Part shown: piece after piece, positions 1-64,000 of the stretch
How the letters are laid out: each line of letters starts with the position of its first letter
Position numbering within the stretch: the stretch's first letter is position 1
Source of the DNA: Desulfurivibrio sp.
GTDB taxonomy: Bacteria; Desulfobacterota; Desulfobulbia; Desulfobulbales; SURF-16
Reading direction: 5' to 3'
DNA: 64,000 nt
Assembly: GCA_003605035.1 (NCBI GenBank)
Contig: QZKJ01000014.1
Coordinates: 15,191-79,190 of the forward strand
Made by a program: the position numbers and the translations under genes
The notes under the pieces: generated by a model
What the model was told of the DNA's origin: nothing
Database searches by the model: none
What the model saw: the letters and a program-made list of their open reading frames with translations, nothing else

Positions 1-1
1 C

Positions 2-670
2 GCCCTGCCCTATTATTATCTCGGCTTGATTTACCAGCAGCTCGGCAACGGGAAAAACGCCGAAATCAATTTCAAGAAATCCCTGGTCATTGAAGAACAG
101 TTTATCAGCGCGCTCCTGGCCCTTGCTGAAATTTACCAGTCAAACCAGGACTATGTCAATCTGGCCTTTTACCTGCAGAAGGTAACCGATATTATGCCGG
201 ACACCTTTGACATCCACATCGGTCTGGCCCGTGCCTGCATCCGCACCGGCGATATTTCCCGAGCCCGCAAGCATCTGGATGACGCTCAGCAGCTGGCCAG
301 GAGCAACGCCGATCAGATCAAGGAGGTGCTGGATGGTTATATTGAGGCGGGCCTGGTGGAGGAGGCCGATCTCCTCTTCGGCAAGAAAATCCAGGACGAC
401 AATATCGAAAAAACCATCCACTTCCTCAACAAGCTCGGGCTGCGCTCCAGAAAAAAGAAGGACTTTGACAAGGCACGCTACTTTTATACGAACTGCCTGA
501 AACTTGACCCGCAGAACAGGGTGGTCAACTATAACCTGGCCAGCCTGCTCTTTCTGCAGAAGCAGTATACTGACGCCGAGGCCTATCTGAAAAAAACCCT
601 GCGGCTCCATCCGGATTTCACGGAAGCCCACGAACTGATGGAGGCGGTGCGGCAGAAACTGCCCCGTTAA
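2..670 (+). CDS. TPR-repeat protein (5'-partial, runs off window start)
   Basis: Frame is open from base 2 (ALPYYYLGLIYQQLG...). Multiple TPR-like units, e.g. FDKARYFYTNCLKLDPQNRVVNYNLA and YTDAEAYLKKTLRLHPDFTEAH. Confidence 0.85.
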   Translation, partial: ALPYYYLGLIYQQLGNGKNAEINFKKSLVIEEQFISALLALAEIYQSNQDYVNLAFYLQKVTDIMPDTFDIHIGLARACIRTGDISRARKHLDDAQQLARSNADQIKEVLDGYIEAGLVEEADLLFGKKIQDDNIEKTIHFLNKLGLRSRKKKDFDKARYFYTNCLKLDPQNRVVNYNLASLLFLQKQYTDAEAYLKKTLRLHPDFTEAHELMEAVRQKLPR

Positions 671-855
671 TATTTTCTCTTCGCTCTCCTGCCCGCGGCA
701 GACCGGCCCTTTGCCCGGGTTTTGACAAAAATTAAAAAAAAATTCCTCCTTCCCCTTGATATATGGTAAATACCTAGCATTTTTATTACCTGGAAGCGCA
801 GATCCCTTTTCAGCCTGTTTTTACCGGCGGCTCCCCCGCCCTGTTTCGCCCACTC

Positions 856-2850
<1,995 letters not shown>

Positions 2851-3078
2851 GCCAGCCGCAGCAGGGCCGAACGTTGCCACAACTGCTTAGGCTTTCTTGG
2901 CCATCTCGTTACGGCTCTTTATGCCGTTTTGACCATCCGGATGGCGACATTATTTTGTTACAGCGGCTTATTTGCCTGCCGGCAATAAAATAGATAGCTT
3001 TTTGCAGTCAGGTTGTGTAAGGTGTTTTTTGAAAGTGTGCAGTACATGTTTGTAGTAAATAAAAAATACTAAAAATTC

Positions 3079-3116
3079 ACCGCACAATCCTTACAGAGAG
3101 GAAGTGCGGTTTTTTT
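3079..3116 (+). terminator. Terminator-like hairpin in the leader region upstream of the cold-shock gene
   Basis: ACCGCAC...GTGCGGT stem followed by a T tract, about 100 nt upstream of the csp start. Confidence 0.45.
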
Positions 3117-3215
3117 GTTTGAACAAACAAGCTGCCAACCGACTCACCTTTGGTGAGTGGGACAATTTATCAAGCGGTTCCCCCGTGGAGCCCGGTATTC
3201 AAGGAGTAGTACAAA

Positions 3216-3416
3216 ATGGCAGAAGGTACAGTTAAATGGTTTAATGATGCAAAGGGATTCGGTTTTATTGAGCAGGATGGCGGCAAGGACGTATTCGTTC
3301 ATCATTCCGCCATCCAGGCCCAGGGATTCAAATCTCTTACCGAGGGCGCCCGGGTAACATTTAATGTGGTTGACGGCCCGAAAGGACCGGCGGCAGAAAA
3401 CGTTATCCAGAAGTAA
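3216..3416 (+). CDS. cspA: Cold-shock protein (CspA family)
   Basis: 66 aa with RNP1 KGFGFI and RNP2 VFVHHS. SD AGGAG upstream. Confidence 0.97.
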
Positions 3417-3437
3417 GCCCCACCATAGGCCATGACG

Positions 3438-3466
3438 AAAACCCCGCTCATGCGGGGTTTTTTTTT
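3438..3466 (+). terminator. Rho-independent terminator after csp
   Basis: AAAACCCCGC-TCAT-GCGGGGTTTTTTTTT. Confidence 0.85.
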
Positions 3467-3510
3467 GCGAAACCGGCAAAGAGGAAAAATCTCAACTGAA
3501 AGGCATACCC

Positions 3511-3657
3511 TTGGCGAAAAACACCTATACATTTGATAAGCGCCAGAAAGAACTGGCAAAGAAAAAAAAGAAAGAAGAGAAACAGCAGCGTAAACAGGAT
3601 AAGAAAAGCAGCCAGCCGGAGGAGAATGCTGAACCTGCCGAGGATGGCGGCTGCTAG
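3511..3657 (+). CDS. Small Lys-rich hypothetical protein (48 aa), missing from the ORF track
   Basis: TTG start after GAAAGG. Translates to MAKNTYTFDKRQKELAKKKKKEEKQQRKQDKKSSQPEENAEPAEDGGC*. Confidence 0.65.
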   Translation: MAKNTYTFDKRQKELAKKKKKEEKQQRKQDKKSSQPEENAEPAEDGGC

Positions 3658-3713
3658 CCAACCTCTCCCTTCGTACTTTTCACTTATTCCTCACCGCAGC
3701 AGGGGTTCTGAAC

Positions 3714-5180
3714 CTATCTGCCCCCCTGTTCTTTTTTGACCTTGTACATGACGCGATCCGCCTTGGAGAGCAGCTGCTCCATGGTGCAGGGATTATTCTT
3801 GTCGTAGCGGACAATGCCGAAGCTGACGGAAAGGACATAGGTGCGGTCCGGCAGCACATTTCTCCTGACAATGGCGTTGGCCAGCCTCTCCTTGACCGTC
3901 TTGACGCTTTCCTTGCCGGATTCATCCACCATGACCACCACAAATTCGTCGCCGCCCAACCGGCCGATGATATCCGCCTGGCGAAAGGTGTTTTTCAGCA
4001 CCTCCGCCGTTTCCATGATCAGCTGATCGCCGCTCCGGTGGCCCAGGGTGTCGTTGATCCATTTGAGCTTGTCACAGTCGGCATACAGCACAAAAAGCTC
4101 GCCCGGCAGGCGGTCGGCGATCTTGATCTGCTTTTCGGCCAGCATGAGAAAACCGCGCCGGTTATAGAGCCCGGTCATCTCATCGGTGACGGAAATCCGC
4201 CGCAGCGTCTCTTCGGCTTTTTTCCTCTCCGTGATGTTGATCTGATACTCGATCATCCGGCTGACCCTGCCCTGCTCGTCGGCAATAGGGTAGCCATGGA
4301 TCTCCACGTAACTGTCATTGCCCTGCTCATCCTTGTGGACATGCTCCTCAATGACCGGTTCCCCCAGTTTTTTCACCAGATGCAACGGGCAGGACTGCTC
4401 CAGATGACAGGGAAAGTTGCTGTCATGGGTGGCGCTAAAACATTTCCTGCCCATGCTGATCCCCTGATGCTGGGCGATGCTGTTGGACAGTTCAATCTCG
4501 TAGGTATCAGTGTTGACCACGTAAAATGGATAGGGCAGCGACTCGAGCACACTGTGCAGAAAGGCATTCTGCTGTTTGATCCGTTCCTCGGATTTTTTCC
4601 TGCCGGTGATGTCCATGGCAATTTCCAGGCGCACCAGTCGGCCGTCCATCCAGCGGATGGCCCGGTCGCGGATATCATACCAGCGCCCGTTCACCGTATT
4701 GCGGAACTCCCATCTGTGCATCTGCGGTTCGCCGGCGGCATTAACCAGTTTGTCATTGGTACAGAAAGGGCAGGGAGCGGACTGGCCGGCCTGCAGGGTC
4801 TGCCAGCAGATGCCGCCAGTGATGTCTCCGAAGATCTCCCTGGCGTACTTGTTGACGAAGAGCAGCTCGCCGGTCTGCATATCGGCGAGATAGACAATGG
4901 CATCAATGCTGTCCAGCACCGCCAGCAAACGGTCATTGGCCTCCTCCACCCTTTGCTTGGCCCGGGAGAGGTGGTCCAGGTTGCGGGCAAAGGGCCGGTA
5001 ACCGAGCAGATAGAGGAAAGGAAAAAGGATCAGGATCAGCAGCAGGGAATCAAGCAGGCCCACGGCAAAAGGGTGCCGGGCAACGATGCCGGTGCCGAGA
5101 AAATACATGAGCCCCTGCTCGATCAGACCAATCAGCAGGGTCAGGATGACAAATATCTTCAGGGGTGATGTCTTTCTCAT
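3714..5180 (-). CDS. Membrane-anchored PAS-PAS diguanylate cyclase
   Basis: Two N-terminal TM helices, two Cys-containing PAS domains, DEMTGLYNRR and an intact RLGGDEF. Confidence 0.93.
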   Translation of the reverse strand: MRKTSPLKIFVILTLLIGLIEQGLMYFLGTGIVARHPFAVGLLDSLLLILILFPFLYLLGYRPFARNLDHLSRAKQRVEEANDRLLAVLDSIDAIVYLADMQTGELLFVNKYAREIFGDITGGICWQTLQAGQSAPCPFCTNDKLVNAAGEPQMHRWEFRNTVNGRWYDIRDRAIRWMDGRLVRLEIAMDITGRKKSEERIKQQNAFLHSVLESLPYPFYVVNTDTYEIELSNSIAQHQGISMGRKCFSATHDSNFPCHLEQSCPLHLVKKLGEPVIEEHVHKDEQGNDSYVEIHGYPIADEQGRVSRMIEYQINITERKKAEETLRRISVTDEMTGLYNRRGFLMLAEKQIKIADRLPGELFVLYADCDKLKWINDTLGHRSGDQLIMETAEVLKNTFRQADIIGRLGGDEFVVVMVDESGKESVKTVKERLANAIVRRNVLPDRTYVLSVSFGIVRYDKNNPCTMEQLLSKADRVMYKVKKEQGGR

Positions 5181-5320
5181 GGCACGAATACCTCAAACCT
5201 CATGAGTTCTGATCATGACACTTTCCCTGTCAAGAAGCAAGCAGGAGGACAGACCCGGCAAAAATATCCGGCCCGGGCCCGGGCCGGCATGTGCGGCAGA
5301 GTGAAGGGGGCGGCGGCCGG

Positions 5321-7258
5321 CTAGTCGAATTCGATTCTGAAGCGGTAGACGTCCTCTTCGCGCTGGCTTTCCACCTTGAAAGTGGAATTATTGAAGATGG
5401 CCTGCATCCGCTGGTTCTCCCGCAAAACCTCCGCGGTAAAGCCGGCAATGCCGCTGCGTTTGGCCAGGGCCGCCAGATACTTGAAGAGAAAGGTGCCGAT
5501 ATGGCGGTTCTGCCACTGATCGTGGACCACAAAGGCCACCTCCGCCCGGTTGGTCAGCTCATCCAGGTAGTAGCGGCCGATGGCGATGATTTCCTCCCCG
5601 TGGGCCGCGGGAACCGTGGCCACGATGGCCACATCCTTGCGGTGATCCACGTAGACGAAGTTCTGGATCTGACTCAGGGCAAAGCGCTTGAAGTGGGTCA
5701 TGAAGCGGTAATAGATGGTTTCCTGGGAAAGGGCGTAGAGCAGGTCGCGCATGGCCGGCAGATCGGTGGGATGGACATGGCGGAAATTGATCTGGGTGCC
5801 GTCATCAAGCAGCACCGAGGTCTTGACCTCCTGGGAGGCCACCATGAAATGGCCCTCCACATCAGACATCTCCTGGCGGATGTATCTGGCCTCGATGGCC
5901 TCCTTCAGCAGCTGCTCCCGGAAACGGGGATGGGCGATGCTGATCAGCGCCAGGCACCGCTCCTGCACGCTTTTGCCATGCAGATAGGCGATGCCGTATT
6001 CGGTGATGACGTAATGCACCTCGCCGCGGGAGGTGACCACCCCGCCGCCGGCGGCGAGCCGGGTGACGATGCGGGACACCGTGTCGTCAAGGGCCGTGGA
6101 CGGCATGGCGATAATGGCCTTGCCGCCCTTTGAACGGGCCGCGCCGCGGTTGAAATCAACCTGGCCGCCGATGCCGGAATAGAACTTCGAGCCCAGGGAG
6201 TCGGCGCATACCTGGCCGGTGAGGTCAACCTCCAGGGCCATATTGATGGCCACCATCTTATGCTGCCTGCCGATGATAAAGGGGTCATTGACATATTCGG
6301 TGGGCCGGAAACAGAAGAGCGGGTTGTTGTCCACATAGTCATAGAGCTTTTGCGTGCCCATGCAGAAGCTGGTGACGATCCTGCCGGCATCCAGGGTCTT
6401 CCTCCTGCCGGTGACCGCGCCGGAGGCAACCAGCTCGATGATGCCGTCGCTCAGCATCTCCGTATGGATGCCCAGGTCCTTCTTGTCCTTGAGAAATTCC
6501 ACCAGGGCCTGGGGAATGGTGCCGATGCCGAATTCCACCGTGGAGCCGTCCTCCACCAGCGAGGCGATATAGCCGCCGATCTTTCTGGTCACCTCGTTGG
6601 GTGGACCGGTCCGCCGCTCGATCAGAGGGGTGGCCAGGGGAACCAGGATGTCGAGATCATTGACGTCAAGGAAGGAATCGCCCAGGGTCCTGGGCATCAG
6701 GGGATTTACCTGGGCGATGACCAGTGAGCCGTTTTCCGCCGCGCTCTTGACGATATCAACCGACACCCCCAGGCTGACCTTGCCCCGCAGGTCCGGCGGC
6801 GTCACCTGGAGCAGGACCACATCCAGGGGAATCTGGCCGGAGCTGAAGATCGCGGGGATATCGGAGAGCAGCATGGGGGTGTAATGGCCCAGCCCCTCCT
6901 GAATATGACAGCGCACATTGGCGCCGATGAAAAAGCTGTTGACGGAAAAACAATCGGCCAGACGCCTGCAGGCATAAGGGGCCTCGCCTTTGGTGATCAG
7001 GTGGATGATCTCCACATCCGCCAGTTCGCCCGCCCGGTCGGTCAAGGCCTTGACCAGTTCCACCGGTTCGCCGCAGCCGGTGCCGATAAAGACCCGCTGC
7101 CCGTGCTTCACATGGGAGACCGCCTTTTTCGGGGTGGCCAGCATGTCGCTGTAGCGGTTCCGCCAGTCAGGATCAAAGGCGGCATTTTCCGCGTTCAGCA
7201 CAGGCTCTCCCTTTTTTCCCTGGGTTGCCGCGGCAGCTGCCGGCAGAGGAGGATACAT
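5321..7258 (-). CDS. Acetyl-CoA hydrolase/transferase fused to a C-terminal GNAT acetyltransferase
   Basis: Family motifs FGIGTIP, GIHTEML (catalytic Glu) and SGIGGQVDFNRGA. C-terminal Pat-like GNAT (AEVAFVVHDQWQNRHIGT...AEVLRENQRM). Start uncertain. Confidence 0.9.
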   Translation of the reverse strand: MYPPLPAAAAATQGKKGEPVLNAENAAFDPDWRNRYSDMLATPKKAVSHVKHGQRVFIGTGCGEPVELVKALTDRAGELADVEIIHLITKGEAPYACRRLADCFSVNSFFIGANVRCHIQEGLGHYTPMLLSDIPAIFSSGQIPLDVVLLQVTPPDLRGKVSLGVSVDIVKSAAENGSLVIAQVNPLMPRTLGDSFLDVNDLDILVPLATPLIERRTGPPNEVTRKIGGYIASLVEDGSTVEFGIGTIPQALVEFLKDKKDLGIHTEMLSDGIIELVASGAVTGRRKTLDAGRIVTSFCMGTQKLYDYVDNNPLFCFRPTEYVNDPFIIGRQHKMVAINMALEVDLTGQVCADSLGSKFYSGIGGQVDFNRGAARSKGGKAIIAMPSTALDDTVSRIVTRLAAGGGVVTSRGEVHYVITEYGIAYLHGKSVQERCLALISIAHPRFREQLLKEAIEARYIRQEMSDVEGHFMVASQEVKTSVLLDDGTQINFRHVHPTDLPAMRDLLYALSQETIYYRFMTHFKRFALSQIQNFVYVDHRKDVAIVATVPAAHGEEIIAIGRYYLDELTNRAEVAFVVHDQWQNRHIGTFLFKYLAALAKRSGIAGFTAEVLRENQRMQAIFNNSTFKVESQREEDVYRFRIEFD

Positions 7259-7273
7259 GGCGGACCGTCCTGA

Positions 7274-7951
7274 TCAGGCATGGGGTTTGGGCAGAATATC
7301 CTGCAGATCAGGGATCATGACGGTCATGCCGATCTCTTTGAGGGCCTTATGCACCATGCCGATGTTGAAGGTATGCACCCGCAGATAGATGATCTTCCTG
7401 CCGCCGTCCTCGCCCTGCACCCTGGTCAGCCGCGAGAAGCGGATTTCCCGTTCCTCCAGCACCCGGACGATTCTGGTCAGCGGTTTGGGCCTGCCGTCGT
7501 CTTCCACGGCGATCAGGGCGGAACCGCGCTCGCCGATGCCATAGAGTTTCTTATAGGCTGCCATCAGGTCCTGCACGGAAAAGACGCCGATCACCTGCTG
7601 CTCATCATCAACCACCGGCAGCATGCCGATCTTTTCCTTGGACAGGAAATAGAGGCCGTCATCCAGGGTGGAAAGCGGGGTAATGGCAATGATGTTCCTG
7701 GACATGATGGATCTGACCTCGGTTCTGGCCACATTCTCCAGGATGGCCAGTCTCTTGTCCTCGGGCAGCAGAGAGGAGGGATAGGCGGAACGTAGATCCC
7801 GGTCGGTGATCATGCCGATCAGCCGCTGCTCTTCATCCACCACCGGCAGGTGCCTGAACTTGCGGGTATTCATGATTTCCCGGACCGCGGGCAGCAGCGT
7901 GTCCGGTGAAACAGTCACAGCCGGCGAGGTCATATGGCGCGCGATATACAT
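7274..7951 (-). CDS. CBS-pair plus ACT-like domain protein (AcuB-like)
   Basis: Tandem CBS motifs (FRHLPVVD...LIGMITDRDL and IGMLPVVD...VIGVFSVQDL) and a C-terminal ACT-like segment. Confidence 0.88.
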   Translation of the reverse strand: MYIARHMTSPAVTVSPDTLLPAVREIMNTRKFRHLPVVDEEQRLIGMITDRDLRSAYPSSLLPEDKRLAILENVARTEVRSIMSRNIIAITPLSTLDDGLYFLSKEKIGMLPVVDDEQQVIGVFSVQDLMAAYKKLYGIGERGSALIAVEDDGRPKPLTRIVRVLEEREIRFSRLTRVQGEDGGRKIIYLRVHTFNIGMVHKALKEIGMTVMIPDLQDILPKPHA

Positions 7952-7954
7952 GGT

Positions 7955-8929
7955 CTACTCCTTTACTGATAACTTGGCCAGGCCAAGAAGATAACGTTCC
8001 ACGCTGGCGGCCAGGGCTTCAAGATGATAGCCCCCCTCCAGGATTGACAGCAGCTTGCCCTGGCAGTGCCTGGCAGCCAGGGCAGCCATCCTCTCGCCGA
8101 TTACGCCGTAAAGCTCCGTGCTGTAGGACAGGCCTGACATGTCATCAAGCACATGGCCGTCAAAACCGGCGGAAACGATGATCCGCTCGGGCTGGAACAA
8201 ATCCAGGGCGGGCTCCACGAATCTGCTCAGGGCGCGGAGAAACATGCCGTCGTCGGCGCCGGGCGGCAGGGGGATGTTCAGGGTGGCGCCCACCCCCGGC
8301 CCCAGTCCTTTTTCCTCGGCATAGCCGGTGCCCGGGAAACTGAAAGTGGGATGCTCATGGATGCTGATGTAAAAAACATCAGGGTCCTCCTCAAAGGCAT
8401 CCTGGATGCCGTTGCCGTGATGGGCGTCCCAGTCGATGACGGCAATTTTCCGCCGGCCGTAACGCCGCTGCCAGTACCTGGCGGCCACCACCGCATTATT
8501 GACGAAACAGAAGCCCAGGGCCATGGCTTTTTCCGCGTGATGGCCCGGCGGCCGGATGCTGCAGAAGACCAGGTCGCTGCCCTGTTCCTCCAGCCAGTCG
8601 ATGCCGGTCAGACAACCGCCGGCCGCCAGCTGAATCGCCTCAAAGGATTCAAAACAGATCTGGTTGTCCTGATGGTCGATATAGGTCTGCCCCCGCAGGG
8701 CCGTTTCTTCCAGGCGGAAAAGATAGGACTCCGCATGATAGACCAGAATGTCCTGACGCAGCGCTTTCCTGGCGATTTTCTCCGTGATGTGCGGGGCAAG
8801 GGGACTTTCCCTGAGCAGCCGGTCAATGAACCGCAGCCGGTCAGGGCTTTCCGGGTGGTCGCCGCCACCTGTGTCATGCTCCAGGTAATGCGGATGACTG
8901 ATGATGGTCAGAGGTCTGAATTGCGTCAT
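7955..8929 (-). CDS. Zn-dependent histone deacetylase family protein (AcuC/HDAH-like)
   Basis: HPESPDR, RPPGHHA, GFCFVNN, DWDAHHGNG, SAGFDGH and LEGGY motifs. Confidence 0.95.
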   Translation of the reverse strand: MTQFRPLTIISHPHYLEHDTGGGDHPESPDRLRFIDRLLRESPLAPHITEKIARKALRQDILVYHAESYLFRLEETALRGQTYIDHQDNQICFESFEAIQLAAGGCLTGIDWLEEQGSDLVFCSIRPPGHHAEKAMALGFCFVNNAVVAARYWQRRYGRRKIAVIDWDAHHGNGIQDAFEEDPDVFYISIHEHPTFSFPGTGYAEEKGLGPGVGATLNIPLPPGADDGMFLRALSRFVEPALDLFQPERIIVSAGFDGHVLDDMSGLSYSTELYGVIGERMAALAARHCQGKLLSILEGGYHLEALAASVERYLLGLAKLSVKE

Positions 8930-9402
8930 TTACGGGGAAAAGAAAATATTCATGTCGATTAGGTATCACTACCTACGTCACAGCCTGATTTATCTGCAAA
9001 TAGGATTTTTGTCAACCACAACCATGCGGTCCTGCGAAAAACCCTGATTGCCGCCTGTTGGTGCTCAAGGGCCGGGGCCGGAGCGGCGATGCTTTTTTGC
9101 GGCATTAATCCCACAGGATCAATTGACAACTGCAGCGGCACGCGATAATGTACCGGCCAATGGCGAGCCATGGCAACCTCCTCTGTTTTTTCCAGGAGTA
9201 TCAGACAGCTGGCTCTTTTCCGCCAATTTATTATTTACCTGCCCCGCAGAGCAGCGCAGCGCAATTTCCGGTCAACGGCTTGCCGGCCAGGGCTTGTTCG
9301 CCAAGAAGCTCTTCATAGACGCTGCCCAGCAGGGTGAAAGGAAAACCCATCACCAGAAAATAGCGACACATCGAGAAATGATGAAGCAGGAGCAGAACAG
9401 TC

Positions 9403-11760
9403 ATGAATCGAAACTGCCAGGCAGACAGGACCAATTTTCTTTTCATCCATGTCAATGAATGGGCCACCATCGACTCCCCGGACACCATTCCCATCTCCCA
9501 GGCCTACGCCCTGGCCGCTCTCAGAAAGCACGGCCGGCGCGGCGCCATCCTCGGCGACTACAAGGGCAGCCCGCTTGCGCCGCAACTCCTGCGCGACACG
9601 CTCGACTCGGAAAAACCTGATGTGCTCGGTTTTTCGGTTTACGACGAAAACATCAACCGGGTGCTGGTCTGGGCCCGTTATGCCAAACAGCTGCGGCCCG
9701 ACCTGCTGGTGATCCTGGGCGGTCCCCAGATCACCTTCATGCCCGGCGAGGCCCTGCTGCAGATGAAGGATGTCGACATCCTCTGCCGGGGGGAAGGCGA
9801 AACCGTGCTGCCCGCCCTTGGCCGGGCGCTGGAGGATGGCCTGCCGCTCTCCGGGGTGGCGGGCATCACCTTCCTGGAGCAGGGTAAGGTCATTGACACC
9901 CCGGCGGCGCAGATGGTGGAAGACCTCGACAGCATGCCTTCCCCCTACCTGGAAGGACTCATCGACACGAGCGGCAAGAGCCGGGTCATCCTCCTCACCT
10001 CCCGCGGCTGCACCTCGCCCTGTACCTTCTGTTACACCACCCGGGCCAGCAATAAAAGGGTGCGGTTTCATTCCCTTGACCGGGTCGCTGCCGAAATCAA
10101 CTATCTGCAGGCCAGGGGCATCAACGATTTCTGGTTTGCCGACCCCAACTTCGCCTTCTCCCGCAGCCGGCTGGTCGCCCTCCTGGAGAAAATCATCGCC
10201 GACTGCCGGCCTCTCACCTTCTGGTGCCAGACCAGATACAATCTCATGGATAACGAGCTGCTGGCGCTGCTCAAAAAGGCGGGGGCCCACACCATTGCCT
10301 TCGGGCTGGAATCCGCCGATGACGGGGTGCTGAGCAGAATCAGGAAGGGGCTGGAGCCGGAAAAACTGGCCAGGGTTATCGGTGAGGTCCAGCAGGCCGG
10401 CCTCAATGTGGAACTTTTCACCCTGTTCGGCCTGCCGGGGGAAACGTTCGCCCAGGCCCAGAAAACCCTGGATTTCGTCAAGGCCAACAGGGTAGCCATC
10501 AGCGGCAACTCCATCTCCCAGCAGCTGCATCTCTTCTTCGGCGTCCCCATCCTTGACGACCATGGCGCCCACGGCATCAAGCCGCTGGCCGTGACCAAAC
10601 CCGCCTACTTGAGCATCTGCCGCGATTTCGCCACCGACGCCATGAGCGAGGAGGAAATCCGTCGGATGAGCATGCTGTGGCGCCTGAACCGCCAGGATTT
10701 TCAGGAAAACATTGCCGAGGCAACCAATCTCTTTGAGGTGGCTGGCTTCATCACCGCAAACCTGGAGGCCCTGTCCTGCCGGCCCGAGGCCCTGCTCATG
10801 CTGGCGCAGATCTATCTCCAGTTGGAGGAATTTCCCGCGGCCCATCAGTGCCTGATGCAGCTCAAGGAAAAATTCCCCCATGATCCCGCAGTGCAGCATT
10901 TTCTGGCCGGACCATTTACCGGTTACCGCTCCAGACGCCGCGGCATTGCCGCGGACGGCTGCAAGGTGATCTACGACTGCAAGGGAATCGTCAACGGCCA
11001 GGTGGCGCCGGCCACCGAGGCCTACTATCGGGACGCCGTGCTGGGCAGCGGCGGGCTGCTGCCTGATTTCGAGGCCGGGCTGCTGGGCATGAAGGCGGGC
11101 CGGGTGAGCCAGTATCCGGTCAGCTTCCCCGCTGATTACGGCCACAGTGAACTGGCCGGCCGGACCGTCCTGTTTCAGGTCTTTCTCCATCAGGTGCTGG
11201 AGCCGGTCAGCCTGGAGCATCCGGAGGCGCTGCTGGATAACCCGCCCCGGAATATTTACCGCTTCAACGACCTGGAAGGCCTGCGCAAACAGAATGAAAA
11301 CCTTTATTATCTTGTCCTGAAGGACACCCTGCCGCAGAAACTCATGCAGGAGATGACCGACTTTCTCAGTCTGATCAATTTTTACCTGAAACTGGGCTTC
11401 CGGCAGCAGGCGGAGCAGCTGCTTGACATGCTGCCCCGCAACGGCGCCACCCTGGAACATGCCGGCCGGATACTGCTGGCCAACGGCTGGCCGGAAATGG
11501 CCTATGAGATGCTCGGCACCATGGCCCGCAGCAGCAATGAGGCGGCCACCAACTGCGCCAAGGCCCTGATCAAAATGAAACGTTTCGAGGAGGCGGAGAA
11601 GCTGGTCGGCTCGCCCTTACTTTCCCATGATATCCAGGCCCTGGACCTGCGGGTCGGCCTCGCCTCCCTCAGACGGCAGCCTCTGGATGTCTACCTGGCC
11701 AGAATGGCTGATCTGCTCGACCAGCAGATCAGCTACATGCAGGGTGGCAGCGCCGGATAA
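9403..11760 (+). CDS. B12-binding radical SAM protein with C-terminal TPR and FKBP/trigger-factor-like domains
   Basis: B12-binding region (PDVLGFS, ILGGPQIT, RGEGE) and the rSAM motif CTSPCTFC. Later segment LGSGGLLPDFEAGLLGMKAG...VSFPADYGHSELAGRTVLFQV resembles the trigger-factor PPIase domain. Confidence 0.88.
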   Translation: MNRNCQADRTNFLFIHVNEWATIDSPDTIPISQAYALAALRKHGRRGAILGDYKGSPLAPQLLRDTLDSEKPDVLGFSVYDENINRVLVWARYAKQLRPDLLVILGGPQITFMPGEALLQMKDVDILCRGEGETVLPALGRALEDGLPLSGVAGITFLEQGKVIDTPAAQMVEDLDSMPSPYLEGLIDTSGKSRVILLTSRGCTSPCTFCYTTRASNKRVRFHSLDRVAAEINYLQARGINDFWFADPNFAFSRSRLVALLEKIIADCRPLTFWCQTRYNLMDNELLALLKKAGAHTIAFGLESADDGVLSRIRKGLEPEKLARVIGEVQQAGLNVELFTLFGLPGETFAQAQKTLDFVKANRVAISGNSISQQLHLFFGVPILDDHGAHGIKPLAVTKPAYLSICRDFATDAMSEEEIRRMSMLWRLNRQDFQENIAEATNLFEVAGFITANLEALSCRPEALLMLAQIYLQLEEFPAAHQCLMQLKEKFPHDPAVQHFLAGPFTGYRSRRRGIAADGCKVIYDCKGIVNGQVAPATEAYYRDAVLGSGGLLPDFEAGLLGMKAGRVSQYPVSFPADYGHSELAGRTVLFQVFLHQVLEPVSLEHPEALLDNPPRNIYRFNDLEGLRKQNENLYYLVLKDTLPQKLMQEMTDFLSLINFYLKLGFRQQAEQLLDMLPRNGATLEHAGRILLANGWPEMAYEMLGTMARSSNEAATNCAKALIKMKRFEEAEKLVGSPLLSHDIQALDLRVGLASLRRQPLDVYLARMADLLDQQISYMQGGSAG

Positions 11761-11874
11761 ACGCCTGCCGCCATAAAGCGATGCGGAAAAAAAATAACCG
11801 GGTGCATGCAGCATCGAGGAGACAGGAGGGAATACCGCTGCTTCGGCAAAATAAACCAGGCCGGCAAGTTTGCC

Positions 11875-13542
11875 CTAAAAATCCTCAAAATTATCCGGTT
11901 CAGCACTATCCCGCTTTAATTCCAGTTTTTTTGGTGCGGCAATGAGCTTCTCCCGTTTGCGGAGAGCCTGGGCCGGCGGGGAGGCGGCGGCTTTTTTTGC
12001 CGCAGGTTTTGCCAGCGGGGCCGCGGCAGCCGGCTCGCCGTTCCTGTCCCCTCCTTTAAGTAAACCGAGCAGTTGCCGCACCACACCCTTCATATTGCCG
12101 GACTGCATTTCCATCTGTTCCGATGTCGCGGCGCACTGCTCCGCATTGGCCGCATTCTGCTGGATAACCTTGTCCATTTCCGTCACGGCGGAGTTGATCT
12201 GATCGATCCCTTTGGCCTGCTCACCGGAGGCTGAGGCGATTTCAGCCACCAACTGACTCACCTTGCCGACACTGGTGGACACCTCGGCAAAGGAACTGTT
12301 TGTGGCGCCGACAAGATTCTTGCCATCCTTCACCTTGTTCACCGTCGCCTCAATCAGCCCGGCGGTATCCCTGGCCGCGTTGGCGGCCCGCAGGGCGAGA
12401 TTGCGTACCTCATCGGCCACCACGGCAAAACCCGCACCCGCCTCCCCGGCCCGGGCCGCTTCCACCGCCGCATTAAGGGCCAGCAGGTTGGTCTGGAAGG
12501 CGATCTCATCGATGGTCTTAATGATTTTCGAGGTTTCCGCGCTGGCCCTGGAGATCTCCTCCATGGAATCACTCAGTTTACCCATGGAATCATTGGCCTT
12601 GGCCACCCGCTCACCTGCCTCCCGGGTAAAACTGTCGGCCTGCTGGGCATTTTCCGCGTTGCGTCTGGTCATGGAGGACATCTCCTCCAGGGAGGCCGAG
12701 GTCTCCTCGATGGAGGCCGCCTGCTCTGACGCGCCCTCTGCCATGGCGAGACTGGCGCTGTTTAACTGCCTGGCGGAAACGGTTACCAGCTCCGCGCCGT
12801 CATTGAGGCTGTTGATTTCCACCACCACCGGCTTCACCACGGCATGGCTGACAAACACATAGACAATGCCGATCAGCAGGAAGATGGCGCACAGAAACAG
12901 CGACGTGATAACCGCGGCATCGATTTTCGCCGCGGCCACCATCTGCTGCAGCGGCATATAGGCATTCAGGGTGCCCAGCAGGATGTGGCGGTTCATGTCG
13001 GTCTGGTCGTTTTCCACCTTGGAAAAATGACATTCGGCGCAGCCGATGAACACGTCACTCCACAGGGGAACCGCCACCCGCAGGAAACCGTCCTCAATCT
13101 TTTCGAATTTAGCGTCACCCTTCAGCAGGGCGCTGCCGGCCTCGGTTTCAAAAGGTATCTCTATTTTCGTATTGTCGCCGCCCAGCGGCGCATACTTGAA
13201 GAGCTCCTTATCGCCGATCAGCCGCACCCGCGGCTTACCCGCCCCATGATCATGAATGACCGCCTGGTCCACGGCAAAGATGGTACGGTTCCAGTCATCC
13301 AGGATCTTCTGCCTCTCAGCGGGATTTCCCTGGGTGCGCAGAAAGTCCTCATGAAACCTGACCGTTGACACCATGAACATCTGCACGGTTCTGGCCAGCA
13401 GATCATCGGCGTTGTGACGGGCATCAACCTGGGCTGCATTGATGTTGCGCTGGTACATGAAAAAAGCAAAAAAACAGGCTGAGACAACTCCGATGACAAT
13501 CATGATGCCGGAAATTTTCATTCTGAGTGACATCTTTTTCAT
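11875..13542 (-). CDS. Methyl-accepting chemotaxis protein with a periplasmic heme-c (DUF3365-like) sensor
   Basis: Two TM segments, a periplasmic CAECH motif and the signalling tip [34 protein letters not shown]. Confidence 0.93.
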
Positions 13543-13599
13543 CTGCAGATTCTCCCTTGGAAGTGTTCCTCCCTTCCCTTGTATTTCAGGCTTCGAGAT

Positions 13600-13638
13600 G
13601 CGTTATGGTAACTTAACTTGGTATTTTCCGAGTCCATT
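13600..13638. repeat. Remnant of the right end of the MITE at 61692-61897
   Basis: GCGTTATGGTAACTTAACTTGGTATTTTCCGAGTCCATT versus GCGTGATGGTAAATTGGTATTTCCCGAGTCCCTT (61864-61897). Confidence 0.6.
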
Positions 13639-15709
13639 ACTTGCCCGCCGCAGCAGGCGCCTCGGCAACGGGTCTGGGACTCCACTGTTTTGCGCCGGTG
13701 TCGTACTGATAATGCATCTCCAGGGTAAATTTCTGCCGTCTGCTCTCTTCCAGACATTGCATCCTGAAGATGAGCAGGCGGCCCTCCTGCCGGACAAAGC
13801 TGATCCGCGGGTCCGACAGTTTCGAGCGGGCCGCGGAGGGGAAAAAGTCCTTGAAAATAGCTTCATATCTGCTGAGCAGAAAGGCGATCTTCTGCTGAAT
13901 ATCATCGAGAAACCGGTACCGGCCGATGCTTTCCGCCGCAGACTGCCTGGCTGCCGCAAATTCCCGGTCAGCCCCCAGCTGCCCGCGGTCAATGGCGTTG
14001 ATCATTGCCTCGAGTTCCTTGACAGCCCGGCTGTAGTTCTCCTCCGCCACGTAGGCCGTTACCGCCCCCTCGCGAGCCTTGACCGTGGCCGTGACACTTT
14101 TCCTTCTGATCATTTCCTGGCTGATATCCCGGGCGCCGCCGGCCGCCCTGGCGGCAGCCAGCAAGGCCTCGCTTTTCTGCAGATTGGCGCTGGCGGCATC
14201 CCACCTGCCCTGGCTGAAATCCTGCAGCCCCTCCTCATAGAAAAAATTAAACCTGGCCACATCGCGCTGCCCGGCGATTTTCGCGGCCTGCGGGGCCAGT
14301 TCTCCGCCCTGCCCCTGGGTCTGCTGCAGGGCGCTCTCATAACTGTCCGCCGCCTGCGACCATTGCCGGTCGGCAAAGAGCTGATCGCCCCGCGCGACAG
14401 CAGCGGCAAAAGCCACCTCGGTCATCATGGTCCGGATCTCGTTGCCGGCAGCCTCCTGCTGTTCATCCTGCGGCAGGCCGGCCAGAACCGCCATGGCCTC
14501 CTGCAGGTTGCCTTGCGCCTGCTCCCACTGGTGCCGGGACCTGAACTGCCTGGCTGCCTCCAGCCGCCCCTGCAGACGGCTCTTTGCTGACAGCGCCTCC
14601 AGCTGATCAAGGGGAAGCGGGGCCAGTTCACCAAGTGCCGCGGTTTTTTCCGCGGCCCGGGCATACGTCTGGTCAGACTCCTGCCACTTTCCGGCATCAG
14701 CCAGCTCCCGGGCCCTGGCCAGCAGTCCGTTCACCGCATTGATCTCCTGCAGCTGGCCGACCGAGATATATCTGCCCTTCACCAGTATCCTGCCCTGCAG
14801 CCCCTCTTTAAATTCCCGGGAGTCGGTCAGCTTCCCGACCTCCTGCAGCAGGGCCTGTTTTTCCCCTTTCTTGAGGAAACGGAGCTTGTCCAGCAGGACC
14901 TGGACCGCCTTTACCTGGGCCTCCGCCTCAGGGTAATTGCCTTCTTTGACCAGGGCAGCCACCCCGGCCCACTTCTGCACCGCGCCCTGATAATGGCGCA
15001 GATCAAGCACCAGCAGGGCGCCTGCCGCAGCAGCGAGCAGCACAACCCCGCAGACTATTGTCAGCAGCAGTTTTCTGTTTAGGCCGGCCGGCATTTTGCC
15101 GGCAGCCGCCGCCCGCCCCGGTTTCTGCCGCCGGCCGGCTGCCGGGGCGCTGGCAGGCGGCGGCTGCCCCGCGGCGGCTGGCGTGGTCAGGTCCGGCGAA
15201 GACGCAGCCTGGTCAGCGGCAGCGGCGACACTTTGCTGCGGCTCCGGCGTCTGCAGGCTGAAATCTGCCCGGTCAAGGGGCAGCAGCTCCCCATGGGCCA
15301 GGGTCCATTCCAGCGCCTCCCGGTTGAAGACATCCTCCCTGCCGTAGGTTTGATAGCTAATCAACCTGCCGATATGCACAATGAGCTCAGCCAGGGAGTG
15401 GGAAGAATTCCAGAAATCCCCGATGCAGACCGCATCCGGATCAAAATCAGGGTGAAAAATGGGGGTAAGGGGTTTACAATTCGGCGGAAAATGGGGATAA
15501 CCAAAGGGGAGAACAATACTCACCCGATGCTTGTCAACCATAACAGCCTGACCGCCGGCCACCTGGCTGATCCCTTTGACGCGATAGGTAATCTCGTAAC
15601 TTTCCGGGGGATTCCCTGCAGTGGCGGTTATCCGGATATAGGGAGAGGCGGAGAATCTGCTCTTTATCTCCTCAAATTCATTGGCGAGCTGGCTGCTGGA
15701 TACGGACAT
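13637..15709 (-). CDS. Ubiquitin-conjugating enzyme E2-like domain, TM helix and TPR-like helical domain
   Basis: N-terminal UBC-fold signature LPFGYPHFPP...TPIFHPDFDPDAVCIGDFW...LIVHIGRLISYQ, a Pro/Ala linker, TM LLLTIVCGVVLLAAAAGALLVL and a long helical-repeat C-terminus. Start taken at ATG 15709. Confidence 0.8.
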   Translation of the reverse strand: MSVSSSQLANEFEEIKSRFSASPYIRITATAGNPPESYEITYRVKGISQVAGGQAVMVDKHRVSIVLPFGYPHFPPNCKPLTPIFHPDFDPDAVCIGDFWNSSHSLAELIVHIGRLISYQTYGREDVFNREALEWTLAHGELLPLDRADFSLQTPEPQQSVAAAADQAASSPDLTTPAAAGQPPPASAPAAGRRQKPGRAAAAGKMPAGLNRKLLLTIVCGVVLLAAAAGALLVLDLRHYQGAVQKWAGVAALVKEGNYPEAEAQVKAVQVLLDKLRFLKKGEKQALLQEVGKLTDSREFKEGLQGRILVKGRYISVGQLQEINAVNGLLARARELADAGKWQESDQTYARAAEKTAALGELAPLPLDQLEALSAKSRLQGRLEAARQFRSRHQWEQAQGNLQEAMAVLAGLPQDEQQEAAGNEIRTMMTEVAFAAAVARGDQLFADRQWSQAADSYESALQQTQGQGGELAPQAAKIAGQRDVARFNFFYEEGLQDFSQGRWDAASANLQKSEALLAAARAAGGARDISQEMIRRKSVTATVKAREGAVTAYVAEENYSRAVKELEAMINAIDRGQLGADREFAAARQSAAESIGRYRFLDDIQQKIAFLLSRYEAIFKDFFPSAARSKLSDPRISFVRQEGRLLIFRMQCLEESRRQKFTLEMHYQYDTGAKQWSPRPVAEAPAAAGK

Positions 15710-15946
15710 GGGCGGAGAAAATCTCACTATGATGAAAAAAATCTGTTCTTTTCCGGTTGATCTGACGAGGCGGCTGGCTGGACAATGGCGTGCTTGCCGT
15801 CACAAAATCTCGACTTTACTAAAAAGGATAGCTAAAGTTGCTGGCGAGAACAAGAACAAAAAAACAGATCCCCTGGTCTGCAACCCCGCACCCGCGACTC
15901 CACCGGCTGTCAACCGGACACCCTGAGAGAAAAAAGGCCATGAACC

Positions 15947-17038
15947 ATGAGCACATTCAAGTCAATCTTCCAGATCGTTGAAAACAAAAAGTGCCCGCTC
16001 TATGCACTGGATGACCGGCTGGAATTGACGGACAAAGCCCTGCTGCCCCCGCAGGATAAAGCGGTCTGCCTTATCCTGGCCCGCGAAATGACCGAACTGC
16101 TGTTTGCCCTGCTCTCCCAGGATAAAGACGGCTACGACCCGGAAAAGCTGTTCAGCTGCTCCGGCTGCTCCGGCCTGATCAAGTTCAGGATGAATTTCAA
16201 CAAAGCCGCCTCATCAGAGGAGGAAGCAGCCTCCTCGCTGTCGGAGATCCTCGGCACGCAGGTCAACATGCCGCGCAGACTGGTTGACGGCCTGGAGCAT
16301 ATCGGTCTCTTTCAGGCCCTGGAAAAGGAAAATCTGGTCAGAATCCTCCCCTGCTTCACTTACAAGAAATTCACGCCAGGCGCGGAGATATTCCGCAAGG
16401 GCGAGGAAGGCGGCTTTGTGGTCATCATCCTGTCCGGCAAGGTGGTGGTGCTGGACGGCGATGAGCGCATTGCCGTGCTGGGCAGGGGGGAGGTGCTGGG
16501 CGAGATGAGTCTGCTCACCTCCCAGGCGGTCTGCGCCACGGTAAAAACCCTCGACTCCACCGAGGTGCTCTGCATCAACGGCCAGGAGCTGAAAAACCTG
16601 ATGAACAGAAACCCCAGCCTCTATATCTATTTCCTGCATCTGCTTGCCGACCGTCTCACCAAGAGCAATGCCGTCCGTCTGCAGGAGGTGGCCTATGCCA
16701 TGAGCGGCACGCTGGCTGAAATGCCGCAGGTGGAACTGTTCCAGCTCTTTCACATGAACGGCAAAACAGGGGTGCTGACCATTGAGCTGCCGGCCGGCGA
16801 GGCGCGCATCTCCTTCAGGGAGGGGTGCATCATCAACGCCAGCTATGCCGGGGAAAAAAACCAGGAGGCCATCTATCGGATCATTGCCGAAAGAAAAGGA
16901 GGCCGTTTCAAATTCAGCGTCGGTCTTTCCCCCCAGGAGATGAAAGCGGCGGAGATCGGCGAATTCATGAAACTGCTGATGGACGGCATCAGACGGGTTG
17001 ATGAGGAAAACAGTCCGGACGAGGAGGAAGAGGATTAA
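15947..17038 (+). CDS. Cyclic-nucleotide-binding domain protein with N-terminal Cys-rich domain and C-terminal DUF4388-like domain
   Basis: cNMP motifs IFRKGEEG...ILSGKV...GEVLGEMSLL. C-terminal MSGTLAEM...ELFQLFHMNGKTGVL...FREGCIINA is DUF4388/PatA-N-like. N-terminal CPLY...C...CSGC. Confidence 0.85.
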   Translation: MSTFKSIFQIVENKKCPLYALDDRLELTDKALLPPQDKAVCLILAREMTELLFALLSQDKDGYDPEKLFSCSGCSGLIKFRMNFNKAASSEEEAASSLSEILGTQVNMPRRLVDGLEHIGLFQALEKENLVRILPCFTYKKFTPGAEIFRKGEEGGFVVIILSGKVVVLDGDERIAVLGRGEVLGEMSLLTSQAVCATVKTLDSTEVLCINGQELKNLMNRNPSLYIYFLHLLADRLTKSNAVRLQEVAYAMSGTLAEMPQVELFQLFHMNGKTGVLTIELPAGEARISFREGCIINASYAGEKNQEAIYRIIAERKGGRFKFSVGLSPQEMKAAEIGEFMKLLMDGIRRVDEENSPDEEEED

Positions 17039-17070
17039 CCCTCGGCAGCCACGGGCAGAGGATCAGGGAA

Positions 17071-17100
17071 ACCGGGGCAGGAGAAGAGCCCTGCCCCGGT
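17071..17100. terminator. Hairpin between convergent genes
   Basis: ACCGGGGCAGG...CCTGCCCCGGT perfect 11-bp stem. Confidence 0.6.
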
Positions 17101-17116
17101 GAGCTGGGTGAAACTA

Positions 17117-17386
17117 TTAGTGCTGGCTGGGCGCCCCTTCCGCGGCAGGAGCTGGTTCGCCCTGGGGTGCGTCGGGTGAGGGAACCTCCATCGGCTGTGC
17201 TTCCGCGGCAGGCGCGGCCTCTTCAGCCGGAGCCGGCTCTGCGGCAGGAGCTGCCTGCTCCATGGCCGGTGCGGCCTTTTCGGCAGGTGCTACTTCTGCT
17301 TTTTCTTTTTTCTGATCACAGGCGCACATACCGCCGGCCAGTAAGGACATAAGGACAAAAGCAACAGTCTTTTTCATCAGTTTCAT
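17117..17386 (-). CDS. Small Ala/Pro/Glu-rich lipoprotein
   Basis: Signal peptide MKLMKKTVAFVLMSLLAGGMCA-C followed by a low-complexity tail. SD GAGG upstream of ATG 17386. Confidence 0.75.
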   Translation of the reverse strand: MKLMKKTVAFVLMSLLAGGMCACDQKKEKAEVAPAEKAAPAMEQAAPAAEPAPAEEAAPAAEAQPMEVPSPDAPQGEPAPAAEGAPSQH

Positions 17387-17667
17387 TGAATTCTTCCTCA
17401 ATTTTTGGTTGTTGGAAAAGGGTTACAGAATCTCTGACAGGATGGCTATTACCGCTTGCCTATTCCTTTCACGCTGTTATGGGATTTTTTTCTCCCTCGT
17501 GAGGAATTTTTTTTGATATTACCTCCCCTTTCATAACCAGTAAAGGGAAATAAACAGCAGCAGTACAATAAAATAACTTGCTTTTTTTGCGTGTCTGCAG
17601 GAGGGTGACACCCCGGTGCCGCCGGCGAAAAAAGGCGTCAGGCAAAACGGCAGGGGCGCGCCTGCCT

Positions 17668-17772
17668 GCAGAACTCCTGCTGTCGTGACCTGATTTCACG
17701 TTAGGCAACCACTTCTAACCGCGGCCCGTTAACGGCAAAGTGCCTGAAGTGCCCTAAAGTTAAAGGAATTGT
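17668..17772 (-). mobile_element. Partial inverted copy (right half) of the ~245-bp element at 41256 and 54623
   Basis: CAGAACTCCTGCTGTCGTGAC...CGGCAAAGTGCCTGAAGTGCCCTAAAGTTAAAGGA matches the reverse complement of the element's right half. Confidence 0.75.
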
Positions 17773-17785
17773 TAAGTGATATCGC

Positions 17786-18409
17786 TCACCGGCCGGCCGA
17801 CCAGCCGGACAGGCCATAGACGTCCTCCACAATCTGCCGGGGCAGCCGGCAGCCGAACCGACTGGCAAAGAGCCCGGCCGCCTCAAGCGGGTCAGCCGGC
17901 CGGCTGGCCATTCTGCCGAGCAGGCCGCTGACATCCTCAATGACCGCCCACGGGTAGATGATCCACCGCCACTTCCGCACCTGTGCCGCATAATAATCCG
18001 GCGAGAAGGTGGATGTCTGCTTATGGTGCAGCACCGCCACCCGCAACCCGGCCGGCTGAAAACTCTGCAGGTGCTGCAGGGCCAGCTCCAGGGTCTGGCC
18101 GGTGTCATTGACATCATCGACTAAGAGCACCCGCAGGCCATGGATGTCCCTTTTAAAGGGCTCAATGAGACGGGCGCTTTTCTTCTTGCTGGCCCCGGCC
18201 TCGTAATGGCTCAGCTGCATGCTGGTCAGCTGGCTGACATCCAGATGATCGCAGAGGATGCGCGCCGGGATGTAGCCGCCCCTGGCAATGGCCACGATGA
18301 GGTCCGGGGCAAAACCCTGCTCTTTGATGCTGGCGGCCAGCAGCCGGGTCAACTGGTACATCCTGTTCCAGGAGACCAGTTCGCAGCGGAACTCTTCCGT
18401 CATTGGCAA
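17786..18409 (-). CDS. Type I phosphoribosyltransferase (xanthine/hypoxanthine PRT-like)
   Basis: IVAIARGG, PRPP motif VLLVDDVNDTGQT and WIIYPW. Confidence 0.92.
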   Translation of the reverse strand: MPMTEEFRCELVSWNRMYQLTRLLAASIKEQGFAPDLIVAIARGGYIPARILCDHLDVSQLTSMQLSHYEAGASKKKSARLIEPFKRDIHGLRVLLVDDVNDTGQTLELALQHLQSFQPAGLRVAVLHHKQTSTFSPDYYAAQVRKWRWIIYPWAVIEDVSGLLGRMASRPADPLEAAGLFASRFGCRLPRQIVEDVYGLSGWSAGR

Positions 18410-18413
18410 CCTC

Positions 18414-20861
18414 CTATGTCTCTTCCAGTCCTTTCATGATCTTTTCCAGCTCGACGCCGTCGACGATCTCCTGGCGGATGAGGATGGAGGCCAGCTGCTC
18501 CACCTTTTCCCAGTGTTTTTCGATCAGGGCCTCGGCCTTGAGCCTCGCCTCTTTCATCCAGTGGCTGACCCGCTCCTCAACCTTGGCCAGATAGATGTGT
18601 TTGCTGACATTCTGGGACAGGGTATCGGTGTGCACATAGCCGATCTCCTCATCCATGCCCAGACTGGCAACCGCGGCATAGGCCTGGTGGGTGGCCACCT
18701 CCAGATCGTTGGCCGCGCCGGTGTCAATGCCCCGGCTGCCGAACTTCCTGATGCTGGCCGTACGCCCGCCGAGCATCACGCAGATGTTGTCAAACACCTC
18801 ATCCCTGGAGATGTTGCCGGGAAAATCCTCCATGCTGTAGGAGATGAAGCCCATGGATTTCAGCCGGGGGGCGATGGTCACCTGTTCGATCTTGATATCC
18901 GGCAGCAGCAGATGGGACAACGCCGCGTGGCCCGCCTCATGGTAGGCGGTGATTTTCAGATCCTGCTCAAGATTTCTGATGCGCTTCTTCTCCAGCTTGA
19001 ATCCATACTTGATGATGTTGATCTCCTCGATGAGGATATCCTCGGTGATGCAGTCCAGATCATGGCGGATGGCATAGAGGGAGGCCTCCTTGCCGATGCG
19101 CTGCAGATCGTAGCCGCTCATGCCGGAGATATAGCGGATCACCCGCTCCACGTTGATTTTGCCGTCATTGGGCTTCTCCAGAATCTTTTCGATGAAGAAA
19201 CGCCGGGCGTCCCGGTCCAGCTCAGGCACCTCGACAAACATGTCGATCCGGTTGGGGGCGATGATGCGGGGACTGACATCGGCCCTGTTCTGGGCGGTGG
19301 CGATGGTGAAGACGGAATCCTCGGGATCGCCGGACAAAACGTCAAGTTCCAGAATCAGCTGGTCATCCGGCATGGAGGCATAAACCCCCTCGATCAGCCC
19401 CTTGACGTCAATGCCGTCCAGGAAAACGATGCTCGGGGCAAACTCCCTGGCCTTGAGATAGGCGTTCCTGAGGTAGCCCGGATCAAACAGGTCGCTGCGC
19501 GACACATAGACATACGGCCTCTCCGTCTCCCGGGCAAAGGCCTTGGCCAGCATGGTCTTGCCCACCCCGGGCGGCCCATACAGCAGCATGCCCTTGGGCA
19601 TGTCGATGCCGAATTTCTTCAGCAGTTCCGGCTCCTTGAGAATTTTGATAATCTGCTTGAGGTTCTTCTTGGTGCTCTTGTTGCCGGCGATATCCTTGAA
19701 ACCCAGAGTGGAAAATTCCACGCCGGGCAGCAGTTCGCGGAAGAATTCACTGGCCGGCGGCAGCCTTTTGAGTTCCGCCTTCTGGATGGTGCAGGTCAGC
19801 TTCTGGCCGCGCAGGGTCTCCTTCCAGGTGAGATCCACTGTTTCATTCTTCTTGTACAGCCGGGAAAGCAGCGTCTCCTTCTCCTGGCAGGTTTTCTCCA
19901 GAAAGGCCTCGGCCTGCCTGGAGAGCCGGCAGGCGATCTGCCGGGGATATTTGCCCTGGTCCCGGACAAATCCGGTGATCCTGCCGAGAAAGAGATCGGG
20001 CAGCTTCTGCTTGACCCGGTTGACGTTGATGTCAGGAGAAAAGGAGAGGGTCAGCAGGGTGGCGATCCGCTCAAAATCATGATATTCGACCTTCATGCCG
20101 CTGACGTCGGCAAACTGCCGGGAATGATCGCTCAACGATTCACCGCCGATGCGCACCAGGGTATCCAGGCTGAGCGAATTGAACAGGATAATGAAATGGC
20201 GCGCCATGGCGGCCAGCAGCTTGGGGGCAATGGCGCTCTGCACCGTATCAAAAACCGCCTTTCTTTCCTTGGCAAGGGCGTCCATGACCAGGGCCTGGGC
20301 GCGCAGCTTGTTTTCCTTGAATGCCTCCTGATACTTTCTGTCCTTGAAAAAACTGCAGCCCAGGCTGGAGGTGAAAATGACGATGACCCCGCTGCAGTTG
20401 ATGCCGCTCTCCTCCTCGCCCCGGGTCAGCAGATTGAACAGGGCCAGCTGCAGCTGATTGTCCGCTTTTTCAATGGCGTCAAAGAGAATGATCGACTGCG
20501 GGTTCTCCCTGATGAAACCGGTCAGCTCACCCTCCTGGAAACCGTCGGCGGTCAGCCGCTGGCCAAGCAGCTGGGCGCCGCTTTCCGGATCCGTATACTG
20601 TTCCATGTCAAAGTGCCTGAAAGCCGCGTATTCCTCCAGATGGGAGGTCAGGGCCCGGGCCAGACTCTTCCTGCCCACCGCGGGAGGTCCCAGGAAGGTG
20701 AAGATCGCCTTGGGCTGGGTGGCCGCAGGCCGGTAGGCCATATGAATGAAGGCGTCCACCACCTCGTCAATGGCCTTGTCCTGATCAAGGATAATCTGCT
20801 TCAGACTGTCCCGCAGCCTGTCGAACCTGACAAAGATGTTCTGATCAGTTTCCTGTGCCAT
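18414..20861 (-). CDS. Soluble ClpB-D2-like AAA, FtsH-like AAA and peptidase M41 fusion protein
   Basis: N-terminal ClpB-like module (FTFLGPPAVGRK, FDMEQY, ILFDAIEKA), second AAA (GMLLYGPPGVGKT), HEAGH Zn motif and GAANDLEVAT. No TM helix. Confidence 0.88.
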   Translation of the reverse strand: MAQETDQNIFVRFDRLRDSLKQIILDQDKAIDEVVDAFIHMAYRPAATQPKAIFTFLGPPAVGRKSLARALTSHLEEYAAFRHFDMEQYTDPESGAQLLGQRLTADGFQEGELTGFIRENPQSIILFDAIEKADNQLQLALFNLLTRGEEESGINCSGVIVIFTSSLGCSFFKDRKYQEAFKENKLRAQALVMDALAKERKAVFDTVQSAIAPKLLAAMARHFIILFNSLSLDTLVRIGGESLSDHSRQFADVSGMKVEYHDFERIATLLTLSFSPDINVNRVKQKLPDLFLGRITGFVRDQGKYPRQIACRLSRQAEAFLEKTCQEKETLLSRLYKKNETVDLTWKETLRGQKLTCTIQKAELKRLPPASEFFRELLPGVEFSTLGFKDIAGNKSTKKNLKQIIKILKEPELLKKFGIDMPKGMLLYGPPGVGKTMLAKAFARETERPYVYVSRSDLFDPGYLRNAYLKAREFAPSIVFLDGIDVKGLIEGVYASMPDDQLILELDVLSGDPEDSVFTIATAQNRADVSPRIIAPNRIDMFVEVPELDRDARRFFIEKILEKPNDGKINVERVIRYISGMSGYDLQRIGKEASLYAIRHDLDCITEDILIEEINIIKYGFKLEKKRIRNLEQDLKITAYHEAGHAALSHLLLPDIKIEQVTIAPRLKSMGFISYSMEDFPGNISRDEVFDNICVMLGGRTASIRKFGSRGIDTGAANDLEVATHQAYAAVASLGMDEEIGYVHTDTLSQNVSKHIYLAKVEERVSHWMKEARLKAEALIEKHWEKVEQLASILIRQEIVDGVELEKIMKGLEET

Positions 20862-20944
20862 GCCGGCTCCTGTTATTTCCGAGAGAAAAGATTGCTGTCG
20901 GAGTACGTTTCATATCGGTAGGTTCATTGAGGTATTTTTTTTGT

Positions 20945-20989
20945 GTACGGGGAGCGGTTCGCGAACCGCCCGTACCAAACCGCCCTTAC
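20945..20989. repeat. REP-like palindrome
   Basis: GTACGGGGAGCGGTTCGCGAACCGCCCGTAC imperfect palindrome followed by a partial copy AAACCGCCCTTAC. Confidence 0.65.
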
Positions 20990-21027
20990 GCATACCAGCC
21001 CCTCGGGAGGCTACCTTTCCTCTGCCA

Positions 21028-22134
21028 TCAGACAATAAGTTCGTAATAGGCCTTCTCGGAAATCGCGCCCCAGCCGCGGATCTCATTTTTAAACTTTTTA
21101 AAGGCCGTATGAACCAGCTGCGAGGTTTTATCTTTGGCAGCCTCCTCTTCCAGGGTCTCGTCCGCCAGCTTCTTCAAGGTGCCGAGCAGGGAATCCGGGA
21201 AACGGCGCACCTGCACCCGGTGTTTTTCCACCAGCTCCTCCAGCGCGGCCCCGTTGCCCGCCTCAAATTCGCTTAATGTCCGCATATTGCATTCCATGGC
21301 CGCGCAGTCGATCAGCACCTGCAGATCCCCGGGCAGGGAGAGATAAGCCTTTTTATTGATGAGCAGTTCCAGGCAGCTGCCCGGTTCATGCCAGCCAGGG
21401 TAATAGTAATAGGGAGCAGCCTTGTGGAAGCCCATGCGCAGGTCATGCAGCGGCCCCACCCATTCGGTGGCGTCGATCACCCCCCGCTCAAGACTGGTGA
21501 AGATCTCGGCCGCCGGCAGCAGCACCACGGTGCCGCCGGCCCTGGCCACCACCTTGCCGCCCAGCCCGGGGATGCGCATTTTCAGCCCCTGGAAATCGGC
21601 CACCGAATTGATTTCCTTGCGGAACCAGCCGCCCATCTGCATGCCGGTATTGCCGAAGGGTCGCGGCACCAGGTTAAAGGGGTCATAGATCTGCTCCCAC
21701 AGCTTGAGGCCGCCGCTTTCCAGCCAGCTGTTCATGCCCTGGGCGTTGAGTCCGAAGGGAACCGAGGTGAACCACTGGGCCGCCGGCACCTTGCCCGCCC
21801 AGTAATAGGAGGCGCCGCTGCCAAGCTGCACCGTGCCGCCGGCCACCGCGTCGAACACCCCCATGGGCGGCACCAGTTCGCCGCCGGCATAGACCTGGAT
21901 CTGCAGCCGGCCCCCGCTCATCTCCCTGACCCGCTCGGCAAAGCGCTGGGCTCCTGTCTGGAGCACCGACATGCTGGGCGGCCAGGTGGTCACCATGTTC
22001 CACGCAAACCTTTCACCCCCGGCCCACACTGCCGGCGCCCGCAGGCTTGCCGCCCCGGCGGCGCACAGGGCCGCCGTCCCGGTTCTTTTCAAAAAATCCC
22101 GTCGTTCCATACTGATCTCTGCTCCGTTCCCCAA
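21028..22134 (-). CDS. dctP: TRAP transporter substrate-binding protein with Tat signal
   Basis: RRDFLK Tat motif (probable start MERRDFLK), plus GLKMRIPGLGG and SLERGVIDATEWVGP. Confidence 0.93.
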   Translation of the reverse strand: MGNGAEISMERRDFLKRTGTAALCAAGAASLRAPAVWAGGERFAWNMVTTWPPSMSVLQTGAQRFAERVREMSGGRLQIQVYAGGELVPPMGVFDAVAGGTVQLGSGASYYWAGKVPAAQWFTSVPFGLNAQGMNSWLESGGLKLWEQIYDPFNLVPRPFGNTGMQMGGWFRKEINSVADFQGLKMRIPGLGGKVVARAGGTVVLLPAAEIFTSLERGVIDATEWVGPLHDLRMGFHKAAPYYYYPGWHEPGSCLELLINKKAYLSLPGDLQVLIDCAAMECNMRTLSEFEAGNGAALEELVEKHRVQVRRFPDSLLGTLKKLADETLEEEAAKDKTSQLVHTAFKKFKNEIRGWGAISEKAYYELIV

Positions 22135-22248
22135 TATTTCCTGATTTCTCCAGCTGCGCGAAAATGCGTCCCTCCTGGTTCAGCCGCACCAGACTGATGT
22201 CATCTGCCTGCCGAAAATCCTCGGCCCCGCAACCCCGGTGCCGCCCCC

Positions 22249-22294
22249 AAAAAAAAAGCCCGACTTTCCGCCAATGCCGGGCGGGAAGTCAGGC
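22249..22294 (-). terminator. Rho-independent terminator after the PilZ gene
   Basis: Minus strand GCCTGACTTCCCGCC...GGCGGAAAGTCGGGC followed by T9. Confidence 0.75.
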
Positions 22295-22322
22295 CGGATG
22301 CTGCCGATTTGACCAGGAACAA

Positions 22323-22634
22323 TCACAAAGAACTGACAAACCTTAATCCGGCGCGAAAGCCGTTATCATCCTTGCACGACCACATGACCACGGCCTTGTT
22401 GGGAATCTTATTCTTGAAGTTTGTCGCGATGCTTACCAGTTGTCCGAGGGCAAGTTCATGATTGCTGAAGACAGCCATGCCGGTCTCGCTGATGTTTAAC
22501 AGGGTAGCCTCCACGGTTTCCATTTTCACATTACGGATGGTCAGCGACATCGGCGCATTTTCGGCGAATTTTTCCGCAGAAATCCGCCGGGCCAGCCGGC
22601 CGTCCGACATATTATCGTTTAAATTACTCGTCAT
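22323..22634 (-). CDS. Stand-alone PilZ-domain protein
   Basis: RLARR (RxxxR) and NISETG (D/NxSxxG) motifs, ending VVMW...FRAGLRF. Confidence 0.8.
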   Translation of the reverse strand: MTSNLNDNMSDGRLARRISAEKFAENAPMSLTIRNVKMETVEATLLNISETGMAVFSNHELALGQLVSIATNFKNKIPNKAVVMWSCKDDNGFRAGLRFVSSL

Positions 22635-22990
22635 TTCCCCCCCTCACCAATGGATTGAGGCTTCGCCAAAAATCCTGCCGACAGCTTCGTGTCGATAAAA
22701 CATGGAGTTATCATCACTGTGCGGTGGTCGAGCAGCTTTCAGCGAGACCGTCAATAATTTCTTTTCACCCCTCTTTTCTCAATGCCAGCACACTTTACCA
22801 GACAGATCCCCTGTCATTTCGCCCTGCGGCAGGCCGCCGGACAGGACGTTCCATGTTCCAATCAATTCCCGCAGCCGCAAGCCGCCTCTTCGGCAACGGA
22901 CCGCAATGTGTATCAACTACACCATAGATGTCTGCTTTTCAAGTGAATTATCGTGCAAATTTAACATGATGTGAGGAAAGCCCCGCACCG

Positions 22991-24292
22991 CTACAGCAGG
23001 CAGTCAACCAGCCCGGGGCAGAAAAAAACCAGCAGCAGACCGGCAAGCTGCAGCAGAACAAAGGGGATGATCCCCCGGTAAATATGGGCGGTGGTCACCC
23101 CGGGCGGCGCGACGGCCCGCAGATAAAAAAGGGAAAAGCCGAAAGGCGGGGTGAGAAAGGAGGTCTGCAGATTGACCGCGATCAGGATGCAGAGCCAGAG
23201 GGGATCAATGCCCAGGTCAACCATCACCGGGGCCAGCACCGGCACGTGGATAAAGGTGATCTCGATGAAATCGAGAAAGAAACCGATGACAAAAATAAAC
23301 AGCATGACAATCGCCAGCACGGACCACGGGCCGAGCCCCGCGGACAGGCTGCCCAGTGCGTGGCGCACCAGCCCGTCGCCGCCGGTGCCCCGGAAAACCA
23401 GGCCGAAGGCGGCAGCGCCCACCAGGACGATAAAGACCATGGAGGTGAGCTGCATGGTTGACCGTGCCACCTCGTCCACCATCTTCAGGGAAAAGCCGCC
23501 ATGGGCCAGGGCCAGAGCGCTCGCCCCCACGGCGCCGACCGCCGCCGCCTCGGTGGGCGAGGCAATGCCGGCGAAAATGGAGCCCAGCACCGCCACCATC
23601 AGGAAAAGCGGCGGGAAAAGTGCCCTGGCCACCCTGCCCCAGCTCATGCCCTGCCCGTCACCCCAGGCAACGGTCGGCGCGCTGGCCGGGTGCAGCTGGG
23701 CGTAAATGAGGATATAGACGATATAGAGGACAACCAGCACAAGACCAGGCATGACCGCGCCGAGAAAGAGATCGCCCACCGGCACGCCGACAATATCACC
23801 GATCAGAATAAGGACAATGCTGGGCGGGATGATCTGGCCCAGAGTGCCGGAAGCGGCCACCGTGCCGCAGGCCAGCTCCGTTTTGTAACCGCGCCTCAGC
23901 ATGGTGGGCACGGCCAGCAGCCCCATGGTCACCACGGTGGCCCCGACAATGCCGGTGGAGGCGCCGAGCAGGGCGCCGACAATGACCACGGACACGGCCA
24001 GACCGCCCTTGATGCGGCCAAACAGCATGCCCATGGTGTCGAGCAGTTCCTCCGCCAGGCCGGAGCGTTCCAGCATGACGCCCATGAAGACAAACAGGGG
24101 AACGGCCAGCAGGGTGCCGTTGGTCATGATGCCCCAGATGCGCAGGGGCAGCAGGTTGAAAAACCCCCAGCCGAAGCCGATGAGACCGAAACACAGCGAG
24201 GTGCCGAGCAGGGTGAAGGCCACCGGGAAGCCGGCCATGAGCAGCACGGTCAGCACCAGAAACATCCATATGGGCAGCAGCTCGGCAAACAT
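22991..24292 (-). CDS. dctM: TRAP transporter large permease
   Basis: Highly hydrophobic. Motifs GFPVAFTL, SGTLGQIIPPS, ASPTEAAAVG and LTPPFG. Confidence 0.95.
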   Translation of the reverse strand: MFAELLPIWMFLVLTVLLMAGFPVAFTLLGTSLCFGLIGFGWGFFNLLPLRIWGIMTNGTLLAVPLFVFMGVMLERSGLAEELLDTMGMLFGRIKGGLAVSVVIVGALLGASTGIVGATVVTMGLLAVPTMLRRGYKTELACGTVAASGTLGQIIPPSIVLILIGDIVGVPVGDLFLGAVMPGLVLVVLYIVYILIYAQLHPASAPTVAWGDGQGMSWGRVARALFPPLFLMVAVLGSIFAGIASPTEAAAVGAVGASALALAHGGFSLKMVDEVARSTMQLTSMVFIVLVGAAAFGLVFRGTGGDGLVRHALGSLSAGLGPWSVLAIVMLFIFVIGFFLDFIEITFIHVPVLAPVMVDLGIDPLWLCILIAVNLQTSFLTPPFGFSLFYLRAVAPPGVTTAHIYRGIIPFVLLQLAGLLLVFFCPGLVDCLL

Positions 24293-24325
24293 CAGCCCAC
24301 CGGCTCCCGCTGCCTGAAAAGGCCT

Positions 24326-24916
24326 TTATTTCTCAAGTTTTCCTCCGGCGATGGTCAGCACGCTCCGGATGCCCATGGCCACCCCCTGCAGGGCGATCAG
24401 CAGAAAACCCAGGGGGATCATCGATTTCAGCAGGAAACGCCAGGGAATGCCGCCCGGATCAGGTGAGCCCTCCATCATCTGCAGGGAGGAGTTGGTAAAG
24501 GGCATGGCCGTGCTGATAACCAGATAGCAGCCGGGCAGCAGAAACAGCAGCACCCCGGCCAGGTTCAGCCAGGCCCTGCCCCTGGGGCTCAAGCGCTGAT
24601 AGAAGATATCCACCCGCACATGGCCGTCCTTGAGCAGGGTATAGCCGCCGCCCAGCAGGAAGATCATGGCAAAGAGATGCCACTCCAGCTCCTGCATGAA
24701 GACAAAACTGCTGTGCAGCAGATAGCGCATCAGCACGTTGATGAAAACCACCAGCACCACCAGCACGGTCAGCCAGGCAACCCCCCGGCCCAGCCAGAAA
24801 TTGACAGCGTCAATGGCCCGGCAGAGCAGCCGCAGGTATTGAAAAAGCAACCTCTCCCCCATTTTCCCTCTCTTTCCGCAATTTGTTCGCCTGCTGCATG
24901 CCCATCTGTATACCAT
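24326..24916 (-). CDS. dctQ: TRAP transporter small permease
   Basis: Four TM segments with QELEWHLF and GHVRVDIFY. The true start is probably later (MGERLLF). Confidence 0.92.
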   Translation of the reverse strand: MVYRWACSRRTNCGKRGKMGERLLFQYLRLLCRAIDAVNFWLGRGVAWLTVLVVLVVFINVLMRYLLHSSFVFMQELEWHLFAMIFLLGGGYTLLKDGHVRVDIFYQRLSPRGRAWLNLAGVLLFLLPGCYLVISTAMPFTNSSLQMMEGSPDPGGIPWRFLLKSMIPLGFLLIALQGVAMGIRSVLTIAGGKLEK

Positions 24917-24969
24917 GCGCGGAACTTTTTCAAGGGGCGCAACAATGACAAATCAGCGGCGGCGGAAAA

Positions 24970-25309
24970 TCATTTCGTGAGGACCCCCTTCAGCCCCCCG
25001 CTGATCAGCGTGGTGAGATTGGCGACAATGACCGGCAGATGCAGGCTGGCCGGGAACACCAGGTATCTGGGCTCCCACACCGGAGCGAATTTGTCCTTGT
25101 AGGCCCGCAGCCCCCGGAAATTAGGCATTGCGGATCTCGGCTGCCTGATAGTGCTGCACCATGCGGTGCAGAATCATGATGGCCAGCAGAAAAAGAGTCA
25201 ACGCCAGCAACGGGGCGATGATCGTGCTGATTTTCCGCCCACGGCTGGCGGAAATACGCTGCTCCTTATCTGCTGCCACGCTGAATCCGCCTGCTGACTT
25301 GCGCCACAT
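24970..25309 (-). pseudogene. mprF: mprF (lysyl-phosphatidylglycerol flippase/synthase) remnant with a large internal deletion
   Basis: N-terminal TM fragment (ISTIIAPLLALTLFLLAIMILHRMVQHY) is joined out of frame at ~25123 to an MprF-like C-terminus NFRGLRAYKDKFAPVWEPRYLVFPASLHLPVIVANLTTLISGGLKGVLTK*. Confidence 0.8.
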
Positions 25310-25516
25310 TTTCTCTCCTGTCCTGCGACAGTAACGCCTTCATTTTCAAGAAGAAAAACGCATTTAATTATTTCCTGCCGTCATTTCTGTGATATACTTA
25401 ACCAATGAACCTGTCAAGTTAGGCATTGGAGAAATAAAGGGGCGGGCAGACAGCGCGACGTACGCTGATTCCCGTCAAATCTGCGACCATCATCACCTGA
25501 TCTCGATTTTAGCGGC

Positions 25517-27313
25517 TTGATAAAAATGGAACAAAGCTGTTGCCATGCAGACCAGCAGGGCTGGCAGAGTCACTTTCTTCCCTTCCTGAGGTGGTGGCCC
25601 AGAGTCACTGCCAGGACCATGCGCGCCGATCTGCTCGCCGGCCTCACCGGCGCCATCGTGGCCCTGCCCCAGGGGGTGGCCTTTGCCACCATCGCCGGCA
25701 TGCCCCCTGAATACGGCCTGTACGCCGGCATGGTGCCGGCCATTGTCGCCGCCCTGTTCGGCTCATCCTGGCTGCTGGTTTCCGGCCCGACCACCGCGGC
25801 CTCCATCGTCCTCTTTTCCTCACTCAGCATCCATGCGGCGCCGGGCAGCCCGGAGTACGTGCAGCTCGCCCTGACGCTGACCATGATGGTGGGGCTGATC
25901 CAGTTCATCATGGGCCTGGCCCGTTTCGGCACCCTGGTCAACTTCATCTCCCATTCCGTGGTGGTGGGCTTCACCGCCGGGGCGGCCATCCTCATCGCCT
26001 CCAGCCAGTTCAAACATTTCCTGGGGCTCATCCTGCCCCGTACCAGGCATTTTCATGAGACGGTCTACGGGGTGCTCAGCCACTGGGACGAAATCAACCT
26101 CTATGTCGCCGGGGTGGGCCTGATCACCCTGGTTTCCGGCTTGCTGGTCAGACATTTCCGGCCGAAATTCCCCTACATGATCGTCTCCATGCTGGTGGGC
26201 AGCCTGGCCGCCCTGCTCATGACCAGCCTGCTGGGGCCTGAAGTGACGCAGATCGCCTCAGTGGGCGCCCTGCCGCAAACCCTGCCGCCGCTGTCCGCCC
26301 CCCACTTCACCCTGGCCAATATCAGGATGCTGATGCCGGCCGCGGTGGCCACCACCCTCTTTGCCCTGACCGAGGCCGTCTCCATCGCCCGCTCCCTGGC
26401 CGACCGCACCGGCCAGAACCTGGACTGCAACCAGGAGTTCATCGGCCAGGGCCTGTCAAATATCGTCGGCAGCTTTTTTTCGGGCTATGTGGCCACCGGC
26501 TCATTCAACCGCAGCGGCCTGAACTACCAGGCCGGGGCCAGGACCCCGCTGGCCGCCATCTTTGCCGGAGGCCTGCTCATCGTGCTGGTCATGCTGATCG
26601 CCCCTCTGGCCGCTTTTCTTCCCAACGCGGCCATGGCCGGCATCCTCTTTCTGGTGGCCTGGGGGCTCATTGATTTCCGCCATATCGCCAAGATCCTCAG
26701 GACCAGCCGGGTGGAAAGCGTCATCATGGTCACCACCTTTTTCGCCACCCTGTTTCTCGAGCTGGAGTTCGCCATCCTGCTGGGGGTGATCCTGTCGCTG
26801 GTCATGTACCTCAACCGCACCTCCCACCCCCGCATCCTCACCCGGGTGCCGGACCCCCGCCATGATGAACGGCCCTTCGTCACCGACCCGGCGCTGCCGG
26901 AGTGTCCGCAGCTGAAAATCGTGCGCATCGACGGCTCCCTCTATTTCGGGGCGGTGAATCATGTGCGGGAACGGCTGCAGGAGATGCGGTGCGAGCAGCC
27001 GGAACAGAAACATCTGCTGGTGGTGGCAAGCGGCATCAATTTCATCGACATGGCCGGCGCGGAATTCCTGGCCCAGCTGGCCAGGGAGAAAGAGGAGGCA
27101 GGGGGCCGGCTCTACCTGTACGACATCAAGGAGGGCATCTGCAGCCATTTCAGGCTGACCGGCTACCTGTTTGACATCGGCACGGATTATATTTACGAAT
27201 CCAAGGCAGAGGCCATTGCCGAGATTTTCGCCAAACTGGACAAAGAGATCTGCGGCCGCTGCACCAGACGGATCTTTCTGGAATGCCGCACTGTCCCGCA
27301 AATCCGTGACTAG
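25517..27313 (+). CDS. SulP family anion permease with STAS domain
   Basis: DLLAGLTGAIVALPQG, GPT, NQEFIGQG and GSFNRS motifs. STAS segment RIDGSLYFG...INFIDMAG. Confidence 0.95.
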   Translation: MIKMEQSCCHADQQGWQSHFLPFLRWWPRVTARTMRADLLAGLTGAIVALPQGVAFATIAGMPPEYGLYAGMVPAIVAALFGSSWLLVSGPTTAASIVLFSSLSIHAAPGSPEYVQLALTLTMMVGLIQFIMGLARFGTLVNFISHSVVVGFTAGAAILIASSQFKHFLGLILPRTRHFHETVYGVLSHWDEINLYVAGVGLITLVSGLLVRHFRPKFPYMIVSMLVGSLAALLMTSLLGPEVTQIASVGALPQTLPPLSAPHFTLANIRMLMPAAVATTLFALTEAVSIARSLADRTGQNLDCNQEFIGQGLSNIVGSFFSGYVATGSFNRSGLNYQAGARTPLAAIFAGGLLIVLVMLIAPLAAFLPNAAMAGILFLVAWGLIDFRHIAKILRTSRVESVIMVTTFFATLFLELEFAILLGVILSLVMYLNRTSHPRILTRVPDPRHDERPFVTDPALPECPQLKIVRIDGSLYFGAVNHVRERLQEMRCEQPEQKHLLVVASGINFIDMAGAEFLAQLAREKEEAGGRLYLYDIKEGICSHFRLTGYLFDIGTDYIYESKAEAIAEIFAKLDKEICGRCTRRIFLECRTVPQIRD

Positions 27314-27328
27314 ACGCGGCCCGGCCCA

Positions 27329-28057
27329 TCAGCCCACCGGCGCAAGATAGATCACACTCTCCTCCTCGCCGTCCAGCCCCAGCAGGTTATTGAGTTCATC
27401 GTCATAGAGCGCCGCCACCGGACAGCTATGCCGCCCCTGGGCCGCGGCAGCCAGCTGCAGATTCTGACAGATATGGCCGGCATCGAGAAGGATGTAACGC
27501 AGGCCCCGCTGGCCGTATTTGGCCATATTGCGCCGCAGAACCGCCGACCAGATAAAAACCGCGGCCGCCTGGCTGATAAAGGACTGATCCAGGGCCGCCC
27601 TGGCCACCAGCGGTGCGGCGGCCCCCTCGCTGAGGCGTTCCAGCTGGAAGGTTCTGACGTTGAAATGAAAGAGCCCGGCCGGCAGATTCTGGATGCGCTC
27701 AGCCGCCACATAGGTTTCAATGGGATAGAGGGCGCCGGCCGAAGGCGCGGTGCGCAGCAGGTAGGGCCCGGCCTGGGCGGTTACCCCCTGGCAGGCCCAC
27801 AGCAGCAGCGCCAGATCATCGAGGCTCATGGGATTATCCGCGAATTTGCGCTGCGATCTTCGCTGCTGCAGCAGCCCCCAGAGCTCAGCCGCCGGCCTGG
27901 CCGGGTTTACCGGCAGAGCAATCTTTTCCGCCCCGGCATATTCCTTGAAAGCCGGGGCCGGGGCGATGGCCAGTCCTGCTTTCTCCCTGATATTTTTTCT
28001 GGTAAACTTGGTGTCATGCAGATAAAGATATCCTGATGTTTGGCGTAAATCCGGCAT
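27329..28057 (-). CDS. SagB/ThcOx-family nitroreductase-like FMN oxidoreductase
   Basis: RRSQRKF, RTAPSAGALYPIE and LDAGHICQNL. Confidence 0.92.
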   Translation of the reverse strand: MPDLRQTSGYLYLHDTKFTRKNIREKAGLAIAPAPAFKEYAGAEKIALPVNPARPAAELWGLLQQRRSQRKFADNPMSLDDLALLLWACQGVTAQAGPYLLRTAPSAGALYPIETYVAAERIQNLPAGLFHFNVRTFQLERLSEGAAAPLVARAALDQSFISQAAAVFIWSAVLRRNMAKYGQRGLRYILLDAGHICQNLQLAAAAQGRHSCPVAALYDDELNNLLGLDGEEESVIYLAPVG

Positions 28058-28179
28058 GGCTGTTTTCCTTATTTATTATGACCGGGGCGGGCGGGAAAAT
28101 CTTCCTGTACGCCATTGTACCACGATCCGCTCCGCCCCAAAAGACTGAGACTCCCAAAACAGGAGGGGTTTACCTTAAG

Positions 28180-28551
28180 ATGTCCGAATTGAAAGATCCA
28201 AGAGTTCTCTTTGCCGCGGAACGGACACTGCTGTCGTGGAACAGGACGTGCTCCTCTCTCATGGCCTTTGGTTTCGTCATCGAACGCTTCGGCCTGTTTC
28301 TCCAGATTGCCGCGGGCGAGAGCCTCAAGACATTCCAACGGCATTTTTCCTTCTCAGTGGGTATTGCCTTTGTGCTGCTCGCCTCCTTTGTGGCCATTTA
28401 CTCGGTTTTTCAGCACATCAGAATACTCAGATCACTCAATCCCGCCGAACTGCCGCCCGGCTACAACCCCCATATCGGCATCATGACCAACGGCATACTG
28501 GGCACCCTGGGTCTGGTACTGACCGCATACCTGTTCCGGGGGTTCCTGTAG
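28180..28551 (+). CDS. YidH/DUF202 family membrane protein
   Basis: DPRVLFAAERTLLSWNRT motif and three TM segments. SD AGGAGG upstream of ATG 28180. Confidence 0.9.
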   Translation: MSELKDPRVLFAAERTLLSWNRTCSSLMAFGFVIERFGLFLQIAAGESLKTFQRHFSFSVGIAFVLLASFVAIYSVFQHIRILRSLNPAELPPGYNPHIGIMTNGILGTLGLVLTAYLFRGFL

Positions 28552-28603
28552 TATTCATCAACCGCAGGGCCGCAATCTCCACCGGCGGCATTTCAGTAAT
28601 AAC

Positions 28604-30097
28604 ATGACAATTACGAGCATAATAGCGGCAGCCCTCATCCTCCTCGGCATCATTCTCATGTCCGCCTCCATCATCCTGGGCCGGAAAATAACGAGAAGCC
28701 TGCCCCTTGAACTGCGGCACAACTGGCTGCCGCTGCTCAGTCTCATGTCGCTCTTTCTGCTCGGCTATATCGGTTTTCTGCCCCTGCTGGGCGAACAGAC
28801 CGTTTTCCCGCCGCAGCTGTTTGCTTCCTTTATTTTACTGGGCGGCGCCATTTTTGTTTTCCTGGTCACCAGTTTCACCAGGAGCACCATTGTCAGGATC
28901 AAGGCGGATGAAGCGCAGCTGAAAAAAAACAATATGCTGCTGGCCGACGAGATCCGTTTTCGGCGGGCGGCGGAAGAAAAGTTCCGCCGCCAGAGCGAGA
29001 TGATGCAGCATGACATTTTGGAAATCATGGCGGAAATGATTGCCAACCGGGACCTGCACACCTATGAACATGCCGCCCAGGTCGCCAGGATTGCCGGGCT
29101 CATCGGCCGGGAGCTGAAACTCAACGACGATGACCTCAAAGCCCTGGAATTCGGCTGCCTGGTCCATGACATCGGCAAAACCGCCATTCCGGATGACGTG
29201 CTGCTGAAACCGGGCAACTTCGACCCCCAGGACCGCTTCATCATGCAGTACCATCCCCTGGTCGGCGCGAAAATCTTTGCCCGGCACCTGCAGGACGACC
29301 GGATAACCAGCAGCATCCTCAATCATCACGAACGCCTCGACGGCAGCGGCTACCCTGCCGGCCTCAAGGGAGACGAGATCGACCTTTTTTCACGGATCAT
29401 CGCCGTGGCGGACACCTATGAATCACTGCTGGCCAGACGTCCCTACAAGCAGCCCATGTCCCGGGACAAGGCCCTGGCCATTGTGGAACAGGAGGCCAGC
29501 GCCGGCCAGCTCGACCAGGAGCTGGTCAGGCTGCTGAAAAAGATAGCTCCGCAAATTCCCGAGACTATTACCTTTTCGCCCCAGGTCACGGCCGGTTTCA
29601 TGAAAGACATCGAGGTATTCCGCCAGAAAACCTATTTCCGGGAACCGCTGACCGACTTCTACAACTACCGCTATCTCTATTTTCTCAATGATGCCGCGCT
29701 GCTGAGAAACAACACCATGCCCTACGACCTCTTTCTCGTTGATATTCCCACCTTCGGCGAATTGCAGCAGAAGACCGGCCATGTGGTGGCCGACCAGGTC
29801 CTCGATGAACTGGGCCACCGGCTGCTGAAAACCGCCACCGAATGGGGGAGCGGCAGCGCGGATGCCGGTCTGGTGATGCTGTTTCGCAAGGGCAAGGATT
29901 ATCTGCTGTACGGAGAATTTTCCGAGGCAGGCGACACCACCGCCTTTCTGCAGCAGCTCCAGGAGCAGCTGGCGGCAGTGCGGCAGGAGTGGGATCTGGC
30001 GGCAAATCTGCATCGACAGCACTTTGTTGCCGGCTTTCCCATGGATAAGGCCCTGGCAAGTCTTTTTGCCGCCCCGACCAGACCCGCGTCAGGCTGA
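28604..30097 (+). CDS. Membrane-bound HD-GYP phosphodiesterase with degenerate C-terminal GGDEF-like domain
   Basis: Three TM segments, HDIGK, HHERLDGSGYP and VADTY. The C-terminal segment EPLTDFYNYRY...GHVVADQVL...FRKGKDY lacks GGDEF. Confidence 0.88.
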   Translation: MTITSIIAAALILLGIILMSASIILGRKITRSLPLELRHNWLPLLSLMSLFLLGYIGFLPLLGEQTVFPPQLFASFILLGGAIFVFLVTSFTRSTIVRIKADEAQLKKNNMLLADEIRFRRAAEEKFRRQSEMMQHDILEIMAEMIANRDLHTYEHAAQVARIAGLIGRELKLNDDDLKALEFGCLVHDIGKTAIPDDVLLKPGNFDPQDRFIMQYHPLVGAKIFARHLQDDRITSSILNHHERLDGSGYPAGLKGDEIDLFSRIIAVADTYESLLARRPYKQPMSRDKALAIVEQEASAGQLDQELVRLLKKIAPQIPETITFSPQVTAGFMKDIEVFRQKTYFREPLTDFYNYRYLYFLNDAALLRNNTMPYDLFLVDIPTFGELQQKTGHVVADQVLDELGHRLLKTATEWGSGSADAGLVMLFRKGKDYLLYGEFSEAGDTTAFLQQLQEQLAAVRQEWDLAANLHRQHFVAGFPMDKALASLFAAPTRPASG

Positions 30098-30182
30098 GAC
30101 AAAAGTTCAACTTTCTGCGTTGTGGTGACATGTTGAAATTAAATAGATATTTCCAGGTCAGCGGGGGATTGTTCCCGGAGAA

Positions 30183-30263
30183 ATCAGGGGCCAGAAGTCA
30201 GGAGCCAGAATAAAACGTAACAAAATCAATCATTCTGAATTCTGTCTCCTGTCTGCTGAATTC
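30183..30263. repeat. Inverted arrays of degenerate 7-mer repeats
   Basis: GCCAGAA GTCAGGA GCCAGAA, a ~22-nt spacer, then TTCTGAA TTCTGTC TCCTGTC TGCTGAA. Confidence 0.65.
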
Positions 30264-30349
30264 CCATGACGGGGATCAGAGCAGCAACTATGTCACATAA
30301 ATACCGTTAGTTCGGCAAAATACATCACGTCAGAAGTTGAAACAAAAGC

Positions 30350-30379
30350 AAAAGCCCCTGCCGGATGGCAGGGGCTTTT
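30350..30379 (-). terminator. Rho-independent terminator (bidirectional-type)
   Basis: AAAAGCCCCTGCC-GGAT-GGCAGGGGCTTTT. Confidence 0.85.
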
Positions 30380-30419
30380 GGTTGAGGAGAGGGGAAGAGA
30401 AAATGCAGTTGACCGTCGA

Positions 30420-30878
30420 TTAATTCCACTTGGGGCAGGGGCCATTGCCTCCCCGGCCCATGCCCATACCCATACCCATACCCATGCCCATGCCGCGGCC
30501 CGGTCCGTCGCAGCCCAAGCCGCCCTGCCAGCCCACCTCGTCGGCCTTTTCCTGAATCTGGGTGCGCAGGTCAAACATCTCCTTGGCCAGGGCATCGATT
30601 TTTGCTTCATCCGGAGTTGCCGCAAAGGTCAGTGCCCGCATCTGCTCGTTTTTGCTGAACATCTCCCGGCGCAGATCAACGGTGGCGTCCATAAAGGAAT
30701 TGTAGGTCTTTCTGGTTTCCTCATCCATCACCTGCGCATTCTGCCCGGCGTTCGCCTTCCAGCAGTTCGCCCCGGCAGGCCCGCCGCCCCAGCCCATGCC
30801 GCGCTGGGCGTCCGCCTGCTGAATGCCGAAGAAACCGATGCTTGCCGCCAGTGCCAATGCTGCCAGTATTTTTTTCAT
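30420..30878 (-). CDS. Periplasmic ZraP/Spy/CpxP-family protein
   Basis: Signal peptide, helical core LRREMFSK...PDEAKIDALAKEMFDLR and a Gly/Met-rich tail (GMGMGMGMGMG). Confidence 0.85.
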   Translation of the reverse strand: MKKILAALALAASIGFFGIQQADAQRGMGWGGGPAGANCWKANAGQNAQVMDEETRKTYNSFMDATVDLRREMFSKNEQMRALTFAATPDEAKIDALAKEMFDLRTQIQEKADEVGWQGGLGCDGPGRGMGMGMGMGMGMGRGGNGPCPKWN

Positions 30879-30950
30879 GATGATCCTCCTTGTTATATAG
30901 GAATTTTTTTTTTGAAAACTGAAATATGCGCGCGTTTGCTTATCTCTATA

Positions 30951-30966
30951 TTCAACTTGCGTGCCA
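30951..30966 (-). promoter_or_regulatory. Putative sigma54 (-24/-12) promoter of the zraP-like gene
   Basis: Minus strand TGGCACGCAAGTTGAA (consensus TGGCAC-N5-TTGC, one mismatch at -12). An AT-rich tract and inverted repeats lie upstream. Confidence 0.6.
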
Positions 30967-31265
30967 GCACAGCGATAAATTGGATAACATATTAATATTA
31001 AATAAAATTATTCTTTATCCTGTCAGATTATCGGCGGCGGCGGACAGGGCAAAGGCCTCTTTCAGCCAGCCGTCTTCGACACTATTGTCGAGCGAAGACG
31101 GCAAAATGTCGAAAGCTCTTTCCCGGGGGGAATTGCGGCAGAAGAATTCCAGCGGAAGAAACCGGGGCTACCCGGGCGGCCACAGCCTGGCTGCGGCGCC
31201 GGTCGGGTGCACCTGGCTTACGGAAAATCAGAGGGAAAGGGGCATCAGACGCTGCCCGCGGCAGG

Positions 31266-34200
31266 CTAGCCCAGCACCTTGCGGACTTTGGCCAGCAGGC
31301 CGTTGACGGTAAAGGGTTTCTGGATGAAGTTGACGCCCGCCTCAAGTACGCCGCGGTGGGCGATGACATTATCGGTATAGCCCGACATGTAGAGCACCTT
31401 CATCTCAGGGTAACGGCCGGCCAGCCGGTCAAAAAGCTCCCTGCCGCTCATGCCGGGCATGATCACGTCGGTCAGCAGCAGGTGCAGCGGCCCCTCATGG
31501 CGGTCGAGGATGCCCAGCGCATCGCTGCCGTCGCAGGCGATGAGGAGCGCGTAGCCCCGCCGGCTGAGAATGGTCCGGGCAAGATTGCGCACCTGCTCAT
31601 TATCCTCCACCAGCAGAATGGTTTCAGAGCCGCGCATGTCCATGGCTGCCGCGTCGGCGGCCCCGGCTTGCTGCGCCACACCAGGCTCCCCGGCCACGGG
31701 AAAGTACAGCTTGAAGGTTGAACCTTTTCCCTCTTCACTGTAAACCCAGATGCTGCCGCCGTGCTGCTTGACGATGCCGTAAACCGTGGCCAGGCCCAGG
31801 CCGGTGCCCTCTTCCTTGGCCTTGGTGGTGAAAAATGGCTCAAACATATGCGCCAGGGTTTCGCTGTCCATGCCGCAGCCCGAGTCACTGATCATCAGCC
31901 TGACATAGACGCCGGCGCTCATGCCGGGTTTTTCAGCTGCATAGGCCTCATCCACCTCAACCCTCTCCGTTTCAATGGTCAGCCTGCCGCCCCTGGGCAT
32001 GGCATCCTGGGCGTTGACCGCCAGATTCATGATCACCTGCTCGAGCTGGCCGATATCGCCCCGGATGAGCGGCAGTGGGGAAGCGCTGCGAATAGTGATA
32101 TCAATATCCTCCCTGATGGTGCGGCGCAGCAGCTTCTCGAACTGGGTGAGCACGCTGTTCAAGTCAATCTCTTTGAACTCCATCACCTGTTTGCGGCTTA
32201 AGGCCAGCAGCTGACGCACCAGGTCCCGGGCCCGCTTGCCGGCCTTGACGATTTCTTCCATGTCGTTTTTGCGCAGGTCTCCTTCACTGAAATCCTCCAG
32301 CAGCATCTCGCCATAGCCGAGAATCGGGGAAAGCAGGTTGTTGAGATCATGGGCCACGCCGCCGGCCAGACGGCCGACGGACTCAAGTTTCTGGGACTGC
32401 TGGAACTGGGCCTCCAGCCTGGCTTTCTCTTCATGAATACGCAGATGCTCGGTGATGTCGCGTTTGACGGCCACGTAATTGATGATCCGTCCTTCGGCAT
32501 CCCGCACCGGCGAGATGGTGGCCTCCTCGATGAACAGGGTGCCGTCCTTGCGTTTATTGGTTAAACGTCCCTGCCAGTTGCGGCCGCCGGAGATGACCCG
32601 CCACATTTCCGCATAAAAGGCCGCATCCTGCCCGTCGCTCTTCAGGATGCGCGGATTGCGGCCGATGGCCTCAAAGCGGCTGTAGCCCGTTGCCCGCTCA
32701 AAGGCCGGGTTGACATACTGGATGGTGCCGGCGGCATCGGTGATGACGATGGTTTCGCCGGACTGTTCAATGGCCATGAGCAGCCGTTCCCGTTCCGTCT
32801 CCGCCCTCTTGCGGTCGGTGACATCCATGCAGATCACGGCAAACTGTTCGGGCCGGGGACGGTAAGCGGTGACCGCGTAATATTTGTCCAGTACCCGGCT
32901 GTAACTCTCAAATTGCATGGTCTGGCCGCTGTCAACCACCTGGCCGTAACGCTCGATCCAGAAGGATTCAACGCCCGGCAGCACATCAAGGACCGTTCTG
33001 CCGATCAGCTTTCCGGCCGCAAGTCCGGTCATGCGCTCAAAGGCGGGATTGACCTCCAGGAAACGGTAGTTGCAGGGCGAGCCGGTGTCGTCCCGGATTA
33101 TCTCATGCAGGGCAAAGGCCGAATCCATTGAGTCAAAGAGCAGCCGATAACGCTCTTCACTGTCCCGCAGGGCCATCTCGGCATTCCTGCGTTCAGTGAT
33201 GTCCATGATATTGCCGATGACCCGCACGACCTTCCCCGCCTTCATCACCGCCTCGGCCACTGTCCGGACCCAGATCCTGCCTCCGCTGCAGGGAGTAAAA
33301 GGAAACTCCAGGTCATAGGGTTGCCCTTCGCTGGCGCAACGCTGGAAGGCGGCCCTTATAACCGGGCGGTCCTCTGGATCATAACACTCCAGACTCCTGG
33401 CCACCAGTTCGGCTGAACCAGACGCAACCTTGCCCGGCGGCAGACCGTGAATACGGTACACCTCCTCTGTCCAGAACATGGCCTGTCTTTCCACATCCCA
33501 CTCCCAGCCGCCCATCCTGGTCAGCCGCTGGGTGGCATTGAGCAGCGCCTCGCTCTGCCGCAGGGCCATCTCGGCCCGCACCCGGCTGGTGACCTCGGCC
33601 AGGGTGAAAACCAGTCCCGTGATTCTGCCGCTTGTATCCCTGGTCGGCACCAGACCCCAGTCCCAGTAGGTCACCCCCCGTTCCGGCTGATCGGGAAACT
33701 CAAACGGCTTGGCCGCCACGAAAAACGGTTCGCCCGTATCCGCCACCCGCTGGAAGATCGCCTGGTTTTCCTCGTGGGGGTAGAGAGCAAAGTGATTTTT
33801 GCCCGGGAAAAAGTCCGGATCCTGCCGGCAGGTTTGGGCATAGGCGCGATTGACCCAGATGAAGTTGAAATGCACGTCAAGATACACGGCCATCATATGG
33901 GTATGCTCCAGCACCCCGGCCATGAGCTGGTTGGATTGCGCCAGCCGGATCTCGCTTTCCCGCAGCGCCTCCTCGACCCGCCTGCGCTCTTCCACGACGC
34001 GGGCCAGCTTGATGTTGCCGTAACTCAACGCTGAAATCAGGGCGGTGAAACGGGCATAGAAACTCATGATGGTATTGACGGTTTCCCGGCTCCAGCGCGG
34101 CACCTGCTGGAGGGCGGCCAGGTACTCAGCCTCATTGAACCCGTATTGCCTGGCCTGGGCCGCAAAGGTCTCGCGGTCCGGGCTTTCTTCGGCAAAGAAA

Positions 34201-35786
34201 AACTGCCCGAGAAACAGGTTGCCCAGATGCCTGTCGCCCACCATGACCGGGGTGGCGATATCCCACATGTGGTTCTTGCATTTATAGATCCTGAAGTTGC
34301 CGGGCGGCACTCCGGATGACAGTTCAATGTCGCTTTCCAGGCAGTTCCGGCAGGTTTCCGGGTGGGCGCGGTGAAACTTCGAGCAGATATCCTGCCAGCC
34401 GGTGGCCACCAGCACCCTGCCGTGCAGATCGATAATGCCGACGCCGATATTGGTCAGTTTGTAGAAATCATTCATCAGCTCCTGGATCGCCCCCACATCC
34501 AGGATATCGTGCAAATCAAGCAGGCCGATATCTCCTTCCGGCAGCAGAATGGCGTCAAGCTTGGCCCGGACCTGCGCCTCGCTCTGCCGCAGCCTTTCCG
34601 CCGCCAGCTTGCGATCGGTGATATCCCGCCAGATGCAGTGGTAGACGGAACGTCCCCCGGCCTCAAGCAGCTGGGCCGTCACATGGACATGTCTGATTTC
34701 ACCCTGCCGGGTGCGCTGCAGGGTATCAAAAGAGTCGTATCCCTCCTGCATGACCTGGCGGATATGGGCCCGGCTCTGTCCGGCCGTTTCCGCCGCCTCG
34801 ATGTCGGCCAGGGTAAGGTTGGCGAATTCCTGCCGGGAGTAGCCCAGCTGCCGGCAGGCCTGCTCATTGAATTCAAGCGGCTGGGTGGTTTCCGGATTGA
34901 GAATCACCACCCCGTCCGGACTCTGTTCAAAGAGCGTGCGGTAGCGGATTTCCGTCTCCCGCAGTTCACGGCTTCTTCTCTCCAGCAGGTCCTCCACCCG
35001 CAGCAGGGATCTTTCCCGGCAGACCCTGGCGCAGACTTCGATAAGATACTCCGGCGCAAAGGGTTTGCGCAGATAGGCCGCCGCGCCCTGCCGCATCCAG
35101 GCCAGGGCCAGTTCCGGACTCGGGTCGGTGGTCATCATGATGCAGACGCAGTCAGGCCGGCTGAGGCAGAAATCCGCCAGCAGACTGTCCCCCTTGGCAT
35201 CAGGCAGGTGATAGTCCAGCAGGGCAATGTCGTAGGCGTCGCGGCCAAACGCCTCTGCCGCGGCCCGGGCGGTGCATGCCGTATCAGCCCGGTAGCCGTG
35301 GCTGGCAAAAACCTTCTGCAGGGCCGTGGCCAGGGCCATGCTGTCCTCAACAATCAACACCCGGCGGACCGGACGCGCCGAACCGCCCGCGAGCAGCGTC
35401 CGCACCTGCTCAAGGAAGCGGCCGCCGTCCACCGGCGACGGCAGAAAGGCGTTGGCGCCCAGCTCCTCGGTAATGCGGGTGGCCTCTTCCCCGGCAAAGG
35501 TGGCTGAAATGACCAGGATGGGAATATGGTTGCAGAATTGGTATTCCGGCGAGCGGAGCAGCCGGCAGAAGCGCCAGCCGTCAATGCCCGGCATATAGAG
35601 GTCGGTGACGATGAGACCAGGCGGCCGCCGCGGGTCCAGGGCGGCCAGGGCGGCCGCCGCGCCGGCAAAAGTCTGCACCTCAAGCCCTTCCCTGCCCAAC
35701 AGTCCGGCCAGCACCGCAAGCTGGGTCGGGTCGTCGTTGACCAGCACCACCCGTGCCGCCGGCCCCTCAGCTGCGCTTCTGCTCAT
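31266..35786 (-). CDS. Cytoplasmic hybrid histidine kinase (REC-REC-PAS-PocR-multi-PAS-HisKA-HATPase-REC)
   Basis: Two N-terminal receivers, a PocR-like segment (GWQDICSKFHR...CRNC...YKCKNHMWDIATP), several PAS domains, VAHDLNNLL, GTGLGL and a C-terminal REC (LLLTDVIMPGM). Confidence 0.93.
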   Translation of the reverse strand: MSRSAAEGPAARVVLVNDDPTQLAVLAGLLGREGLEVQTFAGAAAALAALDPRRPPGLIVTDLYMPGIDGWRFCRLLRSPEYQFCNHIPILVISATFAGEEATRITEELGANAFLPSPVDGGRFLEQVRTLLAGGSARPVRRVLIVEDSMALATALQKVFASHGYRADTACTARAAAEAFGRDAYDIALLDYHLPDAKGDSLLADFCLSRPDCVCIMMTTDPSPELALAWMRQGAAAYLRKPFAPEYLIEVCARVCRERSLLRVEDLLERRSRELRETEIRYRTLFEQSPDGVVILNPETTQPLEFNEQACRQLGYSRQEFANLTLADIEAAETAGQSRAHIRQVMQEGYDSFDTLQRTRQGEIRHVHVTAQLLEAGGRSVYHCIWRDITDRKLAAERLRQSEAQVRAKLDAILLPEGDIGLLDLHDILDVGAIQELMNDFYKLTNIGVGIIDLHGRVLVATGWQDICSKFHRAHPETCRNCLESDIELSSGVPPGNFRIYKCKNHMWDIATPVMVGDRHLGNLFLGQFFFAEESPDRETFAAQARQYGFNEAEYLAALQQVPRWSRETVNTIMSFYARFTALISALSYGNIKLARVVEERRRVEEALRESEIRLAQSNQLMAGVLEHTHMMAVYLDVHFNFIWVNRAYAQTCRQDPDFFPGKNHFALYPHEENQAIFQRVADTGEPFFVAAKPFEFPDQPERGVTYWDWGLVPTRDTSGRITGLVFTLAEVTSRVRAEMALRQSEALLNATQRLTRMGGWEWDVERQAMFWTEEVYRIHGLPPGKVASGSAELVARSLECYDPEDRPVIRAAFQRCASEGQPYDLEFPFTPCSGGRIWVRTVAEAVMKAGKVVRVIGNIMDITERRNAEMALRDSEERYRLLFDSMDSAFALHEIIRDDTGSPCNYRFLEVNPAFERMTGLAAGKLIGRTVLDVLPGVESFWIERYGQVVDSGQTMQFESYSRVLDKYYAVTAYRPRPEQFAVICMDVTDRKRAETERERLLMAIEQSGETIVITDAAGTIQYVNPAFERATGYSRFEAIGRNPRILKSDGQDAAFYAEMWRVISGGRNWQGRLTNKRKDGTLFIEEATISPVRDAEGRIINYVAVKRDITEHLRIHEEKARLEAQFQQSQKLESVGRLAGGVAHDLNNLLSPILGYGEMLLEDFSEGDLRKNDMEEIVKAGKRARDLVRQLLALSRKQVMEFKEIDLNSVLTQFEKLLRRTIREDIDITIRSASPLPLIRGDIGQLEQVIMNLAVNAQDAMPRGGRLTIETERVEVDEAYAAEKPGMSAGVYVRLMISDSGCGMDSETLAHMFEPFFTTKAKEEGTGLGLATVYGIVKQHGGSIWVYSEEGKGSTFKLYFPVAGEPGVAQQAGAADAAAMDMRGSETILLVEDNEQVRNLARTILSRRGYALLIACDGSDALGILDRHEGPLHLLLTDVIMPGMSGRELFDRLAGRYPEMKVLYMSGYTDNVIAHRGVLEAGVNFIQKPFTVNGLLAKVRKVLG

Positions 35787-36403
35787 GACTTTTCCTCATC
35801 CTCACCTTCGTTAAAACATTCAGGGTAATTTTTCTGCAGGCATTCCGGACAGATGCCGTGGCTGAAGCTGACCTCGGAATGGCGGCTGACATAAGCTTCA
35901 ACCTGGTCCCAGTAGCCCTGGTCGTCACGGATCTTCTTGCAGAAGGAACAGATCGGGATAATGCCCTGCAGGGTTTTGATATGGTCAAGCGCTTTACGCA
36001 GCTCCTGCACCTGGGCGCTCAATTTTTCCTGCAGGCTGATCAGGCGGCTGCCCACGGCGATCCTGGCCCGGAGCTCTCCGGGATCAAACGGCTTGGCCAG
36101 ATAGTCATCCGCCCCGGCCTCCAGTCCGGCGATGATATCGGCCTTCCCTCCCCTGGTGGTCAGGATGATGATATAGGGCGGTGGCAGGGATGGCATGGCC
36201 CGGATCCGGCGCACCACCTCAAGCCCGTCCAGGCCGGGCATCATCCAGTCGAGGATGGCCAGCCGCGGCGCCGCGGGTTGCTGCAGGGCGGCCAGGGCTT
36301 CCGGACCGCTGGCCGTCACCTCCACTTCATGTCCATCTTTCTTCAACACCGCCGACAGCATGACGCGCGAGGTCAGGTCATCTTCCGCGATCAGGATGCG
36401 CAT
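35783..36403 (-). CDS. Response regulator with C-terminal Cys-rich domain
   Basis: MRILIAEDD...ILDWMMPG...KPF and a C-terminal ICSFCKKIRD...SHGICPEC. Start reassigned to ATG 36403. Confidence 0.9.
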   Translation of the reverse strand: MRILIAEDDLTSRVMLSAVLKKDGHEVEVTASGPEALAALQQPAAPRLAILDWMMPGLDGLEVVRRIRAMPSLPPPYIIILTTRGGKADIIAGLEAGADDYLAKPFDPGELRARIAVGSRLISLQEKLSAQVQELRKALDHIKTLQGIIPICSFCKKIRDDQGYWDQVEAYVSRHSEVSFSHGICPECLQKNYPECFNEGEDEEKS

Positions 36404-36491
36404 GATTTTCTCCTTGCCTGCTATGATATGTTCCGGCAGGCCATGCTGCGGGGTGAAAAGGACCGGCACACCCCTGGCTGCCCGGCGTCTC

Positions 36492-39400
36492 TCACGATTC
36501 CCCGAGTTTTGCCGTCTCTTTTTCCATGGCCTGCCGCAGCCGCTCGAACTGCTTCTCCAGTTCACTCATCCGCTGCCGCACCAGGGCCAGGTCCCCGGCC
36601 CTGGCGGCTTTTTCCATCTCCTGGGCCACGGCCTGCATGCACTCGCCGCTGACATTGGCAGCCGCGCCCTTGATGGTATGGATCTGGCGTTCGGCAGCCG
36701 CGGCATCCTCCTCTGCCAGCTGCTCCTGCAACACCTGCAACTGCCGGGGGATGTCCTGCAGAAAACCCCCGATAACGGTGCGCGCCAGGGCCCGGTCGCC
36801 CAGCAGCCGCTGCAGCATGGTCTGCAGATCGAATACGACTGGTTTTCCTGCTGCCTGGGCGCCGTATTCTCCCGCCTGCCGCCTCCTGCTTCTGCCTCCC
36901 GCCCCGGCTCCGAGCCAGCGGGACAGTTTGACGGCCACCTCCGGGGAAGAAACCGGCTTGGCCAGATAATCATTCATGCCGGCGGCCAGACATCTTTCCC
37001 GATCACCCTGCATGGCATGGGCGGTCATGGCGATGATGGGAATGCGGGGATTGAGAATGGCCCCGCCCCGGCGGATCTGCCGGGCAGCCTCATAACCGTC
37101 CATCACCGGCATCTGCACATCCATCAGCACCAGGTCATAGGGAATGGTCTCCAGTATCCTGACCGCCTCCGCGCCATTGGCCACCGCATCGGCATGCAGA
37201 CCGAGTCTGGCGAGAATGCCCAGCGCCACCTGCTGATTGGTGCTGTTATCCTCCACCACCAGAATCCGCGCTCCCGAACCGGCAAACTGCTGCCGCGGCT
37301 CCAGGGGCGAATGGCGGGTCACCAGCGGCTGCCGCTGCGGCGGCAACGCCTCATCCCCCTGGTCCCTCTCCAGCGGAGCCGGGTTGAGGAGCGCGACCAG
37401 GACATTGTGTAATTCATGATGGCGGGCCGGCTTGGGCAGACAGGCGGCAAAGCCGATCTCCGCAAACCGCCTGGCGTCATCCCGGGCGCCGAGCGAGGTC
37501 AGCATCACCAGCCGGGTATCCGCCAGACTGGCATCCTCCTTAATCAGCCGCCCCAGTTCCTCGCCGTCCATGCCCGGCATCTGCATGTCAATGATGGCGA
37601 TGCGGAAGGGATCACCTGCAGCCAGGGCCTGCCGGAGCATGGCCAGGGCCTCCCGGCCGTCACTGGTCCGGGCCGTCCGCATGGACCAGGAGTCCAGCCT
37701 GGTGGCGAGAATCTCGCGGCTGGTGGCGTTGTCGTCCACGATCAGCACCCGCAGGCCGCGCAGGTCAGCCGCCGTCAGCGGTTCAGCCTGCCGTTCTCCC
37801 TGCTGTCTGGCCAGCCTGGCCGTGAACCAGAATTCCGAGCCCCGGCCTTCCTTGCTCACCACCCCCGCTTCACCATGCATCATCTCGGCCAGCTGCCGGG
37901 AGATGGCCAGCCCAAGGCCGGTGCCGCCGTACTGCCTGGTGGTGGAGGCGTCCACCTGGGAAAACTTGTTAAAGAGCAGATGGATCTTATCCCTGGCAAT
38001 GCCGATGCCGGTGTCGCGCACGGCAAAGCGCAACAGGACATCGCCCTCCGGCTCCGAGAGCAGGCTCACCAGGATGGCCACCTCGCCGGCAGGTGTGAAT
38101 TTGATCGCATTAGCCGTCAGATTGGTGAGAATCTGCCGCAGCCGGCCAGGATCGCCACGCAGATAAGCGGGCACGTCCGGATCGATGCAGCAGAGCAGCT
38201 CCAGTCCCTTGGCGTGGGCCCGCAGGGCCATTGACGCGGCAAAGTCATCCAGCAGATCAGACAGATCGAAGTCGAGAATCTCGAGATCCATTTTGCCGGC
38301 CTCGATCTTGGAGAAATCAAGAATATCATTGATGAGTCCGAGCAGCGATTCCGCGCTGGCACGCACCACCTCGGCGTAGCGGCGCTGCTCGTCGGTGAGC
38401 TCCGTTTCCAGCAGCAGGCCGGTCATGCCGATCACGCCGTTCATGGGGGTGCGGATCTCATGGCTCATATTGGCAAGAAATTCGCTCTTGGTGGCGCTGG
38501 CCAGGGCCGCCCTGGCCGCCATGTCGTTGGCTCTGACCGTGGCCTCCTCCAGTTGCCGGTTCATATGGAGCAGTTCCTCCTCGGCCTGCTTGCGGCCGGT
38601 GATATCCAGCATCGCTCCGACCAGCCCGAGCAGGGAGCCGTCGGCGCCGAAAAAGGGGGCCTTGTGGAACATGATCTGCCGGCGAGAGCCATCGGCGTGG
38701 ACAACCGCTGCCTCGTAGATCTGGGTTTTGCCGCTGGCCATCAATTCAAGATCCGCCTCGTGATAGCGCCTGGCCAGGTCGTCCGGGGCGATAGCAAAGG
38801 CAGTCCTGCCGACGATCTCCTCCCTGGGCTTGCCCAGGAACTCGGCAAACAGGGTGTTGCAGCCCAGATAAACCCCCTGCAGGTCCTTGTAGAACAGCGG
38901 TATCGGGATGGCCTCCATGATGGCGGTCAGCAGTTCCCTGCTCTGGCGGATCGCCTCCTCCACCCGCTTGCGATCGGTGATGTCGACAAATGTTTCCAGC
39001 AGTTTCTCCCTGCCCCGGATGCGGATACGCTGCATCGAGGTCAAAATGGACACCTGACTGCCGTCAGGCCGCAGGATGAGCCGATCCGTGTTGTCGCTGC
39101 TCTGGTCCGTATCCTCCGGCTGACAGCTGCCCGACGGGGCAGGACAGACAAAACCGTGGCACTGCCGGCCGACTAACTCCTCGGCCGGCGTGCCGAGGAG
39201 TCTGGCAGCCCAGGGATTCACCCGTTCAATCAGCCGGGTGCGGGCATCGATGATCATCACCCCGGCGCTGAGGTTATTGATCAGCAGACGCTGCAGACTC
39301 TCGCTCTCACCCAGGGCGGCGGTGCGCTCCTGCACCAGCAGTTCCAGCTCCTCCCGCCGGTGGGCGACAAAACCGACCACCAAGGCAATGGCGCCGGTCA

Positions 39401-41006
39401 TCACCAGGCCGGCGAGCACGATAAGCCAGCCGGCGCCGGCCGGGTAGAGCGCGGCAAAGGCAGGTCCCGGCCTGACCACCACGGCAAGGGTTTTGCCGAA
39501 GACGAACAGGGGACGGACCACCGGCAGCGGCTCCGCCGGCGCCGTCTGGTTTTCCGCCGCTGCGGTGGAAGCAAGCAGCAGGGCAGCTTCTCCCGGTCGC
39601 AGCTGATACAGATCCAGACTGATGGCGGGTTTGGTCAGGCTTGCGCCAGCAGCGCGCCGCAGCAGCAGGGAAAGATCCAGCACGGCCCCGGCAAAGCCCT
39701 GCAGACTGTCGGGTTGGCTGCCGACAAAAACAGGCCGGTAGACCAGTAGTCTTGGCGCCCCCCCGCTCTCCTGCACCAGGGGGATGGGGTCGGTGCAGGC
39801 GGCCAGGCCGCTGCGCGCCGCCTCTTCCAGGGCAGCCAGCCGGACCGGCTCCGAAGCGAGATCAAAACCCAGGGCAGGTTCATTGCCTGCCAGGGGCGCC
39901 ACGTAGAGCACCGGATAATAGACCTCGCGGCCGGCCGCCGGCTGCCGGTTTCCCTCACTGTCCAGTTGCCAGATCAGGTAATCAGAGAGCCCCTCCTGCC
40001 GCTGCTGCTGCTCGAAATGGGCCTTTTGCTGCGCCGCTACGGCCGGAATCCACTGCCAGGCCTGGATGGTGTTTTTACTGGCCAGAAAATCGGTAAATGT
40101 GGCAAACTCCTCGCTGTTCACCTGCTGGCTGGAGGCGATGAAACGGGCCAGGGCCTCGAGCTCAATGTCCGTCAGCTCGTCAAAAACCGCGGCAACCCGG
40201 CCGGTCTGGCTGTCCACCAGTTGGAAAAACCTTTCGGGATGCCAATGGTTCCCCGCCTGATAATCCGCCCAGGCCGCCGCCAGGGTCAGGGTCAGGCCGA
40301 TGGCTGCGGCAAGCATCGCTTCCGCATGCCGCAGCCAGCCGGCATAGCCGTTCCCGCGCCGGCCGCGCCAGGACAGCACAAGGTTGCCGGCCAGCATAAT
40401 CCCTGCCAGGGCCACGGTGAGCAGCAGAGGGAAAAAAGCGGCCCGCACCGTCTCCCACTGCCAGTGGCGGGCGTCGATATCCATGCCCAGCACCGCAAGC
40501 AGCCTGCCGGTGGTCGGATCCACCAGCGGGATCAGCGCGGTGATCCAGGATCCCCAGCGGTCAGTGACCGGGCCCACCGCTGCCTCGCCGGCCTCAGCAA
40601 AAACCCGCAGATACTCCGGCGAGATCTCCTCATAAATCTGGCCCGCCGGGGATTCATCAGGGGAACCGGCCTGCTCCGAATCCGCATAGAAAAAAACCTT
40701 GCCGTCCGCCCTGCGGCCCATCAGGTAGAGAAAACGGCAGTGCGGAAAGACGGTCAGGGTGGCGGCAAGCTGTTGTTTGAAGCGCTGGTATTCCGGCAGG
40801 CCGAGATCCATCTCGGTGCCGGACAGCGCCTTGACACGACGCACGTCGATGGCCTGCGCCACCAGACGGGTATGGCGAAGCAGGTCCTCACGCAGGCGGC
40901 GGTCAGCCGTCTGCACCGACCACCAGGCCAGCAGCGCTCCGGCGAGCAACACCGCCGCGATGGCGCCGCCCGGCCACAGCTTCGTACCTCCGCTCACTCT
41001 GCTCAT
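36492..41006 (-). CDS. Membrane hybrid histidine kinase (CHASE, PAS x2, HisKA, HATPase, REC x2, Hpt)
   Basis: CHASE motif [21 protein letters not shown]-box [23 protein letters not shown], two receivers and Hpt HTIKGAA. Start estimated at ATG 41006 (the ORF track extends to 41153). Confidence 0.92.
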
Positions 41007-41255
41007 CTGCTTAGCGCTCAAAAAGGCGTATCCAGTTCTCTGGTTGTCGGCACCCGGGACAAGCCGGCACACACAGGCGTTCATGGGGAATCGAGTCAAG
41101 CCGGCAGGCCTGGCTGACCACGGAAAACTGCCACTCTGGCAGGTTTCGGCCAAGCAACCCGCCCAAGGCGATCCGAAATAAGAAAAATCATATCACAAAC
41201 CCGGAGACAATGTCGTTTTTTTCCGGAGTGGCAGAGCCCCTCCCGCCCATTGCAT

Positions 41256-41575
41256 CTTCAGACAACCTGATCTCGGCAGATTTTACTTTGATGCCAGGGT
41301 TGCGATTCGAGAAGAGTGCCTAAAGTACTTAAAATGCCCTTGTGCCCTTGTGGGTACTTGTGCCCCTTGTGGGTACTTGTGCCCCTTGTGGGTACTTGTG
41401 CCCCTTGTGGGTATAAAGTACTTGAAGTTGCGGTACTATCTGAACAGATAACTCCTTTAACTTTAGGCACTTTAAGTACTTTAGCGCACTTTAGGCACTT
41501 TGCCGGTAACAGGACAGAATCCCTGATGGTGGCATAACCTATTGAAATTGCGTCACGACATCAGGAGTTCTGAAC
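41256..41575 (+). mobile_element. Non-autonomous MITE-like element (copy A) with inverted 9-mer repeat arms
   Basis: Colinear with 54623-54960. Ends CTTCAGACAACCTGA / TCAGGAGTTCTGAAC form an imperfect inverted repeat. GTGCCTAAA-type 9-mers face TTTAGGCAC-type 9-mers around a TATCTG-AA-CAGATA core. Confidence 0.8.
41339..41413 (-). repeat. Tandem array of four 19-nt units CTTGTGCCCCTTGTGGGTA (first unit 18 nt)
   Basis: Read directly. Inserted between ATGCC and TAAAG of a 9-mer repeat. Confidence 0.95.
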
Positions 41576-41632
41576 ATGGCCAGAGAAATGCTCGGCACGG
41601 CACTCATTTCAGTACCCCCTTGAGGGGTATAA

Positions 41633-41682
41633 GGAGCCGTAACGAAATTGAAAAAATAGCCATGTTTTTCCGTAACGGCTCC
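41633..41682. mobile_element. 50-bp miniature inverted-repeat element with TAA flanks
   Basis: TIR GGAGCCGTAACG / CGTAACGGCTCC (11/12 match), flanked on both sides by TAA. Confidence 0.55.
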
Positions 41683-41744
41683 TAATACTTGACAAACCGG
41701 ATTTCCCTGTTATTGAATAACGATCGAGACCTTTTCCCGCCAGC

Positions 41745-42701
41745 ATGGCAAAACAGCGGAGAACCATCGGCATGAACAAGGCATTGCTGCTCATGGCCTG
41801 CCTGCTCCTCCTGCCGGGCGCGGCAACCAAAGGGAATGCCGCCAGGCAGAGCGAAACGGGTACGGCGCCGCAGCAGGAAAGCAAAGCCCGGCCAGCGGCT
41901 AGAACCGGGGCCGCCGGCCCGGCGGAGAAGACCCTCGTCATCTGCGGCTCCGGTGACAGCCAGAATCTGCTGCGCCAGCTGGCCAAGGCCTATGAACAGT
42001 CCCATGCCGGGGTTCATCTTGACGTGCCGGATTCCATCGGCAGCGGCGGCGGCATCAAGGCCGTGGCGGCGGGCAAATGTGATCTGGGCCGGGTGGCCCG
42101 GCCATTGAAAAAAAAGGAACAGGATCTCCGGCTTGCCTATCTGCTCTTTGCCGACTCGCCGGTGGTTTTTGCGGTCAACAGCAGCGTGAGGGGAATCAGC
42201 AGCATCAGCAGCGGGCAGGTGGTCGGCATCTTCTCGGGCGCCATCACCCGCTGGAGCGAAATAGGCGGTCCCCCAGAGAAAATTTACGTGGCCAACCGGG
42301 AAAAAGGCGACTCATCCCGCACCATTATCGAAAAGCAGCTGCCGGGCTTTGCCGCAATCGACAAACCGGTGGGCCAGATCCTCTATACCACCCAGGAAAA
42401 CGTTGCCGCCATCAACCGGTACAAGCACACCATCGGCTACGCCAGCCTGTCCGAGGCCGGCAACCAGCCGAACCTGGTTCTTCTCCGCCTTGACAACGTT
42501 GCCCCGGACCGGGAAAACGTGCGCAGGAAAAGGTACAAACTTGTCGCCCCCTTTGGTCTGGTTTGGAAAGATCCGCCTGACCAGGAGGTGAAAAACTTCA
42601 TTGATTTTCTTTACAGCCCGGCGGCAGAAAAGATCATGGCTGACCATGGCGTTTTTTCAGCCTTGCGGAAACGGGAGCACCATGATTCGACATCGCCATA
42701 A
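41745..42701 (+). CDS. PstS-like periplasmic substrate-binding protein
   Basis: Signal peptide, ICGSGDS, SIGSGGGIKAV, IFSGAITRWSEIGG and NREKGDSSR. The start may be ATG 41772. Confidence 0.85.
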   Translation: MAKQRRTIGMNKALLLMACLLLLPGAATKGNAARQSETGTAPQQESKARPAARTGAAGPAEKTLVICGSGDSQNLLRQLAKAYEQSHAGVHLDVPDSIGSGGGIKAVAAGKCDLGRVARPLKKKEQDLRLAYLLFADSPVVFAVNSSVRGISSISSGQVVGIFSGAITRWSEIGGPPEKIYVANREKGDSSRTIIEKQLPGFAAIDKPVGQILYTTQENVAAINRYKHTIGYASLSEAGNQPNLVLLRLDNVAPDRENVRRKRYKLVAPFGLVWKDPPDQEVKNFIDFLYSPAAEKIMADHGVFSALRKREHHDSTSP

Positions 42702-42786
42702 TATAGCAGGCGGCAAGCCTCTCCCGGGGCAGGCTGCCGTTTTTCCGGCTCCGGCTGCCGGCCCTTTCACCATGTAGCGGTCCGCC

Positions 42787-44760
42787 ATGTTCCGTTCGCT
42801 CAAACTGACCCTGCTGCTCTCCCACACCGGCCTCATTCTGCTCACCAATCTCCTGCTGGCCAATGTTTCCTACTTTTATCTGATCAACACCCTGGAAAAC
42901 AACCAGAAACAGCATCTGGCCTTCATTACCCGGCATGCGGTGCAAAGCGTCAACGGCTATCTCAAAAACAAGGCAGACCTGCTGGAACGGATTGCCGACG
43001 GTCCGGAGGTGATCAATTACGCCATCAACTTCCGGGAGGCGGCCCTTGCCTCCTACCTGGCCGGATATCACAGCAGTTTTCCCAATCTCAGCTTCATCAA
43101 CCAGCAAGGCATCGAAGAACTGCGGGTAACCGACGGCGAGATTGCCCAGAATGTGGCTGATTACCATGACAGCCCTTTTTTCAGCAAATGCCTGGCCCAT
43201 CCGAACCAGGTGCTCATCCTGCCGCAGGAACCGGCGCTGCAGGCCAGGGAGCCGATGCTGCAGCTGGCCATTGCCAAGCATCAATATTTTGAGGACCGCT
43301 TTGCCGGGCTGCTGCTGGCCACCCTGCCCTACCAGAAAATTGCCGCAAGCCTGACTGATATCAGATTCAGCGCCGCAGGCTATCTGCTGCTAAGCGACGG
43401 CAACGATACCATCATCACCATTACCTACCCAAGCTCCCGGCCCCAGGCGGAGCCGATAAAAATCAGCCGCAGCCAGGATGAAGAGGGGCTGCCCGCCTTT
43501 CTCAGCGCCAAAGACCCGCAGCGTATCCCATCCTTTCAACGCACCACCGTGCGAGGCATTGATTCCCTGGTCGCCGCCGCCTTCATGCCCGAGCTGCAGT
43601 GGACGGTCATGACCGTGCTGCCCCATGCCGAATTCATGCAGCAGGTGAAAAAGCTGCGGATCAGCTTTATTATCCTGTTCGTCGTCTTCTTCGTGCTGGC
43701 CGGCATTCTCTCCTATCTCCTGGCCAACGGCATCACCAGGCCGCTCGCCCGGCTCACCCGGGCGGCCAAGGCCATTGCCCAGGGAAATCTCAATGAAATC
43801 ATCGCCAGCAATTCACAAGACGAGATCGGCAAACTGATCGGCTCCTTCAACACCATGACCAGGAATCTGCAGGAGACCACCATTTCCCGGGATTACTTCA
43901 ACACCATTCTCAGCTCCATGCAGGAGAGCCTGATTGTCCTCGGCCGGGACGGCAGGATCGAGAGCATCAACAACTCCACCATTGTCATGCTCGGTTACGA
44001 GAAACAGGAGCTGACCGGCAAACCGCTGGAATTCATCCTGAAAAAAGACAAGGCCGTGGCAAACTGCCCTTTCAGCAACCTGGATGAAGGAGAGATCCTC
44101 AGGGAATGCGAACTGATCTATCTGACCAAGTGGGGCCGGGAGATCCCGGTCCACTTCAGCGCTTCGCCCATGAAGAACAGCCATGGCGAGATTTACGGCA
44201 TTGTCTGCCTGGCCATTAATATCTCCAGACGCAAAAAAATGGAAACGGCCCTGCGGCAGAGCGAGGCCAAACTGCGGGAGATCGCCATCACCGATGAGCT
44301 GACCTCTTTGCTCAACCGGCGCGGCTTCATGACCATGGCCGCCAAACAGCTGCAGATGGCCAGACGCCAGGAAGGCCATGTCTTCCTGCTGTATGCCGAC
44401 GTGGACAATCTGAAATGGGTCAATGACCACCTGGGCCACCATGCCGGCGATCAGGTGCTGACCGAGACGGCGGACCTGCTGCGCGCCACCTTCAGGGACT
44501 CGGATACCATCGCCCGGCTGGGCGGCGATGAATTTGCCGTGCTGCTCATTGATCCGGCCGACGAAAAATCCCTCATCAGCCGTCTGGAGCTGAACCTGCA
44601 GGCCAGAAACAGCCAGGAGCAGCGCAGCTACGAGCTGTCGCTCAGCATCGGCGTGGTCCGCTATGATCCGGAACATCCCAGTTCCATTGAAGAGCTGATG
44701 AACCGGGCGGACAACCTGATGTACGAATGCAAGCTGCAGAAAAAGCAGAGGCGGCGCTGA
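42787..44760 (+). CDS. Cache-HAMP-PAS diguanylate cyclase
   Basis: Two TM segments, HAMP (ITRPLARL...DEIGKLIGSFNTM), PAS, RDSD I-site and RLGGDEF. Confidence 0.93.
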   Translation: MFRSLKLTLLLSHTGLILLTNLLLANVSYFYLINTLENNQKQHLAFITRHAVQSVNGYLKNKADLLERIADGPEVINYAINFREAALASYLAGYHSSFPNLSFINQQGIEELRVTDGEIAQNVADYHDSPFFSKCLAHPNQVLILPQEPALQAREPMLQLAIAKHQYFEDRFAGLLLATLPYQKIAASLTDIRFSAAGYLLLSDGNDTIITITYPSSRPQAEPIKISRSQDEEGLPAFLSAKDPQRIPSFQRTTVRGIDSLVAAAFMPELQWTVMTVLPHAEFMQQVKKLRISFIILFVVFFVLAGILSYLLANGITRPLARLTRAAKAIAQGNLNEIIASNSQDEIGKLIGSFNTMTRNLQETTISRDYFNTILSSMQESLIVLGRDGRIESINNSTIVMLGYEKQELTGKPLEFILKKDKAVANCPFSNLDEGEILRECELIYLTKWGREIPVHFSASPMKNSHGEIYGIVCLAINISRRKKMETALRQSEAKLREIAITDELTSLLNRRGFMTMAAKQLQMARRQEGHVFLLYADVDNLKWVNDHLGHHAGDQVLTETADLLRATFRDSDTIARLGGDEFAVLLIDPADEKSLISRLELNLQARNSQEQRSYELSLSIGVVRYDPEHPSSIEELMNRADNLMYECKLQKKQRRR

Positions 44761-44780
44761 CCGGCTGACGCCGCGACCCG

Positions 44781-47700
44781 TTACAGCTGATGGATCTGGA
44801 TATGCGCCTGGCCCGCCAGTTGCCGGGCATCCTCCACCACCTGCCGGTGGTGGGTAAAGAGAATCACCTGGGTTTTTTCCGCCAGGCCGGCCAGCACCCT
44901 GATGGTGGCCTGCACCCGCTCGTCATCAAAGTTGATGAGAATGTCATCCACGATAAAGGGCATGGTTTCCCCGCGCTTAAGCCGCCATTCCAGGGTGGCC
45001 AGCCGCAGGGCCAGGTAGAGCTGATCACGGGTGCCGGAACTCATCCCCTGCACATACACACCCCGGGCCTCGTCAGGTCGCAGGCCGGCCAGCACCGGAT
45101 GACCGTTGTCCGCCACATCGGTGCGCAGGCCGGCAAAGGAGCCCATGGTCAATTCCCGGAAATAGGCTGAGGCCAGCTTGAGAATCGGGTCCTGATGCTG
45201 CTGCCGGTAGCGTTCGATTTCCCGCTCCAGCACCTTGGCCGCCAGCCGCACCCGCACATAGCGCTCAGCCAGCCGCCGCATCCTGGCCAGCACCTGCTCG
45301 GCTTTTTCCTCTGCCTCGGCGGCCAGCGGGCTGCCGTCCATTTTCGCCAGTTCGTTCTTTTCCCGGCCGATTACCTCAAAGAGTTCATCAATCTGCGGAC
45401 TCAGCTCTTCGTTGATCTCTCTTGCCAGGACATCGATCTCTCCCTGCAGGTCTGTTGAGTGGAGACCCCGGGTCTCCCGGCTGATTTCCTCCAGGGACAG
45501 GCCCTCGGCAATTTCAGCCAAGGTCGCCTCGACCTCAACGAGCATCTTCTTGATTTCCCGGCATTCAGCAGACCTGGCAATCGCCCTGTCCAGCTCCTCG
45601 CTGTCGGCACAGCCGGCCAGCCGCAGAAACTCATCCAGCTGGCCATGCAGGCTCTGCAAGGTTTCCTCGCCATAACGGATCTCCGCCGCCAGATTTTCCA
45701 TGTCCTCGCCATATTTGGCCAGCAGGGTCCTGTCCTCATTCGCCTTACCCAGCATATCCTGCAGCCTGGTCACCGCCTCTTCCAGCGGCGCCCTGGCCAG
45801 TTCCGGGGCGACCAGCTGCAGGAGATTTCTCACCTCCTGCTCATATTGCCCGGCATCCCGGTCAATACCGTCAATGCGCTTGCGGTATCCTTCGGCCTCC
45901 TTCAGCTTGGCCAGGCAGTTCTGCAGATCATCGAGCATCGCATTGACATCAGCCGGCTCCACCCTGCCGCCTGCCGCAGCCAGCCCCTGCAGGGCGTCCT
46001 GCCATCTGCCCTGCCACTCCAGCAAGGCCGCGTCCGCCGACTGCAGATCCAGGACGGCAGCGGCCAGGCCCGCCAGCAGCTCCTGCCTTTTCTCGGTAAG
46101 CCTGGCCCGACTGAGCTGACTTTTCTCGTTTTCCTCCGCTACTCTTTCCCCGCAAAGAATGACCGGCTCCAGTTCGTCAGAGGAGAAATCCCGGCCCTCG
46201 CCCAAGCCCTGCAGCTCCCTGAGCAGACCCTCTCGCAACCTCAGCCGCAGCCCTTTTTTTTCGTCAAGCTCCTGTTGTTTTTTGCCGATCTCCTTTACCC
46301 TGGCCCGAATGGCTGAAAATTCATGGAGCCAGGCTGCCATTTCCGCAGGAGAAAGGGGCTCGATGCCGCTTTGCCGCCAAACCTCCTGCCAGGCAACGGC
46401 AAAGTCCTGCCCCTGCCCGGCAAGTTCCTGCCGGCGGCAACAGATTTCCTGTCTTGCCGCCTCCAGAGCTTCCAGGCGGGCTCTACTGGCGGCAAAACCG
46501 GCTGCCCGGTCCGCCTCCCGGCGCAACCGGTCGGCCAGCCTGTCGGAATCGGACACCTGTTTTTCATAGGCATCCGGCAACGGGAGCGACGGGTCATACT
46601 CGCGGCTTTGCCGGTCAACATCCTCGCCGGCAAGCCACTGCCGGCGCAGCAGACGCCAGCCTTTGTCCCGCTTGCCGCGGACCTGGGCAAGTTCCTCTTC
46701 GGTGGGGACTTCTCCTCCGTATTCAATCCTTTTTTTTTCGGCAAGCGCCTGTTGCCATTCCCTTTCCGCGTCCCGCTCATCTCTGGCCAGCTGACGCCTG
46801 CTCTCCTCCAGTTGCTGATAACGACCGGCAAAGTCCTTGACCGTTTCCGGCAGGGGCAAGGGCAGATCAACAACCCGGGACAGCTCACCCGACCAGCGGC
46901 CCAGCCGGGCGAGATCAGCCGCGTTCTCCCTGGCATCACCTGCGATCTCGCGGATTTTTGCCCTTATCTCCCCATCGATGGCGCCGGCTTTTCTAGCCAG
47001 CTTCACCGTTTGCCCCAACCCACCCATCTCCCTGGCCTCCGGCAACCGGGCCAGGGCCTTGGCAACAGCCTCGAGCTGCCGTTCCGCCTCTGCGGCCTGT
47101 TTTTTTGCCTGGCTCACCTGCAGCTCCAGGGTATGGTGACTGTTGATCAGATCCTGGATTGTTTTTTTCCTGAGCAGCACCGGCCGCAGGCTCTCCACCT
47201 CGGTCAGCGGCAGATCCGGCCGGATGGGCTTGAGCAGCTCCGCCGCCTCCATGCGCTCGCTGGTCCGCATTCCTTCAAGTCTTGCGCGGTCCCGCGTCCC
47301 TTTGCGGTATTCACCCAGTCGCTGGTGCAGATCAGCTATGGCCCCGCTGTGCTCAACCAGGAGCTGATTGACCGCTATGCCTTGCTTCCGGGTGACGAGC
47401 AGGCCCAGACTGGTGCGGGCCTTCTGCAGCTGCAGCCCGGTTGCCCGGAGCTGCTGCTCTACCTCCCGCTTCTTGTCGGCCAGATCCAGGGGCAACATCC
47501 TTACCTCACCCAGTTCCTGCAGCTGCTGCAGCAGCTTGGCCCGCCTGGCGAGAAAAGGAATGGCCCGTTTCAGCCGCTCAAGATGATGCCGCTGCCGCTC
47601 CCTGGACTCGCGCAGCTGCTGCAGCCGCTGCCGTTCCTGCTCGGCGCGGACGAGCTGATTGCGGTGCTCCTGCCACTGCCGGCTGGAAAGGCTGACCTGC

Positions 47701-48290
47701 CTGACCGTGCGCTGCAGATCCCGGTGTTCGGCAATAGCCATATTGATCAGTTGTTTTGAGCCCCGCGCCTTGAACAGTTCATCCGCCTCGGCCTCCAGGG
47801 AGCCGAGGATGGCCCGCAGGGAGGAGATGCCGGCGCCGGCGGCAAAAAGGGCCTGCCCCACCTCGCCCTTCTGGGCCAGGATATCCTCGCCGCCCTGCAC
47901 CAGCACGCCATGATCAATGCCGTACAGGGAATCAAACAGCCCCTGGTCAATGCCGGGCAGAAAGGCGGACAGGGCGCCATCGTCTACGGGATTACCATGG
48001 CTGTCAAGCATATCCGCCTTGCGGCGCTTGCGGCGCTGAAAGCAGATCTGCCGGCCGTCATCCGCCTGCAGGCAGCCCGCCACCAGCAGATTCTCGTTGG
48101 CATGCTGGAAACTGTCCGCGGTCCGTTCCGGAAAGCCGTAGAGCAGGGCCTTGAGGGCGCGCAGGGAACTGCTTTTGCCCGCCTCGTTGGGGCCATAGAT
48201 GACATGCAGGCCAGGCCGGTCGCCGTGAAACTCCAGGATTTTGTCCGTGAAAGGACCGAAGGCCTTCAACTCGAGACGCCTGATCCTCAT
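44781..48290 (-). CDS. yhaN: YhaN-family SMC/Rad50-like ATPase (AAA_27)
   Basis: Walker A GPNEAGKS, a long coiled coil, signature MSSGTRDQLYLALRLA, Walker B FIVDDILINFDD and ILFTHH. Confidence 0.92.
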   Translation of the reverse strand: MRIRRLELKAFGPFTDKILEFHGDRPGLHVIYGPNEAGKSSSLRALKALLYGFPERTADSFQHANENLLVAGCLQADDGRQICFQRRKRRKADMLDSHGNPVDDGALSAFLPGIDQGLFDSLYGIDHGVLVQGGEDILAQKGEVGQALFAAGAGISSLRAILGSLEAEADELFKARGSKQLINMAIAEHRDLQRTVRQVSLSSRQWQEHRNQLVRAEQERQRLQQLRESRERQRHHLERLKRAIPFLARRAKLLQQLQELGEVRMLPLDLADKKREVEQQLRATGLQLQKARTSLGLLVTRKQGIAVNQLLVEHSGAIADLHQRLGEYRKGTRDRARLEGMRTSERMEAAELLKPIRPDLPLTEVESLRPVLLRKKTIQDLINSHHTLELQVSQAKKQAAEAERQLEAVAKALARLPEAREMGGLGQTVKLARKAGAIDGEIRAKIREIAGDARENAADLARLGRWSGELSRVVDLPLPLPETVKDFAGRYQQLEESRRQLARDERDAEREWQQALAEKKRIEYGGEVPTEEELAQVRGKRDKGWRLLRRQWLAGEDVDRQSREYDPSLPLPDAYEKQVSDSDRLADRLRREADRAAGFAASRARLEALEAARQEICCRRQELAGQGQDFAVAWQEVWRQSGIEPLSPAEMAAWLHEFSAIRARVKEIGKKQQELDEKKGLRLRLREGLLRELQGLGEGRDFSSDELEPVILCGERVAEENEKSQLSRARLTEKRQELLAGLAAAVLDLQSADAALLEWQGRWQDALQGLAAAGGRVEPADVNAMLDDLQNCLAKLKEAEGYRKRIDGIDRDAGQYEQEVRNLLQLVAPELARAPLEEAVTRLQDMLGKANEDRTLLAKYGEDMENLAAEIRYGEETLQSLHGQLDEFLRLAGCADSEELDRAIARSAECREIKKMLVEVEATLAEIAEGLSLEEISRETRGLHSTDLQGEIDVLAREINEELSPQIDELFEVIGREKNELAKMDGSPLAAEAEEKAEQVLARMRRLAERYVRVRLAAKVLEREIERYRQQHQDPILKLASAYFRELTMGSFAGLRTDVADNGHPVLAGLRPDEARGVYVQGMSSGTRDQLYLALRLATLEWRLKRGETMPFIVDDILINFDDERVQATIRVLAGLAEKTQVILFTHHRQVVEDARQLAGQAHIQIHQL

Positions 48291-49546
48291 CCCTGGCCTC
48301 CATTCTGCAGCAGTCTGGCTGCCAGCAGTTCCCTGACCTCGGCCCGCAGGGTCTCCGTCTGGCCGGGGCTGTCGGCCAGCAAAGGTTCGTCACCCTCGAA
48401 GAGTTCAGCGGGCAGCCGGCTTTTAAAGGCCGGCAGCTCCGGCACCAGGGCAAAGAGATCCTCAGCGCCAAGCGGCAGCTCATCGAGAAAGCGGAGCAGC
48501 CCGGCCAGGGCGTTATCCTGGCCGACCAGCTCGGCCAGCTCGGTCCGGCGCCGGGTCTGCAGCAGCACTTTTTCCAGCCATACCTCCCCGCTGGCCGCGG
48601 CCACGCCGCGCAACTCATCAATCAGCCGGGGCCAGCGGTCAATAAGCTCGGCATGCACCGGACAGGCGCCGGCCAGGATCAGCCGCATGGCGAGCGGCCT
48701 GCCCTCCCCGGCCGCCCGGCCGGCCTCAAGGGCCTGGCGCACCTGGCCGAAAACCGCCTCAATCGTCTGGCAGGCGGACAGATCAACCGGACACAGCAGC
48801 CAGCGCAGCACATCAAATTCCCGCTGCTGCACCGTCGTCACCCGGCTTTCCTCCACGGTGACCAGGGTCGCCCCCTTGGCCCCGCTTTCCCGGATATGAC
48901 GGCCCTGGAGATTGCCCGGAAAGATGATCCACGGGTCGCGGGCCACCACCTCCTGCTGGTGCACATGACCAAGGGCCCAGTAATCATAACCCATGACGCG
49001 CAGATCATCCACCGTACAGGGGGCATAGGGCTCATGGCCGACACGGCCGCTGAGCGCGGTATGCAGCAGGCCGATGTTGAAATAACCGGCCTGTCGGGGC
49101 GGGTAGCCCAGGGCCAGGTTTTCCCTGACGTCCCGCGCGGCATAGCTCTGGCCATGGACGGCCACCCGGAGATCGTCCAGCAGTTTTGTCTCCGCCTTTC
49201 GTGGGGAAAAGAGGCTGACATTATCCGGCAGGGGTAATGCCCTGGTGGTATTACTTGCCGCATCATGATTGCCGGCCACGATGAACACCCTGATGCCGGC
49301 CCGCTGCAGACGGCCCATGCGGTTGACCAGGAAAAGACCGGTATGGTAATCCTTCCAGTCGCCGTCATAGAGATCACCGGCAATGAGCAGAAAATCGACC
49401 TCCTCGTCAACGGCGAAATCAATCAGCTGGTCAAAGGCCCGGCGCGAGGCCCCGCGGATCTCCTCCAGCGGGGCGTCCTCATAGGACTCCAGCCCCTTCA
49501 AGGGGCTGTCGAGGTGAATATCAGCGGTATGGAGAAATTTGAACAT
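48287..49546 (-). CDS. yhaO: YhaO-family Mre11/SbcD-like metallophosphoesterase nuclease
   Basis: ADIHLD, AGDLYD, GNHD, GLLHT, ALGHVH and PGNLQGRH. Overlaps the yhaN start by 4 nt. Confidence 0.93.
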   Translation of the reverse strand: MFKFLHTADIHLDSPLKGLESYEDAPLEEIRGASRRAFDQLIDFAVDEEVDFLLIAGDLYDGDWKDYHTGLFLVNRMGRLQRAGIRVFIVAGNHDAASNTTRALPLPDNVSLFSPRKAETKLLDDLRVAVHGQSYAARDVRENLALGYPPRQAGYFNIGLLHTALSGRVGHEPYAPCTVDDLRVMGYDYWALGHVHQQEVVARDPWIIFPGNLQGRHIRESGAKGATLVTVEESRVTTVQQREFDVLRWLLCPVDLSACQTIEAVFGQVRQALEAGRAAGEGRPLAMRLILAGACPVHAELIDRWPRLIDELRGVAAASGEVWLEKVLLQTRRRTELAELVGQDNALAGLLRFLDELPLGAEDLFALVPELPAFKSRLPAELFEGDEPLLADSPGQTETLRAEVRELLAARLLQNGGQG

Positions 49547-49558
49547 GGCGTTTTATGG

Positions 49559-49718
49559 GTGAAAAGTGAGAAGTAAGAAGTGAAAGGTGAAAAGAAACAA
49601 TGCCCCGGCAGGGATGCTGCGTAAAGGTTTTTCTTCTCACTCCTCACTCCTTACTCCTCACTTTTTCTTGCTTTTCCTTTCACTTCTCACTTCTCACTTC
49701 TTACTTTTCACTTTTCAC
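49559..49718. repeat. Inverted arrays of 7-mer repeats (GTGARAA / TYYTYAC)
   Basis: Five units on the left (GTGAAAA GTGAGAA GTAAGAA GTGAAAG GTGAAAA), then blocks of four and six complementary units (TTCTCAC, TCCTCAC, TTTTCAC...). Confidence 0.85.
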
Positions 49719-49722
49719 TTAC

Positions 49723-52700
49723 TCATAACAGATCCAGATCGCTGGCCCTGGCCCATTCCACCAGCCGGTTGAATTCCAGCTTCAGCTGTTCCAGCCCTTT
49801 GGGCGTCTCATTCATTCTGCCTTCCCGGGCAAGTCTGCCCAGCTCGGCCCCGGCTTCGGAAAAGGCATTGGCGCACACCGTGGCCGCGGTGCCCTTGAGG
49901 GAATGGCATACCTTTCTGAGCCTCGCCTCGTCCCCGGCGGCGATAGCCGCCTCCGCCTCCGCCAGCCACTGGGGACCGCTCACCTGCAGCAGGTGCCTGA
50001 GCAACTTCCTGGCCAGCTCCACCTTGCCGTTGCAGCTGTCATAGAGAAAGGCATCGTAATCAATGATCTCCGCTCTCTTATTCTTCGGGGTGAGGGTGAC
50101 GCTCCTCATGGCCAGGTCGACGCCCAGCACCTTCTCCATTTCCTGCCGCAGGATCCGCACGTCAATGGGCTTGGAGACATAACCGTCCATGCCGGCATCC
50201 AGACAACGCTTGCGGTCAATGGTCATGGCATGGGCGGTCAGGGCGATGACCGGAATATGTCCGCCGCTCAGCTTCTCCTGCTGACGGATCCGGGCAATCG
50301 TCGCAAAGCCATCCATTTCCGGCATCTGCACGTCCATTAAAATGACATGAAAGCAGTCATTATGCAAGGCATCGAGAACCTGTCTGCCATTTTCCGCCGT
50401 GGTCACCCGCCATCCCTGGGCCCGGATCATCTCCACCGCCAGTACCCGGTTGATCTCCTCATCTTCGGCCAGCAGCACGTTGAGGGTGTGCAGACTTTCC
50501 CTGATGGAATGCCGGGTCACCAGGGGCAGCTGTCCGCTGTCCGCCGGCCTACCCAGCACCATGCGCAGGGCCTCGAGCAGTTCGGTCCTGCTTACCGGCT
50601 TAAGCAGAAAGGAGACAATGCCGGCCTCCCGGCAGCGCTGCCCGTCCCCGCGCTGGCTGGCGGCAGTCAGCATCATGATCCTGGCGTCGCCGGCAATCTG
50701 CTGCAGTTCGCGGGCCACGGCAAAGGGCTGATCAGGCTCTGGCAGGGCATCGAGAATGATGGCGTGGAACCGTTTCTCAGCCGCCATCCGCAAAGCATCC
50801 TCGGCAGAACCCGCCAGCAGCACATCCTTTACCCATTCACTCAGCATCTCCTTTAACATGAAACGCTCCGAGGCCTCGCCGGCCACCACCAGGAAGGACT
50901 TGCCCTGCAGGGCGCCGAGCGGCAGCGCTTCAAACGTCCTGATTTGTCTGGCCTGGGTCTGCAGCAGCAGGGTGAAATGAAAGGTGGTCCCCACCCCTGC
51001 CTGACTTTCCAGCCATATTTCGCCACCCATCATGGCAATCAGTTCAGCGCAGATGGTCAGTCCCAGTCCGGCGCCCCCATGCCTGCGCGAGAAGGAACCG
51101 TCGACCTGGCTGAAGGCCTGGAAAATCCTCTCCTGCATCTCCGGGGCAATGCCGATGCCGGTATCCGCCACCGTAACATGCAGGGCCATATCCCTCTCCC
51201 CCTTCTCCCGCCTGATCCGGTCAGGGCATTCATCCGCCGTGGCCTGCCTTACCTTCACCACCACCTTGCCGCTGCTGGTGAATTTAATGGCGTTGCTCAC
51301 CAGGTTGACCAGAATCTGCCGCAGCCGGCCCGGGTCGCCGATGAAACCGTCAATCAGCGCCTGCTCGATCTCATAGGTAAGCTGCAGCCCCTTGTCATTT
51401 GCCTTGAAGGCCAGGATATTCAACGAGTTGCCCACCACATCAAACAGGCTGAAGGGGATATGTTCAATTTCCAGGGAGCCGGACTCGATCTTGGAAAAAT
51501 CAAGCACCTCGTTGACCACGTCGAGCAGCCGGTTGGCGGAGGTTTTCACCATCTCCAGAAAGCGGCGCTGGTCCGAAGAGAGTTGTGTCCCCAGCACCAG
51601 ATCGGTCATGCCCATGATGCCGTTCAAGGGGGTGCGGATTTCATGGCTCATATTGGCCAGGAATTCGCTTTTGACCGCATTGGCCGCCTCCGCCTCCTCC
51701 TTGGCCTGACGCAGAATCTTCTCAGCCTGTACCATATCGCTGATATCATGGAAATCTTCGATGATGCCGACAAACTCGCCCTGCTCATTGCGGAGCGGGG
51801 CCGCCCTGAGCCGGCAGGTGATCAGCTTGCCGTCAGCCCGCAGCTTTTCCACCGCAAAGGCAGCCCATTCCCTGCCATCCTGCAGCAACAACACAGGGCA
51901 CTGCCCGGTGTGGCAGAACGGACCGGGAAAGGTCACGAAGCATTTGCTGTTCTCCAGGGTCTCCTTTTGCCCCCCGGCCAGCTCAGCAAAGACGGCATTA
52001 ACCCTTATCACATCGAAATTCTTATCAATTATTCGCATGCCGTTGCCGGCTGTCTGAAAAACCTGATCCAGCAGCCGGTGGGAATTCTTCAACTCGCTGA
52101 TCATGGCGCCGCGTTCCTCGATGCGTTTTTCGCAGATCCTGATGATTCTGCGCGAAAAAAGAACGAAGAAAACCGCCAGGGACAGACTGGTCAGCACAAT
52201 AACCAGCCAGGTGCGGTGCAGGAGTTTCTGCATCCTGCCGCTTTCCGCCTCCAGATATCTGCCGGCCCGGTCGGTCAGATTCTGCTGGGCGTTGCGGACG
52301 ATGATAAAATCCTGGAAGATGTGGTCCCGCAGCCGGTCATGCTCCTGCTCCAGCTCGATGCGCTGCCGGTGGAAATCATAAAAGCCGCCGCGGCCCGGGG
52401 CCACGATGCCGCCTGAGGGTCCCTGCTGATAATCCTTGCCCCAGAAGGCGGCAACGAAGCGGTCGAGTTGCCCGGCAATCTCCGTCAATTCGCCGGGCAG
52501 CTGGCGGGTGAGAAGATGCAGGTTGCCGGCAATCTGCGCCGAGAGCTTCTGGATGTAATTGATATGAATCTGATCCAGGTGGTTCCGGTCCCGCTCCACC
52601 GCGATCAGTTCACAGAGCAGGGCAAGGGTCTCCACATCATGCCGCATCCTGGCCAGGGTGACCAGCAACTCATGCTTGGCCGTCCGCCCCTGCTGGCGGA

Positions 52701-53241
52701 GCAATCCCGGCGAAGACCCGGCAGCCTTTTCCCGCTGTTGTTCCTCAAGGGCGGCAAGCCCCAGTCCGATCCTGGCAAGCAGCTCGGGCGGGGCCAGGAT
52801 TACCCGGGCATTGGCGGCAAGCAGCTGATTATAACGGTGGCGCCAGGCAACGCTCTGCCGCCGGTTTTCCTCCAGCCGCTGCAAGGCATTGCCGAAGTCT
52901 GCAAAAAATCCGCCGGTCCGGGTCGCCTCGGCCAGCTGCCGGTATCTGCCCAGCAAGTCCGGGAAATCCTGCTGCTGCATGCCGTCCATGCCCGGCTCAC
53001 CTTTTTCCAGCAGCTGATCGATAAGCGCCCGCTCCTGCAGCATAACCCGGTTGACATCCTTTTCCAGGCCAAGCATTTCCTGCTGCAGGGAACGGTAAAG
53101 ATCCCTTTCAGCATTCATTTTCATGAAGGACCACCAGTTGAAGGCCATGATAAACAGGCCGATGCCCAGGCCGAACAGGACGACATTTCTGAGCAAACGC
53201 GGGGAGTTATCCTGGGGGAGCGAGCTTGGGGAAAAATTCAT
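49723..53241 (-). CDS. Membrane hybrid histidine kinase (PAS, HisKA, HATPase, pseudo-REC, REC, Hpt)
   Basis: Two TM segments with a large helical periplasmic region, SHEIRTPLNG and HGGAGLGL. The first receiver lacks the acidic pair (LVVAGE). Second receiver ILMDVQMP and Hpt HSLKG. Confidence 0.92.
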   Translation of the reverse strand: MNFSPSSLPQDNSPRLLRNVVLFGLGIGLFIMAFNWWSFMKMNAERDLYRSLQQEMLGLEKDVNRVMLQERALIDQLLEKGEPGMDGMQQQDFPDLLGRYRQLAEATRTGGFFADFGNALQRLEENRRQSVAWRHRYNQLLAANARVILAPPELLARIGLGLAALEEQQREKAAGSSPGLLRQQGRTAKHELLVTLARMRHDVETLALLCELIAVERDRNHLDQIHINYIQKLSAQIAGNLHLLTRQLPGELTEIAGQLDRFVAAFWGKDYQQGPSGGIVAPGRGGFYDFHRQRIELEQEHDRLRDHIFQDFIIVRNAQQNLTDRAGRYLEAESGRMQKLLHRTWLVIVLTSLSLAVFFVLFSRRIIRICEKRIEERGAMISELKNSHRLLDQVFQTAGNGMRIIDKNFDVIRVNAVFAELAGGQKETLENSKCFVTFPGPFCHTGQCPVLLLQDGREWAAFAVEKLRADGKLITCRLRAAPLRNEQGEFVGIIEDFHDISDMVQAEKILRQAKEEAEAANAVKSEFLANMSHEIRTPLNGIMGMTDLVLGTQLSSDQRRFLEMVKTSANRLLDVVNEVLDFSKIESGSLEIEHIPFSLFDVVGNSLNILAFKANDKGLQLTYEIEQALIDGFIGDPGRLRQILVNLVSNAIKFTSSGKVVVKVRQATADECPDRIRREKGERDMALHVTVADTGIGIAPEMQERIFQAFSQVDGSFSRRHGGAGLGLTICAELIAMMGGEIWLESQAGVGTTFHFTLLLQTQARQIRTFEALPLGALQGKSFLVVAGEASERFMLKEMLSEWVKDVLLAGSAEDALRMAAEKRFHAIILDALPEPDQPFAVARELQQIAGDARIMMLTAASQRGDGQRCREAGIVSFLLKPVSRTELLEALRMVLGRPADSGQLPLVTRHSIRESLHTLNVLLAEDEEINRVLAVEMIRAQGWRVTTAENGRQVLDALHNDCFHVILMDVQMPEMDGFATIARIRQQEKLSGGHIPVIALTAHAMTIDRKRCLDAGMDGYVSKPIDVRILRQEMEKVLGVDLAMRSVTLTPKNKRAEIIDYDAFLYDSCNGKVELARKLLRHLLQVSGPQWLAEAEAAIAAGDEARLRKVCHSLKGTAATVCANAFSEAGAELGRLAREGRMNETPKGLEQLKLEFNRLVEWARASDLDLL

Positions 53242-53377
53242 GAATTTAATCTATAGCAATTGCTATCATTGGTAAAGCGATAAAAAAACCGTTGCGGAAT
53301 TTGCCTTGCTCTGCGCCGGTTTTACCAATAGAATTACAGAAGTTACTCATCTTCGCTCAGGCAAGGGATTTTCATTT

Positions 53378-54511
53378 ATGCACGACAACAGGAGCTCCAC
53401 CCCTCTCTCCAGGGAAAACAGCGGGAACCGCCTCAAAAGGTTCATGCTTGTTTTTCTGCCGGCCATTCTGCTCCTCGCCTCTCTTTCCGTCGTTTTCTAC
53501 CGGCAGGAATCAACCGCCAGAGAGCAACTGCTGCGCGAGAACGAAATGTTGCTGCTGGAAAGCCAGCTGGAATCATTGCAGGGTCCCCTCAAAGCCGTGG
53601 TAGGCGACCTGAAAGTGCTGGCCGGCCAGCAGACGCTGCAGGCCTTTCTTGACCTGGGGACGGCGGATTCCCTTGCCGTGCTGGCCGCCGACCTGCTCGC
53701 CTTCTCCACCCACCGCCGGATCTACGACCGGATCCGCTTCATTGACCGGCAGGGCATGGAAATCATCCGGATCAACTACAATGCCGGCGTCCCCGGCCGT
53801 GTCCCTCAGGACGAGCTGCAGTACGCCGGAAACCGGGACTATTTCGTCAACAGCGCCCGGCTGAAGGCCGGCGACTTCTCCATGTCCCCCCTGACGCTGA
53901 GCAACGAGCAGGGCAGAATCACCCAGCCGCCCACCCCGGTGATGACCTGCGGCATTGCCGTGTTCGACCGGGCCGGTCAGCAGCGCGGCGTCATCATCCT
54001 GACCTGTCTTGCCGACCGCCTGCTGCAGCCCCTCAAAAAACTGTCCCTGGAAAACCGGCGGACCATCTATCTTGTCAACCGGCAGGGCTACTTTCTCCTT
54101 GGTCCCACCCCCCAGGCGGAATGGGGTTTTCTCTACCCGGACCGGAAAAACCAGACCTTCCAGGCCCGCTTCCCCACTGCCTGGGAAAGCATCGCGGCAG
54201 CAGGAAAAGGCCATATCAGCGGCGAGGCAGGTCTTTTCACCTATCTGACCTTCTACCCGCAGCTGTGCGTTCTGGAGCCGGCCAGGGCCTTCCTCAATGC
54301 CGACGGGCCATGCGGCTGTTATACAGGCCAGAAGGAGGAATATTACTGGAAGTTCGTCTCCCTGGTGCCGGCCGCCAGCCTGCATGACAGCTCCGCCTTT
54401 CCCCTGGCCAGGAATCTGCTTTATCTGAACACCCTTTTCGTGGTGCTCTTAGCCGTCGCCGCCTGGCTGCCGGCCGGGACGGCAGCCAGGGGCAACACGG
54501 ACAAAACGTGA
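53378..54511 (+). CDS. Cache-domain membrane protein without a cytoplasmic output domain
   Basis: TM, dCache-like region (YDRIRFIDRQGMEIIR, RDYF, YLVNRQGYFLL), second TM, then a stop ~15 aa later. Start estimated at ATG 53378. Confidence 0.75.
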   Translation: MHDNRSSTPLSRENSGNRLKRFMLVFLPAILLLASLSVVFYRQESTAREQLLRENEMLLLESQLESLQGPLKAVVGDLKVLAGQQTLQAFLDLGTADSLAVLAADLLAFSTHRRIYDRIRFIDRQGMEIIRINYNAGVPGRVPQDELQYAGNRDYFVNSARLKAGDFSMSPLTLSNEQGRITQPPTPVMTCGIAVFDRAGQQRGVIILTCLADRLLQPLKKLSLENRRTIYLVNRQGYFLLGPTPQAEWGFLYPDRKNQTFQARFPTAWESIAAAGKGHISGEAGLFTYLTFYPQLCVLEPARAFLNADGPCGCYTGQKEEYYWKFVSLVPAASLHDSSAFPLARNLLYLNTLFVVLLAVAAWLPAGTAARGNTDKT

Positions 54512-54622
54512 CCGGCATGTCGGGTGACACCGGGCGGGATGGAAAAAGCGGATGACGCCTGACCAGGGCCGAACAGGGGGAGCCAGGCAGGCGGCTTTTT
54601 AAAGGGATTGTTTGGCAGACGA

Positions 54623-54960
54623 CTTCAGACAACCTGAACTCGACAAGTTTTGTCGTGATACCATACTCGGAGATCGAGCAGTGTGCCTAAAGTACTTGAA
54701 ATGCCTAAAGTGCCTAAAGTTGCGGTACTATCTGATCAGATAACTCCTTTAACTTTATACCCGCAAGGGGCACAAGTACCCGCAAGGGGCACAAGTACCC
54801 GCAAGGGGCACAAGTACCCGCAAGGGGCACAAGTACCCGCAAGGGGCACAAGGGCACTTTAAGTACTTAGGCACTTTAGGCACTTTGCCGGTATCAGGCC
54901 AGAATCCGGAGTTGTGTCATAACTTATTGAAATTGCGTCACGACATCAGGAGTTCTGAAC
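54623..54960 (+). mobile_element. Non-autonomous MITE-like element (copy B)
   Basis: Same ends, 9-mer arms and core as 41256-41575. Confidence 0.8.
54758..54852 (+). repeat. Tandem array of five identical 19-nt units TACCCGCAAGGGGCACAAG
   Basis: Read directly. Inserted between CTTTA and GGCAC. Confidence 0.95.
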
Positions 54961-54985
54961 TTGAAATGACAAGGGAGATGAAGAT

Positions 54986-56353
54986 ATGGCAGATGCCGAC
55001 GCTGTGCTCAGTGACTACCGGTCCAGCATCAGGGAAATCAACCGGCTGCTCGTGGTCGGTCTTCTTTTTGCGCTGGCCACCCATGTTTATGTGATTGAGC
55101 CCTATTTCCAGCTCAAAGGCCGGGAACAGTCCCTGCAAAATTCCCTGCCCGCCATGGAGCAGTCAATCAAGGCGCTCTCCGGTCAGGCTGAGAAAATCAA
55201 CCAGGTGAAGCAGGCTGCCGGCTCAGCCCTTGAGCAGATACGCCGGGAGCTCAATCTCTTCCCGGATGAGCTGCGGGACGCCCTGCCGGCTCTCCGGGAT
55301 GCCTTGACTGAGCGGGACCTGCCCGTCCCCGGCCCCGGCGTCGATTTCGCCGGTTTACCGCCAGACAACCTGGCCAGCCAGCCGTACATGCAGCAGCAGT
55401 ACATGCAGCAGCCACTGGCGCCCGGCGCCATCACCCTGCCGGCGGGAATCACCACCTTTGCGGCAGCGGTCAACTGGTATATCAACGACTGGTTTGGCCG
55501 GCTGCTGGCGGACCTGGAAAACCGGGTGGTCAAGCCGGTGGCAGAACTGGACGGCGCCGGCAGCTCCGGCGGGGCCGGCGACCTGCGGGCGATCAGCCGG
55601 CAGGCGGTTGATGCGGTGAAAGAACGGATCAGCGCCATTGATCCCGACTTCTGGCATTCCTATGGGGGCAGAGGCGGCAAGCTTGACGTGGCCGTCACCC
55701 TGCGCGACCATATCGAGGCGGCCTTTGCCCCCCTGGAAGGGCAGGTTGTGGCCCTGCTTGCGCAGACCAACCGCCAGCTGCAGGGTCAGGAGCAGGAGCT
55801 TGCCGCGCTCAGGCAAACCATCGAAGGCGCCAGGGAACAGATCAGGGGTCTGTCCGACCGGCTGCAAGCCATTGAGTCGCCCTTCGGTCCCCTGCCGCTC
55901 AGCATGACCGATGTCATCAGGCTCTTCCCCTTTCTGCTGGTGGCCCTGGCTCTAAGGCTTGCCCTGGTCATGCGGGAGGGAGCGGCACAAAAATCCCTGT
56001 TTCTGCAGCTGACCGTCGGCCCGCCTGAGGCAGCCGCAGCCCGGCTGCGGCGCTATCAGCTGCGCTCGCTGCTGCTTGGGCCGTCCAGCCGCCTGCTTGG
56101 GCTGGCAGCCATGTCCGCCTGGCTGACCGTGCTGCTCGCCGTTTTCAGCCGCGCCGCCTGGCTGATCGGCAGGAGTCCGCACATCCTCGGGGAGGGCGGG
56201 GAGCTGCAAACCCTGGTGATGCAGCCGCAGCTCTATCAGGCCGGCTGTCTTGCCGGCCTGGCGCTGCTGGCCGGGACAGCGGCATACCTGCTGCTGCTCT
56301 GCCGGCAGGCGGGAACGTCCCTGCCTGACCGGCAGGCACGCCCTAACCGTTAG
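54986..56353 (+). CDS. Hypothetical membrane protein with coiled-coil regions
   Basis: 455-aa ORF with SD GGGAG, an N-terminal TM, two coiled-coil stretches and three C-terminal TM segments. No family recognised. Confidence 0.7.
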   Translation: MADADAVLSDYRSSIREINRLLVVGLLFALATHVYVIEPYFQLKGREQSLQNSLPAMEQSIKALSGQAEKINQVKQAAGSALEQIRRELNLFPDELRDALPALRDALTERDLPVPGPGVDFAGLPPDNLASQPYMQQQYMQQPLAPGAITLPAGITTFAAAVNWYINDWFGRLLADLENRVVKPVAELDGAGSSGGAGDLRAISRQAVDAVKERISAIDPDFWHSYGGRGGKLDVAVTLRDHIEAAFAPLEGQVVALLAQTNRQLQGQEQELAALRQTIEGAREQIRGLSDRLQAIESPFGPLPLSMTDVIRLFPFLLVALALRLALVMREGAAQKSLFLQLTVGPPEAAAARLRRYQLRSLLLGPSSRLLGLAAMSAWLTVLLAVFSRAAWLIGRSPHILGEGGELQTLVMQPQLYQAGCLAGLALLAGTAAYLLLLCRQAGTSLPDRQARPNR

Positions 56354-56372
56354 CCGCCCTGCCGGCCAGCGG

Positions 56373-57056
56373 CTACAGCTCAGCCGCCCCGGCCCCGGAT
56401 TTCTCCCTGGCTTTGGCCTGCCAGCGTTCCTGCAGCTCGGGAATATTTTTGCTGTGGGTCAGAATGACCAGCTCGTCGCCCCGGCGGAACCTTGTTTCCT
56501 CGTCGGCATGAAAAAACTTGTCATCACGGTAATAGCAGACCACCCTGGCCTCCGCCGGCAGCCGTAACTCCCTGGCGGTGACCGCATCCTCCTCCCTGGC
56601 AATCAGGGTGAAAAATCGGGCCTCATCTTTGATGACCGCCGACAGCTCAAGATTCTCCACGCCGCTGATCATGTCCTCCAGATGCCGGCTGATGGTGCGG
56701 GAAGGGATGATGGTGTCCTGCAAACCCAGTTCCAGGCAGATGCCCTCAAACTGGGCATCAGCGATACTGGTCACCACCCGTTTGAACCCGAGTGAACGGC
56801 CCACCAGGCTGGCAATGACGTTTGCCTGATCGCTGTTGGTCAGACAGACCAGCACGTCGGTCTGTTCCGGATTGACCTCCCGCAGGATGTCCGGCCGGCT
56901 GCCGTCCCCCTGCAGAAAACTGCAGTCCAGCTGCGAGGAGAGTTCGTCGATCTTCACCTTGTTGGTCTCAATGATGACCACCTCATGCCCCTTGCTGATC
57001 AACGCCTTGGCGGTACCGATGCTCACCTCGCCTGCGCCGACAAAAACAATTCTCAT
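56373..57056 (-). CDS. trkA: Trk potassium uptake NAD-binding subunit
   Basis: RCK_N (IVFVGAGEV, GDGS, TNSDQAN) and RCK_C. Confidence 0.92.
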   Translation of the reverse strand: MRIVFVGAGEVSIGTAKALISKGHEVVIIETNKVKIDELSSQLDCSFLQGDGSRPDILREVNPEQTDVLVCLTNSDQANVIASLVGRSLGFKRVVTSIADAQFEGICLELGLQDTIIPSRTISRHLEDMISGVENLELSAVIKDEARFFTLIAREEDAVTARELRLPAEARVVCYYRDDKFFHADEETRFRRGDELVILTHSKNIPELQERWQAKAREKSGAGAAEL

Positions 57057-58519
57057 TTGACCTCCATTCTTCTGCCAAACCAGGTGCCCGGATAGAGCAG
57101 CACCAGCCAGGCGATGATTTCCAGCCTGCCCATCAGCATGTCAATGCACAGCACCCCCTTGAGCAGGCTCGGCAGAGCCGAGCTGGTGATGCCGACCGAA
57201 AGCCCCACGGTCCCGGTGGCGGAAACCACCTCGAACAGGGAGTCGAGGGGATCATACCCCATTGCCACGAAAACCAGCCAGGAGAGGGCGACCACCGCCA
57301 TGAACAGCAGGATCAGCAGCAGTGCCTCGCGGATCTCGGCTCCCTCCAGAATACGGCCCTCCAGCCGGGGTTCCACCACGGCGTGGCGCGGCAGGCAGGT
57401 CCGCACCAGGATAAAACGGAAAACGCCGATCGCGATCAGCAGCCGCAGCAGCTTGAAGCCGCCGGCGGTGGAACTAACCCCGCCACCCACCAGCATGGAA
57501 AAGATGAGGATCAGCTTGGAGCCGGCACTCAGCTCCGCACAGGGCATGGACGCGAAACCGGCGGTGGTCTGGGCCGAAACCGCCAGCTGCGGGGCATGGT
57601 GCAGTACCGCTGCCCAGGGCAGGTCAGTGGTTGTGCGCATGCTGGCCGCCAGCAGCAGGGACACGAGCAGGCCGGCCGCCAGCAACGCCCGCACCTGGGA
57701 AAGATCCCCGGGCATCGGGTGCCGGCGCCGGTAGAGCCGATGGTAAAAAGCCAGGGACACCGCCCCGGCCAGGCAGAGCAGACTGATCCACAGCTGGGCC
57801 GGCCAGGCGAAGACGCCGAGACTGGCGTCATAAGGGGCAAACCCTCCGGTGGAGACGGCGGAAAAGGTATACAGCACCGCATCAAACAGACCTAGCCCGG
57901 TCAGCAGCGCCCCCACGATGCCGATGACGGTGAGGGCCGCATAAACCTTCAAGACCCGCCGGGCATGAGCCCTGGTGCCGCCCACCAGATCATGGGCCTC
58001 GGCTTCGGTGACTGCCAGTCCCTTGGCCACCAGGCCGGGCTGCATGGCCAGGCCCAGGGACAAAATGACGATTCCCAGTCCCCCGTACCACTGCATCCAG
58101 GAACGGGCAAAGAGAAAGACGGCAGGCGCCCCGGCCAGCGTCGCCCTGGTGCTGAGCCCGGTGGTGGTCACGCCGGAGATGGCCTCAAAAAGGGCGTCGG
58201 CAAAGTCCATCCCCGAGGCCATCATCGGATAAGACATCACGAAGGGGGTGAACAGGAACATGAGGGCCACCAGCACCATGCCTTCATTGGCCTGCATGCT
58301 GGAAGGCGCCGGCAGGCGGGAAAGGGTGATTCCCAGGCCGAGAAGCAGGCAAATCACCAGCGCGTAGCGCAGGCCCATCTGCTGGTCGCCGAACAGCACC
58401 GCGACCAGCATGGTCACCCCGGTCAGCGCCGCCAGCACCAGACACAGCTGCCCGAAATACTTCCACACCACCCGCAAACGGACTGCATATCTGAGTTCTG
58501 CCGCCTGTCCGCTCACCAA
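57053..58519 (-). CDS. trkH: Trk potassium uptake membrane protein
   Basis: Four pore-loop motifs TTTGL, STGGF, TTAGF and GTVGL, plus SSTAGGFK and MLMGRLE. Confidence 0.94.
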   Translation of the reverse strand: MVSGQAAELRYAVRLRVVWKYFGQLCLVLAALTGVTMLVAVLFGDQQMGLRYALVICLLLGLGITLSRLPAPSSMQANEGMVLVALMFLFTPFVMSYPMMASGMDFADALFEAISGVTTTGLSTRATLAGAPAVFLFARSWMQWYGGLGIVILSLGLAMQPGLVAKGLAVTEAEAHDLVGGTRAHARRVLKVYAALTVIGIVGALLTGLGLFDAVLYTFSAVSTGGFAPYDASLGVFAWPAQLWISLLCLAGAVSLAFYHRLYRRRHPMPGDLSQVRALLAAGLLVSLLLAASMRTTTDLPWAAVLHHAPQLAVSAQTTAGFASMPCAELSAGSKLILIFSMLVGGGVSSTAGGFKLLRLLIAIGVFRFILVRTCLPRHAVVEPRLEGRILEGAEIREALLLILLFMAVVALSWLVFVAMGYDPLDSLFEVVSATGTVGLSVGITSSALPSLLKGVLCIDMLMGRLEIIAWLVLLYPGTWFGRRMEVK

Positions 58520-58560
58520 GAAAATCTCCCTCTCCGAGTTTGCCGCGTGCTCATTTTACC

Positions 58561-61284
58561 TTATCCGGCCAAAAACACCTGCAGTTTTTTGCGCAGGTCG
58601 GCGAGCATCTCCTGGTAGGGGGCCTCATCCTTGCGGATGGCGGCGATTTCCACCTCGTTTGCCGTTTTGGCCAGTTCATCCAGGAAGAAATTAAGCAGAA
58701 TGCCTTTCATGCCGTGGGCCGCGAAACTGAGTGAGGCAAGGTCGCCGGCGGCTGCTGCCCGTTCCGCCTCCTTGAGATGGTCCTCCAGGCTTTTCACCGT
58801 GATCTTGACGATCTCACCGACCTTTTCCGGCTTCAGGTCATACTGCTGCTGCAGTTTGAGCTGTATGGCCCCCAGCACGCTGGCGGCAACCGGCAACGGC
58901 TGCGGCTGGTCCGGGGGGGCTGCCGGCTGCGCGCCTGCGGCCCCGCCGGTCAGGCGGTCAATCACCGCATACAGGGCCGGGGCATTGAACGGCTTGGTCA
59001 GATAGTCATCCATACCCATGGCCAGGCACTGCTCCCGGTCCTTCTGCATGGCATGGGCGGTCATGGCCACCACCGGCAGATGACCGCCGCCATAGACGCT
59101 GCTGATCTTCCCGGCCAGCCCGGCGTTTTCTCCTCCGGCCAGCCCGGGATAAAGCTCAAGCGCCGCATCGGGTCTTCTCTCCTCACAGAGCCGGATGATC
59201 CTGGTGGCGGAAAAGCCGTCCAGCACCGGCATCCGCACATCCATCAGCACCAGATCGATGCTCTCCGCCGCCAGCAGACGGAGCGCCTCCACCCCATTGC
59301 CGGCCTCAAACACCTGATAGCCCTGCTTGGCGAGCAGGATTCTGGCCAGCTCCCGGTTGATGGGATGGTCCTCCACCAGCAGGATGTTCACCTCCCTGGC
59401 AGGCAGACTCCGTTCCCTGTTCCTCTCCCGGCTGTCCCCCGGCTGCCGGCCGCTCAAGGCAAACCGGATGCAGCGGGCCAGTTCATCCTTTTTGAAGGGC
59501 TTCATCAGGAAAAAGCATTTCTGCAGTTGCTGGCACCTTTTTGAGGTGCCTCTTTCCACCGAGGAGGAGAGCAGGATGAAGGGCATCATGGCCTCGCCCA
59601 GGATGCCGTCCAGCTGCTCCGCCAGGTCAAGCCCGTTGCGACCGTCCATGCGATAATCGAGAATAAGCAGGCTGTAGGGCTGGGAGGCGCGATTGGCCCG
59701 GTCCACCTCGCGGCTGGCCTCCTCGGCTGAGGCGGCCTCAGCCACCGGGAAATTCCAGCCCCGCAGAAACTCCTTGAGGATGTAGCGGTTTGTTTCATTA
59801 TCATCCACCACCAGCACCGGCAGCTGCGACGTGTCCACCTGAAAGCCGATTGGCTCCCCGGCGGCGTCCCCCCGGCGGAAACGGGCGGTGAAGCGGAAGA
59901 TGCTGCCGCCGCCCGGTCTGCTGTCAACCCAGATCCTGCCGCCCATCATCTCCACCAGTTTCCTGGCGATGGACAGTCCCAGGCCGGTGCCGCCATGCAG
60001 CCGCGCCACCGAACTGTCCGCCTGGCTGAAGGTATCGAAGATCATTTCCCTTTTGCCGGCCGGGATGCCGATGCCGGTATCGGCTACGGAAAAATGATAG
60101 AGCAGCAGCTGGTCATCGGCGGGATCAGTCTCCGCGCTCTCGACCCGCACGAAAATCTCCCCCCGGGGGGTGAATTTCACCGCATTGCCCACCAGATTGA
60201 AAAGGATCTGACTGAGCCGCAGCTGATCGCCGACCACCGCCACCGGCAGGTCCGCCGGCAGATAGGAAAAGAGCTCGACCCCCTTTTCATGGGCCTGGGC
60301 GGCGAAGGACTGCACGCAGGTCTCAATGGTTTCCCGCAGCTCAAAGGGCAGGATCTCCATTTCCAGCTGCCCGGCCTCAATCTTGGAGAAATCGAGAATG
60401 TCATTGAGCAGGCCGAGCAGGTTCTTGGCCGAACCCTGGACGGTGTTGAGATAGGAGCGCTGCTCTTCGTTCAGGTCAGTCTGCAGGGCCAGATCGGTCA
60501 TGCCGATGATGCCGTTCATCGGCGTCCTGATCTCATGGCTGATGTTGGCCAGAAATTCGCTTTTGATGCGATTGGCCGCCGCCGCCTCATCACGGGCCGA
60601 TTCGAGGCTGTGGATGAGCGGGTTGACAATGGTCAGCAGCACGGTTGCTCCGACCAGCAGCAGCACCACGGCCACGCCGACGGATAAAAAGCTCGCCTTG
60701 AAGAAAGCGGTGCGCATGTCGCTGATGGCGATTTTCGAGGCAAGCCCCCAGTCGATCCCCTCAATATGGGTGAAGGCCACCAGCACCGGCACCCCGAGAT
60801 GATCAACGACCTGCCTGACCCCGGTCCCGCCGGCGATGGCCTGGCCGATCGGCTTGTGACTGACCGAGGCCAGGGGAACCGGCGGCATCTCCATGCCGCG
60901 GGAATTGATAAAAAAAACACTGTCGCCCACCCGGCGGGCAATGACAAACTCCAGGCTCGTACTCCGCTTTTCATTGCTGTCGGTAAAAAAAGAGGGCAGC
61001 CGTTCCGAATGTTCGGCCATCTCCGCCGCATGCCGGCTCAGGGCCAGCAGAAACTTATTGATGTCAAAATCCCCGGCCCCTTTGTCCAGGGGGGAAAGGG
61101 CCTGCACATCCCTGACCAGGGCCTCAATCAGATGCGCCCGGCTGATGGTCATTTCCAGCAGCCGGATGCCCTGCTCCCGCACCGCCGTTCTGTACAGAAA
61201 ATAGATGCTGCCGCCGACCACCAGGGAGAGGAGCAGAAAGATTGTCGCGCTGAATATGGCTATTATCTTATGCCGTTCATTCAA
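58561..61284 (-). CDS. Membrane hybrid histidine kinase (HisKA, HATPase, REC x2, Hpt)
   Basis: Two TM segments, [19 protein letters not shown], two receivers and Hpt HGMKG. Confidence 0.93.
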
Positions 61285-61290
61285 GGCAGC

Positions 61291-61509
61291 TCACATTTCC
61301 TTGATCTCGACAACCTGATCCTTGTTGACCCGCACATTCTTGCCATCCAGGGTCTGGTACTCATAAAATCCCGTGTCCTCATCAAACTCAGGCTCATCGA
61401 CCATTTCCACCACCTTGCCGTCCTTGAGCATCATTCGGTAAGGCGTCGAACAGCCGGCCAGCGCCAGCGAGGCAAACAGACATAAACCGACAACTGCTCC
61501 TTTTTTCAT
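61291..61509 (-). CDS. YgdI/YgdR (DUF903) family lipoprotein
   Basis: Lipobox LAGC followed by YRMMLKDG...PEFDEDTGFYEY...DGKNVRVNKDQV. SD GGAGG upstream of ATG 61509. Confidence 0.88.
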   Translation of the reverse strand: MKKGAVVGLCLFASLALAGCSTPYRMMLKDGKVVEMVDEPEFDEDTGFYEYQTLDGKNVRVNKDQVVEIKEM

Positions 61510-61691
61510 GGCAACCTCCTCTCGCAACTCTTTAGCCGGACTGGCAGGAGTCCTGTTCCGTTCATCCATTTTCAGCGGGGATCATGCCCGCCATCGCATA
61601 CTGCCAGGGGAAATCTCCTGGCAGTCTTTAATCGAATATTATCCGGATTCCATAATTTTTCAAGAATTACCGCTAACAATTCCCTGATGTT

Positions 61692-61897
61692 AAGGGACTC
61701 GGGAAATACTCATAACCTGGATGGCGCCCGGATCTGGGTTGGATTTGGCGGCGCCGGTTGAGCAAAACCGCAGGCGCTGCAGGGCTACGCCTGCGGATTT
61801 TGCGATTGAGGCGCAGCCAAAGACCTCGGTGTCCCCTTGTGGGATGTGGCCCGAAGACGGGAAGCGTGATGGTAAATTGGTATTTCCCGAGTCCCTT
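61692..61897. mobile_element. 206-bp MITE with perfect 18-bp terminal inverted repeats
   Basis: AAGGGACTCGGGAAATAC ... GTATTTCCCGAGTCCCTT, with an internal hairpin CCGCAGGCG...CGCCTGCGG. Confidence 0.8.
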
Positions 61898-61932
61898 CAC
61901 TCTGTTCTGCGACTGCCGGCGCAGCGGGCCGG

Positions 61933-64000
61933 CTAACAGAATTTTTCCCCCTCGATGAGATACCGTTCCGCCTCCCGGACGGGCAGAGGCATGCTGATAA
62001 AAAATCCCTGGATCACATCACATCCCTGCTTCTGCAGAAAGGCCAGCTGCTCGGCGGTCTCCACCCCCTCGGCGATGGTTTTCAGTCCCAGACTTTTCCC
62101 CAGGGCAATAATGGCCTTGATGATGGCGGCATCATTGGCATCCGTGGTGATATCCATGACAAACCCGCGATCAATTTTCAGGGTGTCGAGCGGAAATCGC
62201 TTCAGATAACTCATGGATGAGTAGCCGGTGCCGAAATCGTCCACCGAGAGATTGACGCCCAGCTCCTTTAATTCAATGAGGGTCTGGTTCACCTGACTGA
62301 CATTCTGCATGATGGCGCTTTCCGTCAGTTCAAGCTCAAGACAGCCGGCGGCCAGCCCGGTCTGCTGCAACACCTGATCCACCAGCGCTGCCAGACCCTG
62401 CTGTTTGAACTGCAGGCTGGAGATATTGACCCCCATGCGCACCGGGACAAGCCCGGCCCGCTGCCAGAGCACCGCCTGCCGGCAGGCCTCCTGCAGCACC
62501 CACTCGCCGACCTCCACGATCAATCCCGTCTCCTCGGCGATGGGAATAAAGAGCGACGGCGGCACCATGCCCAGGCGGGGATGCAGCCAGCGCACCAGCG
62601 CTTCCACCCCGGCCAGCCGACCGGTCTGCAGATCAATCTGGGGCTGGTAATAGAGCAGCAGTTCCTTTCTTTCCATCGCTTTCTTCAGATCGGTCTCGAT
62701 GCTCAGTTTTTCCATGGCCCGCTGGTTCATCTGGGCAGAAAAGAACTGAAAGGTATTCCTGCCGATCTCCTTGGCATGGTACATGGCGACATCCGCATTT
62801 CTGAGCAGCATATCCACATCCTCGCCATCGCCGGGATAAAGGGTGATGCCGATGCTGCCCGAGATATAGACCTCCTGGCCGGCTATCCTGATCGGCTGGC
62901 TCAGCAGATCGAGAATGCGTTGCGCCACGCGGCCGGCGTGCTCCTCCTCCGCCAGCCTGGTCAACAGGATGGTGAACTCGTCGCCGCCCAGCCGTGACAG
63001 GGTGACCCCGGGTTTACAGGGCAGACAGGCCTTGGCCACGATATCCGAGGAACGGATGCTTTCCCCCAGGCAGTTGGCGATCTCCTGCAACAGGGTGTCG
63101 CCGGCGCTGTGGCCCATGGTGTCATTGATGCGCTTGAACCGGTCAAGATCGAGATAGAGCAGGGCTACCTTGCCGCCCTCCCGCCGGGCCGCCGCCAGGG
63201 CCTGCTGGAACAGCTGCAGGAACAGCTGCCGGTTGGGCAGGCCGGTCAGGCCGTCATAATAGGCCAGCAGGCGGATCTTTTCCTCGGCATTGATCCGCTC
63301 GGTGATATCCTGCACCGTGCCATGCATGCTGACTGGATTGCCCTGCTCATCGTGCACCACATCCGCCTGTTCGTGCACGTTGCGGCAGCTGCCGCCTGGC
63401 AGCAGAATGCGATAATCGATGCTGTACGGTTTTTTGGTCCGCAGGGCCGTGTCCACCAGTTCTCTGATCGCCTCGCGCTCATCGGGATGCACCCGGGTGA
63501 GAAAGGTTTTGTACGTGGCGGCGGGCTCCTGGAAGGACAGGCCGAAGATCCGGTACATCTGGGCGGAACAGAAAAGGCTGTTCTTTTCAATATCCCAGTC
63601 CCAGTTGCCCAGATTGGCGATGTTCTGGGCAATGGAGAGACGTTTTTCGCTCTGGCGCAGATTGCGGAAGGCGCGGCCCGCCCGCAGCAGGTAGCGCACC
63701 CGGTGGCTGAGCAGCGGCCAGTTGACCGGCTTGGTGACAAAATCGGTGGCGCCGACGTCAAAGGCCCGGCGGATGGAGGCAAAATCCTCCAGTCCAGTGA
63801 CCAGCACGATCACCGCATCCTGCCCGCCGGCCAGCCTGCGCATCATGGCGCAGGCGGTAAAGCCGTCCATCTTCGGCATCTTGACGTCCATCAGCACCAG
63901 ATCCGGGGAAGTGCGGGCAAAAGCGGCCAGGGCCTCCTCGCCATCCGCCGCCTCCTCCACCGCCAGGCTGAAGTCGTGCAGGGTTTCCCGCATGAGCAGA
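61933..64000 (-). CDS. REC-PAS-GGDEF-EAL protein (5'-partial, runs off window end)
   Basis: Receiver VLMDVKMP, PAS, RLGGDEF, EAL (GVEALVRW) and DDFGTGYSS. Frame is open at the window edge. Confidence 0.93.
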   Translation of the reverse strand, partial: LLMRETLHDFSLAVEEAADGEEALAAFARTSPDLVLMDVKMPKMDGFTACAMMRRLAGGQDAVIVLVTGLEDFASIRRAFDVGATDFVTKPVNWPLLSHRVRYLLRAGRAFRNLRQSEKRLSIAQNIANLGNWDWDIEKNSLFCSAQMYRIFGLSFQEPAATYKTFLTRVHPDEREAIRELVDTALRTKKPYSIDYRILLPGGSCRNVHEQADVVHDEQGNPVSMHGTVQDITERINAEEKIRLLAYYDGLTGLPNRQLFLQLFQQALAAARREGGKVALLYLDLDRFKRINDTMGHSAGDTLLQEIANCLGESIRSSDIVAKACLPCKPGVTLSRLGGDEFTILLTRLAEEEHAGRVAQRILDLLSQPIRIAGQEVYISGSIGITLYPGDGEDVDMLLRNADVAMYHAKEIGRNTFQFFSAQMNQRAMEKLSIETDLKKAMERKELLLYYQPQIDLQTGRLAGVEALVRWLHPRLGMVPPSLFIPIAEETGLIVEVGEWVLQEACRQAVLWQRAGLVPVRMGVNISSLQFKQQGLAALVDQVLQQTGLAAGCLELELTESAIMQNVSQVNQTLIELKELGVNLSVDDFGTGYSSMSYLKRFPLDTLKIDRGFVMDITTDANDAAIIKAIIALGKSLGLKTIAEGVETAEQLAFLQKQGCDVIQGFFISMPLPVREAERYLIEGEKFC

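What the first reader, a model, noticed from the sequence alone, without database searches (positions are those of the whole stretch)
41256..54960. Site-specific, duplication-free insertion of homogeneous 19-nt hairpin tandem arrays into two copies of a non-coding element
Seen: copies A (41256-41575) and B (54623-54960) are colinear. A carries four units in its LEFT arm (41339-41413, minus orientation). B carries five units in its RIGHT arm (54758-54852, plus orientation). Each copy shows the empty site for the other's insertion. Read on the inserted strand, both junctions are CTTTA^[TACCC(A/G)CAAGGGGCACAAG]n^GGCA with no target duplication. All A units have ACAA and all B units have GCAA, so at that position the arrays are uniform within but differ between copies. 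Each unit can fold (GTACCC...GGGCAC stem). The unit is not a duplication of flanking DNA, so slippage alone does not explain its arrival. Established: HUH/Y1 enzymes (IS200/IS605 TnpA, RAYT, IS91) insert at short specific sites without duplication, and rolling-circle amplification has been proposed for tandem REP/BIME arrays. Inference: an ultra-minimal (19-nt) mobile unit written as concatemers from one template per event, by rolling-circle synthesis or iterative telomerase-like reverse transcription, at TTA targets. Single-unit insertion followed by slippage expansion is an alternative. The enzyme is not in this window.
Basis: partly seen in the sequence, partly recalled or inferred. Interest (0 to 1): 0.9.

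Follow-up and report, generated by a model that had tools for sequence, protein, structure and literature searches.

The report
Tiny hairpin module nested in repeats
Two copies of a dispersed non-coding repeat each carry a run of a 19-base hairpin module that also sits, letter for letter, inside the hairpin loops of unrelated repeats in distant microbes, so it behaves like an extremely small mobile DNA whose enzyme is still unknown.

Summary
Copy A (41256-41575) carries 4 units on the minus strand and copy B (54623-54960) carries 5 on the plus strand. Both arrays sit exactly at CTTTA^GGCA with no target duplication, and each copy keeps the other's empty site.

The unit is not private to this element. 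The exact 19-mer, with a free loop base, is multi-copy in Methylobacter, in a Pseudomonadota MAG, in a Ruminococcus MAG and in Woesearchaeota MAGs. There it lies inside the loops or centres of those genomes' own palindromic repeats.

The same genome holds a parallel case. A 27-nt unit with the same hairpin core fills a similar site (GGCA^TAAGG) of a second repeat family in 1-3 head-to-tail copies.

My reading is a REP-like mini-hairpin that enters single-stranded loops of other repeats precisely. Arrays then grow locally. Supporting this, single units predominate, mixed arrays occur, and 20-nt registers include the flanking A.

Writing of concatemers by rolling circle or reverse transcriptase is not supported, but it is not excluded. 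No enzyme was identified: Y1, Y2 and RT genes do not track the unit.

Both host elements are themselves lineage-specific arrivals at their loci.

The parts
41256..41575 (+). Host element copy A. It is a mosaic repeat with inverted-repeat-like ends (TTCAGA..CCTGAT..TCG), two inverted arms of 9-mers (GTGCCTAAA / ACTTTAGGC) and a centre at 41427-41461.
   Evidence: The two arms pair in the ssDNA fold. The element is absent at the orthologous locus of G003, G005 and G007.
41339..41413 (-). Array A: 4 head-to-tail units. The edge unit at 41339-41356 is 18 nt; 41357-41413 holds three 19-nt units with loop ACAA.
41460..41501 (+). Right 9-mer arm of A. It holds the empty B-type site ACTTTA^GGCA between 41465 and 41466.
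54623..54960 (+). Host element copy B, colinear with A.
   Evidence: The arms pair in the fold. The element is absent at the orthologous locus of G005 and G008. In a contig of run X1 whose flanks match the window, the stretch 54476-54970 is replaced by 215 other letters.
54758..54852 (+). Array B: 5 identical 19-nt units with loop GCAA.
54683..54720 (+). Left 9-mer arm of B. It holds the empty A-type site GCC^TAAAG between 54705 and 54706.
41573..41685 (+). Second repeat family (about 113 nt, here called R113), abutting copy A. Dozens of copies occur per genome across the genus.
41603..41629 (+). A single 27-nt hairpin unit filling the R113 site CGGCA^TAAGGAGCC. It has the same hairpin core as the 19-mer read on its CTTG strand.
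17669..17765 (-). Third, partial copy of the host element (one end plus part of one arm), without a unit.
   Evidence: G000:C5:32859-32955.
2908..2926 (-). R113-type site in the empty state (CGGCA^TAAAGAGCC).

Best explanation
The 19-nt unit is a REP-like mini-hairpin module. The family consensus is TA-CCC-loop-GGG(G)-CACAAG, 17-20 nt long. It is a secondary invader of other dispersed repeats. It enters precisely and without target duplication at single-stranded spots, namely the loop or the stem/loop junction of a larger palindrome. In this genus that spot is the boundary between the innermost 9-mers of either arm of a mosaic, MITE-like element, read GTGCC^TAAAG on the CTTG strand. Once a unit is in place, the array grows and shrinks locally by slippage, unequal exchange or repeated strand transfer. 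Units also travel passively when the host repeat spreads. Shown here: the precise modular boundaries, the empty sites, the nesting in unrelated repeats of other phyla, the parallel 27-nt unit, the variable copy number, and the recent arrival of both host copies. Inferred: that entry goes through single-stranded DNA and a strand-transfer enzyme of the HUH/Y1 kind acting in trans, and that arrays arise after entry rather than during it.
For: (1) In the own genome, 19 matches at 7 loci, plus one shortened and one truncated unit, all lie in the same element at the same junction, with 1-6 units each. Most sit in the A-type arm. B and C4:58527-58649 sit in the other arm. One copy in G008 has units in both arms (L101). 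(2) An unbiased survey of whatever lies at TTTA^..^GGYAYTTNAAGTA in 9 genus genomes found 23 single inserts, all of this family. Of these, 13 are perfect, 6 have one substitution and 4 are deleted or rearranged. The loop base runs T11 G5 A2 C1 while the other positions barely vary. G006 has 22 matches and none carries a unit. (3) An exact scan of 185,579 species genomes gave 102 stretches, of which 80 are listed. My own arithmetic expects about 17 by chance. The hits cluster in Methylococcales (27 stretches), Desulfobulbia-type MAGs (21), one Pseudomonadota MAG (9), one Ruminococcus MAG (8) and Woesearchaeota (2). In each cluster the unit splits that genome's own palindromic repeat, and empty versions sit alongside. 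(4) In Methylobacter the loop of a GTAG-tagged palindrome is empty at 47 sites and filled at 33 in G061, and empty at 105 and filled at 67 in G065. The fillers are this family, as single units or head-to-tail doublets and triplets. (5) The parallel case: the R113 site is either empty or holds exactly the 27-nt unit. Filled/empty counts are G000 6/12, G006 0/8, G007 3/10 and G008 16/12. Arrays reach x2-x3. Two R113 subfamilies each have both states. (6) Registers of 20 nt repeat the flanking A with the unit. G008:C95 shows a deletion between the unit's GGCAC and the flank's GGCAC. (7) In ssDNA folds of A and B the two arms pair, and the arrays sit at the inner end of that stem. (8) REPs nested in other palindromes and head-to-tail REP dimers are on record (PMC3733652, passages and Discussion read). 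In vitro strand transfer and models of tandem amplification by TnpA-REP are also on record (PMC3333891, passages and section 18 read).
Against: No enzyme could be tied to the unit. Y1_Tnp genes occur in all 9 genus genomes, including the 3 without units. None of the 4 Y1 genes in the own genome is flanked by units. Y1 was not found in the Ruminococcus and Woesearchaeota MAGs, which may be incomplete. Y2_Tnp is absent from the complete Methylobacter genome. TIRYT-like genes are in 46 of 61 relatives whether or not the repeats are present. The unit lacks the GTAG or CGTC tag of described REPs. Its hairpin is weak. The strand on which the unit lies relative to the host hairpin differs between contexts, so 'loop targeting' is a pattern, not a rule with a known basis. 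The perfect homogeneity of B (5 of 5 units) would also fit a single concatemer event. No population or read data for this genome could be obtained: the best run held 0.21 of the sampled words.
Confidence: 0.55

Rival explanations
1. Each array is written in one event as a concatemer from one template, either by rolling-circle synthesis from an excised circle or by iterative, telomerase-like reverse transcription at the nicked target.
For: B is 5 of 5 identical, and A is 3 identical units plus one edge variant. The two arrays differ only in the loop base. Rolling-circle-like amplification of excised REP/BIME circles has been proposed for TnpA-REP (PMC3333891, passages read).
Against: Single units are common at the same site (23). 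Arrays can be mixed or block-wise: C88 has GCAA x3 then ACAA x3, and G003:C151 reads A,T,A,A. Doublets with a 20-nt register include the flanking A, which a 19-nt template would not give. No copy of the unit lies outside the arrays that could serve as an RNA template, searching with up to 4 mismatches. The only RT trace is a group II intron fragment. RT genes occur in unit-less G007 and are missing from unit-less G006 alike.
Confidence: 0.12
2. The unit is an ancestral part of the element. It was moved between arms by inversion, gene conversion or palindrome-templated repair, and has no mobility of its own.
For: The arms are inverted repeats of each other, so arm-to-arm copying is mechanically easy. 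One copy carries units in both arms (L101). In the own genome the unit always travels with the element.
Against: The same 19-mer lies in unrelated repeats in other phyla. In other families of the same order it lies outside any 9-mer context. All 22 matches of the site pattern in G006 lack it. B's centre is not inverted relative to A, so a single inversion cannot give B. The two arms of the both-arm copy carry different variants. Precise loss of 19 nt without flanking direct repeats is unlikely, and the one deletion seen (G008:C95) is imprecise.
Confidence: 0.08
3. The module is kept by selection for a function, such as a protein-binding or RNA hairpin or a local regulator of flanking genes. 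It spreads only by hitch-hiking with its host repeats plus rare illegitimate recombination. The cross-phylum identity then reflects constraint and occasional gene transfer, not transposition of the unit.
For: Eighteen positions barely vary while the loop base is free. In M. marinus one doublet form recurs many times identically within its host palindrome, which means it was copied along with the host. Both window copies lie just upstream of genes.
Against: Illegitimate recombination would not give the same exact boundaries in about a dozen unrelated contexts. No shared neighbouring gene or orientation rule was seen. No Rfam family matches. The hairpin is weak.
Confidence: 0.2

Closest known systems
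REP / BIME sequences and their Y1 (RAYT, TnpA-REP) enzymes
   Same: Both are short extragenic hairpins with an unpaired tag at one end, and are dispersed and clustered. Head-to-tail dimers are known, nesting inside other palindromes is on record (PMC3733652), and there is no target duplication. Strand transfer and tandem amplification models exist (PMC3333891). The E. coli enzyme cuts at CC^T (TGCC^TGAT), and the target here reads GTGCC^TAAAG. That resemblance is a lead, not a test.
   Different: The unit is only 17-20 nt, with a 3-6 bp stem. Its tag is CTTGTG/CACAAG, not GTAG or CGTC. Arrays are head-to-tail with zero spacing. The sequence is near-identical across phyla, whereas REP families are described as lineage-specific. 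No Y1 gene is flanked by it.
IS200/IS605 and their miniature derivatives (single-strand 'peel and paste')
   Same: Both insert without duplication, are recognised through hairpins, and need single-stranded targets. IS200 copies in related genomes carry similar small CCCC..GGGG hairpins downstream of tnpA.
   Different: Those elements have two different subterminal hairpins and a fixed target tetra- or pentanucleotide (recalled). Here there is one hairpin, and no common target beyond a preceding A in most contexts. No IS200-type TnpA is in the own genome: the best Y1 hits are the long subclass-2 kind.
TIRYT / TIRtron (Y1_Tnp with a C-terminal HTH; subclass 2.1)
   Same: The own genome has at least two such genes, C116:693-1679 and C63:25557-26543, each Y1_Tnp plus Bac_DnaA_C. 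Most of the nine such genes examined across the genus have a GGGGTCA(A/G) motif just upstream, and several have its inverted copy at the stop codon, as the papers describe (GGGGWSAS). The DnaA-type domain binds 9-bp repeats in DnaA (PMC6006769), and the host element is built of 9-mers. The unit contains GGGGCACAAG, close to GGGGTCAAG.
   Different: There is no association in the counts. TIRYT-like genes are in 46 of 61 relatives and 9-mer pairs in 18 of 61. No long Y1 of this kind turned up among the 4 Y1 hits of the complete Methylobacter genome that holds about 30 units. Only one of these genes lies near an element copy.
MITEs (for the host element, not the unit)
   Same: The host is about 320 nt, non-coding and multi-copy, with pieces at 38 loci in the own genome. 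It has inverted-repeat-like ends and is present or absent at orthologous loci.
   Different: No target duplication was seen at A, B or six other copies. No autonomous partner with the same ends was found. The parts (ends alone, 9-mer arms alone) also occur separately, so it is a mosaic, more like a BIME in spirit.

Membership tests
REP (GTAG- or CGTC-tagged superfamilies) | Short extragenic palindrome, dispersed in many copies | tested here: met
   The own genome has 19 matches at 7 loci, and G061 has 31 matches. The related 27-nt unit's core is found in 74 of 201 genomes of the order, up to 209 per genome. The stem is shorter than the 5-13 bp given in PMC3733652.
REP (GTAG- or CGTC-tagged superfamilies) | GTAG or CGTC tetranucleotide at one end, outside the stem | tested here: not met
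   The unit's unpaired end is CTTGTG / CACAAG. No GTAG or CGTC is present.
REP (GTAG- or CGTC-tagged superfamilies) | A single-copy RAYT gene flanked by the same repeat (REPtron) | tested here: not met
   None of the 4 Y1 loci of the own genome holds the unit, and only one lies near an element copy. In 5 hairpin-rich relatives, 3 of 26 Y1 loci have a similar hairpin nearby. In G062 a RAYT is flanked by its own REPs, and one of them merely carries the unit in its loop.
IS200/IS605-derived miniature element | Two distinct subterminal hairpins (left and right ends) | tested here: not met
   There is one hairpin per 19-nt unit.
IS200/IS605-derived miniature element | Insertion 3' of one conserved short target word, without duplication | tested here: inconclusive
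   No duplication occurs anywhere. Within the genus the site is constant (YTTTA^GGYA). Across contexts, only a preceding A is shared, in 11 of 13 contexts.
IS200/IS605-derived miniature element | A cognate TnpA of the IS200 kind in the genome | tested here: not met
   The own genome's Y1 hits score E 3e-15 or weaker, and the two that were tested carry a C-terminal HTH domain. Strong IS200-type hits occur instead in unit-less G004 and G007.
MITE (host element) | Terminal inverted repeats and small size | tested here: met
   The ends TTCAGAC.ACCTGAT.TCG and their inverse are read directly. The element is 320-338 nt.
MITE (host element) | Target-site duplication and an autonomous IS with the same ends | tested here: not met
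   The flanks of 8 copies show no duplication. No pair of ends encloses a gene.
Telomerase-like or retroelement-templated repeat addition | An RNA template gene containing the unit and a linked or co-occurring reverse transcriptase | tested here: not met
   No unit lies outside the arrays, searching with up to 4 mismatches in the 93.6%-complete genome. The one RVT_1 hit is a group II intron fragment. RT presence does not follow unit presence.

The most novel reading that the evidence does not exclude
A self-contained class of ultra-small (17-27 nt), single-hairpin mobile DNA. It is moved in trans by a still unidentified single-strand strand-transferase and has spread between bacterial phyla, and possibly into archaea. 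It lives as a hyperparasite in the loops of other repeat elements (REPs, MITEs, 9-mer mosaics), where it can be reiterated head to tail.
Probability: 0.35. Interest if true: 0.85.

Novelty: new variant of a known kind. Interest (0 to 1): 0.68.

Why it matters
If the module really moves on its own, it would be among the smallest mobile DNAs known, and a clean case of one repeat family parasitising another. Its fixed 18 positions would then be a direct read-out of what an unknown single-strand DNA enzyme recognises. That gives a handle on the open question of how REP-like sequences are actually spread. Its letter-for-letter presence in Desulfobulbia, Methylococcales, a Pseudomonadota MAG, a Firmicutes MAG and Woesearchaeota MAGs also raises the question of how a 19-nt sequence crosses such distances. 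In practice, these modules break assemblies and create length-variable arrays just upstream of genes. In this window those genes are signalling and transport genes.

Tried and rejected
Rfam: no family reached its gathering score in the whole window, and only chance-level miRNA-type hits appeared at the element.

Phage and plasmid origin: there was 1 chance-level hit in viral contigs, none in phage records, and one weak Streptomyces plasmid hit.

Metagenome scan for doublets: only 7 stretches turned up. They were the Desulfobulbia-type element and Methylobacter-type REP contexts already seen, plus one other context also seen before.

Linked gene: an all-against-all comparison of 1714 ORFs from 69 unit loci of five lineages gave no family shared by unit neighbourhoods across lineages.

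Enzyme by co-occurrence:
- Y1_Tnp, Y2_Tnp, RVT_1 and the TIRYT protein were tested. None tracks the unit or the 9-mer repeats.
- The 189-aa RAYT of the complete Methylobacter genome is flanked by a different GTAG repeat, not the one that hosts the unit.

Reads: no public run holds this stretch well, the best share being 0.21. Laying 4 runs showed relatives' repeats and one contig whose flanks match the window but which lacks element B. It showed nothing about copy-number heterogeneity or circles in this organism.

Literature: two searches for the unit and its parts as text strings found nothing relevant. Supplements of the papers were not seen. The REP lists in the supplements of PMC3733652 and PMC6006769 could hold this family under another name.

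I considered and dropped a simple inversion between the arms, because the centre of B is not inverted. I also dropped an adapter or assembly artefact, because the loop base varies, the site is conserved across species, and the unit is present in complete isolate genomes.


Full report
**What is in the window**

Copies A (41256-41575) and B (54623-54960) are colinear, about 76% alike column by column. Each has three kinds of part.
- Ends that are inverted repeats of each other (TTCAGA..CCTGAT..TCG).
- Two arms of tandem 9-mers in inverted orientation (GTGCCTAAA on the left, ACTTTAGGC on the right).
- A centre that holds a short palindrome.

A carries four units on the minus strand at 41339-41413. 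The edge unit, 41339-41356, lacks one C. B carries five identical units on the plus strand at 54758-54852. The window holds eight matches, against 0.03 expected from shuffles.

Read on the unit's own strand, both arrays lie at CTTTA^...^GGCA, exactly between two 9-mers, with nothing duplicated.

Flanking genes are ordinary chromosomal signalling and transport genes: hybrid histidine kinases, a PBP-like protein and a GGDEF protein.

**The host element**

The window is G000:C5:15191-79190, in a 118-contig genome that is 93.6% complete.

BLAST of A and B against the laid genome finds pieces at 38 loci. The parts also occur separately.
- The two ends joined without arms: C14:2518-2644 and C20:27458-27551.
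- 9-mer arms plus centre, without the ends: C16 and C20:13788.

So the element is a mosaic.

No target duplication is visible at eight copies, and no pair of ends encloses a gene.

At the orthologous loci of other species of the genus, element A is absent in G003, G005 and G007. Element B is absent in G005 and G008. In a contig of run X1 whose flanks match the window, the stretch is replaced by 215 other letters. Both copies are therefore lineage-specific arrivals.

9-mer pairs of this kind occur in 18 of 61 relatives, in some as long arrays.

**The unit within the genus**

In the own genome the unit (up to 2 mismatches) occurs 19 times at 7 loci. There is also a 17-nt form at C54 and a copy truncated inside the unit at C4:58527-58649. 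Every one lies in the element, at the same junction, next to the innermost 9-mers. Unit numbers run from 1 to 6.

Most lie in the A-type arm. B and the C4 copy are in the other arm. A copy in G008 has one unit in each arm, of different variants (L101).

Five of 8 other genus genomes have the unit, with the junction kept.

Arrays are not always uniform.
- C88 has three GCAA units in a 20-nt register followed by three ACAA units in a 19-nt register.
- G003:C151 reads A,T,A,A.

The 20-nt register, common in doublets, repeats the flanking A together with the unit.

A survey that did not presuppose the unit asked what lies between TTTA and GGYAYTTNAAGTA, allowing a gap of 10-30 nt, in the 9 genus genomes. 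It found 23 single inserts, all of this family.
- 13 are perfect.
- 6 have one substitution.
- 4 are deleted or rearranged.
- Among the 19 full-length inserts the loop base is T 11, G 5, A 2, C 1.

All 22 matches in G006 lack a unit. One insert, G008:C95, has lost the stretch between the unit's GGCAC and the flank's GGCAC. That shows how imprecise loss looks, and so makes the precise empty sites look ancestral.

**The unit outside the genus**

An exact scan of one genome per species (185,579 species) returned 102 stretches, of which 80 are listed. Eighteen fixed bases over 596 Gb predict about 17 chance hits by my own arithmetic, and about a dozen isolated hits in scattered taxa look like that.

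The rest cluster as follows.
- Methylococcales, 27 stretches: 14 in one complete Methylobacter chromosome, 4 in M. marinus, 1 in M. luteus, 4 in an uncultured Methylobacter, and others.
- Desulfobulbia-type MAGs: 21 stretches.
- One Pseudomonadota MAG: 9 stretches.
- One Ruminococcus MAG: 8 stretches.
- Two Woesearchaeota MAGs: 2 stretches.

The contexts are unrelated to the 9-mer element.
- In Methylobacter the unit sits in the loop of a GTAG-tagged palindrome, often in both members of an inverted pair.
- In the Pseudomonadota MAG it splits the two-base loop of a REP. One such REP lies just upstream of a 155-aa RAYT gene, whose other flanking REPs are empty.
- In the Ruminococcus MAG it sits at the centre of two MITE-like families. 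One copy has an extra, precise 17-nt relative of the unit that its paralogues lack.
- In the Woesearchaeota contig a repeated motif occurs both with and without it.
- In two other families of the window's own order it lies in intergenic palindromes without 9-mers, once as an array of at least five units.

The base before the unit is A in 11 of 13 contexts. Nothing else is shared.

Counting in two Methylobacter genomes gave the following for the host palindrome's loop.
- G061: empty 47 times, filled 33 times.
- M. marinus: empty 105 times, filled 67 times.

The fillers form a family: TA, CCC, a loop of 3-5 bases, GGG or GGGG, then CACAAG. They occur as single units or as head-to-tail doublets and triplets. 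One doublet recurs many times identically, so it was copied along with its host.

**A parallel case in the same window**

Directly after copy A lies a second, very abundant repeat of about 113 nt (41573-41685), with dozens of copies per genome across the genus.

Its site CGGCA^TAA(G/A)GAGCC lies in the loop of a small hairpin (ACGGC/GCCGT). The site is either empty or filled by exactly one 27-nt hairpin unit, at window 41603-41629. In six places in the own genome it is filled by two or three head-to-tail copies.

A survey of that site, allowing a gap of 0-30 nt, found only those two states plus one 7-nt remnant. Filled/empty counts were:

| Genome | Filled | Empty |
|---|---|---|
| G000 | 6 | 12 |
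| G001 | 3 | 11 |
| G002 | 4 | 12 |
| G003 | 2 | 8 |
| G006 | 0 | 8 |
| G007 | 3 | 10 |
| G008 | 16 | 12 |

. Two subfamilies of the 113-nt repeat each have both states.

Read on the CTTG strand, the 19-mer and the 27-mer share the core CCCC-TTG(A/N)-GGG(G)-TA. Both sit at GC(C/A)^TAA(A/G)G. The 27-mer's core is found in 74 of 201 sampled genomes of the order and in 37 of 67 genera, at up to 209 copies per genome.

**How it most likely works**

The same exact module occurs with the same boundaries in about a dozen unrelated hosts, each with matching empty sites. That cannot be explained by slippage of flanking DNA or by inheritance within one element. It calls for precise insertion of a discrete piece of DNA.

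The recurring location points to single-stranded targets. That location is the loop of a palindrome, or, in A and B, the inner end of the stem that the two arms form in ssDNA folds.

The closest known chemistry is that of HUH/Y1 enzymes. Several points are on record.
- REPs nested in other palindromes, and head-to-tail REP dimers (PMC3733652; passages and Discussion read).
- Cleavage by E. coli TnpA-REP at CC^T sites such as TGCC^TGAT.
- In vitro strand transfer by that enzyme.
- Models in which excised circles are re-inserted or amplified in tandem (PMC3333891; passages and section 18 read).

The target here, GTGCC^TAAAG, resembles those cleavage sites. I treat that as a lead only.

For array growth, local duplication fits best. 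The reasons are that single units are common, arrays can be mixed, variants sit at array edges, and the 20-nt register exists. A concatemer event cannot be excluded for the perfectly uniform array B.

**The enzyme was not found**

- Y1_Tnp genes are in all nine genus genomes, including the three without units.
- The four Y1 loci in the own genome hold no unit, and only one lies near an element copy.
- Two of them are Y1_Tnp plus a DnaA-type HTH. That is the subclass 2.1 / TIRYT kind (PMC6006769 and PMC3733652; passages and section 20 read). Across the genus, most of the nine such genes examined have a GGGGTCA(A/G) motif just upstream, and several have its inverted copy at the stop codon, as those papers describe.
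- The DnaA-type domain binds 9-bp repeats in DnaA, and the host element is made of 9-mers. This is an attractive idea for the host element. However, TIRYT-like genes are in 46 of 61 relatives regardless of the repeats, and none of the 4 Y1 hits of the complete Methylobacter genome is of the long kind.
- Y2_Tnp is absent from that Methylobacter genome.
- The only RT trace in the own genome is a group II intron fragment.
- No gene family is shared by unit neighbourhoods across lineages.
- Nothing links the unit to phages or plasmids.

**Comparison and novelty**

The module works like a REP but fails the membership tests. It has no GTAG or CGTC tag and no flanking RAYT. It also fails those of IS200/IS605 miniatures, having one hairpin, no fixed target word and no IS200-type TnpA.

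Text searches for the sequence in the paper library found nothing relevant. Supplements were not seen.

I file it as a new variant of a known kind, namely REP-like small palindromic repeats. Its unusual traits are as follows.
- A size of 17-27 nt.
- Arrays with zero spacing between units.
- A habit of living inside other repeats.
- Near-identity across phyla.

The bolder reading is a distinct class of ultra-small mobile DNA with its own enzyme. It remains open at roughly one chance in three.

**Limits**

- Most carriers are MAGs, so mis-binning could affect the Woesearchaeota and Ruminococcus cases. The complete Methylobacter chromosome is not open to that doubt, and the draft isolate assemblies much less so.
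- No reads of the source organism were available, so array-length heterogeneity and circles could not be examined.

Noticed in passing
window 49559-49725: An intergenic block of 7-mer tandem arrays (GTGAAAA, CTCACTC, TCACTTC). Similar CTCACTT-type, GACCAGT-type and AACGTTC-type arrays are scattered over the whole genome (231 TRF rows of period 14-45).
   Followed up: no
G000:C63:27009-27164 and G000:C2:1-174: One element copy is split. The end of contig C63 and the start of contig C2 carry the same stretch of 90 nt or more in inverted orientation, between the element's left and right halves. This looks like an insertion sequence with long inverted ends sitting inside the element.
   Followed up: partly
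G000:C116:693-1679, G000:C63:25557-26543, G000:C9:687-1271: Long Y1 genes of the TIRYT kind; the first two were confirmed as Y1_Tnp plus a DnaA-type HTH. Most of the nine such genes examined across the genus have a GGGGTCA(A/G) motif just upstream, often doubled, and several have its inverted copy at the stop codon. Arrays of the same motif stand at G000:C18:34237-34572.
   Followed up: partly
G006, many contig ends (e.g. C25:14-100, C38:21-63, C42:29-115): In one unit-less species of the genus the host element is present in many nearly identical copies that break the assembly, as if recently amplified there.
   Followed up: no
L241, L246, L251 (G074), L242 (G085): IS200 copies in related genera carry one to three small CCCC..GGGG hairpins, which differ between copies, between the tnpA stop and the right-end hairpin. 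They may be further members of the mini-hairpin family.
   Followed up: no
G000:C89:1-728 (L270): A fragment of a group II intron reverse transcriptase/maturase at a contig start, 1.2 kb from an element fragment.
   Followed up: partly
G025:C34:190595-190720; G044:C72:24252-24341: Uninterrupted arrays of ten or more GTGCCTAAA 9-mers in other genera and families of the order. The 9-mer is therefore a repeat class in its own right, not only an arm of this element.
   Followed up: no
L009 (G044:C48:5173-5191 and the 25 nt after it): The 19-mer is followed head to tail by a longer hairpin with the same ends (TACCCTG..CAGGGTGCAAAAG). This suggests more length variants of the family.
   Followed up: no
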